Shown here: positions 1 through 64,000 of the stretch, in pieces
Position numbering within the stretch: position 1 is the first letter of the stretch
Layout of the letters: every line of letters begins with the position of its first letter
Source: Octopus vulgaris
Taxonomy: Eukaryota
DNA: 64,000 nt
Reading direction: 5' to 3'
Assembly (NCBI GenBank): GCA_951406725.2
Contig: OX597818.1
Location: 61,566,001-61,630,000 of the forward strand
Position numbers and translations under genes: made by a program
Notes under the pieces: model-generated
What the model saw: the letters and a program-made list of their open reading frames with translations, nothing else
Database searches by the model: none
Told to the model about the DNA's origin: nothing

Positions 1-397
1 TTGAAGGATAGAATTAGTTCATAAGTTTCTTGTTAAGCAAATAGATAACCCTTAATTTTTTTTTTTTTTACCTTTATTGTTATTGTTGACGTTTAACTGC
101 AGCTAACTCCTGATTGCACAAACCTATAATGAAAGGTATTCCAGCCATAACCATTATATTGCTTTTACAGGTAATTCCAAAGGGTACATTATTCAATATA
201 TTCTTCTTTCTGTAAGATCACCTGGCTTGGCTATTTGGTTATTAATTCTTGCAGGTGGAACAAACACACAGAGGCTTTCTCATTAGCTAATGTCTATTTT
301 TTGTGTTAGCAGTTGTGTTGACTTCTTTACACCATATTTCTGACCGTAAGACCTGTTTAATCCCTTCCTTTCCTAGTTACAGGAAGTGTTTAGCTAT

Positions 398-511
398 TTT
401 CATTTGCATTGGCAATCATATCATTACCTCAGCCTTCATTTGCACTCATTGTCAGAGCCTCAGCCTTCATTTGCATTCATATTATCATTGTTCAAATTTC
501 ATTTGCATTAG
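398..511. repeat. Four degenerate copies of TTCATTTGCA(T), spaced 31-36 bp apart (octamer-containing)
   Basis: ATTTGCAT at 402, 469 and 501; ATTTGCAC at 438; CCTCAGCCTTCATTTGCA occurs twice. Confidence 0.6.
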
Positions 512-2620
512 CCATCATGCTAGCATTGCCTCAAGATTAGCTGCATAGTAAAAAATCACGTAGTTATTGCCTTGGAGCTTTCCTATACATAAAATGTCCC
601 CAAATGAATATTTCCATCACATACGGCAATGCAATTAGAAAAGGTCACCAAACAGTTTATCAAGTGTTGTACATTTAGACATTGGCCACATTAGTCCATT
701 CAATAAACCAGTGTTCTACACACATCTGTCAATTTTCAGATAAAACATTCAACTAAATGAAAATATTGGTCCATAAAGACAAGTAGCTCTGTTGAAAGCA
801 GAACAACATAATTTGATAAAATCTATTACTAATGGATATTTTTCAAATATCCATCACAAACTAATGGCAGATTGTGTGGCAACACCTGCGAATTGTACAA
901 TTTCAAGAAGATTATGCAAAACAAAAAATTTTCAAGTGGTGCGTTCTAAATGCATAATGAACAACTGCATGAAATTGACAGCCTTTTAAAAACATATGGA
1001 TCACTTAAGGAATGTAGTAGGAGGCCTTTATAACCAATGCAAACTGTATTGTAGATATCTGGGCTGCTAAATTGGAAAACTGTATTTTTTTTTAATGTTC
1101 TGTACAGCATGGTTTTCATTTAGTTTAATTAATTTATAAATTTAAACCATTGTTTAAACCATCATTTTTTGGAGGGACTGCATATTAGAATCTCTATTAA
1201 AACCTCTGCACACTATAAATACTATCACAATATTCAATTAATACAAGTATTACATACTAATACACATTAAGCCTATGAAAGGGCCTTTCTGTAATTACCA
1301 AACCTGTTACAAATAATCATCAAATATCCCTCACAATAATTCCCTACTATGGTGAATAAACATCAAGGCATTACGTTTGCATTTTGTACTTTGTGTATGC
1401 CTGCACTCAGATACAAAGATACAAGATATATCATAGGTAATAATAACCAAGGTATTTTGAAATATAGATGATGTCAACTATTGATCACTATTGATCATTT
1501 TACAATAAAAATATAAGGATTTATAGGATTTGAAAATGCTTCAGTTAAGAGAAAGTGATTAAAAACCAAATCTTATATTTATGAAAATTATCTCTATCTC
1601 TAAGAGTTTAATTACTGATAGCAGAGCATCAAGGGTTTATGTATTGAGGTCTAAATTTCTGAAATTACCACTGATAGAATCAGATAATTAAAATTAAATG
1701 TTATTTAAATTAATCAGTTTTACAGAATAAGGATTAACCTAATTGCCAATTTGTCAATAATTAAATTTACTTCTAAATATACAGCTATCTCATAATTCTA
1801 TATTTTATCTAAATTTGCACAGGTCAAATGAAAATACCATAAAAATTTTTTTAAAAACTCGCCAAAAAGTAATTTAAACTGAATTTATTTTAAAGAATGG
1901 GAAATTGTGATCTTTGTGCCTTTCTTAACAATTTTTAAAATTTAGTGCAACAAAATTTTAGATTGAATTTCTTGTATATATCCAAACTAGATATTGTGTC
2001 TATGACTGTTGGGAATATCATTGTTATAGGTTTTCACTTGCATGACTGTTTAATAAATAAACTGTCTGTTTTTCCATTAATATTCAATGTAATAATAACC
2101 ATCGTCGTTTAAGTGCTCAATTCTCCTTGCTTGCATGTATCAAATGGAGTTTGCTGAGGGAGAACACAGCTAGATGCCCTTCCTATCATGGTTGTCATCT
2201 CTTTCCAAGTAAGCTAATATTTCCCATAGCCAGAATGCTTTCACAGAAGATTGGAAACAGTACTTGTATGATAGCAATGCTCATTTACCATTATGTGTCA
2301 TCAAACAAGAAGACAACACACACACACACACACAAGAGGCTTTTTTCAGCTTCTGTCTACCAAATCCAGGCCTATAGTAGATGATATGAAGTTCGCCCAA
2401 ATTTCTTAACCATACAGTTGTAGCCGAACCAATAGCTGTGCACATGCAGTATAGTATTATTTTATCAGAAAGGCTTATAATCAAAAGTACTCCAGTTATA
2501 AGCTATATTATCCTTCTTTAATGTTCCTTCTTTATTCAAAATAGTAGGGAATTATTGTGAGGGATATTTGACGATTATTTGTAACAGGTTTGGTAATTAC
2601 AGAAAGGCCCGTTCATAGAC

Positions 2621-2850
2621 TTAACCCTTTAGTGTTCGCATTATTCTGCCAAAATAAATGCTTTTTTTATCCACATTGCCTTGAACTAACCAGGCATTAT
2701 CTTGGAGCTATGATATTTTGATGAGGTAGCTGCTAATTTTTAAAATGATATTGTAGGGTTGGTGTGAGAGACCAGATATGGCCAGTTTGAACATAAAACA
2801 GGCAGAATACTTTTGGCCAGATATGGCCGGTTTAAATGCTAAAGGGTTAA
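2621..2850. mobile_element. TTAA-flanked MITE (piggyBac-like ends), family M1
   Basis: Starts ttaaCCCTTTAG, ends CTAAAGGGttaa; related copies at 14482 and 18357. Confidence 0.85.
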
Positions 2851-3043
2851 TGTGTATTAGTATGTAATACTTGTATTAATTGAATATTATGATATTATTT
2901 ATAGTGTGCAGAGGTTTTCATAGAGATTCTAATTTATATACAAGCACCATAATATGGCCAGCTCTCAGATGGATGATTGTTACAAGAGTTAAAGGAAAAT
3001 AAATCTATTATGAATTCAATTTTGTGTGAGAATGTTCAATGCT

Positions 3044-3452
3044 CTCTTTTCACTTTTTTACTTGTTTCAGTCATTTGACTGCGGCCATGCTGGAGCACCG
3101 CCTTTTAGTCGAGCAAATCGACCCCGGGACTTATTCTTTGTAAGCCCAGTACTTATTCTATCAGTCTCTTTTGCCGAACCGCTAAGTGACGGGGACGTAA
3201 ACACACCAGCATCGGTTGTCAAGCAATGCTAGGGGGAACAAACACAGACACACAAACACACACACATACATACATATATATATATACATATATACGACAG
3301 GCTTCTTTCAGTTTCCGTCTACCAAATCCACTCACAAGGCATTGGTCGGCCCGAGACTATAGCAGAAGACACTTGCCCAAGATGCCACACAGTGGGACTG
3401 AACCCGGAACCATGTGGTTGTTTAGCAAACTACTTACCACACAGCCACTCCT
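3044..3452 (-). mobile_element. tRNA-derived SINE family A (internal TA/TG microsatellite)
   Basis: Reverse complement of the 8864-9260 copy: head GGAGTGGCTGTGTGGTAAG...GGTTCAGTCCC, tail AAAAGAGT-like repeats. Confidence 0.9.
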
Positions 3453-3821
3453 TATATACAATCAATTCAAAGATGTTTATCTTTAGCTCCAGCTGGGCCC
3501 TGGCTAAGAAAATGTAAGATCAAAGGTGTCCTAGCCATCAGCATCTTGTCTTTTTGTAGATCAGGAACTAAATTTTCCAATGCATCCTTCTTTATATAAG
3601 AAAGGAGCAGGTAATTTCAAGAACATTTGACCAATATTTAACTCAAGCAACTGCATACTGTCTCATTCGCTGGCTTGCTGATGAATAAATATTTTTGTTA
3701 CTTTGATGCTAAGGAACTGTTGGTGATACAGAACTGTTATACTTCTCTCCACCCACTTCTCTTGCAGTGAGTCACAAGAGTAATTTGAGATGTAAATCAA
3801 GGATAGCTCTGCTTCCAAAGC

Positions 3822-4555
3822 TTTTATTCTTTTACTTGTTTCAGTCATTTGATTGCAGCCATACTGGAGCACCACCTGTAGTTGAGCAAATTGAAACCTA
3901 CGACTTATTCTTTGTAAGGCTAGTACTTATTCTATCAGTCTCTTTTGCTGAACCGCTATGTTACAGGGATGTAGACACACCAGCACTAGTTGTCAAGCAA
4001 TGTTGGGGGGACAAACATACAAACACACACACACACACATATATATACACACACACACACATACATACACACACAGATATACACACAGACACACACATAT
4101 GCATACACATACACACACATATGCATACACATACACACACACACATATGTATATATATATATATATATATATGTCTGTAAATATAAGAGAGTTAACGTTA
4201 AATAGGTTAACTCTAGTGCTAGAAATAGCTCCTCCGGTATAATCGCCGATGATACCTCCACATAGAAATAGCACTACCCTCAACGTAAGGAAAGTGAAAT
4301 ACAACTAAAAAGTGGATTAATATTAGTTGTATTTCCCTTTCCTTACGTTGAGGGTAGTGCTATTTCTATGTGGAGGTATCGGCGGCGATTATACCGGAGG
4401 AGCTATTTCTAGCACTAGAGTTAACCTATTTAACGTTAACTCTCTTATATTTACGGATAAATATGTATTGTCTCCCTGGTTTATTGTGCTAGGTCGCTTG
4501 GTGTTAAAATAAGGGTATTATTAAATTAATATCTAATTTTTCACCCTCATTTTTG

Positions 4556-4609
<54 letters not shown>

Positions 4610-4770
4610 GATGGGCCTCTTTCAGTTTCCATCTACCAAATCCACTCACAAGGCTTTGGCTAGCCCGAGGCTATAGCAGAAGACATTTGGCCAAGGTGCC
4701 ATGCAGTGGGACAGAACCTGAAACCATGTGGTTCGAAAGCAAGCTACTTACCACACAGTCACACCTGCGC
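3822..4770 (-). mobile_element. SINE family A with a palindromic element inserted in its (TA)n tract
   Basis: 3' half at 3822-4170 and 5' half at 4560-4770 match other family A copies. Confidence 0.88.
4177..4558. mobile_element. Asymmetric fold-back element, family P1 (putative Penelope-like pLTR derivative)
   Basis: Inverted arms 4177-4308 and 4323-4454 with 129/132 identity, 14-nt loop, ~100-bp unpaired extension, (TA)n on both sides. Confidence 0.75.
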
Positions 4771-5906
4771 ATGAAATTTAAAAAAATGAACAGCACTTTT
4801 AGTAGTGAATACACTCAACTTAATCTACAAGTTAGATTTATATCATCAAGTGTTGAAAACTTTAAGGATTAAGCAATTTCGATAAAGCTATCTCTTTTAT
4901 ACCAGTATTTCTATCTCATTGTAAGACACCGTGTATTCCACAATTGTAACAGCAAAGATTATACATTGGAATTATTTAACTAGAAGCTGCTTGTCACTTT
5001 TCTTCCCCCTCTCCCTTCCACAATACCACATATGCATTCATTACATTTGCATCATGCTGGATGAGCAATAGCTATTATCTTATCAGATAATGTCAAACAT
5101 TATGTGGAAGAGAGAGAAAAAAAAAATGATTAAGATTTCCATCAAAAAACCGAATAAACACATAAAATGGTTTTCTTTCTGTTCTGTCAACACACATACA
5201 AACTGAGTCTTGAGAATTTGATTACTTTTAACCACAAGAATGAGAATAAAAGAGAAAAATGCGTGAATAAAGTTGAAAATTAATTATTTAAAAAAAATTG
5301 AATCTTTAAACTAATGGTTTGTAATTAATTGTAATGAAACAGAAGAACTATTCCAGTAATGGGAAGCAGACATTTCACACACCGGAAATGTTCAAATCAC
5401 TATCAAAATGTTGCCACCGCTATCAATTATCACACAGCAGCATCCGTTTTTACTTCTGACCTCACTAGAAACACATCACTAAAGGCAGCAATCCAAGAGA
5501 GGATTTCACAAATATAAAACATTTTTCATTAATGTACACAAAAAGTATTGCAGTACCATAGTGATTTGGTCACGATATAATTAAAATAAAAAGCAAGTGT
5601 TTGTATTTATTTTCATCAAAAAGTTGATTGAATTAGATATTCAGACCTCAAGACATGAAAAGACAAATAGTATTGTGGATCTAACCTTCGATTTGTCTAC
5701 CTGATGGCAGTATCATGTGGCACTTTTATGATACCTGTGAATGGTATTCATCTTTGCCCTCATTTTAATTGTTCTATAGCGCTTGCCATTATTTTCTCAG
5801 TTTATTTCACTAAAATAAAATTTATCAAAATGACATGAAATCAAATAGGATTCACAAATTCAGAAATTCAAGATGTGAACAATTTTTTTTTGCCTTTAAT
5901 GCTTAC

Positions 5907-5980
5907 TTGAAGATTTGGTAAACGGCTCGCAATTCATTAGGAAGACCAAGAAGTATGGGATTAAGCACTCTACTGTCCAT
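5907..5980 (-). CDS. Candidate alternative first coding exon MDSRVLNPILLGLPNELRAVYQIF (phase 2), host gene unidentified
   Basis: ATG with an upstream in-frame stop, 24 protein-like codons in non-repeat DNA, donor AA|GTAAGC. Confidence 0.42.
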
Positions 5981-6329
5981 AAAATCTTCCTTCCGAGCCT
6001 TCCTATTCTCAATATATTTCTTAACACAATTATGCAGATATTAAGACCAGATTTCTATGGACATTTCTACATGGAGATGGTAACAGTGCTATTACACAAT
6101 AAATGGAAAAATTGGTGAATAAGACAAAGACTACCATGCCCACACAACAGACAAAAACAAGTCTCCTGTAATAAAGAAATCCATTGTGCTATTTCTGTAA
6201 AAAGGGTATAGGTAAGAATTCAATATTGGCCGTTCAGTGTATGCTTTGAGTACATAAAAGACAATGAGTTTTTGCAGGAACCATTTGTTCATGATGCCAT
6301 AGACAAGTTCAGCTACTTAGGTAAAGTGA

Positions 6330-6549
6330 TTAACCCTTTCATTACCATATTTTGAGATGCTCTGCGTTTCTTTCAAGTATTTTAAATGTAACAAAGGATT
6401 TTAGTGAAATAACTCAATTATCATTTAGCTAGTGTTAGGAACATAAATAGTGAGTAAGGTTTGGTAGAAGATTTTAATTCAAAAACTTATGAAAACAAGA
6501 CATTTGTACCCAGAGCCGGTTCCAGGCGGGTTGGTAATGAAAATGATAA
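6330..6549. mobile_element. TTAA-type MITE, family M2 (degraded right end)
   Basis: Starts ttaaCCCTTTC; reverse-complement similarity to 45925-46153. Confidence 0.75.
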
Positions 6550-7111
6550 ATACTGCACTTGTTGGTGGTAAAAGTTATTTTACCCGTTAATTTATTTGGC
6601 AAATATGGTTATCATTCAGCAGCCACAGGGAAGATTATATGAACTGTATGTAAACTTGTATACTGATTTTCTGACGTTGAGGCATCATTTACGAGTATTA
6701 AAGAAATATGCAATAGCTAGAGAGAATGTACCAAGTATCAAATGTTGGATATGCAATGGTAATCTACAAAAAGAAAGAAAGAAAGAATCAAGACTGAGCA
6801 CCAATGAGATGATAATATGAAGAGATATAAGCGGCATATTAACCAACATGCAGAAGAGTAGCAGATGCATAGATATGGCGATATCACATGAATATGTAAG
6901 TTATGGTGGGAGACAAATTTGTTTGTAGTCAGTCGAAAATATTTATAGCCAAAACAGACTAGGCAAGAGGGAGAAGCATCAATGAAACCATGCTGGCATT
7001 GAAAAATAAACTTTAAAATTTCAATAGAAGAATTAAAAATACACACCTATACATATCATAGCCATTAATTCACTTTGAAGTTTTCATATTAAATACATTA
7101 GCTATTGGAAT

Positions 7112-7121
7112 ATGTGTGTAC

Positions 7122-7159
<38 letters not shown>

Positions 7160-7184
7160 TGTAAATACATATATACATATATAT

Positions 7185-7222
<38 letters not shown>

Positions 7223-7226
7223 ATAC

Positions 7227-7257
<31 letters not shown>

Positions 7258-7330
7258 AGTAAAATTGCTGTCATCAATCATATATACACACACACACACA
7301 CACACAGAGGCATGCGCACATGCACACACG
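7112..7330. repeat. (TA)n/(TACA)n/(CA)n microsatellite
   Basis: Direct inspection. Confidence 0.95.
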
Positions 7331-8287
7331 TTAATATGTAAATCATTTTCTTTTTTCTCCTTGCACTTTTCTATTTCAGAAATATAAAATTTTAATTAGT
7401 CAAACACTCTAGAATTAAATGCTATTAACAGAAAATTTAAGCCAATTTATAATCTTTTTGAAACTTATAAAGAAGCAATATTTTCTTCTATTTTTAATTT
7501 CTGCAGACATGTGCAATCAAGGTGCCTATTCATAAACGTATTCAGATGGCAAGAAGGCAGTCTTCTTTGAGAAACACTTATTTCATTAATATGCCTGTAA
7601 TTAATTATATTTACTGCATACACAAAAATATGTCAGCTTTCTGATACTTCATACCAATGCCTAGTCTTACATTTTAAAACAGTCCTGTGTACATTCACAT
7701 GATCTTTCAGCAGATGTTTTATTGCCACACAGAGTTCTTAGAACAAGCTAGAATGCTTTGAAATAGAGTTAGTATCTCTTTCAATGATATATAACCTGAA
7801 AGAAGTAGAGCAAAAGTCCTTCCTCAAGGACTTGTGATGTTTATAACAGTCTTTGAATATGTAACCCATGGGCCATATTTTAATAGAAGTAACAACCACA
7901 CTATTTGCAGTAATGGTGATGATGCGGTTGATGAAATAACTTCCAGCTTACATATTTCCTTTTTAGTATTGAAATAATTATTGATAAAAATTAGATCAAT
8001 AGATCAGATGTAGATTTCCAGACTACTGAAGGCTTTGAGTATCTAAAATAATCTATTTTCATGGAGAATTAATTGACAAAACCTCAACAGCCGACATACT
8101 CTATCACAGAATAATAATATTGTTGTTATTCGTACTGTTGCTGTTATTACCAGTGTTGCTATTAAGTCAGTAAGATCGATATACATTTAGGAAGAGTTCT
8201 ATTACTTGGCTCCAAAGAGTCAGTCTGTGCAGTAAATATGAATCAGCTAAGTGCGTTCACTTGAAAAGATTCACTGTGAAAACTTAC

Positions 8288-8299
8288 TACATTTCCCAT
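8288..8299 (-). CDS. Candidate micro first exon MGNV (phase 0)
   Basis: ATG GGA AAT GTA|GTAAGT; short enough to be chance. Confidence 0.2.
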
Positions 8300-8863
8300 G
8301 TAAATATCAGAGCAGTGAGATATATTCAGTAACTATTATATAGTTAGATCAGCACATGAGGGGATGAAAGATCAATAAACAATTTACTAGACGGTATCCA
8401 AGTAAAAATGAAAATACAAATAACAATTACTTTGTTGGACTCAAAATACCTGTAATCTACCTGTAATCTAATATACAAATATGTAGCATGCCACAAGGAA
8501 TACAGACATACTGACAGAATTGAATCAATACCAAAATCATGGATTTATTGGAATTTCACAATGGTTGGTAGTGATGAAGATAAAATCTAAGAACTGGTAA
8601 CTTCTTGAACTTGCTTGGAGGTTTATTGAGAAACCATATAGAATGACAACTGGCATACACTTTAACTAATATGATATAGCTTATTGCAACTGAGTGCATT
8701 TTAGCAGACAAATGCTAACCTCAAAATGAGATGCAAACAATAAAATAAAAAAAAAAAAAAAGTAGGAATTAGAAGATATTGTTACTTATAAAAATGAGTA
8801 ACAAAATCTAATTGAAAATTTCTTTTCTGAAACTGCTGAAAAAACAATTAATAAAAACACACA

Positions 8864-9260
8864 GGCGCAGGAGTGGCTGTGTGGTAAGTAGCTTCCTTAC
8901 CAACCACATGGTTCCGGGTTCAGTCCCACTGCGTGGCATCTTGGGCAAGTGTCTTCTGCTATAGCCCCGGGCCGACCAATGCCTTGTGAGTGGATTTGGT
9001 AGACGGAAACTGAAAGAAGCCTGTCGTATATATGTATATATATATAAGTGTGTGCGTCTGTGTTTGTCCCCCTAGCATTGCTTGACAACCGATGCTAGTG
9101 TGTTTACGTCCCCGTCACTTAGCGGTTCAGCAAAAGAGACTGATAGAATAAGTACTGGGCTTACAAAGAATAAGTCCCGAGGTCGATTTGCTCGACTAAA
9201 GGCGGTGCTCCAGCATGGCCGCAGTCAAATGACTGAAAAAGTAAAAGAGTAAAGAGAGAG
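8864..9260 (+). mobile_element. SINE family A, full length
   Basis: tRNA-like A/B boxes, internal microsatellite, AAAAGAGT tail. Confidence 0.92.
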
Positions 9261-9373
9261 CTATATCATAAAGACATAGCTAAAATATTTTCTCAGACTC
9301 TACCTCAGCATGGCTATATTGTTTTATCTTGATCTTTCAGTTTGGTTGTTAGTTCATTCCCCCTTTTAATTTA

Positions 9374-9600
9374 CCTATTTCTTTATTACCCACAAGGGGC
9401 TAAACATAGAGGGGACAAACAAGGACAGACATAGGTATTAAGTCGATTACATCGACACCAGTGCATAACTGGTACTTAATTTATTGACCCCGAAAGGATG
9501 AAAGGCAAAGTCGACCTCGGTGGAATTTGAACTCAGAACATAAAGACAGACAAAATACCACTAAGCATTTCATCCAGCATGGTAACGTTTCTGCCACCTC
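9374..9600 (-). mobile_element. tRNA-derived SINE family B (Meta/Nin-like central domain)
   Basis: Reverse complement of GTCGACTTTGCCTTTCATCCTTTCGGGGTC...AAGTACCAG core; matches 9765-9993. Confidence 0.88.
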
Positions 9601-9764
9601 AGAAACAGAGTAGTTAATGTTTAGTTTGAATGATAGCAGGGTATTTGTACTACTGGGAATTTAGGGAGCATTCTGACAAGCAAGTAGCTGTAGAAAAGGT
9701 TTAGTAGACAAAATATTTGGTACAAGTTGTTGGATGTGAAACAGAATATAATTAAGTTAAAAAA

Positions 9765-9993
9765 GGCTGCGAGCTGGCAGAATCGTTAGCACGTTGGGTG
9801 AAATGCTTAACGGTATTTCATCTGTCACAACGTTCTGAGTTCAAATTCCACTGAGGTCGACTTTGCCTTTCATCCTTTCGGGGTCGATAAATAAAGTACC
9901 AGTTTCGCACTGGAGTCGTTGTAATTAACTTAATCCGTTTGTCTGTCCTTGTTTGCCCCCTCTATGTTTAGCCCCTTGTGGGCAATAAAGAAA
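9765..9993 (+). mobile_element. SINE family B
   Basis: Same core; target duplication ATATAATTAAGTT on both sides. Confidence 0.9.
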
Positions 9994-12900
9994 TATATAA
10001 TTAAGTTCAAATAAGCAGCAAAGATGATTGTAGTAGCAGCAAAGAAGTGTAAATAAATTTTCAGAGTGGGAAGTAATGTGTGTATAGGTGTGGTCAGTCA
10101 TGGTGGAGGAGTATATAAGCCAATGGTAGGGCCATTTTGGCACTGCCTATTTGGTGTCCCTGATGCCATACTGACCCCCACCCACGTTCTCTCTCCCAGC
10201 ATATTTCTCTATGTGTATGAAGAGAGAGAAAGTGTGTATTTTAATTCTGTTCAATTGATAAAGTGTAATGTCACTCCCTGTCCTTCTCTAGTTCTCTTTA
10301 TGGGTGGGAGCATATTTCTCCATACAGATAAGGAGAGAGAAAGTGTTTGTAATGTCTCTCTCTCTCTCTCTCTCTGTATCTCACTTTCTGTCCATATGTG
10401 TATGTTTCTAGGCAAACACTTGCCATGAAGTACTGCTGGAAAACATGCGGAATGTCCTCTCAGCCACACCAAATGATCACCCTCCAAACAGCTGCACCAA
10501 ATCATCTTACTCTAATGTAGGAGAATGCTCATGAGACAAATTCTCAAATAATGCTACCTGGGACATGTATATATATATATATATATACATATGATGGTTA
10601 AGTGGCCAGAATGTGTTAACTAATTTTAAGTGGTTCATATTTGTACATTTTAAAAGATATGCAATAGTTAAGATATGACATATTTGCAAGCTCTGAAACA
10701 GAATCCCTGCTTTTGTAGTGCAGTGTTGACTAGATACAAATATTGGATCACTATAAAATGTTATTTATTCTGTTTTACAAGATCTAACATTGATAGAAAA
10801 TATAATTTTAGTGACATGTTATTCATGGTTATGCAAATTTGTTTCCCTTAGGCTACAATATTTTTCTTCACAACTAGTAGAAAGTACAGTATAGATAAAA
10901 TTCACATGTTGAAACTAGGAAGATGTTCAGAGGTTATGGAATATTCTAAAATATTTGCTTTTTTAAATATTTTATTTTATTTAGCTTCCTTTATTGTATT
11001 TTTTTTTTTAATATTATAAAAATAAAGCATAAACAATTCAAGGCTACTATTAGAAAAGTTCCATGTACTGTTTGCCATCAACATTGAGAGAATTTTCAGA
11101 GGAATGGCTCTAACTTGAAATCAAAACTTAACCATAGATGCAGTTCTCCCAAAACTTATAAAAGTAACATCTAAGTCGATAGATATAGTCAAATATCACA
11201 CTTTAGTTAAAACACATTAATTGCTATCCAGATACTACTAACAATAAATTTATTAAAAGTTCATATTGGTGATTTGTGTCATTAGTATTGCAAATAACCA
11301 AACATGAAGCTATCCAAATGGATTCATATGTAACTGTCATTACTACAACTGGTAATAGGTTTCTTAGATACACTTCAAATAGAAACTATCTTTGCTTTCC
11401 GAGCTTTGAATAATCAAATACCAATAAACAAATAATAAACATGGCAATAGGCTAAATGTTCCCTCCTTTGCAGTCGACCATTCACAAACCAAAATGATTT
11501 CCAAATAATTGACCTATTTACCATAGAGACAAGTAAACCAACATTCATTCCTAATTTTACCCAAAATGAGACCAAATATTTTCAAAGGAACACATATGAA
11601 GACACTCACAGTTTATAAATTACTGCAATGGATATTTGGTTTGATCACATCAGTGGATTTGTCATAATGTTTCACCCTCTAATTGCTGTTTACAAATGTA
11701 TATTATTATATATAATTGCATTTATGTCTGAGCTAGATGAGTCTGTAATGCAGTACATCACTATACATCTTCATCTAATGTTATCTCTTCCATAAATCCC
11801 AATGTTGTTAAGTGTCTTCTATCAACTAGATTTTCTATCAATGTTTCTTTTTTTTTTTTTTTTTTTTTTTTGTTATGTTATGCTCTCATATTCATGATAT
11901 TACTAAACTGCTGATATCTCTAGTTGCATATCAAAGGTTAGTTTTGTTAATATTTAGAGAAGGAGAGAAAAAAAAAAAAAGGGAAAAATAGAAAAACAAG
12001 AATATACTTCAAGAGATGGAAAAAAAAATACGAAGTTGTGATGGTGGAAGTTTAGCAGATGCATGGCACACAGAGAGAGGGTCAAATAACTATGATAATC
12101 ACAGATAGTGCTCCTGATGTGCATTATGAAGAACAATACTGTGCACTCCAGCATGCACTGATTTAATGTAGGGGGGTGGAGTGTAGCATTTTTATAGGTT
12201 GCTTGTTTTTCAATTCCCAATCTATTTTTCAATTCCTGTAGGTTTTGGTGGTGGCCACAGCAGAAACAGGAAACATAGGGGCAGAAAATAACTCTTAACT
12301 AGTTTAACACACATTATATGAATCCCAGGACAGTGTTTGGGTCTAACGAGTGTATTGATGCTGCTGCTATTGTGTGAATGTGTATGTGTGCACACATGCT
12401 TGCAAGCTCTTTAAGGTGTATAGAATGAATGGAAAGAGAAGATTTTAAGATGTCATAATCACATTCATGAAACGAAGATATACCTAAGCATGATTGTACA
12501 TGTACTGAAAAGGACAGGTAGCAAATATCCAGGTGGTTTTTGGGAGTATTTTCATTTTATTGCATTGATTGATCTGCAAGAGCCATTTATGTGCATCAGT
12601 TGATGATGGGATTTCTGTTGTCTTAGATTCTTTATATCTGTGAGGAAATGTCTGCTATCCAGATAGAATTGGTATAGTCTTGAAGACTCCAAAATATTGT
12701 TCTTACACAAGTGTTACTTTTTTTGTGTTGAGCAAATTGTTGTACCTGTGGATGCTCAAAGTGTCCTTCATGAGTGTGTTTAGCTTTCTTAATTAGCTCT
12801 TCTTTGTGTGCTAATAAATGCTGTAAAGGTGGTCTATGTAATTCCTGGTGTTTTCACACTGTATGCATATCAATGTGAGTAGTATCACCATTTTGTAAGA

Positions 12901-13121
12901 TGTGATGCTCAGTTTGTATTTCAAGTAGTTTGATATTTGAATAAGAAAGAAGATAACGGATTTGAAACTAATTTTTTAGGGGATTAGGGAAGTGGTGGAA
13001 TAATTAATTGTACAGCTGTATTTTGCTTATAACTCCACTTCCATGAAATGTACAAGATTTTGAGGTAGTGCAATTAAATTACATAATTACAAGTTAAAAG
13101 AAATAAGATAGAAATAAGATA

Positions 13122-13503
13122 GGTGCAGGAGTGGCTGTGTGGTAAGTAGCTTGCTTACCAACCACATGGTCCCAGGTTCAGGCTTACTGCATGGCACCTT
13201 GGACAAGTGTCTTCTACTATAGCCTTGGGCTGACCAAAGCCTTGTGAGTAGAAACCCGTCGTATATATGAATATGTACATGTATGTGTGTGTGTATGTTT
13301 GTGGTTCTGTGTTTGCCCCTTCAGCATCACTTGATAACTGATGCTGGTGTGTTTACATCCCCGTAACTTAGCAGTTTGGCAAAAGAGACTGATAGAATCA
13401 GTACTAGTCTTATAAAGAATAAGTCCTGCGGTCGATTTACTTGACTAAAGGTGGTGCTCCAGCATGGCTGCAGTCAAATGACTGAAACAAGTAAAAGAGT
13501 AAA
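13122..13503 (+). mobile_element. SINE family A
   Basis: End-to-end similarity to 8864-9260. Confidence 0.9.
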
Positions 13504-14481
13504 GGTGCTAAGCCATCAGGGAATTTTGCAGATTTTGGATATGACAATGTAATCTACATATTCTTGGTATTCCAAGAGGTTATGTCCCAGCCTGCAATTT
13601 GTATTGTTTCATGACATTATTATATCTAATTAAAATACTTTACAATGGAATTAAATGTTTTGTAGAAATAATCAAATGGCACATGTGATGAATTTGCAGT
13701 ATTAAAGATTACGTATTCTTGTATAATGTTAGTGTGAGGTCAAAGTAAGTAAATCTTGGACTGGAAAAAGGAATATATAGTTTGACTTGCTGCCTAAAAC
13801 TCTCCAAGTTGTAACCATGCAAAAATTAGCTTAACATTTTCTTCCCTCAAGAAAATATTTCTTTTCTAGCTGTATCTTTGGATGTTTTAATTTCTTTCTT
13901 AATTTTAACTCCATGCTTTGTATCAATCTTGTATACAGGTTAATTACAAACTAAGCCTCAGATGAATAGACTATTTGTCCACTATGAATAATGCCTAATC
14001 TCTAAGCAGTATTGCCTAGAACCATACTTAGAACTGTGTACTGAAACGATTTAAAAATTAGTTACAGAGCAAAGTTGTTGTGAAATATGGTACAAAATTC
14101 CATATGTATAAGAACTCACTAACATTTACAAACCATAAGTATCTTTTTTTCTTTTTTTTTTCCGACACTGAAATGACATACTAACATAAGAGATTAACTG
14201 AGGTTCTGAAAATGAAGCCAGTGCTAATTAGTAAACCATTGCTTTTTCTCTAACAAATTATCAAAATGTCAGAAATGTTTTGCTACAAACTCTTTATTTA
14301 TATCACAGAGTAGCTGAGTACCTTGTGATCGAGTTGCAATGAACAAGTGAATTAATAATATATCATATTGATAGGTGAAAAAGTATTGATCCAGCTTGTA
14401 TTCTGGTGAACAAAATAAACAAAGGCCAGCAGTCTTGCAAAACTGACAGGTAAATTGACCCTTTCAAGTATTGAGATACAT

Positions 14482-14607
14482 TTAACCCTTTAGTGTTCAG
14501 ATTATTCAATCAAACATAGGTGTGACAGCCTGGATCTGGTCAGTTTGAACATAAAACAGATTAACTATTTTGGCCGGATATGGCCGGTTTAAATACTAAA
14601 GGGTTAA
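14482..14607. mobile_element. MITE family M1, internally deleted
   Basis: ttaaCCCTTTAGT...ACTAAAGGGttaa; shares both ends with 2621-2850. Confidence 0.85.
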
Positions 14608-17234
14608 GGAATAAACAAAGAATAAACTTTTAAAGGTATCACATTTTGGGAGGGGGGGGCTGAAAAAATATATGGTCTTTATTTGGTTGAAACATAATTT
14701 TAGAGAAAATGAAGAATACTAATAGCTGCTGGAAAATATATGTGACTAGATTCTACAGATTATAGCAGTCATAAATTTAGTATTCCAATATCTGAAGAAA
14801 ATAAGATTTTTAATTATGAAAAATGAAATAAAAAAAAAATATTAAATTAAAATTTAATTTTACATGAATTTCAATTATGAAATTACCAGAGATGAAATCA
14901 TATCAAATAGTCTTCTTATTTCATTACAATAAAAATATTAAAAAAAAGGAGAAAATTATTTTAATTTGACATCCAAGTTTTTAATTAATGAAAATGAGTG
15001 AATTACCAATGTGATTTGAGAGGATAGTTAGCAAAATAATAAATAGAAGCAAATTGCTATCGACATTAATTTTTTGTGCTCCACATACATAGACACAAAT
15101 TATTTATAAGATATTAGGAAAAGAAAAATTGTCAAAATCAGAGCCAATTTATCATCATAGAAAATTGTTTTTCAAAAGAAGGCAAATATAAATCACAGCT
15201 ATTAATAAAAGACAAGCAGGTAGAAAATATGCATAGGACTAGTACAGCACTTAAGGAAATCAGTACGGTATGCTTAAGGTTTTTAATAATGCTAATAGAA
15301 GATACAGGCATTCAAATATTTAAAGCTTTACAAATCAACGACATACTACTTTCTGAAATATATCCATGAATGTTAAGAAATTATGAAACTTCAGGTTTTA
15401 TTATATTCACTTCATCCATACAATAGTGTACAAGTGATCATAGAGACAGGAATTTCCAAATATAACAAACTCGTTGGATTCAGACAAATATATTCTGATC
15501 ATTGGTATCTCATCACAAGACCGAAATCTTCAGTTCAAGAAGAATCAAATTTAGCATTGCATTCCAATGAAATATTCACAATGTAACAAAGTTACCCAGA
15601 ATTTGGTTGAGGTATGTGCTTTGGCAACAGTCATCGAATAAAACTAATGACATGATACAAAGTGTAGACATCTTTAAATAACCAATACTTTGCACCTAGC
15701 ATGGTTTTAAGAATCTGACTAACATCTAATGCATTATACATCAGGCTTAACTGAGGGATAAGTCGCTCACAATGAATTTTAAAAGATTATGAAGCCTGCC
15801 CTACATGCATTTATTTTTAATTTAGATTTACATACTAATATGAAATACTGTCTGCTTCAAGTGTAATATTTTCCTATACATGAGTGAATTTAAATTAACT
15901 TAATAAATACTAACTTGGTTACAGAGTGGTTATATATGCATTTAATTCAGTTTAGATTTGGAATATTCTAAAGTTGCAAAAGAAAACTAAAAAGGAAGAT
16001 GCCTATTCTGTTCTTTGGGGGTTTTTTTTCCATCATTAATATCTTCTAATTTATAGAAGTCATATTGGATACAAAATATGCTAAAAGTCCTTTGAACATT
16101 TTGTATGTAGTTTTATTCAAAAGTCAAGAGAATGAATACTGAAGAACAATTTGAACAGAATTGAATATGTAAGGAAGGATATGAAAAGATTCAAACCTGC
16201 TATTGCTAAAACAGGTTCTAAAAGAATAACTTGTCATCAAGTAGAGGTCAAGTAGCCATGTATTCATAGGATGTCACAATTCAACAACTTAAGTAATTTA
16301 TCTGTCAAGTGGATTCATAGAATTACATACATAAACAACACACTAAACAATTAAGAGATGTTTTATTTGTTAATTTTGTTTTCTTTTTTTTTTTGTTCTC
16401 AATCTAATTTCAACTTAGCATTAAAATTCATTCATTCTACTTTTATCTCATATAAGATTTATATTTATCTTTTTCTCATCTTCATTCACAATATTACTCT
16501 ATCATCAATCAATATTTAATTTATAAATGTCAATTGCTTGAATTTTCATAATAGGTTTTTATCAATTAATTTACATAGTGGGTATGAAATTTGTGTTGTA
16601 TAACCCATTCTTTTCCTAAGTACATTTGAAGTGCGTGGCAAATTATTAGAATTGAAAACACGAATTTAGCCAAGAGTTAGCTATACAAAGAATTCACATA
16701 TTACCTAATATATAACTAATAATACTTATAGATAATTTGGCTTTTTAAAAGACACTTTTGAACACTGTAATAAAAGTGATGCTTTATTTTTTGGCAACTA
16801 CCAAATAATCATAGAAGAACTGATGCTAATTCACGTTGAAAATCTCTTAGTTCCACATAAGCAGAGACAAATAGACTTAGTCAAATCCATATCAAAGTCA
16901 ACTTTGAGATGAAAGAAACCTTGAATGTACTTTGTTCATGACAAAAGCAAATACCCAAAGGTAAAACAGAGCATGAAACAGACTGAAGAGTGATGACGGT
17001 TTGAATTTTATTGGGCTTGCTTCAAATATATTACAAAATGCCCAGGTTTCTACAATGCACTTTAAACAGAATAAATCACATCAAACATTGCATATATAAC
17101 AATGCCTTTTGTCCTTGCACCCATTAAATTATGTAGAAAAAGAATAAAAAAACAAACAAATGAAACATGGAATATCAATATCGTGAATTATACGTAAAAA
17201 GTGAAGGTATAAATTTATAAAACAAGTATGTTTA

Positions 17235-17679
17235 GGTGTAGGAGTGGCTGTGTGGTAAGTAGCTTGCTTATGAACCACATGGTTCCAGGTTCAGTCCCAC
17301 TGCATGGCACGTTGGACAAGTGTCTTCTACTATAGCCTCGGGCTGACCAAAGCCTTGTGAGTGGATTTGGTAGACGGAAACTGAAAAAATCCGTCGTATA
17401 TATGTATATATATATATATATATGCATGTATACATATATATATATGTGTGTGTGTGTATATGTTTGTGTATCTGTGTTTGCTCCCCCCCCCTCCACATCG
17501 CTTGAAAAACGATGCTGGTGTATTTACGTCCCTGTAACTTAGCGGTTTGTCAAAAGAGACTGATAGAATAAGTACTAAGCTTACAAAGAATAAGACCTGG
17601 GGTCGATTTGCTCGACTAAAGGTGGTGCTCCAGCATGGCCACAGTCAAATGACTGAAACAAGTAAAAGAGTAAAAGAGT
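17235..17679 (+). mobile_element. SINE family A
   Basis: End-to-end similarity to other copies. Confidence 0.92.
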
Positions 17680-17985
17680 ATAGGGAATATCTTAGGATTC
17701 TGCAAAGTAAGCAGATAGAATTTTAGAATCATAGCAAAAGGTACAAGATTTGATGTAGGAGATCTAATTAGCATGCTGACCATGTAAGTCATTTCATTCA
17801 GAACCAAAGAGAACTACTTGTTGGGTTTCTCTGCATTCTTTAGCCAGATTATCTCTGCTGTTCTTAAAGCAATGCCTTGCTTACAATATCTCTATATATG
17901 ATGAATCAGAAATCGGAAACAACCTACCTATCCGAATATAAACATCACGGTGGTAGGGAGTAGACAGAAGTAAGGATTCTAAAAA

Positions 17986-18218
17986 GGCGGCAAGCTGGCA
18001 GAAACGTTAGCAGGCTGGGCGAAATGCATAGTGGTATTTTGTCTGCCGCTACGTTCTGAGTTCAAATTCTGCAGAGGTCGACTTTGCCTTTCGTCCTTTC
18101 AAGGTTGATATATTAAGTACCAGTTCCGCACTGGGGTCGATATAATCGACTTTATCCATTTGTCTGTCCTTGTTTGTCCCCTCTATGTTTAGCCCCTTGT
18201 GGGCAATAAAGAAATAAG
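17986..18218 (+). mobile_element. SINE family B
   Basis: Core motif; imperfect target duplication TAA(G/A)GATTC. Confidence 0.9.
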
Positions 18219-18356
18219 AAATAAAGATTCCCTTGAAGGGAAAAAATATAGGGAAAATAAACACTACAGACTCCAAGAATTTGAACTACAACAGTCTTCT
18301 ACTGAAGAGCAGGTTTAATTTACACAAGTCCTTGAAGGCAGATTATTGCAATTGGC

Positions 18357-18581
18357 TTAACCCTTTAGCATTTAGATTGTTCTGTCAAAATTAATCCTTA
18401 TTTATTCACATTGTTTTGAATTAATCATGCATTATCTCGGAGCTTTATAATTTCAATGTAATTGTTTATTTTTTTAGTGACATGGCAAGCTAGGTGTGAG
18501 AAGCTGAGTGTGGCCAGTTTGAACATAAAACATGTAGAATATTAGGGTCTGTTAAGGCCAGTCTCCATGTTAAACATTTAA
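18357..18581. mobile_element. MITE family M1, degraded
   Basis: Starts ttaaCCCTTTAGC; internal GGCCAGTTTGAACATAAAAC shared with the 2621 copy. Confidence 0.75.
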
Positions 18582-18659
18582 ATAAGAACAAGAACTGACA
18601 GGAAAAACATCTCCCAGAAAATGCCAAATTAAAAAACGTGTACATAAAGATTATAATAG

Positions 18660-18890
18660 TCATCATCATCGTCGTTTAACGTCCACTTTCCATGCCGGCA
18701 TGGGTTGGATGGTTTGACTGAGGACTGGTGAGCCAGAAGGCTGCACCAGGCTCAATCAGATCTGGTAGAGTTTCTACAGCTGGATGCCCTTCCTAATGTC
18801 AACCAGAATGAGAGTGTAGTGTATGCTTTTACATGCCACCGACACAAGGGCCAGTCAGGCGGTTCTGGCAATGACTATGCTCGAATGTTG
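18660..18890 (-). mobile_element. (GAT)n-tailed retroposon family C, 3' part
   Basis: Reverse complement of TTAGGAAGGGCATCCAGCTGTAGAAAC...CCAACCCATGC...GTTAAACGA(GAT)n. Confidence 0.85.
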
Positions 18891-19204
18891 GTATAAGAAC
18901 AATGATTATCTGTATCAATATAGCTGTTATTGAGACAACTAGAAATATTTAAACACTTAAAGGAACAAAAAAAAAAACCCCAAAAACTTGCAAATAACCA
19001 ATATTCTCGATCTACATCATAAACAGACACAAAATAAACTTAACTGGTTATCTAAGATTCTTCAATGTAGCAATAAATGCATTTCGAAATTGTGTCTGTC
19101 TTCATCTGATGTCCCTCCAAATACATAGTAACAATTAAACCATGCATATCTTAGATATCTTACAGATGATGATGATGATGATATATACATACATACATAT
19201 ATAC

Positions 19205-20275
19205 ATATTCATACACACACACACACTACACACATGTATGTATATGTGTGTGTGACCAAATGTGTATCTGTATGACTCTATAGTAGAAGACACACTAACC
19301 AAGCCTTACAGATGGGTTGAATGTAGAACTATACGGTCGAAAAACAAACTTCTTATCCACATAGCAATATCTATGATATGTTGAAAACAAAAGCTATTCT
19401 TACAGAGGTTTGCATGAAGTAAAATAATGAAATTTAAAATTAGTTTAACACCATTCAGATACGTTTATGTTGATATACACATACATAAGCAAGACCGAAC
19501 TAGGCAGCACCTAATAAAAGAATTAGTTTGAAGACATTATTATAGAAATAAGTCCATCAAAGTTTATGTATAATTCCATAGACTAATTAGTTAAAAATCA
19601 ATTTTCTTCTGTGAGAAGTTCAGTACCAACAAATGTTTCCCGTTATATGTGTAAGAACACAACGCACACTTGTTTCCATGTCTTTCCAGAGAAATATTCA
19701 ATATAAGCATGAGATAGTCAAGTATGTTATAATCAGTTAATGTGTGAGGAAGAGGCGGGGGGTGGGTGGCGGGACAGATAATGGAGGGCATTAGAATCGT
19801 AAATGACATTATTAGTTCTTACTGTTCAAACACAGAACTGCATCAACAATACCAGATGACGAGATGAAAATAGCAATGGTAGATTTGTAATTTAATGCAA
19901 ATGCATGCACGTGTGCGCATCCACTGTTAATGAGTTGGAGCACTACGCTAGGTACAGCAATTAGGTAAGGTGAATTTCCTTAAATGCTAAGCTGAACAAT
20001 AGAAAAAGCTAAATATCCTTGCCATTTAATTGTTAAAGAGCAAGGTGAAGTTTCACATAAAATACTGGTATTAATGGAAATTTAAGAAATGCTGTAAAGG
20101 AGGAACACGAATATTGCTATGGGGTTAAAAAGTTTGTTTTTCGACCGTATAGTTCTGCATTCAACCCAACTGTAAGGCCTGGTTAGTGTGTCTTTTGCTA
20201 TAGTCATACAGATACATGTCTGGTCACACAAACACACATATACATGTGTGTGTGTGTGTGTATGAATATGTATGT
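19205..20275. repeat. Local inverted duplication (~170-bp arms, 19205-19380 and 20111-20275) of a degraded SINE A head
   Basis: Both arms share private sequence, e.g. GGGTTGAATG(T/C)AGAACTATACGGTCGAAAAACAAACTT and CATAGCAATAT, not seen in other family A copies. Confidence 0.8.
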
Positions 20276-20344
20276 ATGTGTGCATGTGTATATATATGTA
20301 TAAGTGTGTGAGTGTATGCATACACACACACACACATATATATA

Positions 20345-20468
20345 TGCCAGATCTGCCAGATCTGACTGGGCCTGATGAAGCCTTCCGGCTTCACAGACCC
20401 CAGTTGAACCGTCCAACCCATGCTAGCATGGAAAACAGACGCTAAACGATGATGATGATGATGATGAT
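20345..20468 (+). mobile_element. Retroposon family C, 3' end
   Basis: CCAACCCATGCTAGCATGGAAAA...AAACGATGATGATG. Confidence 0.85.
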
Positions 20469-20654
20469 ATATATATATATATATCAAATATAAATTAGAG
20501 ATAAGACCACTATTAGGCAACTCAAACAGTGATAGACATAAACCAAAACATAAATAACAAATAATATATATTTTTATAAAACATATAATTTATAACTAGA
20601 TCTCAAAAAGTATAAAATGAATGATAAATATAAAATATAATAAAATAATACTCC

Positions 20655-20658
<4 letters not shown>

Positions 20659-20725
<67 letters not shown>

Positions 20726-20844
20726 CTATATACATATCCAAGTACATCCCAAAGATGGAGCCTTGTATCTTTGTCGGGAATCAGCTCCTTCCTCAGCGGA
20801 AGATTAATAATAATTAAAAGTAGAAGATACATACATACATACAT

Positions 20845-20893
<49 letters not shown>

Positions 20894-20922
20894 TACACAC
20901 ACACATACACACACATACATAC
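20659..20922. repeat. (TA)n, (TACA)n and (CA)n microsatellites enclosing a ~100-bp more GC-rich insert
   Basis: Direct inspection; the insert contains hairpin CAAAGAT...ATCTTTG. Confidence 0.85.
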
Positions 20923-22232
20923 TGTATGAGTGCATTAAACAAAGATATTCAATGAAAAAAAAAGAAAAATACCATACTAAGTAGTCTTGAAGTTAATTTA
21001 AGCTGCTAAAACCTTTGAAGGTGGTGCATAAGCAATGTTGAAAGTGTAAAAAGAACAGAGAAAGAGAGGAGAAAGAGAGGAGAATATGCAAAAGAGAGAG
21101 GAGAGTGATTAGTCAATATGGCCTGCAGTTTATTCCTGAGAATTCATATGTAAGAATGAAAGGAAATAATTTCACTCTGTGTTTCCCATTACAATTCAAA
21201 TTTAAAATGAGTACTAATTTAGATAACCCATTTTTAATATGCAAAAAACCACCAGAGTTATATTAAAAATATTCTAACACTAATTACAAAACAATTATTC
21301 TATTTCATGATCATCTTCTCAGGTTATGGATTTAGCTTATCTTTCATTTCATCAATTCTTTGAAAAAAAAAATAAATAAAAATAAAATTGGCAAATTGAA
21401 CATTGCAAAAAAAAAGAATTTTAAAAAAAGAATGTGAAAATAAATCCTTGAAGACGTTGATATAATAGATTTTGCTTTTAAGCACTCATAAAAATTGAAG
21501 TAAATTGGACTTGAAGGTGACTGGACTAAATTCATGCTTCTTTCTTTGCAAAGCCAAGCACATTAACCATTCAACTAGAATGACATCATCCATGATATTT
21601 TATGGAACCTAATGCCAATATTTCAGTTTACTCGCTGGATATTTATATCATACGGTCAGAAGAAATATTTAGAACACTTTTACTTTGTTTCCAACACTTT
21701 TTCTTTTCTTTTTTTTTGCTTTTTTTACTTCTTTCCAACATTAATGTATTCTTCCTGTTTTTAGCATCGTAATTTGAAAACAAAACAGATTGTTTAGAAA
21801 GCAAAAAACAAAAAAAAAAGTAGTTGAATTTAATATTACAGTCACTAAAACTAATTTCTTAATATAGCTTGAAATATCTTCAAACCTTTTTCTGATGATG
21901 CAAAATTATCAATTTTAAATAGGGGAAGTTTTTTTCTTTACATTTTTCCCTATTTCAAACTAGACCCCCCCTACCCCCCCCCCTTCCCCGAGAATCTCAC
22001 TGCTCATTACTGCTATCTCTGACTCGTAGATTTATGGTGGATATTTAGAAAATATGGTTGCCTTTCCAGTTGTGAGTTTTGTTAGCCAGGTGCGATAATT
22101 AGTTCTTTAAGTAGAACTAGTGATATATTGAAGTAGCTTGAGTTAAGGACAGATGGAAGATGTTTAGTGAAGTGTAACCTTAATAAGAACAAGGGCAGAC
22201 TTGAAGTAGGTGAATTGTCTGATAAAAGTGCA

Positions 22233-22266
<34 letters not shown>

Positions 22267-22714
22267 ACTTTAGGTACTTCTATTTACAAAACTCTAGAAC
22301 ACATTATATTCTGGCCTTAGAATATAGATAGATCATCATCGTTCTACCAGGCACTTTCTCGTGCTCATACAGTCAAATGGAATTTGTTGAGAAAGATTTT
22401 CTACAGCCAGATGTCCTTCCTATTACCAAACAGGTTACTAATTCCCTAAGTTCAGAAATGTTTTCACAACAGACTGGAAATGAAGAACACTGCTTATGTG
22501 ACAGTGACAGCTGTTTACATGCATCACATAACAAGATAATACTAACACACACACACCCTCAACAAGCTTCTTTCAGTTTCCATATGCCAAATCCACTTAC
22601 AAGGCCTTAGTCAGCCCAGGACTATAGCAGAAGACACTTGCCCAATACGTTACACAGTGGGACTGACCATGAAACTATGTAATTGGAGAAATAACCAATT
22701 ACTGCATCATATGA

Positions 22715-23512
22715 CCTCAAGGTACTGTCACATTGCCTGCAGGACATGCAAGATAAGGTAGACCACCCGACAGGAACTTCACGGCAGGTGGGCTTGAGGA
22801 TCAGCCAGGAAAAGACAAAAGTGCAACGTATCAACAACAAGCAGGAAGAGCCAATCACAATCAAGGGGGCACCTGTGGGGGATATTAGTGAGTTTATCTA
22901 TCTTGGCAGCAAGTTCAGCAAATCAGGTGGATCAAACGAGGACATCACGGCAAGAAGCAAGAAGACTTGGCAAGCCTTCGCTACTTTTTCGCCAGTTTGG
23001 AAGTCCACTGCAATCTCAACTTGAACTAAACTCCACTTATTTAGTTCAAACGTAAAACCTGTGCTTTTTTATGGCTCTGAAACATGGAGAGCCACCTGCA
23101 GCAATTACAAGAAGATCCAGACTTTCATCAACAAATGTCTCCAGCAGATCCTCCACCTGAAGTGCCAAAACACCGACCTATGGGAAAGGTCCAACCAGGA
23201 GCCCATACATGTTCAGATTAGATGAAGGAAATGGAGATAGATCGAACACACACTATGGGAAGAACCCTCAAATGTGACATAACAAACACTTGACTGGAAC
23301 CTGCAGTGGGAAAAGGAAGTGCGGACGCCCGAAGCAGACATGGAAGCAGAGCATTTTGGACGAACTCAGGATCAGTGGCCTGACATGGGAAGCAGCCAAG
23401 AAACACGCCAATTAAAAGTAGAAGATACATACATACATACACACAAAAAGTAGAAAACAACTGTCAAGGCCCTATGCTCCACAAGGGGTCAAAAGGATTA
23501 AGAAGAAGAAGA
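22715..23512 (+). mobile_element. 5'-truncated RTE-clade LINE (RT C-terminal region, pseudogenised)
   Basis: Translates to VGLRISQEKTK, EFIYLGS, LFSSNVKPVLFYGSETW, KALCSTRGQKD*; (AAG)n tail; target duplication C(A/G)TCATATGA; stops and frameshifts. Confidence 0.92.
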
Positions 23513-24879
23513 CGTCATATGAAAACCCAAATTTTAAAAATTACTTTCAATTAGTGGTCCATAAAAGTCTTTATAAATTTCATACATTTGCTATCATTTT
23601 CTTAAAAATATAATATTCATTAAAGCTTATAACGAACTGTAAAGGAATAAATGGATTCAAAGAAAATAAGCAAATAATGTTAAGTATGAGCAAGTTTAGG
23701 AATGTATGTATGAATAGATATAATCTTGCAACCCACCCAAATGCAAATACAAACTCACAAAAGGAATGTAAAGAAAAAAAGTAAGCTGAAGAGAGAACGA
23801 AAGGGTGGATGGAATTTTTATTACAACTTTGTTTGTTTGTGTTTTTTATGCATTACATATCAAGTATATAAATACCATTATACCATTTTAATTAGTGGAT
23901 CTGGGTTTTTTTCTTCGTCCACAACAAAGAAAATCTAATTCATCAATACTAGATAAAAGACAATATTCTAAAAAATCTATAAAAATTGTCTATCAATATT
24001 CATCAAGATTAATGTTATTTTAATTGAAACTGAGGTAGCTGATGAAATCAACAACTCAAAGAACAAAACCAAAACATTATCAATTAATTCTCATTTCTTC
24101 AGATATGAAGGTCAATTAATGGTAATGCCTTAGTTCCCATCAACCAATAAACTATCTAGAAAGCAATTTCCTTATAAATTTAAAGGATAAGAATTTTAAA
24201 TGTTTATAAACTCTGCAACAGCATTAAACTAAAGATGGTGTTGATGTACACGAATCTATTTAATGGAGGAGGCAGCAATTAATCAATACAATCTCAGAAG
24301 TTGACCCCGGAATATGTCTTCTAAAAATAAATGGTCTATAAAGGAAATTATTTTCTGCATTCTACATACCATAGAAATCACAACTTTTAATGCTCTTGTA
24401 ACATCATTTAATTAGATTGTTGTTCAGGAAACCATTTTCGGTTTAGAAGTGTGACACATAATATTAAAATCATGCTTCTTGCAATAACTGATCTAACATA
24501 ATTTGAATAGAACTTTAATGAGTTTTTTTTCTTTTCCATGAGGCCATTAATTAGTTACTTATATTGTGCAGCTGAGCCCACTAAATTACTACATTATACT
24601 ATTGCCGTTTGTTTTGATAAGATACGGAGTGTCTATTAAAACATTCGCTTCCAAAATATCATTTTTTGAAGTTGTTATAGTGCAACAGAAAGAACTTAAT
24701 TTGGAAATGATAAATACAAGGACATTAAAACACTACAGTTGCTTTTGTTCTCAGAAAGTACTAATAGAATATCATAATTATATTGTTATGTAGCTGCCAC
24801 ACCAACTTTGATGGAGTCCACACTTATGATCAAAGATGTTCCAATAGTGGCCATCCTATATTCTTGTAAAGCAGTACAT

Positions 24880-25165
24880 GAGCATGATCGTTACCAGCAT
24901 TGCCTTACTGGCACCTGTGCCATGTGTAAAAGGTTTGAGCGAGGTCGTTGCCAGTACCGCCTGACTGGCCCCGTGCTGGTGGCCTGTAAAAAGCACCCAC
25001 TACACTCTCGGAGTGGTAGGCATTAGGAAGGACATCCAGCTTTAGAAACTCTGCCAGTTCAAGATTGAAGTCTAGTGCAGCCATCTGGTTCGCCAGCCCT
25101 CAGTCATTCATCCAACCCATGCTAGCATTGAAAGAGAACGTTGAATGATGATGATGATGATGATT
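24880..25165 (+). mobile_element. Retroposon family C
   Basis: Internal GTAAAAAGCACCC repeat, core motif and (GAT)n tail. Confidence 0.85.
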
Positions 25166-27420
25166 ATCTAATGAATGCTTCCTTTTCTAAGAGAGCAAGT
25201 TATGATTTCAATCAGATGTGGCTGCTATTTCTAGCAGATCAATTTGCAATGTAAAAACTCTTTCACTAGGTTGCATCATGAATTTTAATAGTGGTTAGAT
25301 GAATACAGAAATTGTTTTGATACATATAAAACCTTAAATTTCTTTTGAACTAACCTTGCTCTAAAGAAAATAGGATTTCTCATCAGGTAGGAAACATTTT
25401 TCATCAAAGTTAATTTGCAATAAAATGTAAGCTGCTTTTAAATTTCAGAATAAATTTTGAAAATTTACAGACTGGAAACTGAAGATATTTTCATGATATA
25501 AGTTTGAAAAAAAAATGTATTCTCTATAAGAATGAGTGATGTAAAAACAAAAAAAAAAAAATTACACTTCAAAAAAGTTAGCTTATATGAAAGTATTAGT
25601 TTGAAAGTGTTTCAAATTGAAGGAGAGATTTTAACATAATCAACTACTTGTAAAAAATTTTTTTCTCATTCATCTATTTCTTTGAAGTTCCACATTTATC
25701 AACAGTAACAAAATATTATGTCTGAGAGACTTATAGTTTTTCCTTTTGCAAAAAAATTAAACTTCAAAGACTGTTTTACACACATATACACACACATCTC
25801 ACACTAACAAAGCCACAACATTAATTTTGGACTGCCACTTCCTCCCTGCCTATAAACAACACACAACTAAAAACCTTTAAAATCATTACAATTACTATTC
25901 CTCACAATACCATTTGATCTCTCATGATGATCTCAGAACACTGCCGAATCCGCATCCCAAAAAAGTAGGCTTCATCTTCAAGGCCACTTAATTAATTGCT
26001 GATCATCAAAAAAAAACTGTCCAACAAAACTCGGATGAAGATGTTGCTGCAAAAACTGTCTTGAGTGTGTTCACAAGAAGGTCATTTGGCAGACTGGTAA
26101 AAATTTACCAAGACACTGTAACCACATCAGCGCTAAGACATACAATTCCTTCTCTCTGCCTCATCTGTTGTCACTACAAGAGCCTTTACTCCTCTAAGCC
26201 ACTTGTGTACCACTTCTGCCCTACCATCCTTCTTTTAGTTATGCCTACTCTATCTTATTCTAGACACTATCTATAGATTTTTCCTAGAACATTACTGCAC
26301 TTCTTAACTATATATATGCAAGGTGCAGAAGAAAAAATTATTGGATAATTTTAAAAAGTTATAAGTATACTTATAAAGAATTTACACAAAATGTGACACA
26401 GGTAGCTTGGAATTGGAATTTTCTAAAGGAAATATTGGATGTATCTAAATATGATTTCTTTATAATTTTGAAAACAAAGAAGTTTCTGAAAATATTGAAA
26501 TTCCATTTCATTTCCACTAATTTAAGCCAACTGATACTGTAAGGAATGTAGAACGAACCAATAAAATAGCAAACTATCAAGATATGCTCGTTGACATTTA
26601 GAACATGCATACAGTCAAACGCTCATTTGTTTATCTGGATATACTACATCAGATATTCACTGTTAGATTTGCCCGCCAGCCAATAGTTTAGTCTCAAATG
26701 CAGAACATATCTACTTTTTATATGATAAATTTCAATAAAAAAAAAAAGTATTCATTGTATGTTTAAAGGAATATAATCAATCATAATAAGACAACTATTT
26801 GGCAAGTACTTAACATAAATAGTACCAGTGTACTTTAAAACATGAATTCCAGTTCACTAAAAATGTCAAGTTGACATTTTAAAAAAGTCTCTTCTAAAAA
26901 GCATACACAAATAGCTGCATAATTTCATCAAGACAATTCTTTGTTATTGATATGTATTGACTAAGCACAACACCAGATTTTGCACAACAAGAATATAGTT
27001 GATTTTAATAAATCATAATTATGTTAGTAAACTATTTTGTCTAATTGGATGGTTTGAACTTGCCATGATGAAAGAAAAAAAAAAAATGTGCATAACGTTT
27101 CTTTTTTGGTTTTTGTTTTTGTCAATCTGCTTAAAAAGAAAAAAAAAAAACTATAATTGATTTTAAAAAATCTATAGCTGCTTATCAAAAGTTATGTTAA
27201 ATAGGTAGATTTCTTGCAAATTTTAAAGTAAACTATTAGTCATTGCCAGAGAAGGAAAATAAATTTTTGATAACAACTTTCAGATACAAGTATTACAAAC
27301 TGATAACCCTGCATACCGGATACTAGCAAGTTTATGAGTTCATCAGGAGAAAATGTGCAAAATTTCAGGACCTTCCTCTAAACGGCATTATTGTGCACTA
27401 TCCCTACCCCCACCACTTAC

Positions 27421-27438
27421 TGAGACGAGGAGCCCCAT
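27421..27438 (-). CDS. Candidate micro first exon MGLLVS (phase 0)
   Basis: ATG GGG CTC CTC GTC TCA|GTAAGT, upstream in-frame stop, non-repeat and locally more GC-rich context. Confidence 0.3.
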
Positions 27439-28486
27439 TCTGCTAGTTCAACTGGTTACCAGGTTTCAGTCAGTGTTCTTCTAGTCATTGCTCGTTGTCT
27501 ATTTTTAACCAAATCAAGTGGTTTGCATTCTCCACTGTTGTTTGAATATATGTTGATACTTTTAGTGCTTTTATTTTACCATTCCACTATGCTAAATGTT
27601 TGGATATTTATGTAAAATGTTTGGATATTTATGCAAAAAGAAACAACATTTGGAGGTTTTGAAATAAATATGACCGACAATGTTGCTGCGTCAAAACTAA
27701 TTCTCTTTCTAGGAACAGTAAATATTGTGGAAACCATTAAAGGCATTCGAAAGCAATATATTTCAATACACAAATTCTTCCTCATACAATGACCGCCATC
27801 AGACCCAATATCTCCAGAAGCTTCTCTTGAGGTTATTGACTGAGATATGGTCATTGTCTAATTCTAATTGTAGTTTATGTTCTATGAGAAATAATTGGAA
27901 AGAAGGAATGCTTTATAGACAGAACTGAAGAACTAAAGAGTTTCTGTTTTTGTGGGTTCTTGGAAGTGAGTGAAATGGAGGACAAAATAAAATGTTATTT
28001 TAAATTTGAGAGAGGCTCCGCAGAATATCAGATTGTGGCTCAAGTTTTCAACAAGGGATTTCTATTTCGGTTGGAAATTGTGATTTGAGAGGATTCCTTA
28101 AACAAGCTATTTGTCAAGTCAGGATTATGCTCAGCATCCCTCACCAAACTTATTTATGGTTAGCAAACCTTTTCAACACTTAACAGTATTCCTTAGCAAC
28201 ATACTTGGTCATCTCTGTTTAAGAAAATCTAGTGGCTTGCCAATGATGCAAACTCACACATGTAGCCTTAATTGATACATGAATTAATTAATTCTTAGCT
28301 AATAACAGATCAGTGCACTACTTTCTTAACACATGTACCAAGTCAGCACAACAAGCCCTGATTACTCCTACATTGCTGCACACAAAACTGGGTCCGTTTT
28401 CTGCACATACTACTGCTCCTACAGTGTATTTTCACATACGATGCTGTTTGAGAAACTTCTCTCTACACACAGTTATCAAGAGAACC

Positions 28487-28700
28487 CAGCAGAACAGACC
28501 TATCTATATAAACTGTCATCAACAGAACAGACCATTCTACACACAAAGTAATCAATATAACCAGCCCCGTTACACACACTGTCATCAGCAGAACAGACCA
28601 TTCTACAGAAACTTATCAATAGAACAGACTAGTCACACACAATGTAATCAATATAACAGACCATCCATTCCACGCACACTGTCATCCAAGGAACAAACCA
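28487..28700. repeat. Degenerate ~33-bp minisatellite, about 6 units
   Basis: Units like CAGCAGAACAGACCATTCTACACACACTGTCAT; lengths 33,33,33,31,32,37. Confidence 0.8.
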
Positions 28701-31025
28701 TCGACATGCTTTGTTACAAGGAAAATAAATTCACTACCCTTCAGCTAGCCTCCAACTGAAAGCACATTAATAGCTGAATATTCACAACACACTTGTACGA
28801 ACACACACAGATATACACTTTCATAGCAGCTCACTCGCATAGGTACATATACACTCACATCTCAGACGTTGTAAACAATGACACTGTTTCACTCAGACAT
28901 GCAACCACAGCCACGCACACACACACACACACAGCCACACACACAAACACACATGCAATCGGCACACTTCTAGAAAAGTACTGCTTTTACTATTATTCAA
29001 GAAGATTGCATTGTCTTTCAATTAACACGACTTGCCAAAACTAACATTTCTCAATGCTGGAATTAAAGTCTTTTCTCTCTCTGCTACATTCTTCTTCCAC
29101 TCAAACTTGTCACAGTCAACTACTAACAGCAAGTAGGAACTGATCCACATTCCGTTATTTGCTACAGAATGAAATAATCTGTTTCAATTTATTGTGTGTT
29201 ACATATTTCAACATTTGGTTTCCCACACATTCACAAATATTCCATTCATGCAAATATCAACTATTTAGCAAATCTATTTATTTTGCATCGCTAGCGAGTT
29301 CTGTTGAATAACATCAATTACAATTAGTGATATAGGCCAGGCATGATGCAAGGGTAAACCGATACATACCAGCGACATGATTTGAACATAAGACGTTTAA
29401 GACAATGGCCAACCACTTTAACCACACATCTACCCGTCGTACATAATCTAATTTTATTGGTTTTCTTTTTTTAAATGACTTCCTAATAAGTGGCAACCGT
29501 ATAAGATAAAATTGACATATCACAATATGTAAGCCATAGTAAACAAAAATATTCAATAAGAGCGTTCTTTTACATTGGAAAAAAGGAAAAAAGAAACAGA
29601 GAAATATTTATAAATTGTTGAGCTGACATGAAGTTGTGTTGAAACATAAATTATGGAAAACAAAACAAATTTAGATGAAATATTTTATCGTACAATGAAT
29701 CCTCTAAAGAACATAAAATTACACATGCCAAACAGTGATGAATGTTGGTATCCACTAGCTTATCATGATGCTTCTATCATCATGAAAGGTTTTTGCTTAC
29801 AATCATTTCTGGTTTTTTTTTTTTTGGTTTTTGCTTTTTTTTTTTTTCTGCTCGATAGTTTCACAGCAATACTTGTTAAGATAGATAATTCTCTATATGT
29901 CAAAACAGGTTAGCTAAAAGGATTTTTACTTCTCTTCCAGCATTAAAGTATTATTATTTATCAAAACATATTGAATGACAAACTGACATTTACTGGTAGA
30001 AGGAAGTAAAATTCTAAATTTCTGTTTGAAAAAAAAAATATATAAAAACAAGAAAAAGTTGAAAAGATTATACTATTTTCTAAAAAAAAAAAAAAAAAAA
30101 AATAGAGAGAAAAGCAAAGGGCCACTGCTAATCAAACCAAAATGGCCCATAGTCTATATCCCATTATTCATGCTGCACTGTGTTGCTGGCCATGACAACT
30201 GTTGAATGCCCCAGTTAACCTAGTTTTAAATAGATACTATATCATGGTACAGTTCTGCTTTCATAAACAGCAAGTGCAGTATAATAAGTGAGGAATGATT
30301 CATTGGTAGGTGGGAGATCTGAATTTCAAAACTCTTACATATCGCTGACTTATGGAAAAATGCCACCGACTTTCTTTAGATGATCTACACAGCAATACAG
30401 ACAATAGATTATGAAATACAGATATTATTGGCCACTAAAGTTTACAGTTTATTATATATAAACAACCATTGGAAGATTCATTACAGGCAATAAACTTCAT
30501 TAGCTTTATATATTGCACCAATAATAAACACAGACAAATAACAACTGTCATGTTCTAAGTTCCTCTTTGGGGTGGTCCCACAAAAAGATCAAAACTTGGA
30601 GTTTCTCAAATGCTGAATACCACTAGGATCTGATCCAACCGTCCGTTCTTTTCAACCGAAACCTATCAAAGTATACAAACTCACACATAGCATCATGCTC
30701 ACATAGTCCAACTGTTCTCCAGACACGAGTGTACAACTTCTCCAAATTTAGATTCAATCGATGAGAAACTGGCTCCAAAACAACACAGCAGAAACCTACC
30801 GACTCTACCATCTCTCTTTTCACAAACAACATGAGAGAAGATCAAATACAATCAAGCATCATACTCATCAGCACAAACGTTCCATATATACAGCTGACAA
30901 AGATACAAGGAGTCAAATACACAAACCCCCCCACACAACATTTAAAGCACAAACGGATGGCACTGAAGAAATCAAAAGGAGACAAATATATTCAAGAGCA
31001 CTCATAGGTACCACATTTGGCTTAT

Positions 31026-31209
31026 TCTTTTACTCTTTTACTTGTTTCAGTCATTTCACTGTGGCCATGCTGGAGCACCACCTTTAGTCAAGCAAATCAA
31101 CCCCATGACTTATACTATCAGTCTCTTTTGCCGAACCGCTAAGTTACAGGGACGTAAACACACCAGCATTGATTGTCAGGCGATGTTGGGGGAACAAACA
31201 CAGATACAA

Positions 31210-31253
<44 letters not shown>

Positions 31254-31427
31254 TCATATATACGACAGGCTTCTTTCAGTTTCCGTCTACCAAATCCACT
31301 CACAAGGCTTTGGTCAGCCCAAGGCTTATAGTAGATGACACTTACCCAAGACACCACACAGTGGGACTGAACTCAGAACCATGTGGTTGGTAAGCAAGCT
31401 ACTTACCACACAGCCACTCCTACGCCT
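31026..31427 (-). mobile_element. SINE family A
   Basis: Reverse-complement match to other copies, with internal (CA)n. Confidence 0.9.
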
Positions 31428-31842
31428 ATAATCTCGTTTATAATCTCTTGGCAATAAGTAAATTTTGCATCATTACAGGGTGATTATAGACCACACCCAC
31501 ATATCATCCATAAAAATGGAAGACTACCTGAGCATGAATGTAAGGGTCACAGTTTGTTAGTGCAGCAAGCATCAACCCCCCAACATCTCCTGCCACTACA
31601 TACACAATCATCTCCAAACACAGACATATAGAGAACACCTACTAATACTACTACTTGCTGAAAATACTCTCTTCCCCACTTAGCTGGAATCTAATAAACA
31701 CAGAGGCAGACATAGCTGCATCAACAATTATTTCAGTAACCCCAAATAGTGTTGTGTCTGGGGAGAGACATTTTCTTTTTTGTGCCTTATAATGTAACAC
31801 ACTCACTGGTAAAATTTCTACTTATTTCTTATTTTCATTATC

Positions 31843-31879
31843 CTGAAATTTTCGTTGCGTCTTGCAACCTTTTCAATAG
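31843..31879 (-). ncRNA. Minimal type I hammerhead ribozyme motif, U3-A8 variant
   Basis: CTA-TTGAAAA-G-GTTGC AAGAC GCAAC-GAAA-ATTT-CAG; perfect 5-bp stem II; stem I is intact (CTA/TAG) only in the sister arm. Confidence 0.55.
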
Positions 31880-31939
31880 TCTTGACTATGGCCTTGCTGG
31901 AGCACTGCCTATAGTCGAGCAAATCAACCCCAGTCAAGA

Positions 31940-31976
31940 CTACTGAAAAGGTTGCAAGATACAATGAAAATTTTAG
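31940..31976 (+). ncRNA. Degenerate sister copy of the P2 hammerhead motif
   Basis: CTA-CTGAAAA-G-GTTGC AAGAT ACAAT-GAAA-ATTT-TAG; CpG-type decay in stem II. Confidence 0.45.
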
Positions 31977-32429
31977 GAAAATAAAATAAGAAATAAGTGG
32001 AAATTTTACCGGTGAGTGTGTTACATTATAAGGCACAAAAAGAAAATGACTCTCCCCAGACACAACAGAATATGCTTCAACACACGAACTCATATAAAGA
32101 ATCTTGCAAACCAAATCCAAAAACCCAAATAGTGTATTGTGATACAAACCCCTAACAAAGAAAGAACCAACAACTGCTGTGTTCTGATAGCGTTTGCAAT
32201 GCCCACTTCTGCTGTAGACATTGTAAATTCCATCTTCAAGTACACAGATATCATAACCATTTAACATCCATTTCAGCATGTGATAAATGATCTGGCAGGA
32301 GCTGGTAAGGCCGGGAGCCATACCAGGCTAAAGTAGAGGGAATGCCACATGTCCAGTCTCTCCACTGCAGCCTATGATTTCAGAGTATCCAGTAAGGTCT
32401 CCAGCTAGGAAAGTAGCAGCAGGATCATG

Positions 32430-32740
32430 ATCATCATTGTTAAGCATCCGTTTTCCATGCTAGCATGGGCTGGACGGTTCGACCGGGGTCTGGGAAGCCA
32501 GAAGGCTGCACTAGGCTCCAGTCTGATCTGGCAATGTTTCTACAGCTGGATGCTCTTCCTAACGCCAACCACTCCGTGAATGTAGTGGGTGCTTTTTACG
32601 TGCCACTGGCACAGGTGTCAGAGGAGGCTGGCAAACGGCCATGATCAGTTGGTACTTTTTACGGGTCACCAACACAGATGCCAGTCAGGTGGCGCTGGCA
32701 TCAGCCATGTTCGGATGGTGCTTTTTACGTGCGACCGGCT
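32430..32740 (-). mobile_element. Retroposon family C
   Basis: Reverse complement of core and internal repeats; inverted relative to 32945-33296. Confidence 0.88.
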
Positions 32741-32944
32741 TGCGTATTAATGATATAAATAGAAAAACAGATGCAGAGGTTGTGTCAAGTTAATTGGTCA
32801 ACAACCTGCGCATTATAGCATTGGTCAAACACAGCTGACCTTCAACTACACAACAAATACAGCAAGTGGCATACACAACTAGAAAAGAGATAAAAAGCAA
32901 CATTACGTATCACAGAATAATACATATCACGTCAACACCAGCAT

Positions 32945-33296
32945 CAAAATAAAAATCAAATGGAAATTGTAGTCATGATACCCATGCCTGTGGCACGTAA
33001 AAAGCACCATCCGAATGTGGCTGAAGCCAGCACCGCCTGACTGGTGTCCATGTCGGTGATATGTAAAAAGCACCAACCGACTGTGGCCATTTGCCAGCCT
33101 CCTGTAGCACGTAAAAAGCACCCACTACAATCACGGAGTGGTTGGTGTTAGGAAGGGCATCCAGCTGTAGAAACAATGCTAGATCAGACTGGAGCCTGGT
33201 GCAGCCTCCTGACCTCTCAGACCCCGGTCGAACCGTCCAACCCATGCTAGCATGGAAAACGGACGTTAAACGATGCCGATGATAATGATGATGATG
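32945..33296 (+). mobile_element. Retroposon family C
   Basis: Three GTAAAAAGCACC-type repeats, core, (GAT)n tail. Confidence 0.88.
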
Positions 33297-33859
33297 AGAA
33301 TGTCATCCTCAAAATGAAGGCATGGAATATATGGAACAACAGATCTATGAACACAAATGTTCAACTTGGTAACTACGAGTAGCAAGTTTGTATAATTGGA
33401 CATAACCTGGAGTAAAATATACAAATGTTACAAAACTTTCCCTGGAGTTAGGAAGAAGAGATGAAGTTTGTTTAAAAGTAAGAATTAGATTCAAGACTAA
33501 TTACCATTGCAAATTTATGTTAATAATGTAAAGGGAAGTAGATACCAAAATCAGTAGAATACCAAACAAAATTTTATACAGTATTTAATTAGCTTTCTTA
33601 ATATGCTCAGCCCGAATGACAGGAAGGCCAATCTTTCTATCCATCCCTTTGGGGCTAATAAAATAAGTACCAGTCATGAACTAGGGATCAAATCAGCACC
33701 ATTCATCACATGTAAGCTTAGTTCCCACATGAAATTCAACACTGGGCACAATATAGAAAAACTCTTCTTTTTTTTCTATCTTGATATTGAATCAAGGCAT
33801 TTTCTTATTTCAGTGAAAAAAAAAAAAAGTCATTAAATAATAAAATCAAACCTACTCAC

Positions 33860-33865
33860 CAGCAT
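33860..33865 (-). CDS. Candidate exon end with ATG CTG (ML) before a consensus donor
   Basis: CTG|GTGAGT donor; possible acceptor tttttgtcag ~80 nt upstream; all frames closed before the ATG. Confidence 0.22.
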
Positions 33866-36393
33866 GCTTTATTCTATTCCTAATTTGACATTAATGTTGC
33901 ACAAAATTTAATGAGAATGGATGATGCCTTATAATGATTTCTGACAAAAATTTAAAACCGATCTTTCAAAAACAACATTTTATGCCAGTTACTCTTATAC
34001 TAAGACGTTAGGACACTCCCTTAAAGGTTAAGATAAAGATGAAATCCATCAATCTATAGTGCAGAATACTAAATATATCTCAAAATCATTAATTTATTGA
34101 ACGAAGATTTATTCAACTTCAAAATAGTAAACAAAGTCTGGTACCCCAACCGCATCTCATATAAACTGATATGGTTTAACCCTTTTAATACTAATCTGCC
34201 CGACATGACCCCTGGTCCTATGGCACAGACTTATGTTTCCTTTGCTTTCTTGGCCTTATTTCCAAGGAGCACCAATTTTAAACGAAGAAAAATTTACGCT
34301 GATAAAATGTTACTTTAGATATTCACAGAATTTTTTCTTGTATTTGTTTCGGTCATTTGACTGTGACCATACTGGAGCACCGTCTTCAGTTGAGCAAATC
34401 GATCCCAGGACATATTCTTTGTAAGCCTAGTACTTATACTCTTTTGCCAAGCTGTTAAGTTACAGGACATAAGCACTCCAACATCAGTGTCAAGCGATGG
34501 TTACACACATATACATATACAATGGGCTTTCGACATCTAGTAAAAACCCATCCCCTTTTTTTTCCCTTTGTCTTGCTAGTTGCTTGGCAACTTCAGCTTC
34601 AGTCATCATCATCATCAACATTTAACATCCATTAAATGGGTTGAACGGTTTGACCAAAGCTGGCAAGATAGAAGGCTGTACTAGATTCCAACCACCCAGT
34701 ACGTTTATTGTAAAGAGGTAGGCATAAAGAAGGGCAACAACCATGGAAGCCATGCCAAAACTGACATCAGGGCCTGACACAACAGATCCTGTCACACCAT
34801 CCACACATGCCAGCATGGCAAACAGATGTTAACTGATGACGAGGATAAGCAAGTGGGCCTTTATAATCTTCCTCCTCTACAGTATAGACAAATTTAAAGA
34901 GAATGTGGCTGCTACTTCTAGCAAACCAAGTCACTGCCTAAGATCTCTTATATCGGATCATTTAAAATTCGGAGTATATTTTAGTTGTTTTGCCTTGGGT
35001 CAGCCATGAAGAAGTTGACCTATAATCAAAAATATGTCTCTTTTCATTTTAAGCACAAAATATGGGCTCAAGTCACCTCATAGTTGCAAGAAAGTTGGAA
35101 ATTCTTGCTAAAAAGAAAGAAGGAATATAATTCTATGCTTTTCGCCTCATCTTCTTTTGTACAAAATCAACCGGTTGCATAGGCGTTTCCATTTTTTTTT
35201 TTATGCCTAATGATAAATTTTTGGAATGCTTGGTTTCCAATTTGCTATGGCTTTTATTTTTCTTTCAAAGATCATGTATTAAAAATGAGGAAACCTTTCT
35301 TTATAAAAATTGCATAACTTCCAAAACATTATCAGCATCAACAGTTGGTGCACTTTTTTTTTTTTATATATATATATAGAAAGAATCTCAATTAGTTGAA
35401 GACTCTAGATTAAAAAAATAAAAATGTAAAAAAAAAAAAAAAAGATAAACAATAATGATAAATATATAGGATGAAGACAAAATACACGTAAGCATTTTTA
35501 CATTTACATTTATTTTCATCAAATATTCCTTTGCTGACAATTTCGATACTTGTTGACTGTACAAGTCTGAAATATGGAGATAATGGTTAATGAAATTCAG
35601 GAGGCACCATAGCTCATTCCAGTCTTTAAAGAGCATTTTGATATACAACGACTCAAGATGTGAGAAATATTTGGCTGATGCAAATCTTTATAATGTTAGA
35701 GCAGCTTAATGCAAAGCAAAGGAAATAAGTCAGAATGATACAGCAGTATGTTCCGATGATCGATGGATGCACATCATAAATGGAAGTGTTTGGAAAGTTT
35801 ACAGAAAGACAATGGCAAGATCAAAGGCGATATTTGAAAGCAATGATAGATCTCTGAGTAAAGAATTTCATGGAAGTGTTAGGTTTATTAGAATTATTGA
35901 GTGATGTTGGAATGTAAATGAGAAGACAATGTGTTGTTGGCTTTAGTAAAAGCTGTATTTGCACCAATGAACCTGGCAGAGTTGTTGACATAAGAGAACT
36001 ACAGTTCAAACAATTTGCAAGTAATTGACCAGTAACCAATATTTATAACTTTTATAAATGGAAAGAGGATAGTTTATGAAAGGCTCAGTTGAGAAATGAA
36101 TTGTTACAATAGATTTCTATTTATCTGTGTTGAATAAATTAGCCTTGAGATTATTAACACACATAAATATATAGTGATACTGCAAAAGAATTAACACATT
36201 TAAAGCTAAACTCTACGGTATATTTTTATAGCACTTCATTTCCATTTCTTTCTGTTATGAATATGAAGTTTTATGTTAAAACAGTTATTATTTCATCAGT
36301 TCCCAAAGTTTTAAGTGCATGGACACAAAACCATTATTGGACAGGTGTCAGGGTTATCACTAACTTTTCTGTACGATAATTTGAACCAATTAC

Positions 36394-36705
36394 GGAGATG
36401 TACTTGCATAACAAGTGACCTGATCTGAGATAGTGTGCTGAAACAAAAACAGTTGCAGCACAGAAAGTGTTAATAAGCCATATAAAAAAAAAAAGAAACA
36501 CACACAAAAACCGTTAGATTCATTTCAATATTTAAATTTGATTTGTCAAAATATTTTTCTGTGCTGCACGGAATTTTGTCATTGAACAGATCGTGGTTTT
36601 AAAGTGACAAAAATATTTTGATAGATTAAATTTAAATGTTCAAGTGAATCTAATGGCTTTTGTGTGTTTTTAAATGGTTTATAAACACCTTCCATGCTGC
36701 AATTG
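36394..36705. mobile_element. Asymmetric fold-back element, family P3 (putative Penelope-like pLTR derivative)
   Basis: Inverted arms ~36452-36557 and 36610-36704, extension 36394-36451, 16-bp target duplication AATTTGA(A/G)CCAA(T/A)TAC at 36378 and 36706; homologous to 61187-61382. Confidence 0.8.
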
Positions 36706-37220
36706 AATTTGAGCCAAATACTACGAAAGATGCTAAAACATTTAGAGACATGTTACTAACTGCAGTGAACCAATCCACAATGAAACTGCTGTTTATAGAC
36801 AAGGGTAACTAGATCTTTGTGATTATTGCTGGCATTAGAGTGTAATGCCAATAATAAGATACCAATCACTGACCCTTGGTACCCTGCACATCTGGTTATC
36901 GTCACTGTTAAAATTAGGAGTTTTAGCAGTTGTCCAGTTGCAAACAGGTGAAGGACATGGACAGAATATGGTTTAATAGTCAACTTATTACGATCTTAGA
37001 TTAAGAGGTTTAAGTTAAAGAAATAAGTATTGTTAACACATACACACATAGTGTTGGCATGAAAGGTAGAATATGTTGTTAAATGGTTTGAATTAATGAA
37101 ATGAAAAAAAAACCAAAAAACAAAAGCGTGTTACAATGTTATCATATAATAGTGGTTACACAAGGGTAAAGCCACAGATGCTATTTAGAACTCCTGCATA
37201 TTGGTTGGAGTATTTATTAA

Positions 37221-37443
37221 CTATTTCTTTACTACCCACAAGGGGCTAAACACAGAGAGGACAAACAAAGACAGACAAACGGATTAAGTCGATTATATCG
37301 GCCCCAGTGCGTAACTGGTACTTAATTTATCGACCGCAAAAGGATGAAAGACAAAGTCGACCTCGGCGGAATTTGCACTCGGAACGTAACAGCAGACGAA
37401 ATACTGGTAAGCATTTCACCTGGCCTGATAACGATTCTGCCAG
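37221..37443 (-). mobile_element. SINE family B
   Basis: Core motif; target duplication AGTATTTATTA. Confidence 0.9.
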
Positions 37444-37999
37444 TATTTATTACCTTTCAGCTTAAATATAATTTTTAGATGCTTCACAAAGTTCTAATTA
37501 AATTTTGAATAATGCCTATCCTTTCACTTCCACCACCAACACTATTAATATGGTTAAAGGAATTGAGCCTAATAGGAGTCAGCTTCTAGTACATAAGAAA
37601 TTAAATGTAGGCTAAGTCTGTCTCTGTCTGTCTGTCTCTCTCTCTCTCTCTGACACTATTCTTCACAGATTATCTTTCTTACTCACACATCTAAATATAT
37701 AATGGTGCTGCTTCACACAGCAGCTATTTTGCTTGTTTATGTTATCATATAATCAACTTTGAATTTGGTGGTATTCTAAATTTATAGTCAACCAAGCCAG
37801 ATAGCCCATAATTTGAATTACATGCAACACACATTGCAGTTTATAAAACCAATCAATGTCCTTCATTTTATAATTAATTCTAAACATCTGAGAGGCTTAG
37901 TACAGTGTTGGGAGGCGCAAAATAATTGTTACAATTTGCAATGATTCAGTGAAAAGGAATATATTTTACATGAGAAACAAAAACAGAAAAGAAAGAAAG

Positions 38000-39540
38000 A
38001 TCAATGCAACACCTCAATTGGTTGCAGACCACAAGGTTCAACAGAACCTACTGTAGCAAGCCAACACACTCAAAGCATTACCACTAGCGATGGTGAGGCA
38101 AAGGTGTTGGAAAAGCCAAGCACCCTAACGGGTGTACCAGTCAATTCAGGAAAAAAAGCTGCCAAAGAGAACAAGAACTTCACCCTAAGTGACTCAGCCC
38201 CGCCAAACGTCTCAAACACCACAGGCTGGAAGAGAGTCCACTGACAGGTCCCGGTACTTCAGGGTTTTGTTCCATTCAGAAACGGAAGCAGAGACCATCT
38301 CATTTACTGCAGCATACAAATTTGGGAGGGAGTAAAAGAGAGACAAAACTGTGTTGTCCCAGATGAGGCACCTAGCTCTTACTCATAGTCAGAGGGCAAG
38401 ACCATCTGGTCTCTTCCTATCACTTCTGGATAATCCTGCTAGCTCCAAAACTGAGCGAAATATTAACCTGAGTGAGGGCCACTTCATGATTAAGTTTAGC
38501 TCGGTGTGAGAAGCAATATGACCAGCAATTAGGAGGCAAGACAGAGCGTGAAGACTTGAGGAACTGAGAGGCTTACCATAGTGACACCGCAGTCACCGAC
38601 AAACATCAGCTCCCACTCTGAGTGTGATAGAGAGATGAAGCTCATTTAAATTGATTAGACCTCCAATGTTGGCCACAGGCATGGCATCAATTCAGACTGA
38701 TCAAGAGGCATCTGAGTACAAATTGTCCCATACTCCCTGCTTCTGTCTCTCAACTGTAACAAGAACTGACACATCCAGGTCTCTCCACTGTAACAGAGCT
38801 TCATTCATATCCCTGTTGGAACTAGTCTGTGTTGGAGAGGAGAAGATGTTGTTTACTAAAGGGGAGCAAGCATGGATGGAGGAAAGAAAAAAGGAATGAG
38901 ATAGAGATGAGCCCTTGCACAGACTTAGATCCCAAAACCATTTGAGCAAAGCAGCCTGGTAGCAGGACTCAAGAGAGAGTCTGACAGTGGCCAAACATTT
39001 GAGTTTCCTGAAGATTAGGTTATCAAAGGATTGGAGAAATTACAAGAATCTATAAGAGGGACTAACTCTAAAAAAAGACCTTGGTAGGGCGCAATTACCT
39101 CAAGATTTTTTTAAAAGTTGCTCATGGTTATCCAACTAGGATTGAAAGATGGCCTCAAAAGCTGAGTCAGTAATTGGGGTTCCAACAGAGCACCATGCTG
39201 ATGAAGGAGAAACCATGACAGAGGGGAAGGAGTCTGTAAACAGGTTTACAGTCTATTGATGTAAAACTGGATGGTTGAGGGGCCACCACTTGCATTTGGA
39301 GCAGTTGGCGCTAAGGCCACTATGACTAAGTCCCTCAATCATCATCTTCGTGGTTGCAAAGATGTTGTCAGGAGGGTCCCCAAACAAGCATCATGAAGAC
39401 ACCAGGCATTTGAGTCCAGGTCAGTTCCCATCTTGGTAACATCATCAATATTCAATGCAAACCCAGATTTGTATCATTTGGCAGAGAAAAACAGCAGCCA
39501 AGAGACCCTTGCCATTTAGGAATGTGATTACCACAATGGC
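38000..39540 (-). mobile_element. Probable ancient, degraded retroelement fragment
   Basis: ~1.5-kb block of higher GC with broken frames and a Cys/His remnant (HSGLSANCSKCK); no intact domain recognised. Confidence 0.35.
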
Positions 39541-40658
39541 ATACATACAATTCCTCAGTTCAAGAAAATTTAAGACTTACTTTGTTGTTGAAAATCTTTT
39601 AGATCAGTAATTTTTGTACATGATACATCTCTCCCACCTCTCTCTCCAAGATAACTCTTATGTCATTTCTGAAAGCACTTTGACAATTTATTTCAACTAA
39701 ACTTAATTATTAATAAAATTTACTCTGAAGCTGTTTTGCTCAAATTATTCTGCTTAGTAAATATGAATATTAAAGTATAAACATATATTATGTGAATTTT
39801 TACAAATTATTATTTTGCTAAATAAATAACTGAAGCATTTTGAATTAAAGTATTGATAATCTCTCAGCAAGAATGTTACATTTCAATGATCAAAATGATA
39901 TGGAATGCAGCTGGTTATTTCTAGAAACACTGCTTTCACAAAATTGTCATATCTAAGAGACAAAAAACATCTCAGTTGATATATTTTTAAATTATGAATC
40001 AAAGAGAATAAGATTAATCTTTTTATCTAAATTTTAAAAAAGTACAAAATTAATTCATTTCATCTCACATCATAACAATAAAGCACTCAACTAAAAGACT
40101 CTATACCTCTCAGGAGCCCTTGAAATTCAAAGTACATGCTGCGTAGAAATATATAGGGAAAGATCTAAAAAGCTATCCCTATTATCACCAGTCTAACAGC
40201 AAATGTTCAAACAGGATGATCAGTTTTCTAAATGCCTTAAGTTGCTTAATGTCCAGGACTTTCACTTTGAGCAGAATCTCAGGGGTTTGTGATCTGATCC
40301 CCCTATTGGAAGCTGAGGATGGTGACTGGTGCAAATACATCATTACATATGCAGGGCAGTTTTCATAGCATAACAAGGCTCTGAGTAAATCAATTCACTG
40401 GACCCTATGGAATTTGACAGCAAACCACATCATACATAGATCAGATTTGGACCCTTAGACTTGTGAGGGCCCTGGGTAACTGCCCAATGTGCCTTAAACA
40501 GCACTGTACATATGTCTTTGAAGTAGAGGCAATGGAAATAACTGGGGTTGCCAGTGAATTAATGAGGTTCATCATCAATGCCAATGGGACAACAGTTAGA
40601 AGAGACACCACATGATGGCCATGGCAACATACTAATCAAGCAAACATTTGTGGTAATA

Positions 40659-40930
40659 TTGGGTTGTCCGGAAAGTTCGTGCCAATTTTTAAAGGAAAGA
40701 AAAAGGTCAATAAATACTTGCCATTACATTTAATCAACCAAATTGGAATAACTTTAATCCGTTCAAAATTGACTTTGCTGACCAGTGACATCTGTGAGAA
40801 TGTTTGAAAATCCTTTCATGTGGAGTGAAATTATCATTGAAGTCTGACCGTGATGCTGGCACATGTTGGACATTTTGAAAGAATCCGGCAAATTGAACGA
40901 CCGTGTCATGTTCCAATGACTATTTTGACA
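40659..40930. mobile_element. Tc1/mariner-type element end
   Basis: ta-TTGGGTTGTCCGGAAAGTTCGT resembles the TIR of the 43373 MITE; right boundary uncertain. Confidence 0.6.
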
Positions 40931-41149
40931 TCGTCTCTGTGGTTAGATGCCTTTCCTAATGCCAAACACTTTACAAAGCACATCAGGTACATTTTTCAAT
41001 ACTGGCCGTAGCAAAGATCACCAAATGGCTTGGACAGTTAAGGGCCTAAAGTCACTCCTTTTAAATGAGGGAGAAAACAGAGAGAGAGGGGTTATGATTC
41101 TAGATGGAGAGAGTGAAAGAGTACAAGATGTAACAAATGTATTTGTAGT

Positions 41150-41575
41150 TGAAGTTGGTGGGTAGTGGAGAGCACGGCAGAGTAGAAGAGTACACACTAA
41201 TTGAAGGGAGAGGAAGTACAGCTGGGGAACAGAGTAAAAGGAAAGGATTAGGGTCAGAGATTATTGAATAGAGAAGACTGAGTGGAAAGGTAAGAGGGTA
41301 GTTTGTATAGAGGGTGTATAGAGTAGTCCTGCATTATAAGACAAAGTATGGACAGACGGGGTGAGGTAAGGGGGACAAGAAGGAAGCAATGGATTAGCGT
41401 GAAGAAGAATTCCTGAGTATTTGAAGAAAAGAGAGGGAGGGAAGTCAGATGGGGGAGGGAAAGATGAGGAGGAGTAGATAGGAGGAGGTGAAGTTGCGGA
41501 GAGAGAGAGAGAGAGAAAACGAGGGAGAGTGAGAGAGTAATGGATGAGAGCAATGAGGAAAAGAAAAGCTGGAGG
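41150..41575. repeat. Purine-rich (GA) low-complexity tract
   Basis: Direct inspection. Confidence 0.75.
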
Positions 41576-42511
41576 ATTCCATAAACATTATTTCTATCGT
41601 AAAATAGAAGGAAACTGTAAACATTAACGCTTTCGGAACTAGATTGCTTGTGACATTTTCATGCCAGAAGCAGGCATGCTATTCCAAATACAGATAAACT
41701 TCCTTTGTGGAACTGATTTAGACTTGGTAAAATGTCATTTTAAAACAAATCTTTCTTGACTATTAGAGATTCCTAGGAGGGAAGATTCCTATAAATAACT
41801 TAATCTTTGACACTGTCCAGTGTCTAAGAGTATAACAGGTAGTGAAAAGATTTTGGTTTCAAGAGTTAAGTGTCATTCTTATTTCGATGTTTGTAAATCT
41901 GATTAGAGGCTAATGCATAAATCTACATGAATAGCAAAGGCATTCATTCTTGCCACTCAGAGTACTATTTAAAGTTCAGAAGAATGTTAATAAGTACTCT
42001 CCTGTTTTTATTATATTAAAGTACACGGCTGCACTTAAAATAGTTCTAAGAAGATCAAAGAACCGGCCACACATAAAGAAAGCATCAGTATTTCAGCTGC
42101 ACGATGAAAGATGCAGTAACTTAAGACTAGAAGCTTCAAAGAAATATTGTAAGCCATTAATATATGATGTATGTGTTGTTTTCCAACAAGTGAAAGTTTA
42201 ATAATGCGATTAGCTATTGAGATATAGGTGAGACACAAAACCTGGTGAACTAAGGGAGCAAAATTTATATGGCTGAAGATAATAAAAACAGAGCCTCTAT
42301 GTCATCAGTCATCCAGCTGGAAATATCAGTCGAATCATCTTAAATTTACAATATAACCCTTTGATATAGAATATATTGAGTGATGTAGTTCCTAATATAT
42401 AAAAACATAGGGTGATCAGCTGGAATGTTTTTCATCATAGGTCTCTTCAATAAGAGGTGACCAGGGACTTAAATGTAACATAGATTCATCAAATGCTTAT
42501 TCTGGGTTTTC

Positions 42512-42750
42512 GTGGCACTTAAAAAGCACCATCAGAATGTGGCTGATGCCAGCCTCCCCTGGCACCTGTGCCGGTGGCATGTAAAAAGGACCCACTACAC
42601 TCACAGAGTGGTTGGCGTTAGGAAGGGCATCCAGCTGTAGAAACACTGCCGGATCAGACTGGAGCCTGGTGCAGCCTCCTGGCTTCCCAGACCCCGGTCG
42701 AACTGTCCAACCCATGCTAGCATGGAAAACGGACGTTAAATGATGATGAT
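42512..42750 (+). mobile_element. Retroposon family C
   Basis: Core and (GAT)n tail. Confidence 0.88.
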
Positions 42751-43372
42751 TCAAAAACAGGTAGAGAATATGAACCATAAGTAATTCAAAAAGAGACCTA
42801 ATTGAGTTGAAATAAAGAAAATAACAAATGCTAGAAAACAATTTAATGAGGATTCTTCAAATCCATTGAAGCCGTTCCGACAAGGGTTTAAAGTCAATCA
42901 AGAACAGAATTACTTAAATTCTTCTTTTGTGAAATGACCCATAAGATTGCACATCAGTTTGCAATTTTTGTAGGTTTTTAGTCAATCTCTTATTTTCACA
43001 AGTTGACAATATATTGAAAATCACTGAAGAACTGTGGTAAAAATGAATACATTTCTTATGTTTTCAGAAAAACAATGAATCTTCAAATAATTTTTTAAAG
43101 GAACAATGTGGATTACCTGAAATTTATCAGAAGTTATATTTTATTTGTTTACTTGATATATATATATTTTTGTATTTATATCAGTATGAATAAGACAACA
43201 ACCACTCAAACTGCAGAAGTAGTGAGAGCCATGGATTTGCTGATACAGAAAACTCATTTGATAAAACAACATTAATATCAGTTTCATGTTTGAGCTTATT
43301 CACTACAAATAAAAATAATAAACCTAACATAAAAGAAGTGGGGAAGAAAACAAAATATTGAAGCTTTTAATA

Positions 43373-43513
43373 TTAGGTTGTCCCAAAAGTTCGTAAACAC
43401 TTGCAAAAATTGAATTTTTACTCGCCAAGTACTAACAAAAACAACAAAAATTATTCCTCAAAATAAAGACCATTATTTTCCAAGACTTTCTACGAACTTT
43501 TGGGACAACCTTA
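43373..43513. mobile_element. Mariner-type MITE
   Basis: 23-bp TIRs TTAGGTTGTCCCAAAAGTTCGTA / TACGAACTTTTGGGACAACCTTA, flanked by TA. Confidence 0.88.
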
Positions 43514-43542
43514 TAGTTTAATGACGATATCAGGCAATTGTA

Positions 43543-44230
43543 GGTGCACGAGTGGCTGTGTGGTAAGAAGCTTGCTTCCCAACCACATGGTTCTGGGTTC
43601 AGTCCCACTGCATGACACCTTGGGCCAACCAAGGCCTTGTGAGTGGATTTGGTAGACAGGAACTGAAAGAAGCCATTCATATATATACATTGTGTGTGTG
43701 TGTGTGCGTTTGTCCCCCTACCATTGCTTGACAACCGCTGTTGGTATGTTTATGTCCCCCTAACCTAGCGGTTTAGCTAAAGGGCTCGATAGAATAAGTA
43801 GTAGGCTTACAAAGAATAAGTCCTGGGATCGATTTGTTCAACTAAAGGGCAGTGCTCCAGCATGGCTACAGTCAAATAACTGAAACAAATAAAAGAATTG
43901 TACTGATTGCTGTTTAAGCTTGCTTCCTAACCACATAGTTTTGGGTTCAGCCCCATTGCATGGCACTTAGAGCAAATTGTCTTCTATAACCCAAGGTTGA
44001 CCAAAGCCTTGTGAATGCCACCACAGGCATGCACACACACACACACGTGTGTGTGTGTGTACCTGTGCTTATTCCCAACCACTGCCTGACAACTGGTGTT
44101 CGTTTGTGTCACCGTAGCAGTTCAACAAAAGAGATCAATAGAATAAATACCAGGCTCAAAGAATAAGTACAAGGTTGATTTGTTACACTAAATCCTTCAA
44201 AGCAAGACCCACAACTTGCCCACAGACAAA
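43543..44230 (+). mobile_element. Two tandem SINE family A copies (second strongly degraded)
   Basis: Clear match 43543-43898; weaker match from ~43905. Confidence 0.8.
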
Positions 44231-45392
44231 TCCTTGTAGCAAGAAAAAGACAAGATATTAGAAATCCGTCCACTTTACCGAACAACAGTGAATGGTATAA
44301 GTTACGAATAGAGAAAAATATTGACTTTTCTATGTCCAACAGCACAAAATTAAACAAAAGAATGCAACAGTATTTGTCAACATTATTATCTCAGATAAAA
44401 GTCCAATATTGCATTGAAAGTAACCCTCAGATGAAAGTTCGGCTTTATTTTGCTTCAATCATTCAAGCTAAATGATTTCAGTTTATGTCGAAGGTCACAC
44501 TGATTTTTATATATGTTAAACAAAAGTTTGCAAGTCATTCTATTAGACAAGACTAAACACACACAAACACAAACACACATACACACACATATATACAAAA
44601 TTCAGACTTCTGGTATCTTGAAAGTTATCTAGTAGATTTTATTTCCTATTGAAAAGCGGAATGTACTGTTTTTTTTTAAATAAACAATCTCCTCCAATTA
44701 GATAAGTCTGAGATGATGTCTAAACATCTACTTTCACCATGTGACCGAGCAACATAGAGAGCTTAGAGTACTTATGAAATCATTAATTTAGAAATACACA
44801 CACAACAAAAAAAAAACAGAATAAGTATATAAATGGACAAAAACACAACAAACACATAAAGACACTTACAGATCAAATTGAGAAAAAATACCAGATTGTT
44901 TTGGACTATTGATATTCTTTATTTGTGAATAAATAAGTAACCACCTCTAACAACTAAGTACAGAATGCCATTGAACATGCTTATCTTTTGTAGTGAATTA
45001 TCCAAAATATCAATATCAATGATGAGACTATCATAAAAACGGTACAATAGTGCCTCTCTCTTTGCAGCCCATGTTAATATCTGCAACACAAGAGATCGAT
45101 TAGAAGAGGAAAAGAAAATGTTGGATTAGACTTTCTAGAATGTTTTTTTTTTTGTACTCTGCACACCAAGTAAACCAAGTATGTGAAAAGAAGGACAGTT
45201 GCTCAACACAATGCTACGTGAAGAAATGTCTCGATATCAAGGTGACATGAAGCAATCAAGATGATATCCTCTCAGTTTAAAATACTCCTGGTTCTCTCAA
45301 TGTACACAATACAAGATGTTAAAAAACCATCTCACACATTTACTTGACAGCAAGAATTGTTATGCAACAGAACACCAAACAGGAAACTTGGA

Positions 45393-45680
45393 ATCATCAT
45401 CATCATCATCGTTCAACGTCTGCTTTCCATGCTGGCATGGGTTGGACGATTTGACTGAGGGCTGGCGAACCAGATGGCTGCACCAGGCTCCAATCTTGAT
45501 CTGGCAAAATTTCTACAGATGGATGCTCTTCCTAACGCCAACCACTCCAAGAGTGTAGTGGGTGCTTTCACGTGCCACTGGCAACGACCTCTCTCGAATC
45601 TTTTACACATGCCACCGGCACAGGTGCCAGTAAGGCAATGCTGGTAACAATCACGCTCGAATGGTGTCTTTTACTTGCCT
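45393..45680 (-). mobile_element. Retroposon family C
   Basis: (CAT)n followed by the reverse complement of the core. Confidence 0.88.
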
Positions 45681-45924
45681 TTTATGTGAATATTTTATGG
45701 AATATTTTGTAATTTTATACCAAGGGCACATTGATGCCTGTTCAAAAATTATTTTAAAAAATAGCAAACTGCAGTCCTTGGATGGTTAGGTCTAACTATG
45801 ATAGACTTAATGTGTTGTATGTAAAAGTTACAGATAACCAAAAGTGGACCCTTCACAAACATACATGAATATATCAGGACATGCTTATTTCTTTAACACT
45901 ATTCTATATTTTTGAGATAAGGAA

Positions 45925-46153
45925 TTAGCCCTTTTGATACCGACCCGGCTGAAATCGGTTGTGGTTCTGTAGTACAAATCTCTTGTTTTCATTAGTTCTG
46001 AATTAAAATCTTCCACTAGACCTTAGTCACAATTTATATTCCTAACACCTGCTTAATGATAACTGAGTTATTTTATTAAACTCTTTGTTATATTTGAAGT
46101 AATTGAAAGAAACACAGAACATCTCAATAGAAATACGGTAGTGAAAGGGTTAA
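45925..46153. mobile_element. TTAA-type MITE, family M2
   Basis: ttagCCCTTT...AAAGGGttaa; homologous to 6330-6549. Confidence 0.8.
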
Positions 46154-49099
46154 GTACATTATTTACACACAAACAAGGTAAGGGTACCTATCCATCCATT
46201 GTATATAAATACTTATTTCTTTGATATGTCAAAAGTTGGACAAAGTACTTATGGTTCCTCAAGTCTGCTACAATACTGGGATTTGGAATATCAGATTTTC
46301 CCAGTCAATTCAAATACTTCTCCAAATCTCTTGGCAGATAATTTACTCATGTGCATCAATATGAAAAGTTATATCAGTGTTTGATATCAGAAATAATTAT
46401 TTCTCATTTTCAATAAAGCTGTTTTTATTGAATAAACTTTGAATTTAATTCCAAATTATATATCAATAACTAATAAACAGCAAGATAATTGTTTGATACA
46501 GTCTCTAGCCTTCAGCTTATAAGTTTTATCAAAATTCTTAATTTCATCAATCCGTTTCACTCTCAAGTATTCCGTGTGTGTTCCACTTCATTGTTCAGAT
46601 AAAAATTTCATAACAGTGTGTCAAACCAAACTTGCTTAGACATAGTGGCAACATTATTACTATATTACCTCTAAGAAACAAACATGCCAGCTGAGCATTT
46701 CACATTAATTAATTTGAATATCGTATTAGTCACTTGGATTTACTTTACTTTGGTTTTCTAGTAGACTTTGATAACTAAAACAGAATAGTCAAATGAAACT
46801 AGTGATGGCCTGCATCAACAATTAGTATATACAAATCAATTATTTGACCAGTAAAAGTCTGACATTTCCTGCCCAACACGTTAGATTTCTCTTCCTCATA
46901 TTAAATTTATTAATTACACTGTGTGAACTATTGACAATTAAGCATTTTAATTTTTACTTCTAACATCTTTCTAATTGCAATTAATACAATTAATAGTTTG
47001 TTTTTGTTTGAAATTTATCAGCTCATTCACATTATATATATATATATATATATACACATATAATATATACTCACACACATGCTTTGTTTTACATAAGAGG
47101 AAATATCTCAGACAATACCAGTTACTAGTATTGTAATCTAAATGCATTATAATGTTTTGCATTAGTTTGAGTTCAAAGATCGTAACTGCCTATAAACTTC
47201 GCCCCCTCAGGGATCAATACCATAATTAACACTTTCCAAGTGGTCCATTACAATTGAGTATGCAGCCTTCCCTATAAAATATGGTACTTTGCACTATCAA
47301 AAATTAAAACATTAATTCTACTGCTACTACTTTCAATAAACACAATGAATCTGTTAGATTACTGGTGAGCAAGAACAGTTAATTAGTAATTAGAGTTTAA
47401 GTCCAACTATTTTCAGGCTTTTGAAGTGGAAATCCTGAAAAATATTGAGAAATTTTTATAGCAAAGCTTTTCATATTTATACAGCTATTAAATGTAACTA
47501 TTCAAGAGGAAGCATTCAACGACGTTGTTTATGTGTAGTGAATAGTGTTATATTATCACCATTATTATCACATTTTATAATAACAAGTATAAGAGACTTA
47601 AAACTTGGTAACTACAATACTGCAAGAGATAAGTTCCCCCCCTATGGCACTGATTAAATCGTTTTCTGATCAATTGCCTCCACTCTAGTAGCAGGAAGCT
47701 TTTATTTTAATAACATCTGCTTTCTGTGAGGACTTAACTTTAAAAAAATAAATATATATATGTATAAGAATTAAATAAGAAACATTATATAAACAAATTA
47801 CTCTTAACATCTTATCTATAAATTAATGAACAAACACATATTGACTAATAATTCAGAAAACCAGCGTAAACTACTTTCTCATTGTGATTTTTGAAATTGT
47901 TAACTTGAGCATCAAGTGAGTAGTAAATATTTCCAATTGTTGCTAAAAATAGAATTCGTTAATCTCAGGCACAAAACAGATTCCACAAGTAATCAATATT
48001 TGACTGACATTAGTTAAAATTTGGTCCAAATTTGATTACATTATGGAAAACGAAAGTGGTTTAAAGAACAATAGATAAGATGTGATATAAGCATATGAAA
48101 GTATAAGATGTGAATCATGAGTAGTAATAAATACTCTGTAATACACATCTGAATCTCTCTGCAGTGGAGCCTTTTTGTTATCAAATGGAACATAAAAATT
48201 ACATATTAAAAATGACATGCACATGCTAATTATCAGATAAAATTTTAATGCTGCATAAAGTAAAAATTACAACCGACATACAAATGTTATTTCATAATTT
48301 TATATGCTAATATTTCATTAGATATATTTCATCCTATTGTTTCCTTTCATCTCACATTATAATCATTTGGAAATAAATAAAAAGTGCAATCTATTTCTTT
48401 GATAAAGCTTATCATTAGGATTTTCAATAAAGTAATTTTTAATGTTAATTTCATATTGTTTTTCTTCCTCTGAGTAAAGCACTTGTAAAAATAAAAAAAA
48501 ATTTATTAAATAAAAATTATAAAACATTCACTCATTGAAAATGTTTATCAACATTCTCTATTTTAAAATATTAGCAATCAAAAAATACAAAAAATATTTT
48601 CATTTGTAAAATAATGTAACTGAATAGACAACATATGGCTTTTTTTTTCCTTTTTTTGCATCAATTTTATTCTACTTTGAGTATAAATTTTACAAAATGT
48701 TTTCTGGCTTATCGTTTTCTTTCTTTTTCTTTTTATCCTGAACATTTTATTCCAATAATTTAACATAAAGCTCCTACTTCTTGAAAACACCTTTCCTAAA
48801 ATAGTGTGTTAGTGAGTTTCAGTATATATTTTAGCTGCTTTTATATATACCATCAAGTCATTATGTATGTTTGTGATGGTGGCTATCAACTCATTATCAA
48901 GTATGACCTATTTTCTGCACTGAAATTCCAAATATATAAGGCTCTCATGGTGATGAAAACTCAAGTCCAAGAAACCATCTCTTGGATACATAAGCCACCT
49001 CAAGGGCAAAAAGAATTGCAACAACTCATGCCAATACCATATTCTGTATAGCCTCAAAAGTGAGGAAAATACAAATATGGCAATACTTTATAGTTGCTA

Positions 49100-49701
49100 A
49101 GGCAGTGAAATGCTTAGTGGTATTTCATCTGTCTTTACGTTTGGAGTTCAAATTCCGCCGAGGTTGACTTTGCCTTTCATCCTTTCAATGTCGATAAATT
49201 AAGTACCAGTTGTGTACTGAGGTTGACCTAATCGACTGGCCCCCTCCCCCAAAATTTCAGGTCTTGTGCTTAGAGTAGGAAAGAATACTTCATTGTTGTA
49301 AGATGGCGAGCTGGCAGAAACGTTAGCACACCAGGTGAAACATTTAGCAGTACTCTGTCTGCTGCTATGTTCTGAGTTCAAATTCCGCCGAGGTCGACTT
49401 TACCTTTCATCCTTTCGGGGTCGATAGATTAATTACCAGTTATGCACTGGGGTCGATGAAGTCGACTTAATCCCTTTGTCTGTCCTTGTTTGTCCTCTCT
49501 GTGTTTAGCCCCTTGTGGGTTGTAAAGAAATAGGTATTTCGTCTGTCTTTACGTTCTGAGTTTGACTTTACCTTTCATCCTTTTGAGGTCGATAAATTAA
49601 GTACCAGTTGTGTACTGGGGTTGATCTAATCGACTGGCCCCCTCCCCCAAAATTCCAGGCATTGTGCTTAGAGTAGGAAAGAATACTTCATTGTTGCAGA
49701 T
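49100..49701 (+). mobile_element. SINE family B (49304-49532) between two copies of a related SINE segment
   Basis: 49119-49303 recurs at 49533-49701, including the 3' flank AGAATACTTCATTGTTG. Confidence 0.85.
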
Positions 49702-50039
49702 GCATGTGATAACCCAACTGCCAAAACAGAATGTCTGCTGTTCTATGAAGCTTCAATCCTTCACTGGCAAAAAAGGAAAATAAGCATCTGTGCATGCACA
49801 CATGTGCACACAGAGAAATGCAGATTTTTTTTTTGTAGCAGCGCATCTGCAACACAATATTTACACAAACACACCTTTCTATATACAATACTTTTCTCTC
49901 AGCTCAACTGATCAACCTAACACTTTTAAAAGCAGAATACTCTATACATGCAATGACTGATTCGTAAATGATGTTACAGTAATTAAATCAAGGAAGAGCT
50001 ATAATTAAAAAACACAAAAACTGTTCAATTCATATTTGA

Positions 50040-50436
50040 CTAGCAGTATCGCCCGGCGTTGCTCGGCTTTGTAAGGGAAATAACTATATAAGCATTTGTA
50101 GAGATGTAAAGTATAATAGCCATCTCAATATGGCTAACCACAAAGGAAGGGGTGTTACTGTAGCTTTTTACGTTGAGATTTAACAATAAATTTTTAGAGA
50201 GTTACTTCCCTTATATATGCCAAAAATGCATTAAAAATGGGAAAAATTGATGGTAAATTTTTTTTTAAATCGTAGACTCATCGTAGACGCACGCGCTAAT
50301 ACCCAGAAGGGCTCGATATGAATCACGACTATAAGATACCCGGTTTTGGTTAAACTGCACCGCAAAATGTGGGAGTAGTTAGGAATCTAAATCGTAGGAG
50401 ACAGACAGCACACAACCTCTCTTTTATATATAAAGA
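50040..50436 (-). mobile_element. Non-autonomous Helitron
   Basis: Minus strand starts a|TC and ends CTAG|t, subterminal hairpin CCGAGCAACGCCGG ~12 nt from the 3' end, no target duplication. Confidence 0.88.
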
Positions 50437-51129
50437 TTTGTTTGTCGAGTCAAAATTTCCATTGCACATCTGTGACATGCTCATTGATAACCACACTGCA
50501 GTAACACCAGTCAAGAATTGTTCAATAAAAACTCCAAGCTTTCAACATAGTTGGACCAGTATTCACTTTTACTACTCCATTTATTCTACCAACAAAAACA
50601 GCAACTGTTCCGGAATTTCAGAATACACTACCGTCAGAAATTAATTAGCACCCTTGATTTGCTCTTCACTCAAGGTATGTGCTGTCACCTAGTGGCCATA
50701 TCTCGAACTATTGCTTTGTTGCGAGTTCACTGTTGCGCAGAACGATGACGTAACTTTGTTTGCAGAGCAGTTTGAGAGTCTGCAGCCTTATGATGTTGAC
50801 ATAGCAGTGCAACAACAACTTGGAGTGCGGATGCAGACAAATCTTCCTTTGTTTAATAGATATAGGTAGCGCCTCGCAAGGACCGAAATCACACCATACT
50901 ATGTTTTCTCATCGCGTAAGACGTTTTGAACAGCTCATAGGTTAATTGATTTAACCTATTTAATGTAGAAATTTGAGAAGTGCTAATTAATTTCTGACGC
51001 AAGTGTACAGCAGATTGTGTATGTGTGTGTGTGTCAGAGGCCAAATTAATTCCTATTTATTAGGATGGCAAAATCTACATGGTCAGTTTGTAACGAAAGA
51101 GGAACTCTGGACACAACATTATGGTAAAA

Positions 51130-51358
51130 GGCTGCGAACTGGCAGAAGCGTTAGCACGCCGGGCAAAATGCGTAACCGTTTTTCGTCTGCCGTTACGTTC
51201 TAAGTTCAAATTCCGCCGAGGTCGACTTTGCCTTTCATCCTTTCGGGGTCAATAAATTAAGTACCAGTTACGCACTGGGGTCGATGTAATTGACTTAATC
51301 CGTTTGTCTGTCCTTGTTTGTCCCCTTTGTGTTTAGCCCTTTGTGGGTAGTAAAGAAA
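51130..51358 (+). mobile_element. SINE family B, young copy
   Basis: CpGs retained; perfect 13-bp target duplication ATTATGGTAAAAG. Confidence 0.93.
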
Positions 51359-51690
51359 GAATTATGGTAAAAGATCTCAAAAACAACCCTTCCACATAAA
51401 CTAAAACAAGGGTTTAAAGCTAGCCCATGAAAGTAGGAAAATATGTAAGAATACAAAAATTCTGAAGAGGAAGAACTGGATAGATTTTCCCCAAAACCAA
51501 AACAAATTCTTTGCTGATGTTCAGTTCATATAGTAATGGATGCCGAACATGACCTAATACTATTGGCACTGGTATAAAAGCAGAACAAGCGAAATTTAAG
51601 GAAAAAAAAATGTTCAGTAAAATTAAAATTTGCATTACCTTCATATAGCCAGAGGATAAGGTTAAAGACACAAAATTTCAGCAACGAATC

Positions 51691-51720
51691 ACTTACCTGG
51701 AAAATAAAATGTAAAAGTTA
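51691..51720 (-). promoter_or_regulatory. Candidate recursive splice site (ratchet point)
   Basis: Minus strand TAACTTTTACATTTTATTTTCCAG|GTAAGT: polypyrimidine acceptor directly abutting a perfect donor. Confidence 0.55.
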
Positions 51721-51937
51721 TAAATAAAACATTTAAATATATTTTATTTATTTTTTATTATTCACACACATTATCACATAATTACACACATACATTATAT
51801 GACAGTAAATTGAAAAACATTTGATTCTGATGCTACAGATTCAGAAATCAGGGATTATCCAATCCAATACACAGAATGTGTTCAAAAGTTAATTGGTAAC
51901 TTAATGCTTGTAGATATTCTTATGATACCTCGATGGA

Positions 51938-52325
51938 TGGATGTGTGTGTATATTGGTGTGGATGTGTGTGTGTATGTGGGTGTGCGTGTGAGTGTGTGG
52001 ATGTACATGTGAGTGTGTGGATGTGTATGTGTGTGTGTGGATGTGGATGTGAGTGTGTGGATGAGTATGTGAGTGTGTGGATGTGTATGTGAGTGTGTGG
52101 ATGTGTGTGTGAGTGTGTGGATGTGGATGTGAGTGTGTGGATGTGTGTGTGAGTGTGTGGATGTGTATGTGAGTGTGTGGATGTGTATGTGAGTGTGTGG
52201 ATGTGTATGTGAGTGTGTGGATGTGTATGTGAGTGTGTGTGGATGTGATGTGAGTGTGTGGATGTGTATGTGAGTGTGTGGATGTGTATGTGAATGTGTG
52301 TGTGTGTGTGTGTGTGCACACACAT
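51938..52325. repeat. 20-bp minisatellite (GGATGTGTATGTGAGTGTGT)n
   Basis: About 15 tandem units; source of the spurious His/Thr-rich ORFs. Confidence 0.93.
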
Positions 52326-54788
52326 ACAAAAATCCATTAGTAAAAAATCTAAGTCAGAGGACTAATAGAAAATGTGCGTTATTGTTTATCTGTCGGTGGA
52401 TTTATGTAACTGTGTGTGTGTTGAATATTGAGCTTACAACAAATTGTTGAGATTTGGTTTTAAAATGTTATGGAAGACGAAGTAACGTAGTAAAATGCAC
52501 AAGTCAGAAGTGACAAAATGGCCAAGATATTCTTAACATATTCCTTCTTCGTTAATTTAATCCCAGTCAGCAACAAAAGAATTAGGTTGTGAACGGATTA
52601 CAGCATTATTTTGTTAATCAAAATTTGCTTGTGTTCTAAAAACATTTCAAAAGAAATCAAAATTAATCGCTGTTTCTGTACACATCTATGATCACTTATT
52701 CTCTATTAATTTCATTAGCTATAATTGCTAATAAATCTTTGGGGGTACTCAAGAAATCAAAGGAATAATTTAATAATTGACTATTATTACATTTCAGTTA
52801 ACTTTTTTTAAAGTACTATTCAGTAAAACCGAGGGAAATTAAATATCAAATAAATAAACAAACATCATTTTGACAAAAATCATCCTGATTACACGGGATC
52901 ATCAAATGGATAATTAGCAACAGATTGTTAAGCAATTCAAATAATCCTCATAAAACTCACTTAAATGTCTATGTCTGAGTAACCTAAAATAAATTCTATG
53001 ATTTTTCCTCCTAACATCAAAGTTGGCAAAAATTCAAAAGCTGTTTGAAATATGATCAAAGTCATATACCAGCCGTCTTGAAATAAAAACTAGTGAAGCA
53101 AATCGGCAGCTGAAGTGCGACGTTATGTACTGTAACTAAGAAGTCTTATATCTATCTGAGCTTGAAAATGAATGCCTAAGAATCTAAACTAAAGATCAAT
53201 AATTTAGTCAGTTCTTTGTTATTTAATCAATAGCAAGCAACACAAGTGACAGCAAAAGTTTCAATTATCTTTCCTGAAATAATCTAAACTGATAAGAGAA
53301 GTTGTTATGTGATGAATAGAAGCACAGAAGAACAGTGTTTGGAATTGTAGTAATATTTCAGACTACATGTGTGTGTATTTACAAGGAGAGAGAGAGAGAG
53401 ATATAGAAAAATTTAGTCCAAGATTATAATATCAGGTGTTAAATGAAATGTGGAACACACCTAGGAAAGAATGAAAGAAAAACAACAACAAAAAAAAACA
53501 AACAATATCTGTTATGTAGAGTCTTGCATATTTTCGAATGTGTTCATTGAAATATTTCAATAGTCAATGCTTTTGTTTATTTAAAAGAAAATTATTTTGT
53601 GATTGAAATTAAACCAAAGAAGAGTTTGTTTATTGCAATTTCCAGCCCCGACAAGAACTCACAGGTTTAATTCTACGCTATAAATACATCACATTAAATG
53701 TCTTAGTTGACTAAAATTAGATCCTATTACATAGTCGACTGTTAGTTTGTTGTCAAGACATCTTGTTGCATTCAATAATACAATTATCTGATTTTCAACT
53801 CTATTCAACTGGTAGCATAATAAAACAGGAAAAAAAAAAAAAAAGAGAAAAGAATGGTAAATAATGAAAAAAATTTTAAAAAGAAGTAGAATGTAATTTA
53901 GGAAATCCTGTAGTTTCATAGACCAATATTACCAAAATTTTAAAACGGTGAGATCTAATCTGCTTTATGTACACATACAAAGTACACCATCAGCAATGCA
54001 ATTTCTAAACCCTGACCTAGCATTTATACAGAAATCAAATATTTAAGATGTAAGTATAGCAGTATAGCGCAGCGCAGGGGCAATATGATTGCCAATATGT
54101 TTTACAGAAACAATGGAGACTGAGTGGAATAAAAGTAGAAACAATTCCTTAAAGGACTTTAGTAGAATTGTTATTTAAAGTAAATTTAGATGTTCCTATT
54201 TAAAGCAATTTATGCTGATTCCTAAATATCCCTTCAAGCACATTTCTTCTGACATGACATTAGTCTCTTCCTAGCTAGTTTTCTTTTCCTATCGATTTAT
54301 CAGAGACAGGAGGGGAGAGAGGGGAAAAATATCAATCAACTCGCAAAACACGATTGCAGGTCAAATTTCAAACATTCAATTTCACCTAGTATATACACTA
54401 CCGATCAGGAATAAACCATAAATTGTTTGCAGTTCTAGTATTTAAACTACTAAATCTACTACATTAAAATTTGAACACTAATCAGAATGCTATACAGTTT
54501 CTTTCTAATGCAGTTAATTATAGATGTAAACACTAGTTTCAGCTGACAAAGTCGAATACTAAGCAGTTACAGATGCAGCAAGTCTATATTTTAGAATATT
54601 TCAACTTCATTCATGCTTCAAAAGTTAACATAGGTACACAAACTTGTCGATGTAAAGCCGATAGCTCCACCGGTTCGCATAGCTCTTTAAAAGGAATTAT
54701 GATTATCACAGAAACAGTTTAAGACAAAAGCACATTTTTAAAAAACAACATACTAAGAAATGACCTACAGAATATATTTCAAAATAAA

Positions 54789-55121
54789 GTAGGAGTGGCT
54801 GTGTGGTAAGTAGCTTGCTTACCAACCACATGGTTCCGGGTTCAGTCCCAGTGCATGACACCTTGGGCAAGTGTCTTCTACTATAGCCTCGGGCCGACCA
54901 AAGCCTTGTGAGTGGATTTGGTAGACGGAAATTTAAAGAAGCCCGTCGTATATATGTATATATATATACATAATTTAAAATTAATCAAAGGACATACTAA
55001 GTATGTCTACCTGTTTGAAATAACAGTCAAAACTCTTATTAAATAGCCAAAAGATACACTGATGAAAACTACAGAAAATAGTTACATTGGATAATAATAG
55101 AATTAATGACACCTTCGCAAA

Positions 55122-55160
<39 letters not shown>

Positions 55161-55506
55161 TAAAGAGGTAAAGACCCCCTTCGGTCATGAATGACCATGG
55201 GATTGCACCTAGAAAGTTACCCTCCTAGACACAAGTCCGGGCAAGGTTGTTTATGGAAGACCAGCAGTCGCCCATGCATACCAGCCTCTCCTCTCCATGC
55301 CACTGATGTTATCCAAGGGAAAGACAAAGGTCGATACAGCTTGGCACCTGTGACGTCGCAACTCAATTCTACAGCTGAGTGAACTGGAGCAACGTGAAAT
55401 AAAGTGCCTTGCTCAAGAACACAACACGCAGCCCGGTCCGGGATTCGAGCTCACAACCTCACGATCGTAAGCTCGACGCTCTAACCACTGAGCCATGCAC
55501 CTTCAC

Positions 55507-55541
<35 letters not shown>

Positions 55542-55699
55542 ATGTTTGTGTTATGTCCCAATAACTTAGCGGTTCAGCAAAAGAGACCGATAAAATAAGT
55601 ACTAGGCTTACAAAGAGCAAGTCCTGGGGTCAATTTGCTCGACTAAAGGTGGTGCTCCAGCATGGCTACAGTCAAATAACTGAAACAAGAAAAAGAGTA
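54789..55699 (+). mobile_element. SINE family A split by insertions in its (TA)n tract
   Basis: 5' half 54789-54970, 3' half 55507-55699. Confidence 0.85.
55153..55506 (-). mobile_element. tRNA-derived SINE family D, nested in (TA)n
   Basis: Minus-strand head GGTGCATGGCTCAGTGGTTAGAGCG...GCTCGAATCCCGG; TTTACC-type tail. Confidence 0.88.
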
Positions 55700-55899
55700 T
55701 CTACAGAATGATCAAGTCAATAAAGTTGTCGGTACATACTCCAGCGCAAAGACAATTATGTAACCCTAGGCACCGAACTAAACTAAATTAACTAACATAG
55801 AAAAGTAGATTTGATTACTTGTAACGTTTTCAACACAGGAAATAACACACTGGAGTCAAACGTAGTGTTTAATAAAATATATTAGGAATTAACTAATAT

Positions 55900-56284
55900 A
55901 AAATTATTAACCATTTTACAAATAATAACTCTGAGCACCCTTTCAAATTCCACCTGTCTAACACCCGTGGACATGTTTACAAAGTCAGAAAACAGTACAG
56001 CTCCCATGACTTTCGGAAACATTTTTTCACGCTGAGAGTTGCTGAAGCATGGAACAAACAGCCAGCATCAGTTGTTAGTTGTCGGAGCACTGCATCCTTC
56101 AAAACTTCCATGCTTCCTGAGATTTGCCAACACTACACCAGATTTTCTCCCCTCCATACACACGCAAGCATGTATCTGATTCATACACTGTTCACTTCCC
56201 AGACATTTGTACATTACTGCATCTGCCTTATTCCCACTTTTGACAAGTTGTAGTGCACCTGAGCACTGTATACAATAATTTCAT
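55900..56284 (+). mobile_element. CR1-clade LINE 3' end
   Basis: Translates to NTRGHVYKVRK...FRKHFFTLRVAEAWNKQPASVV...SFK, the typical CR1 ORF2 C-terminus, then a 3' UTR. Confidence 0.88.
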
Positions 56285-56289
56285 AGTGC

Positions 56290-56550
56290 CGCCTTGGCTG
56301 GCTTCCGTGCTGGTGGCACGTTAAAAGCACCAACCGATTGTGGCCAATGCCAGACTCCCCTGGCACGTAAAAAGCACCCACTACACTCGCGGAGTGGTTG
56401 GCGTTAGGAAGGGCATCCAGCTGTAGAAACATTGCCAGATCAGACTGGAGCCTGGTGCAGCCCCTGGCTTCCCAGGCCCCGGTCGAACCGCCCAACACAT
56501 GCTAGCACGGAAAACGGACGTTAAACGATGATGATGATGATGATGATGAT
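56290..56550 (+). mobile_element. Retroposon family C
   Basis: Core and (GAT)n tail. Confidence 0.88.
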
Positions 56551-57049
56551 TATTGTTTTGCTCAGCAAACACGGGAGGCAACTTCACTCAATTGAGCAGG
56601 AAATATACAAAGCAGGATGGTTCAGTAGTAGGCTGCTGGCTTAGTAGATAAATGATCAATTCATACTACAGCAGAAATGCTTAGTCAACAGGCATTTTGA
56701 GGTATTTTAAGAAAATTTCGTTATTCTAATTTTCACTGTTTTCTACTTATTCCAATAACTCTCTATTTTTCAAATTAATTAATTATGAGTAGAGATAAGC
56801 TTTTAGCGAGATGAAAATATGTCTCAGTTTCATCAGTAAGACTTTTCAGAAAAGTATGAACAGCAAAGTAATTTCCCCCACCCCTTAGATAAGACATTAA
56901 TATTCTACATCTAAACTTATCTGTCAAGAAAATACAAATGCACATCTAAGTGCACACCTAACCGATCACACTTTATCAAAGTGCTAAAGGTTATGAAATA
57001 TTATTTTCAAAATACACCTAGATTTCAAAGCAGAATCTACAAAATGGTA

Positions 57050-57102
57050 CACTCACACACACACACACACACGTATACAGACATACACACACACACACAC
57101 AT

Positions 57103-57137
<35 letters not shown>

Positions 57138-57448
57138 CACACACATGTACACACACACACGTACACACACACACGTACACACACACACGTACACACACAC
57201 ACGTACACACACACGCATACACACACACACGTACACACACACACGCATACACACACACACGTACACACACACACGTACACACACACACGTACACACACAC
57301 ACACGTACACACACACACATACACACACACACGTACACACACACACGTACACACACACACGTACACACACACACGTACACACACGCACGTACACACACAC
57401 ATGTACACACACACACGTACACACACACACACGTACACACACACACGT

Positions 57449-57509
<61 letters not shown>

Positions 57510-57520
57510 CACACACACAC
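57050..57520. repeat. Compound (CA)n microsatellite punctuated by CGTA/TGTA
   Basis: Direct inspection; source of the longest ORFs in the track. Confidence 0.95.
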
Positions 57521-57549
57521 CAGCATGGAAGTCAGGCGTTAAATGAATG

Positions 57550-57698
57550 ATCACCCTCTTCCTTGTGTCATTACCAACTTTTCCTGCAAGTTTCATCAAA
57601 TACCGTTCACAACTTATTGAATTATTTTGCACCCAGACGGACAGACAGACAAACCAACACTGATGCAAACATAACCTCCTTCCTTGGCGGAGGAAATA
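57550..57698 (-). mobile_element. Helentron-associated (HINE/DINE-1-like) element end
   Basis: Minus strand TTATTTCCTCCGCCAAGGAAGGAGGTTATG hairpin followed by (TGTC)n and TTGATGAAACTTG. Confidence 0.7.
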
Positions 57699-57982
57699 AA
57701 AGATGACCTGGACTTGTGAAGGATCAGTTTCTTTTGTCCCAGCAAACACCAACCATCAGTCCCTGTCATCACATTCACACCTAACATGTCTGCAACACCT
57801 GTAGAAACTTCACCCACTCAGATTGATTACATACAAAATAAATTCACACAAAAATAATAATAGTATCAATAATCTTCGTTAGCTCTAAACGAAGATGGGA
57901 TGCACCACTGTTAGCTGCAACTGGTGTGCTCTATTCAAGAATACCTTTTGTGACTACCACCAGAAACTGTTGGTACAAGAAA

Positions 57983-58014
<32 letters not shown>

Positions 58015-58630
58015 TAAAACAAAATATACACATACATAATTAAACAATCCAGAAAGTCGAGTACACATTCTCCGAGAATCCATACAAAATACATGAAGAT
58101 GAAAATTCTTTCAAAAGCAGACATAAAACGAAACATCAAAAAAGCTAAAGAGTAATATTTTAGAATAGCATGAACTGTATGGAATTTAATTGATGTGTTG
58201 ATTATTAATTATCCTGAATATTGTGAACTTCACCTGTGAAATGCTTGTGTTGAAATTAATGAAATAACTTAAAAGTATTAGTTCTAACCAAAGAAAATTT
58301 AGATTAAAATTTCAGTTGGTATTAAAATATCAATCTAACTTCAAAATCTTTTGCTAAGTAAATCGATAAAAGTGATGAAATATTCCAGCAAGCTCAAAGT
58401 ATAACAACTACGTTAAAATACTTTTAATTAATAGATACTAATGAGCTTTTTATATACAATAATGCCTCTGTGTGTAGGAGAGAGCGAGAGAGAGAGAGGT
58501 GGGGTATTGATTTCAAATAAAATAAAAGAATGGTTCTTTTATCAAAGACAGTCACTGCTCTTACCAAATAAACTATCTCAAGTTATAACAACAGAAAATT
58601 CCTGAAGCCACTACAAATAGTAGATCTCAC

Positions 58631-58657
58631 AATTTGTGATAATCTCTCCAGGTAATC
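58631..58657 (-). CDS. Candidate 27-nt microexon
   Basis: ttctttgttattatgctatgtag|GATTACCTGGAGAGATTATCACAAATT|gtgaga; open in all three frames. Confidence 0.3.
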
Positions 58658-58802
58658 CTACATAGCATAATAACAAAGAATCTAGTCTTGAAGAGGCAGA
58701 TTTTATTGAGAAATATTTCATTTTGGATCAATTGGTGACTCTCAACAAAATTCAATACTTCTCCTCTTCTTGGCACTAATTGTCTCTTCACCAAAGCCTT
58801 AC

Positions 58803-58883
58803 ACCAATCAACATCATATCTATCGCAGCTGTTTGGAGGGCCAGCAAAGATCATGGGTACAGGACACCTGACTCCATCCTCAT
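58803..58883 (-). CDS. Candidate 81-nt symmetric (phase 1-1) internal exon, (D)EDGVRCPVPMIFAGPPNSCDRYDVDW
   Basis: Acceptor ttgttttattttag, donor T|GTAAGG, one open frame, GC-rich relative to flanks. Confidence 0.52.
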
Positions 58884-59250
58884 CTAAAATAAAACAATTT
58901 CTGTAATTTCTAGAAGGGATAATAATGAGCATGCACTTGTTGCTTAGCCACAGATCAGCCAATTCTAGTTATAAACCATGATTTTCTATGGCTTAAGAAA
59001 ACGTTCATACAAGCAATTTAGTAGTTATTAATGGCTGAAGAAGATAATAGCTAAAGCATACACAATAAATAAATGAAAAGCAAAGCTAACAGCAGACCAA
59101 CGCTTCAAACATTTCTAACCAATGCCAACCGAAAAACAGATATCACTTTAGTAATATATTAAATGATAATAACGATAGAGTTAACTATTTATTTTAGATC
59201 AATAACAATACCTCCTAAGCTAAAACAAATATCTGTATGTACAAATGCAC

Positions 59251-59307
<57 letters not shown>

Positions 59308-59312
59308 CATAT

Positions 59313-59527
59313 ACTCTTTTACTTGTTTCAGTCATGTGACTGTGGCCATGCTGGAGCACCGCCTTTAGTTGAGCAAATCGACCCCAGGACTTATTCTTTG
59401 TAAGCCTAGTACTTATTCTATCGGTATCTTTTGTCGAACCGCTAAGTTACTGGGACACAAACACACCAGCATCGGTTGTCAAGCGATGTTGGGGGGACAA
59501 ACACAGACACACAAACATATATACATG

Positions 59528-59581
<54 letters not shown>

Positions 59582-59748
59582 CATATATACGATGGACTTT
59601 TTTCAGTTTCCCTCTACTAAATCCACTCACAAGGCTTTGGTCAGCCCGAGGCTATAGTAGAAGACACTTGCCTAAGGTGCCACACAGTGGGACTAAACCC
59701 AGAACCATGTGGTTGGTAAGCAAGCTCCTTACCACACAGCCACTCCTA
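59313..59748 (-). mobile_element. SINE family A
   Basis: Reverse-complement match to other copies. Confidence 0.92.
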
Positions 59749-60691
59749 TATAACTTTTTTTTATATATCACAAGCTTGTTATAACCAATCATGAATTTAT
59801 GACATTCAAAGTTGTCTGAAGCAGACCTAAAATGACCTTTGAGTGGTAATTTTACCATTTAAATTTCCAAGATGGCTAGCATCCTACCATAATCTATTAC
59901 CAGGTTTTGTCAGTCTTGCCAATATTGTCAATTTAAGAAAGTTATGAATCTTCAGCAAGCTTATTTACATTGTGCAAATATGAAATAAATACATTTTCTT
60001 TTCTCAGTTCTGTTATTAACAATCACAAATATTCATCTTAACGTCTCTCCCTGCTTTAAACGCAGTTCTGAAAATCTTCACTCCATGGATACTTTTACTT
60101 AAAAGCTCTCAACTTTGAACTCGAGCAAGCAGTGATAATGATGGTGGCGGGTGGTGGTGAGTGGTGGTGGTGTGGTGTGGAGGGGATCAAGTAAAGAAAT
60201 TGTCTCCTTAAGCTTAAACTTCATTGTCTGGTGAATAATTATATTTTCCTGTTGACTATCGAGACCACCAATCAATGCAAGATCACAAAAAAAAAAAAAC
60301 CAAACAAAAACATAAAACCTACTTGTTGGAAAAGAAAAAAAAAAAGAAAAAAGAAATTTGCAGTTTCTCTAAATTGTATAAAATTAAAAGAAATCAATGA
60401 TCATTTTTGTTTTTGAATTGTCTATTTGATGCTTTCCTCAAAAACAAACTAACTGCATTACTTTCCTATACAGCATAATCAATGACTTGAATCGCTTAAC
60501 CCCAATTAGACCAACCTGCCTGACACAGCTTCAGGTCCGATGCTACAAAACGTTTCAAATTAAAGTGCTCGTGTTTCCCCTCATGTCTTCCTGTAATAAC
60601 AACCTATTGCTAAACACATGTTCAAAATGTTCCTAACATAGGTGTGATATTCTAAAAAAGGGGTTTAGGTGATATTATGGATACGAGTTGT

Positions 60692-61012
60692 GGAGGCGCA
60701 ATGGCACGGTGGTTAGGGCAGTGCGCTCACGGTTAGAGGATCACGGTTTCGATTCCCAGACCAGGCGTTGTATGTGTTTATTGAGTGAAAACACCTAAAA
60801 GGTCCATGAGGCTCTGGCAAGGGCTGGTGGCAACCCCAGTTGTACTCTTTTGCCACAACTTTTTCTCACTCTCTCTTCCTGTTTTTTGAGTAACGCTGTG
60901 ATAGACTGGTTTCCCGTCCAGCGGGGGGGGGGGGGGAAACACATATGCCACAGAAACTGGGAAACCGGGCCCATGAGCCTGGCTAGGCTTGAAAAGGGCG
61001 AAAAGAAGAAAG
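60692..61012 (+). mobile_element. tRNA-derived SINE family E
   Basis: Head TGGCACGGTGGTTAGGGC...GGTTTCGATTCCC; V-domain-like CTGTGATAGACTGGTTTCCCGTCCAG; AAG tail. Confidence 0.8.
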
Positions 61013-61186
61013 ATGGATACCAGTAATTGACAGAGGTTTTATTTTATTGACATTGGAAGGACAAAAGGAAAAACTGATCCTAGGATTATATGAACTCAGA
61101 ATTGGAAGAATCATCAATTAAATATTAGAAAAGGTTACTTAGTTCATAAAATTCTATTAAATTCATGATTATTTTAAAAATTAATA

Positions 61187-61382
61187 GCACAAAATTTTGT
61201 CAGTGAACAGGTTGCGGTCTCAAAGCGCGAAAATATTTTGACAAATTAAATTTAAATATTGAAGTGAATCTAATGGTTTTGCGTGTTCCTTAAATGGCTT
61301 ATAAACACCTTCCATGCTGCAATTGTTTTCGTTCCAGCACACGATTTCAGATCAAGTCACTCGCTATGCAAGTACATCTTCG
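61187..61382 (+). mobile_element. Solo copy of family P3
   Basis: Colinear with 36566-36704 and with the reverse complement of 36394-36451. Confidence 0.85.
61196..61245 (+). ncRNA. Minimal type I hammerhead ribozyme motif, G3-C8 variant
   Basis: TTTGTCA-GTGAACA-G-GTTGC GGTCTCAAA GCGC-GAAA-ATATTT-TGACAAA: perfect 7-bp stem I, stem II, GAAA, palindromic AATATT stem III, UUU triplet. Confidence 0.62.
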
Positions 61383-61749
61383 AAATGAAATAATGTTATT
61401 TTATTAGAAATATACCACCTGTTTTGTAAAAGGGTTAAATGATTGACATATTTAAGCCAGATGTAATGAACAAGGAACATAAATGAAGTAGTTATGCAAA
61501 AATGGACTTGTGTTATTACAGAAGTAGAGCAATTGAGTGATGTATATTCTTTTATATACACAAAAGAAATGATTTTGTACCTGCTTAATATGCGAGACAG
61601 ATACAGGTTCAAAAATTAAAAATCAGATTCCTATATTTCAGCATAAGAGAGCAATGGGCTTACATAATCAATACAAAATGCAACACACATTGCAAACAGA
61701 ACATCTATACCTTCTAAGATTTATTTTTGCCTTTACTAAATCTTTGCTT

Positions 61750-62080
61750 ATCATCATCGTTTAACGTCCGTTTTCCATGCTAGCATGGGTTGGACGGTTC
61801 GACTGAGGTCTGGGAAGCCAGGAAGCTGCACCAGACCCAGTCTGATCTGGCAGTGTTTCTACAGCTGGATGCCCTTCCTAATGCTAACTACTCCATGAGT
61901 GTAGTGAGTGGTTATTACGTGCCAGGTGAGGCTGGCAACGGCCACAATCGGTTGGTGCTTTTTACGTGCCACCGGCACAGGGGCCAGTCGTGGCTGTGCT
62001 GGCAACGACCACATTCGGATGGTTCTTTTACGTGCCACTGGCACTGGTATCACAAATACAATTTCCATTGATTTTTTATC
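61750..62080 (-). mobile_element. Retroposon family C
   Basis: Reverse complement of tail, core and internal repeats. Confidence 0.88.
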
Positions 62081-62311
62081 GATTTCTCCAAGTTAGAAAA
62101 GTACTCAAAATGTACTGAGGTTAATTCATGTGATTAGCACACACACGCAACCCATCCCTAAAAAAATTGACCTTCATTTCAGGAGTGGATCCAAAGTTCG
62201 ATTCATGACTATTAACTTGAGCTCCTGGACTGTGTGGCATAAAAACTTAGTAGAAACTCAGTAGAAATTTAATATAAACAGCAAACAAAAATGATATAAA
62301 AAAGCTGGTTT

Positions 62312-62693
62312 AGGCATGGATGTGTGGTTAAGAAGCTTGCTTTGAAACTATGAACTTTCAGGTTCAGTCCCACAGCACTGCACCCTGGGCAAGTGTCTAC
62401 CATACTGCCAGACCAAGCAATGACTTGGTAGTGAATTTGGTAGTCGAAATCTCTGTGGAAGACCATAGTGTGTGCGTGCGTGTGTGTGTTATATTTGTAC
62501 CCTAACCTCTACCACTTGACATACAGTGCTGAATTGCTTACATAGCCATAAGTTAGTCATTCAGCAAAAGTGACCAACACAATAAATACAAGACTTAATA
62601 TGCACTGGGGTCAATATATTCAACTAAACCCTTTAAGGCAGTACTTCAGCATGGCCACAGTCCAATGGCTGAAACGAGTAAAAGATAAAAAGA
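62312..62693 (+). mobile_element. Old, degraded SINE family A relative
   Basis: Recognisable head, TG tract and CAGCATGGCCACAGTC...GTAAAAGA tail. Confidence 0.75.
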
Positions 62694-62901
62694 TGTGAGT
62701 TTGGGAAAGATTTGCAACACCCATTGATAAGATAAATCCCATCAGTCCTTCAAAGTATTGACATTGCTTAGCATTGCTGGAGGAAACAGTACTGCCAGTG
62801 ACACCAAAATCATGGTGCTTCCCAATTAACAGCTGATGAAGGGAATGTGCAACTCACATGGAGGACATATTCAATCTGTCTCGAGACCTTGCATAAAGCC
62901 A

Positions 62902-63297
62902 CATCATCATCATCATCATCATCGTCATTTAACGTCCGCTTTCCATGCTGGCATGGGTTGGACGAATGTCTGAGGGCTGGCGAACCAGATGGCTGCACCA
63001 GGCTTCAATCTTGATCTGGCAGAGTTTCTACAGCTGGATGCCCTTCCTGACGCCAACCACTCCGAGAGTGTAGTGGGTGCTTTTACGTACCACCAGCACA
63101 GGGCCAGTCAGGCGGTACTGGCAATGACCTCGTTCCAATTTTTTTACACGTGCCAGTAAGGCGATGCTGGTAACGATCACGCTTGAATGGTGTCTTTTAC
63201 GTGCCACCAGCACGGAGGCCAGATAGCCGCTCCGGCAACGATCACGCTCGGATGGTGCTCTTTAAGGCGACGCTGGTAACGATCACGCCTGAATGGT
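62902..63297 (-). mobile_element. Retroposon family C with expanded internal repeats
   Basis: (CAT)n, core, repeated GGTAACGATCACGC...GAATGGTG units. Confidence 0.88.
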
Positions 63298-64000
63298 GGA
63301 GCGTGATGTAATCACAAAATAGTACACTGAGCTTTTTGCTATATTTATCAAGTACAATGTATCATTACTCAAGGTTCAAATGCTACAAGAATCAATACAT
63401 AATTGTGGTGTAATGTAAAATTCCATTATAAGCCATATACTCTCCTGAAAAACTGACCTTGAGCCTTATCAAAAGAAACTGTGTTTGAACATGTGCAAGT
63501 GCTTAAGTGTATTTGTGAATGCATGTGTGTTCATGCACATACAAAACAATAACAGTGTCATCAATATTTATACTCGTTAGACAATTAACTAAAATGTCTT
63601 TGTTCTTTGATAGCAATAGAATTCAAACGGTTTTAATGATTACCTAGTCAAAATGACTGATATAATAGGGATTTTATTGCCATTATCTGAAAATGGGAAC
63701 GATTGTAAACTGGAACTGAAAACAAATAGCATTGTTTCCAATTTTGTCTAAATCAATATAGACAACAAAACCATGATTCCATAACCTGAGATTTATTAAT
63801 TTTTAGTTGAATGCTGACTAATATTATCTGTTGGGGAATACAATATTGGGAAAATATTTGAAATGAAACAGACTTACACAGAATAAATATATATGTATTT
63901 TTTTAAAAATAAAAACTAAAACTAGCGAAAATCATTTAATGAATACAATCACATTAGGTTGTCTGCAGTAGTATTGTCAAGAGGGTCTTAATTATAAATT

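Follow-up and report, generated by a model that had tools for sequence, protein, structure and literature searches.

We found that P2 and P3, two of the three short palindromes in the 64-kb window (the whole 64,000-nt stretch of Octopus vulgaris DNA that was analysed), are very probably stub insertions of two related families of endonuclease-bearing (EN+) Penelope-like retrotransposons (PLEs), in which terminal repeats are placed head to head and a 56-bp tail on one arm continues the reading frame of the element. The observations on which this reading is based are the arms, the duplications, an empty site for P2, two outer ends of the P2 family and a match between the P3 arms and the N-terminus of an octopus protein.

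Structure of the palindromes and their target sites

In all three palindromes one arm is longer than the other, as described in an earlier note on this DNA, and alignment of the arms gave extensions of 90 bp (P1), 56 bp (P2) and 56 bp (P3). The arms of P2 were delimited by arm alignment, hammerhead score and peptide comparison. The short arm (31750-31887, reverse strand), a terminal-repeat copy read outwards, and the long arm (31932-32067, forward strand) are identical at 127/138 positions and are separated by a 44-nt loop. The start codon of the short arm is at 31771 and the arm ends about 7 codons later, and that of the long arm (32046) is in frame with the 56-bp tail (32068-32123, forward strand), which was placed from the ends of family copies in sequencing reads and from peptide comparison. 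The 12-bp direct repeat claimed for P2 is exact (31741-31752 and 32124-32135), and the site is empty in run X18, which has another species label: in one 4093-nt contig of this single run 31740 joins 32124 directly, so that 383 bp are missing and the repeat is left as a single copy. The left copy of the duplication overlaps the arm end by 3 bp. Among 20,000 pairs of positions drawn at random from the window, with 5 bp slack per side, 0.20% had an exact 12-mer and 0.25% a repeat of 14/16 or better.

The loop of P2 (31888-31931) is a piece of a local SINE family, as judged from its identity to the SINE at 17520-17680 (50/58), and its two junctions have 6 and 2 nt of shared letters. The SINE piece is absent from the other P2 copies listed, in which different letters follow 31887. 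A SINE-PLE chimera as the nature of the P2 family was considered and dropped, given that other copies continue with non-SINE letters.

In P3 the long arm with its tail lies on the reverse strand (36394-36564; tblastn E 1e-8 and alignment) and the short arm on the forward strand (36566-36705; arm and protein alignments). The arms are identical at 86/115 positions when 36444-36558 is aligned with 36609-36711, and the true mirror ends at about 36450 and 36705 leave the 56-bp extension at 36394-36449. From its start codon at 36481 the frame of the long arm corresponds to residues 1-31 of the octopus protein P0002, with one stop, and this arm is without the 37 nt that hold the hammerhead core, whereas the short arm (start codon 36674) ends after codon 10. 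The 16-bp direct repeat reported at 36378-36393 and 36706-36721 is present, and is likely a target-site duplication, but it is not exact (14/16). A third, unpaired copy of the P3 family lies at 61187-61386 on the forward strand (hammerhead score 25.4 bits), with an open frame at 61294-61386 that ends at codon 31, and no clear flanking duplication was found around it. The form of an EN+ PLE insertion, that is an inverted terminal-repeat copy, a tail on one arm and two outer ends, was thus found for P2 from the reads and for P3 from the 61-kb copy, and a target duplication of variable length for P2 from the empty site and for P3 from the 14/16 repeat.

Coding content and links to proteins

The palindromes had been regarded as non-coding, which turned out to be incorrect, since in P3, and likely in P2, the outer arm and the extension hold the first codons of the gene of the element. 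The P3 arms encode between 10 and 31 residues from the start of an octopus protein, and a profile search with the arm peptides gave 1 match among 1.84 billion proteins, P0001 (source name Octopus bimaculoides). P0002 (O. sinensis) and the 61-kb copy are identical at 28/31 residues, and the match of both long arms to P0002 stops after residue 31. P0003 (O. vulgaris) overlaps P0001/P0002 at about 80% and has DK and YGL.K.HK motifs 71 residues apart, which by eye resemble the PLE rows of Fig. S7 of PMC8557442. Scanning with the P0003 motif returned 42 loci from metagenomes, and tblastn matched 6 of them to P0003; the motif in these 42 is no evidence because the loci were picked by it. L035 matches P0003 over 255 residues (37%, E 3e-54) and also gives two matches, arranged as a partial tandem, to the N-terminal region of P0001/P0002. 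It is laid out as a stop, 71 nt, a hammerhead motif, 65 nt and a start codon, with the motif ahead of the start codon as in the P3 family. A profile built on four frames of this type found a solved reverse transcriptase (E 1.2e-4). For the C-terminus of the relatives GIY-YIG was the top Pfam match in 3/3, in each case too weak to pass the Pfam cut-off (E 0.0011, 0.025 and 0.11) and preceded by a CxxC linker in 3/3; the frames taken whole matched 0 Pfam families. Judged by these sequence comparisons, the P3 family derives from a PLE-type RT element, through P0002, P0003 and L035/L023/L003, a chain of partial gene models and of relatives 28-50% identical from other hosts, with no full octopus copy seen. 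The proposed connection to longer copies with RT and GIY-YIG was in this way recovered for the P3 family via P0002/P0003, in relatives from other hosts and with GIY-YIG below the cut-off.

The frame of the P3 left arm gave no candidate in a protein search. Exact DNA probes had 0 matching loci in collections of metagenomes, viruses and prokaryotes, and P0003 had no relative among viral contigs. An atlas search with P0003 led to eukaryotic DUF8422 clusters, on which no literature was found, and P0001 was uninformative. The single-sequence structure model of P0003 was unusable (pLDDT 34.5). With the weak model of L023 (pLDDT 52.1) telomerases took 4 of the first 6 ranks of a fold search, and this was not counted as evidence because of the quality of the model, a DNA polymerase in first place and the low TM (at most 0.26). 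Placement in the Hydra clade from an RWR motif was dropped, given that the Hydra proteins begin just before the motif and P0002/P0003 have a long N-terminus, a feature of the octopus proteins that argues against this clade.

No DNA similarity was detected among P1, P2 and P3 (best local scores 17-24), so the statement that they share no sequence stands for DNA, but P2 and P3 are similar at the protein level. In the coding stretch, P2 and the P3 family are identical at 17, 18 and 8 of 26 first, second and third codon positions (Fisher p 0.0035, best of 100 registers). The raw peptide score of 36 has a shuffle p of 0.003, at a scale on which unrelated frames of the window reach 41, and in register 11/24 residues of P2 are identical to P0002. 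No protein was found for the P2 family itself. As far as these comparisons go, P2 likely encodes a start paralogous to that of P3.

Ends and joints of the P2 family in sequencing reads

In run X1, 30,507 contigs, counting SINE contigs that fall on the loop, were placed on the P2 family. Loose ends that run into unrelated flanks were found at 32071-73 in 3/4 runs and at 32123-24 in 4/4, which gives two outer ends about 51 nt apart. Read coverage was concentrated on the terminal 190 bp and fell away from the outer end. The palindromes had been described as MITE-like without being MITEs, and the evidence now favours retro-insertions of Penelope type on the long target duplication of P2, the hammerhead motifs and the link to RT and GIY-YIG. 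A MITE or fold-back DNA transposon would account for the long inverted arms and for the location of P1 in TA repeats. Symmetric fixed ends with a fixed short duplication were not found, given the two outer ends and the duplications of 12 and 16 bp, and the coverage gradient, the templated SINE piece at the centre and the protein link to an RT-GIY-YIG frame likewise speak against such an origin. No transposase family was found in 141 frames scanned with Pfam (139 of the 156 frames of the window, 17 in SINE copies being left out, and 2 of P1). This reading is disfavoured for P2 and P3 and we consider it extremely improbable.

Joints and ends were read from 15/549 joints, 12/473 between-letter rows and 24/1,498 loose-end rows, and among those listed the fold-back joints were varied. 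Two joints labelled 'opposite strands' were set aside, which left thirteen skip joints; loose ends at 31846 and at 31983 were also disregarded, since all of these were taken as effects of single-arm copies on two diverged arms. The second arm started anywhere from 31938 to 32027 in the 13 listed skip joints, i.e. the centres differed, and this suggests that each palindrome was likely built at insertion and not copied as a unit. A 5' end near 31887 was common to 8/13 of them. The listed joints from 31887 continued with the same two bases in 7/8 and had an added C in 3/8, the latter as copying of a cap would give; with the first base that is the same in the P3 right arm and the 61-kb copy, these are hints of an axis at the start of an RNA.

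The alternative that these are a dedicated non-autonomous class, in which PLE enzymes re-insert a transcript of the entire palindrome as one unit, draws on the great abundance of the P2 family with its coverage on the terminal 190 bp, on the common 5' end near 31887 and on non-autonomous PLE derivatives described in PMC8557442 and bioRxiv 2026.07.22.740005. It is very unlikely in view of the differing centres and a SINE loop not common to the rows listed, of the single arm in which the P3 family also occurs (61187-61386) and of the first codons of a gene held in the arms. For the P2 and P3 stubs, the template may instead have been a short single arm.

Hammerhead-like motifs

No hammerhead was among the 53 matches of an Rfam scan of the window, and two strict hammerhead descriptors gave 0 hits. 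With a tolerant score, which was devised after the motifs had been seen and was compared with 60 shuffles, only the copy at 61203 and the P2 left arm (20.7 bits) exceeded the best shuffle (17.6). The P2 right arm reached 11.5 bits, at a level (11 or more) where 0.68 hits per window are expected, and the P3 right arm less than 4. The motifs folded no better than shuffles (z -1.7 to +0.4). The P2 short arm has a hammerhead-like core with U3-A8 (31876-31870, reverse strand; predicted cut 31846), and in the long arm C3 faces A8 and is unpaired (31943-31949, predicted cut after 31973). The 61-kb copy has a G3-C8 core (61203-61209, predicted cut after 61238), and the decayed motif of the P3 short arm has its core at 36582-36588, an A in place of G12 at 36609 and a predicted cut after 36618. 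The P2 and P3 families thus carry what, by sequence, are decayed minimal-hammerhead-like motifs. A ribozyme had been placed at the axis of all three palindromes, which was not borne out: only the P2 left arm and the unpaired 61-kb copy scored above the shuffles, and P1 had no such motif.

It had further been suggested that cleavage sets the breakpoints, and that the P3 left arm stops at the cut. Neither idea fits the data: the left arm continues for 10 nt on the axis side of the predicted cut and then agrees with the right arm at the first 7 of 8 bases. If hammerhead cleavage set the 5' end of the RNA, and hence the inversion breakpoints, one could understand why continuous homology of the left arm ends 10 nt from the predicted cut, and why the start of three listed joints lies 9-10 nt beyond the cut on its downstream side, where a 1-nt indel could shift alignments. 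Against this, sequence 5' of the cut is kept in 4/4 P2/P3 arms and in the 61-kb copy, 0/13 listed skip joints of the P2 family lie within 5 nt of the cut, and for 2/3 of the nearby ones the intervening letters are not given. The loose ends at 31846 run on as family sequence and were read as an alignment effect of the mutations in P2, and cleavage is unnecessary in vitro (PMC11167929). Cleavage-set breakpoints are accordingly given hardly any weight.

A tentative alternative, which we hold to be possible but somewhat short of probable, is that an abundant octopus PLE lineage swaps its hammerhead core pair (U3-A8 in P2, G3-C8 in P3, C3-G8 in L035) and that the uncut, capped RNA template starts 13-17 nt upstream of the core, in which case the axis would be the transcription start. 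If true, the swap would mean that P3 is a G3-C8 hammerhead that occurs naturally and in high copy number. In the literature accessible to us, mostly non-subscription, no natural G3-C8 hammerhead was found, and the pair appeared there only as an engineered partial rescue.

The P1 palindrome

P1 (4163-4558) consists of arms at 4163-4308 and 4323-4468, identical at 139/146 positions around a 14-nt loop, and the 90-bp extension 4469-4558. It is located in the (TA)n tract of a SINE, so no target duplication can be resolved. No hammerhead was found (tolerant score below 4), P0001-P0004 gave no protein match, its two open frames gave no Pfam match and no second copy is present in the 64-kb window. 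In a weak test, 0/6 short probes were found in the Naiad, Chlamys and Hydra files of PMC8557442. Since P1 has no protein or ribozyme marker it was not filed as an EN+ Penelope-like element. These missing markers and the longer extension would fit a fold-back unrelated to PLEs or a fragment of some other element, which we regard as somewhat unlikely. P1 has the same asymmetric shape as P2 and P3, the last five bases of its long end before (TA)n are those of the P2-family reads and the 61-kb copy, and Octopus has hammerhead-less, (TA)n-targeting PLEs according to PMC8557442. On its shape, its target and these five bases P1 is probably of the same origin, from a third, (TA)n-targeting family.

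Comparison with known elements

The palindromes had been proposed as a distinct class. Inverted repeat, tail and variable duplication are, however, the structure already published for PLEs in PMC3846280 and PMC8557442; to this P2 and P3 add minor features, the U3-A8 and G3-C8 cores and the shared 5' end just upstream of the core. Insertions of PLEs have an inverted repeat with a tail on one arm, the first 12-22 codons in repeat plus tail, and duplications of 8-10 bp (PMC3846280). EN+ PLE pseudo-LTR insertions (Arkhipova 2013, PMC3846280; Craig 2021, PMC8557442) share with P2 and P3 the head-to-head repeats, the one-arm tail, the first codons inside, the variable duplications and small palindromes or microhomology at the centre, whereas here there is no gene body between the repeats, the tail is 51-61 nt instead of 30-40 and the duplications are 12/16 bp.

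The minimal type I hammerheads of PLEs (Cervera and de la Pena 2014, PMC4209133) have the same extra base after A9, G10.1-C11.1 and palindromic helix III, and a U3-A8 variant (S. mansoni). Close opposite-strand pairs, 100-700 bp apart, were already noted there; in contrast, all copies in the window are decayed and one P3-family copy has G3-C8. Poseidon of Anolis, PAc (Frangieh 2024, PMC11167929), has two internal priming sites, with two tail-defining ends about 90-150 nt downstream of the cut and inside the frame, inserts at AT-rich targets cut on both strands and uses uncut RNA as main substrate, as would be the case here. The PAc frame starts within the hammerhead, whereas the frames of P2 and the P3 family start 72 and 55 nt after the cut, and a CxxC linker before GIY-YIG, present in our relatives, is described for Neptune and Nematis and not for Poseidon. 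Animal non-LTR retrozymes (bioRxiv 2026.07.22.740005) are also short, hammerhead-bearing and PLE-derived, but they form direct tandem arrays. No direct tandem units each with a hammerhead were found in the 64-kb window, which has inverted pairs and one single arm.

For P2 and P3 as EN+ PLE stubs, the GIY-YIG of the element would nick both strands of AT-rich DNA 12-16 bp apart, and the RT would use either of two priming sites (codon 9-10 or codon 28-31), inside the first 30 codons. The template, an RNA left uncut by the hammerhead, would be copied to a point about 13-17 nt upstream of the core. A second copy, started at the other nick or through self-priming, would be joined to the first at the 5' ends; in P2 this would follow a template jump to a SINE. 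Each insertion would then form its palindrome as a by-product.

With tens of thousands of contigs that display the two outer ends and varied centres of a single family, the formation of PLE inversions and tails can be tested across the genome, and so can the question of what sets the 5' end, the cut by the hammerhead or the start of the RNA. If consensus and cleavage hold, a G3-C8 hammerhead family occurring in nature would be a small addition to ribozyme variation. For annotation, such palindromes should be treated as PLE ends, which seed spurious short gene models.

Palindromes, flanking repeats and their setting

The window is AT-rich, non-coding and packed with copies of a repeat that we take to be a SINE, and no reverse transcriptase (RT), GIY-YIG endonuclease or transposase family was found in it among 141 frames scanned with Pfam. 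The three asymmetric palindromes described in the earlier note were confirmed by alignment, with arm-to-arm identities of 139/146 for P1 (4163-4558), 127/138 for P2 (31750-32123) and 86/115 for P3 (36394-36705), and the longer arm carries an extension of 90, 56 and 56 bp, respectively. A third copy of the P3 family at 61187-61386 (the 61-kb copy) is unpaired and has arm and extension as one continuous sequence, and the extension is therefore element sequence.

The proposed 12-bp direct repeat around P2 is exact (such a 12-mer occurred in 0.20% of 20,000 random position pairs), and one 4093-nt contig from X18, a sequencing run under another species label, joins 31740 to 32124 without the 383 bp and with a single repeat copy. 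Because this contig lacks the insert and keeps one copy, the P2 repeat is a true target duplication, even if an exact later deletion of P2 in the X18 lineage, instead of a pre-insertion site, is formally possible. The 16-bp repeat around P3 is present but not exact, with two mismatches (14/16; 0.25% of 20,000 random position pairs). P1 is inserted in, and splits, a (TA)n tract that belongs to a single SINE, and a duplication is therefore not readable there.

Several other repeats were seen in the window. The segments 1184-1360 and 2531-2933 are about 95% identical, lie in opposite orientation and are separated by 1.2 kb. A short element with TTAA-bounded inverted ends, which has relatives at 18356-18574 and 14519-14607, splits the right-hand segment at about 2622-2850. 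Short repeats also form two inverted pairs with close spacing, at 32424-33289 and 9366-10004 (82% and 87% identical). A broken LINE-like frame at 22695-23222, presumably RTE, gave weak DUF6451 matches across a stop, and a 118-codon frame at 55897-56253 resembles what we take to be a CR1/L2 C-terminus and had no Pfam match.

Hammerhead-like motifs

No hammerhead was found in the window among Rfam matches or with two strict descriptors. A tolerant score, built around the minimal hammerhead described in PMC4209133 (Cervera and de la Pena) and written after the motifs had been seen, gave 25.4 bits at 61203 in the 61-kb copy and 20.7 bits in the P2 left arm, versus 17.6 bits for the best of 60 shuffles. 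The P2 right arm (11.5 bits) was not significant alone, and the P3 right arm and P1 stayed below 4 bits. A ribozyme at the axis of all three palindromes, as suggested earlier, is not confirmed. Folding energies of the hammerhead-like motifs were no better than those of shuffles.

The motifs at 61203 and in the P2 left arm have in common one additional base behind A9, G10.1-C11.1 and a helix III that is palindromic. The core is U3-A8 in the P2 left arm (U3 also in one other P2-family copy in the reads) and G3-C8 in the 61-kb copy; the P3 right arm has C8 as in the latter, but T at position 3. In the accessible parts of the respective papers, a natural U3-A8 hammerhead, which occurs in Penelope-like elements (PLEs) of Schistosoma, is described in PMC3088659, and G3-C8 only as an engineered rescue in PMC11167929, PMC8495972 and PMC3884650. 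No natural G3-C8 hammerhead was found in the literature searched, and the supplements of PMC4209133 and the retrozyme preprint may list such variants.

Coding content of the arms

A start codon lies 55-72 nt past the predicted cut in every P2 and P3 arm, and a profile of the arm peptides matched one protein, P0001, among 1.84 billion (E 5e-8). According to their sources, the proteins that match the elements belong to Octopus bimaculoides, O. sinensis and O. vulgaris, which points to an octopus as host. The 61-kb copy is identical to one of these, P0002, at 28/31 residues, and the match to P0002 ends after residue 31 in the long arms and after residue 10 in the P3 short arm. A second, P0003, has no Pfam family and continues the same protein out to motifs that look, by eye, like the PLE entries of Fig. 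S7 from Craig et al. (PMC8557442). Frame identity between P2 and P3 was 17, 18 and 8 of 26 at codon positions 1, 2 and 3, and with moderate confidence the P2 reading frame appears related to that of P3; the protein of P2's own family was not found. The arms had been called non-coding, which does not hold for the P3 family, since it encodes the first residues of an octopus protein. P0002, an O. sinensis gene model with about 225 residues of PLE frame fused to a methyltransferase segment, is probably a chimera.

When metagenomes were scanned with the P0003 motif, 6 of the 42 loci obtained matched P0003. A profile of these relatives matches a solved RT (E 1.2e-4), and GIY-YIG was the top Pfam match in 3/3 relatives, always below threshold. 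The sought link to an RT frame was obtained, indirectly, for the P3 family through P0003 and relatives such as L035, with GIY-YIG as a candidate domain in those relatives. L035, a partial tandem that matches the N-terminal region of P0001 and P0002 independently of the scan motif, has in order a stop, a hammerhead motif with C3-G8 and, 65 nt beyond the predicted cut, a start codon. Another relative, L023, ends in a hammerhead-like motif with U3-A8 (position 9 deviates) followed by (TA)n. At L035:4209-4736 (minus strand) the 1632-residue PLE frame includes an in-frame segment resembling an Ulp1 protease, between long low-complexity repeats and upstream of the RT; it matched Pfam Peptidase_C48 slightly below the cut-off (E 7e-4) and PDB 6dg4 (E 0.001).

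Ends and centres

Reads were compared with P2 only: from four runs, 30,507, 29,116, 13,150 and 10,303 contigs aligned to it, where the counts include SINE contigs on the loop and depth does not equal copy number. Loose ends that run into unrelated AT-rich DNA cluster at 32071-73 (3/4 runs, among the rows listed) and at 32123-24 (4/4 runs), marking the short and the long end of the P2 family. Of the 15 joints listed out of 549, 13 are skips, which we interpret as the centres of further fold-back copies. In 8 of these 13 one arm extends to 31887, and the second begins anywhere from 31938 to 32027. The earlier note proposed testing whether breakpoints cluster at the cleavage site; none of the 13 joints falls 5 nt or less from the predicted cut (31973/74), and three start 9-10 nt past it, with the intervening letters unknown in two.

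The 44-nt loop of P2 is a SINE piece (50/58 identical), and letters are shared at each of its joints; past the joint, the sequence of other P2-family copies is different. This points to a template jump onto a SINE. The P3 left arm, said to stop within a few nucleotides of the cut, extends 10 nt beyond the predicted position. It then matches 7 of the right arm's first 8 bases in mirror image about a single central base, an arrangement seen in 0.9% of random zones. Most simply, this reflects either a fold-back at the 5' end of the family accompanied by the loss of 37 nt, or a brief snap-back, and under either the template would be uncut.

The same five bases finish three long ends before AT-rich DNA (4554-4558, 61382-61386 and, in the reads, the P2 family behind 32124); the long end of P3 is one base off and overlaps its own duplication.

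Proposed mechanism and relation to known elements

The arms, the duplication, the empty site, the two outer ends, the varied centres and the gene start in the P3 arms are direct observations. The RNA would begin just upstream of the hammerhead and priming inside the first 30 codons would give a copy of 140-200 nt. An asymmetric palindrome would result if a pair of such copies were linked 5' end to 5' end, the second arm coming from a second nick or from self-priming. Copying of a capped RNA may add a cap-derived extra base.

For Poseidon of Anolis, PMC11167929 describes AT-rich DNA cut on both strands, two internal priming sites that define the tail, and uncut RNA as substrate. Rotifer elements combine inverted repeats, a tail on a single arm and 8-10-bp duplications, and their repeat and tail together hold the first 12-22 codons (PMC3846280). 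Penelope-like families have been reported from O. vulgaris (PMC13282606), and the P2 and P3 families may be among them. The head-to-head architecture is already known, and the separate class of insertions envisaged in the earlier note is not upheld, as inverted repeat, tail and variable duplication are the published PLE form (PMC3846280, PMC8557442) and PMC4209133 already includes opposite-strand minimal hammerheads 100-700 bp apart. Retro-insertion was proposed for all three palindromes. P1 is left unassigned and agrees with the mechanism only in its shape, its target and its last five bases; P2 and P3 are genuine retrotransposed insertions of a kind already known.

Follow-up and report, generated by a model that had tools for sequence, protein, structure and literature searches.

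Positions 31741–32135 of the 64-kb window (the whole stretch of Octopus vulgaris DNA analysed here) hold, with a probability of about 0.85, a 5′-truncated head-to-head pLTR insertion of a high-copy Penelope-like retroelement (PLE), which carries two worn, predicted minimal type I hammerheads and belongs to a family, here called P2, with the consensus pair U3-A8. As a locus it is ordinary genomic debris, and both the hammerhead variant and the layout of the insertion are already published; its value lies in adding a data point to the question of what hammerheads do for PLEs. Related families with different 3–8 pairs and matching ends suggest that the pair is kept by selection. In this genome there are high-copy ribozyme families that a search for the CUGANGA core overlooks.

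Architecture of the insertion

The window is rich in A+T and in repeats. Within it, the insertion spans 31750–32123 (374 bp) and is built of two inverted arms with hammerheads on opposite strands: a left arm on the minus strand (31750–31887), which is an inverted, short-ended copy of the element end, and a right arm on the plus strand (31932–32067), which is a direct copy. The arms differ at 11 of 138 columns (8%). Between them lies a plus-strand filler (31882–31933) that overlaps the left arm by 6 nt and the right arm by 2 nt, and that matches 11 other places in the window at E ≤ 0.006; we take it to be a SINE fragment. On one side only, the arm continues into a 56-nt tail (32068–32123, plus strand), beyond which the family runs for about 4 nt. 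Depth of the family contigs described below begins near 31750 in all four runs, and over the tail it exceeds 1 million up to 32124 and then collapses (runs X1 and X2), so placing the family sequence past the palindrome on the right only, to about 32124–32128. The flanks carry a 12-bp direct repeat on the plus strand (31741–31752 and 32124–32135), the sole word of at least 8 nt shared between them; its left copy reaches 3 nt into the arm end. Among 5000 random windows with this geometry, 77 have 12 nt or more in common; here the position of the repeat, 31741 and 32124, agrees with both family ends.

An inverted, 5′-truncated head-to-head copy, a tail at one end and a target site duplication, which are marks of an endonuclease-bearing PLE insertion, are all present. 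The target duplication, tail, likely ORF start and SINE filler, a context that the initial annotation had missed, together indicate an ordinary truncated retroelement insertion. Penelope elements are described as inserting as an inverted 5′-truncated pLTR with a tail at one end and an 8–10 bp target duplication; the first 12 to 22 ORF codons lie inside pLTR and tail, and unrelated DNA is captured between pLTRs (PMC3846280, PMC8557442). P2 shares with endonuclease-bearing PLEs the head-to-head arms, the one-end tail, the duplication, the captured DNA and, probably, an ORF start in the pLTR that is extended by the tail. For the anole element PAc, reverse transcription starts 111–118 nt after the start of stem II, with the tail lying between two internal start sites (PMC11167929); a short end about 115 nt from stem II is common to PLEs and P2, in which the distance is 117 nt. 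The P2 insertion differs from the known ones in its longer tail (56–61 nt, against 30–40 nt in endonuclease-bearing PLEs), in its ATG, which stands 95 nt downstream of the stem II start rather than at it, and in its filler of presumed SINE origin; P2 is known here without a full element.

Known Penelope biology suggests how such a locus would form. The element endonuclease would make a staggered target cut, here with a 12-nt stagger, and the reverse transcriptase would prime cDNA on both strands from two fixed internal RNA sites, giving the short and the long end. Both cDNA copies would stop about 11 nt upstream of U3, and repair would bridge the two 5′ ends with a SINE piece. In an active element, two hammerheads may pair through their AAUU palindrome and cut after U17, probably with the help of the element protein. 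Self-priming on an antisense template is a published alternative for head-to-head junctions (PMC3846280).

Joints in the family contigs show the same layout: at least 11 of the 15 listed (378 further) link 31879–31888 to an inverted arm starting at 31944–32088, and the strand changes at no fewer than 6 of the 15 listed left-arm joints (11 further). The arms of the insertion both stop at one base (31887 and 31932), which lies 11 nt before position 3 and has many other junctions only a few bases away. On the sense strand, the family sequence immediately before this stop finishes with CAG, a possible splice acceptor or RNA 5′ end; a consensus splice donor, GTGAGT, lies at 32012–32017, between the hammerhead and the ATG. 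At another locus (X1 joint 31884 to 31853), a 38-nt junction filler resembles a second abundant SINE-like repeat, and a 16-nt piece of it has four matches in the window (9526, 9830, 18051 and 49367) at up to 2 mismatches where 0.11 are expected; SINE pieces may recur as junction filler.

The ATG at 32046 opens 26 codons that run from the arm through the tail (32046–32123, plus strand) and, judged by a codon alignment to 61309–61380, are likely the first 26 of the element ORF. The peptide gave no meaningful database match, and it may yet have a close protein relative; its two matches, unrelated repetitive proteins, were discarded. The corresponding peptide of the related family described below gave no usable match in an atlas search. 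Pattern scans of two metagenome collections and of genome and viral contigs returned 0 matches and no full-length copy, and neither these scans nor the peptide searches found an RT or GIY-YIG ORF of the family, the insertion itself being truncated. In the tail, several of the family's polymorphisms sit at third positions not of the 32046 frame but of a different one, and the common ones include changes that are non-synonymous in the 32046 frame. These third-position polymorphisms suggest a second open frame at 31997–32125, for which there was no homologue and no Pfam match, and which scores 5 of 23 identities against the related family. As the searches reached neither a longer copy nor a protein match, and some tail polymorphisms fit another frame better, P2 is possibly a non-autonomous derivative of a PLE. 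Contig depth over 32000–32124 is two to three times that over the hammerhead, from which further subfamilies would share the ORF start and tail. Elsewhere in the window, a 109-codon open frame (22695–23024) has a weak match to DUF6451 (E 0.008, below the cut-off) and is probably a LINE remnant.

Hammerhead motif and family consensus

Read outward from the centre of the insertion, each arm presents stem I, core, an extra G, stem II, GAA, AAUU and U17 in the same order. In the left arm (31843–31879, minus strand) the 5′ half reads CTA and the core TTGAAAA, with U3 at 31876, A8 at 31871 and the extra G at 31869; then follow stem II (GTTGC/GCAAC, perfect over 5 bp) with the loop AAGAC, GAA, the palindrome A15.1-A-U-U16.1, U17 at 31846 and CAG, in which the closing pair of stem I is broken at 31845. 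The right arm (31940–31976, plus strand) is decayed: it reads CTA, CTGAAAA, G and, after stem II, GAAA ATTT and TAG, with C3 (31943) opposite A8 and U17 at 31973, and two stem II pairs are damaged, a G-U standing at 10.1–11.1 and a C-A mismatch atop the stem. The initial annotation had described this layout in both arms, with U3-A8 on the left, C3/A8 on the right, a stem I of 3 bp and neither arm perfect, and the letters bear it out.

A strict descriptor in the published style (Watson-Crick 3–8 pair, G10.1-C11.1, at least 4 pairs, GAAA) matched the left arm and nothing else in the 64 kb, and gave any match in 2 of 200 block-wise dinucleotide shuffles of the window; relaxed descriptors gave about 20 matches in the window. 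Rfam covariance models gave no hammerhead match at E ≤ 10, and their output for the window consisted of sub-threshold microRNA matches driven by repeats and hairpins, which we set aside. The left arm has the features of a metazoan PLE minimal type I hammerhead, namely NUGANNA with a Watson-Crick 3–8 pair, GAAA, U16.1 and H17, and the right arm departs from NUGANNA and the 3–8 pair by one change. One unpaired base after A9 and a stem II opening with G10.1-C11.1 are also found, as are a short stem I and a palindromic 15.1–16.1 segment for dimer pairing. Stem III of the motif is all A-U and stem I has 3 bp only. In folds of the monomer, the core is paired with the 3′ strand (z −1.7 and +0.4); for a read-through RNA across both arms, a single hairpin of −211.6 kcal/mol is predicted. 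Each copy is without a required pair, the two are oppositely oriented, and such an RNA should fold as a long hairpin; both hammerheads at this locus are therefore probably inactive.

We took the family consensus from sequencing contigs mapped to the locus, 36056 in run X1 and 29824 in run X2. The left arm alone drew 8522, 4679, 3188 and 2519 contigs in four runs of four organism codes. Dividing summed depth, which is itself no copy number, by single-locus depth, we infer very roughly 2000 to 60000 copies. The raw-read runs X22 (5 reads) and X23 (92 reads), which had no read covering the left arm, were left out of the counts.

In the family, stem I is CUA/UAG: the pair broken at 31845 is restored in 98–99.7% of depth. 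At 31965, C is the majority (85% in X1 and 52% in X2 contigs), and C11.1 is the majority state as well, its sole change being of CpG type at 3–7%. Position 3 was read from the X1 and X2 tallies of changes at or above 5%, in neither of which it has a row of its own; the left-arm contig listing is apparently blind within about 31 letters of the ends of the stretch, and its silence at 31859–31889 was disregarded. Every A>G and A>T change of at least 5% in X1 and X2 was assigned to other places, leaving none at 31876, and the share of U3 is at least 78% (X1) and at least 76% (X2) even if all right-arm depth is counted as C3. At A8, the T>C and T>A changes were all placed elsewhere in X1, which alone fixes this state, X2 having one T>C and one T>A row beyond those listed; each run has three C>T rows beyond those listed. 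At other loci, too, the junction letters read U3. Thus two points on which the initial annotation had hung its reading went in its favour, the P2 consensus at position 3 being U and not C, and stem I being present in the family. The arm defects fit decay of this copy, not the state of the family.

On a third point two comparisons pull in opposite directions, and neither shows the motif to be significantly more conserved than the rest of the arm. Between the arms, the motif differs more, at 5 of 37 positions, three of them at CpG sites, against 6 of 101 elsewhere (p 0.16); in the family it has fewer common changes, as polymorphisms of at least 10% fall on 1 of 37 motif positions and 14 of 123 others (p 0.19). 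Clipped alignments at 31846, considered as copies starting at the cleavage site, are explained by the private differences of this copy at 31836–31845. Junction letters show one subfamily with CUG, not CUA, before U3.

The closest published counterparts come from PLEs of other animals. Cervera and de la Pena (2014) reported natural U3-A8 PLE hammerheads, about 1300 motifs in Schistosoma, and in their paper the U3-A8 pair, the extra base after A9, the 3-bp stem I and the AAUU/U17 end are all already present (PMC4209133); natural U3-A8 covariation is reported in PMC3088659 as well. Among the U3-A8 minimal hammerheads of Cercyon PLEs in Schistosoma mansoni, family Sm(4) has the identical 7-nt core UUGAAAA; with P2 these hammerheads share one unpaired base after A9, G10.1-C11.1, a 3-bp stem I, a four-base palindromic stem III and U17. 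Pairs of motifs on opposite strands, as here, are likewise reported, 100–700 bp apart (PMC4209133). P2 differs in its palindrome (AAUU against ACGU in Cercyon) and has a stem II of 5 bp, and its extra base is G where the published consensus is H, with G in the Nasonia row. A molluscan hammerhead, that of the Crassostrea gigas PLE (PMC4209133 Fig. S3), resembles P2 in its 3-bp stem I, 5-bp stem II, 5-nt loop and GAAA followed by AUU and U17, and differs in its canonical C3-G8 core and extra A. The hammerhead alignment of PMC4209133, in the part of the paper used here, has no cephalopod row, and no title on a cephalopod U3-A8 family appeared among the literature matches listed; the word 'ribozyme' is absent from the main text of the O. 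vulgaris repeat paper. The article by Lunse, Weinberg and Breaker (RNA Biol 14:1499), reportedly the main paper on small PLE hammerhead dimers, may list more 3–8 variants. Having all the sequence features of a PLE minimal hammerhead, P2 is predicted to work like one and is a new family of a known kind.

The related family and the 3–8 pair

The initial annotation had set P2 beside a second family, P3, which it described without coordinates and called unrelated; we matched P3, by the layout described, to 61187–61386 (plus strand), with a hammerhead at 61196–61245 and an ORF start at 61294–61386. The copy at 61203 has a G3-C8 core, the extra G, an AAUAUU palindrome and a 7-bp stem I. A decayed head-to-head insertion of the same family lies at 36389–36705, with its tail on the left and an 11-bp duplication with one mismatch (36378–36388 and 36706–36716); its right arm, the copy at 36582, has U3 opposite C8, so that the G3-C8 state of the family rests on one of two informative copies in the window.

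Nucleotide BLAST gave no link between P2 and P3, and here the claim that they are unrelated holds; it fails at the level of codons. BLASTP of the two peptides gave no alignment, and a blind six-frame search gave P2–P3 scores of 36 and 40 against a mean shuffled maximum of 37, not above shuffled queries. Once anchored on the element ends, the ORF starts give an ungapped alignment with 10 of 24 residues identical, 6 of them through synonymous codons. Nucleotide identity at codon positions 1, 2 and 3 is 15, 17 and 8 of 24, and positions 1 and 2 together exceed position 3 (32 of 48 against 8 of 24, p 0.011). Ten identities were reached by 2 of 20000 random segments (9 frame pairs, 11 offsets, with 3 self hits aside), and those two may be P3; the peptide match is significant only when anchored on the element ends. 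The decayed copy at 36389–36705 gives 7 of 24. The ends themselves correspond: after a shared leucine codon, the short ends follow at 16 and 17 nt and the long ends at 77 and 78 nt in the two families, and from the start of stem II the short and long ends lie at 117 and 173–178 nt in P2 and at 115 and 176 nt in the related family.

By these measures P2 and P3 look like sister families, in which case U-A and G-C at 3–8 are covariation at homologous positions. Although there is one contrast only, such covariation would speak for selection more strongly than convergence. Of the earlier argument that two compensatory solutions at this pair imply selection, the covariation with a G3-C8 family stands and the independence of the families apparently does not. 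The full proposal, that P2 and P3 are sister PLE families with different Watson-Crick 3–8 pairs (U-A and G-C) and with the ORF start and both RT start sites in exact register, so that hammerhead catalysis and not just the fold is selected, is one we advance tentatively, at somewhat short of even odds. If true, catalysis would be selected in the life cycle although it is dispensable in the sole in vitro system, and core variants occurring naturally in one genome would form a series for testing the reason why PLEs keep a ribozyme.

Alternative explanations and further repeats

The two most serious alternatives accept the insertion and the hammerhead. P2 could be a non-autonomous, retrozyme-like repeat of a few hundred bases inserted by Penelope enzymes, with the short ORF as a relic; the insertion mechanism is then the same. 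Animal non-LTR retrozymes are, like P2, small, high-copy, tied to PLEs and equipped with type I hammerheads (PMC7229834; bioRxiv 10.64898/2026.07.22.740005), and they derive from pLTRs (bioRxiv 10.64898/2026.07.22.740005), which, together with the failure to find an ORF-bearing copy or protein match and with common tail polymorphisms that are non-synonymous in the ORF frame, gives this idea some standing. Yet the codon-position pattern shared with the related family points to past protein selection (p 0.011), a likely ORF start is present, and P2 has a minimal hammerhead of PLE type (3-bp stem I), where retrozymes usually have canonical ones (PMC7229834). Tandem monomers of 150–400 nt with hammerheads in the same orientation, which define non-LTR retrozymes, are absent from this locus, the only one to which the statement applies, where the arms are inverted. 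We consider this origin unlikely on balance. Less likely still is that the U3-A8 family descends from a working ribozyme and no longer cuts, the element spreading without cleavage and the motif being passive. Minimal PLE hammerheads are inactive alone and weak as dimers, P2 has a stem I of 3 bp and a stem III of A-U pairs alone, and the motif shows no significant excess of conservation. The PAc hammerhead cut only with its own protein and was partly rescued by C3G/G8C, and in vitro its mutants left insertion unaffected and no RNA ends appeared at the cut site (PMC11167929). On the other side, the related families keep a Watson-Crick 3–8 pair in two forms with the other core letters intact, and U3-A8 ribozymes are active in vitro (PMC3088659).

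Two further ideas carry very little weight beside a PLE insertion with a U3-A8 family consensus. Chance resemblance in A+T-rich DNA, inside a fold-back element or MITE, would suit the empty Rfam result and the 20 or so matches to relaxed descriptors, but the strict descriptor was matched in so few shuffles, the layout recurs in a second family at an equal distance from the ends, and an asymmetric tail with variably truncated inversions is not a MITE feature; we regard it as very improbable. A host regulatory device, in which a hairpin or paired-ribozyme switch is under selection at the locus, is marginally more improbable again: the read-through RNA would form a hairpin of 211 kcal/mol, but in both motifs there are disabling changes, three of them at CpG sites, which most of the family does not have; 8% of columns differ between the arms, and no host gene was located near the insertion.

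In the raw reads of run X23, the same 29–30 nt flank 32049–32124 on both sides, an arrangement not seen in X22, which suggests that the element tail forms a tandem repeat of about 105 nt; the extra piece, with GAAAC, an 8-nt palindrome and GUA, resembles a hammerhead 3′ half. The descriptors used found no hammerhead motif in the window's other palindromes, at 4163, 9366, 19181 and 32424. The one at 4163–4468 is a near-perfect 306-bp palindrome (92%) beside a microsatellite, and those at 9366–10004, 19181–20293 and 32424–33289 are inverted pairs of common interspersed repeats with unrelated spacers. An inverted duplication at 1184–1360 and 2531–2933 is 95% identical, its right copy being split by an inserted repeat of about 220 bp.
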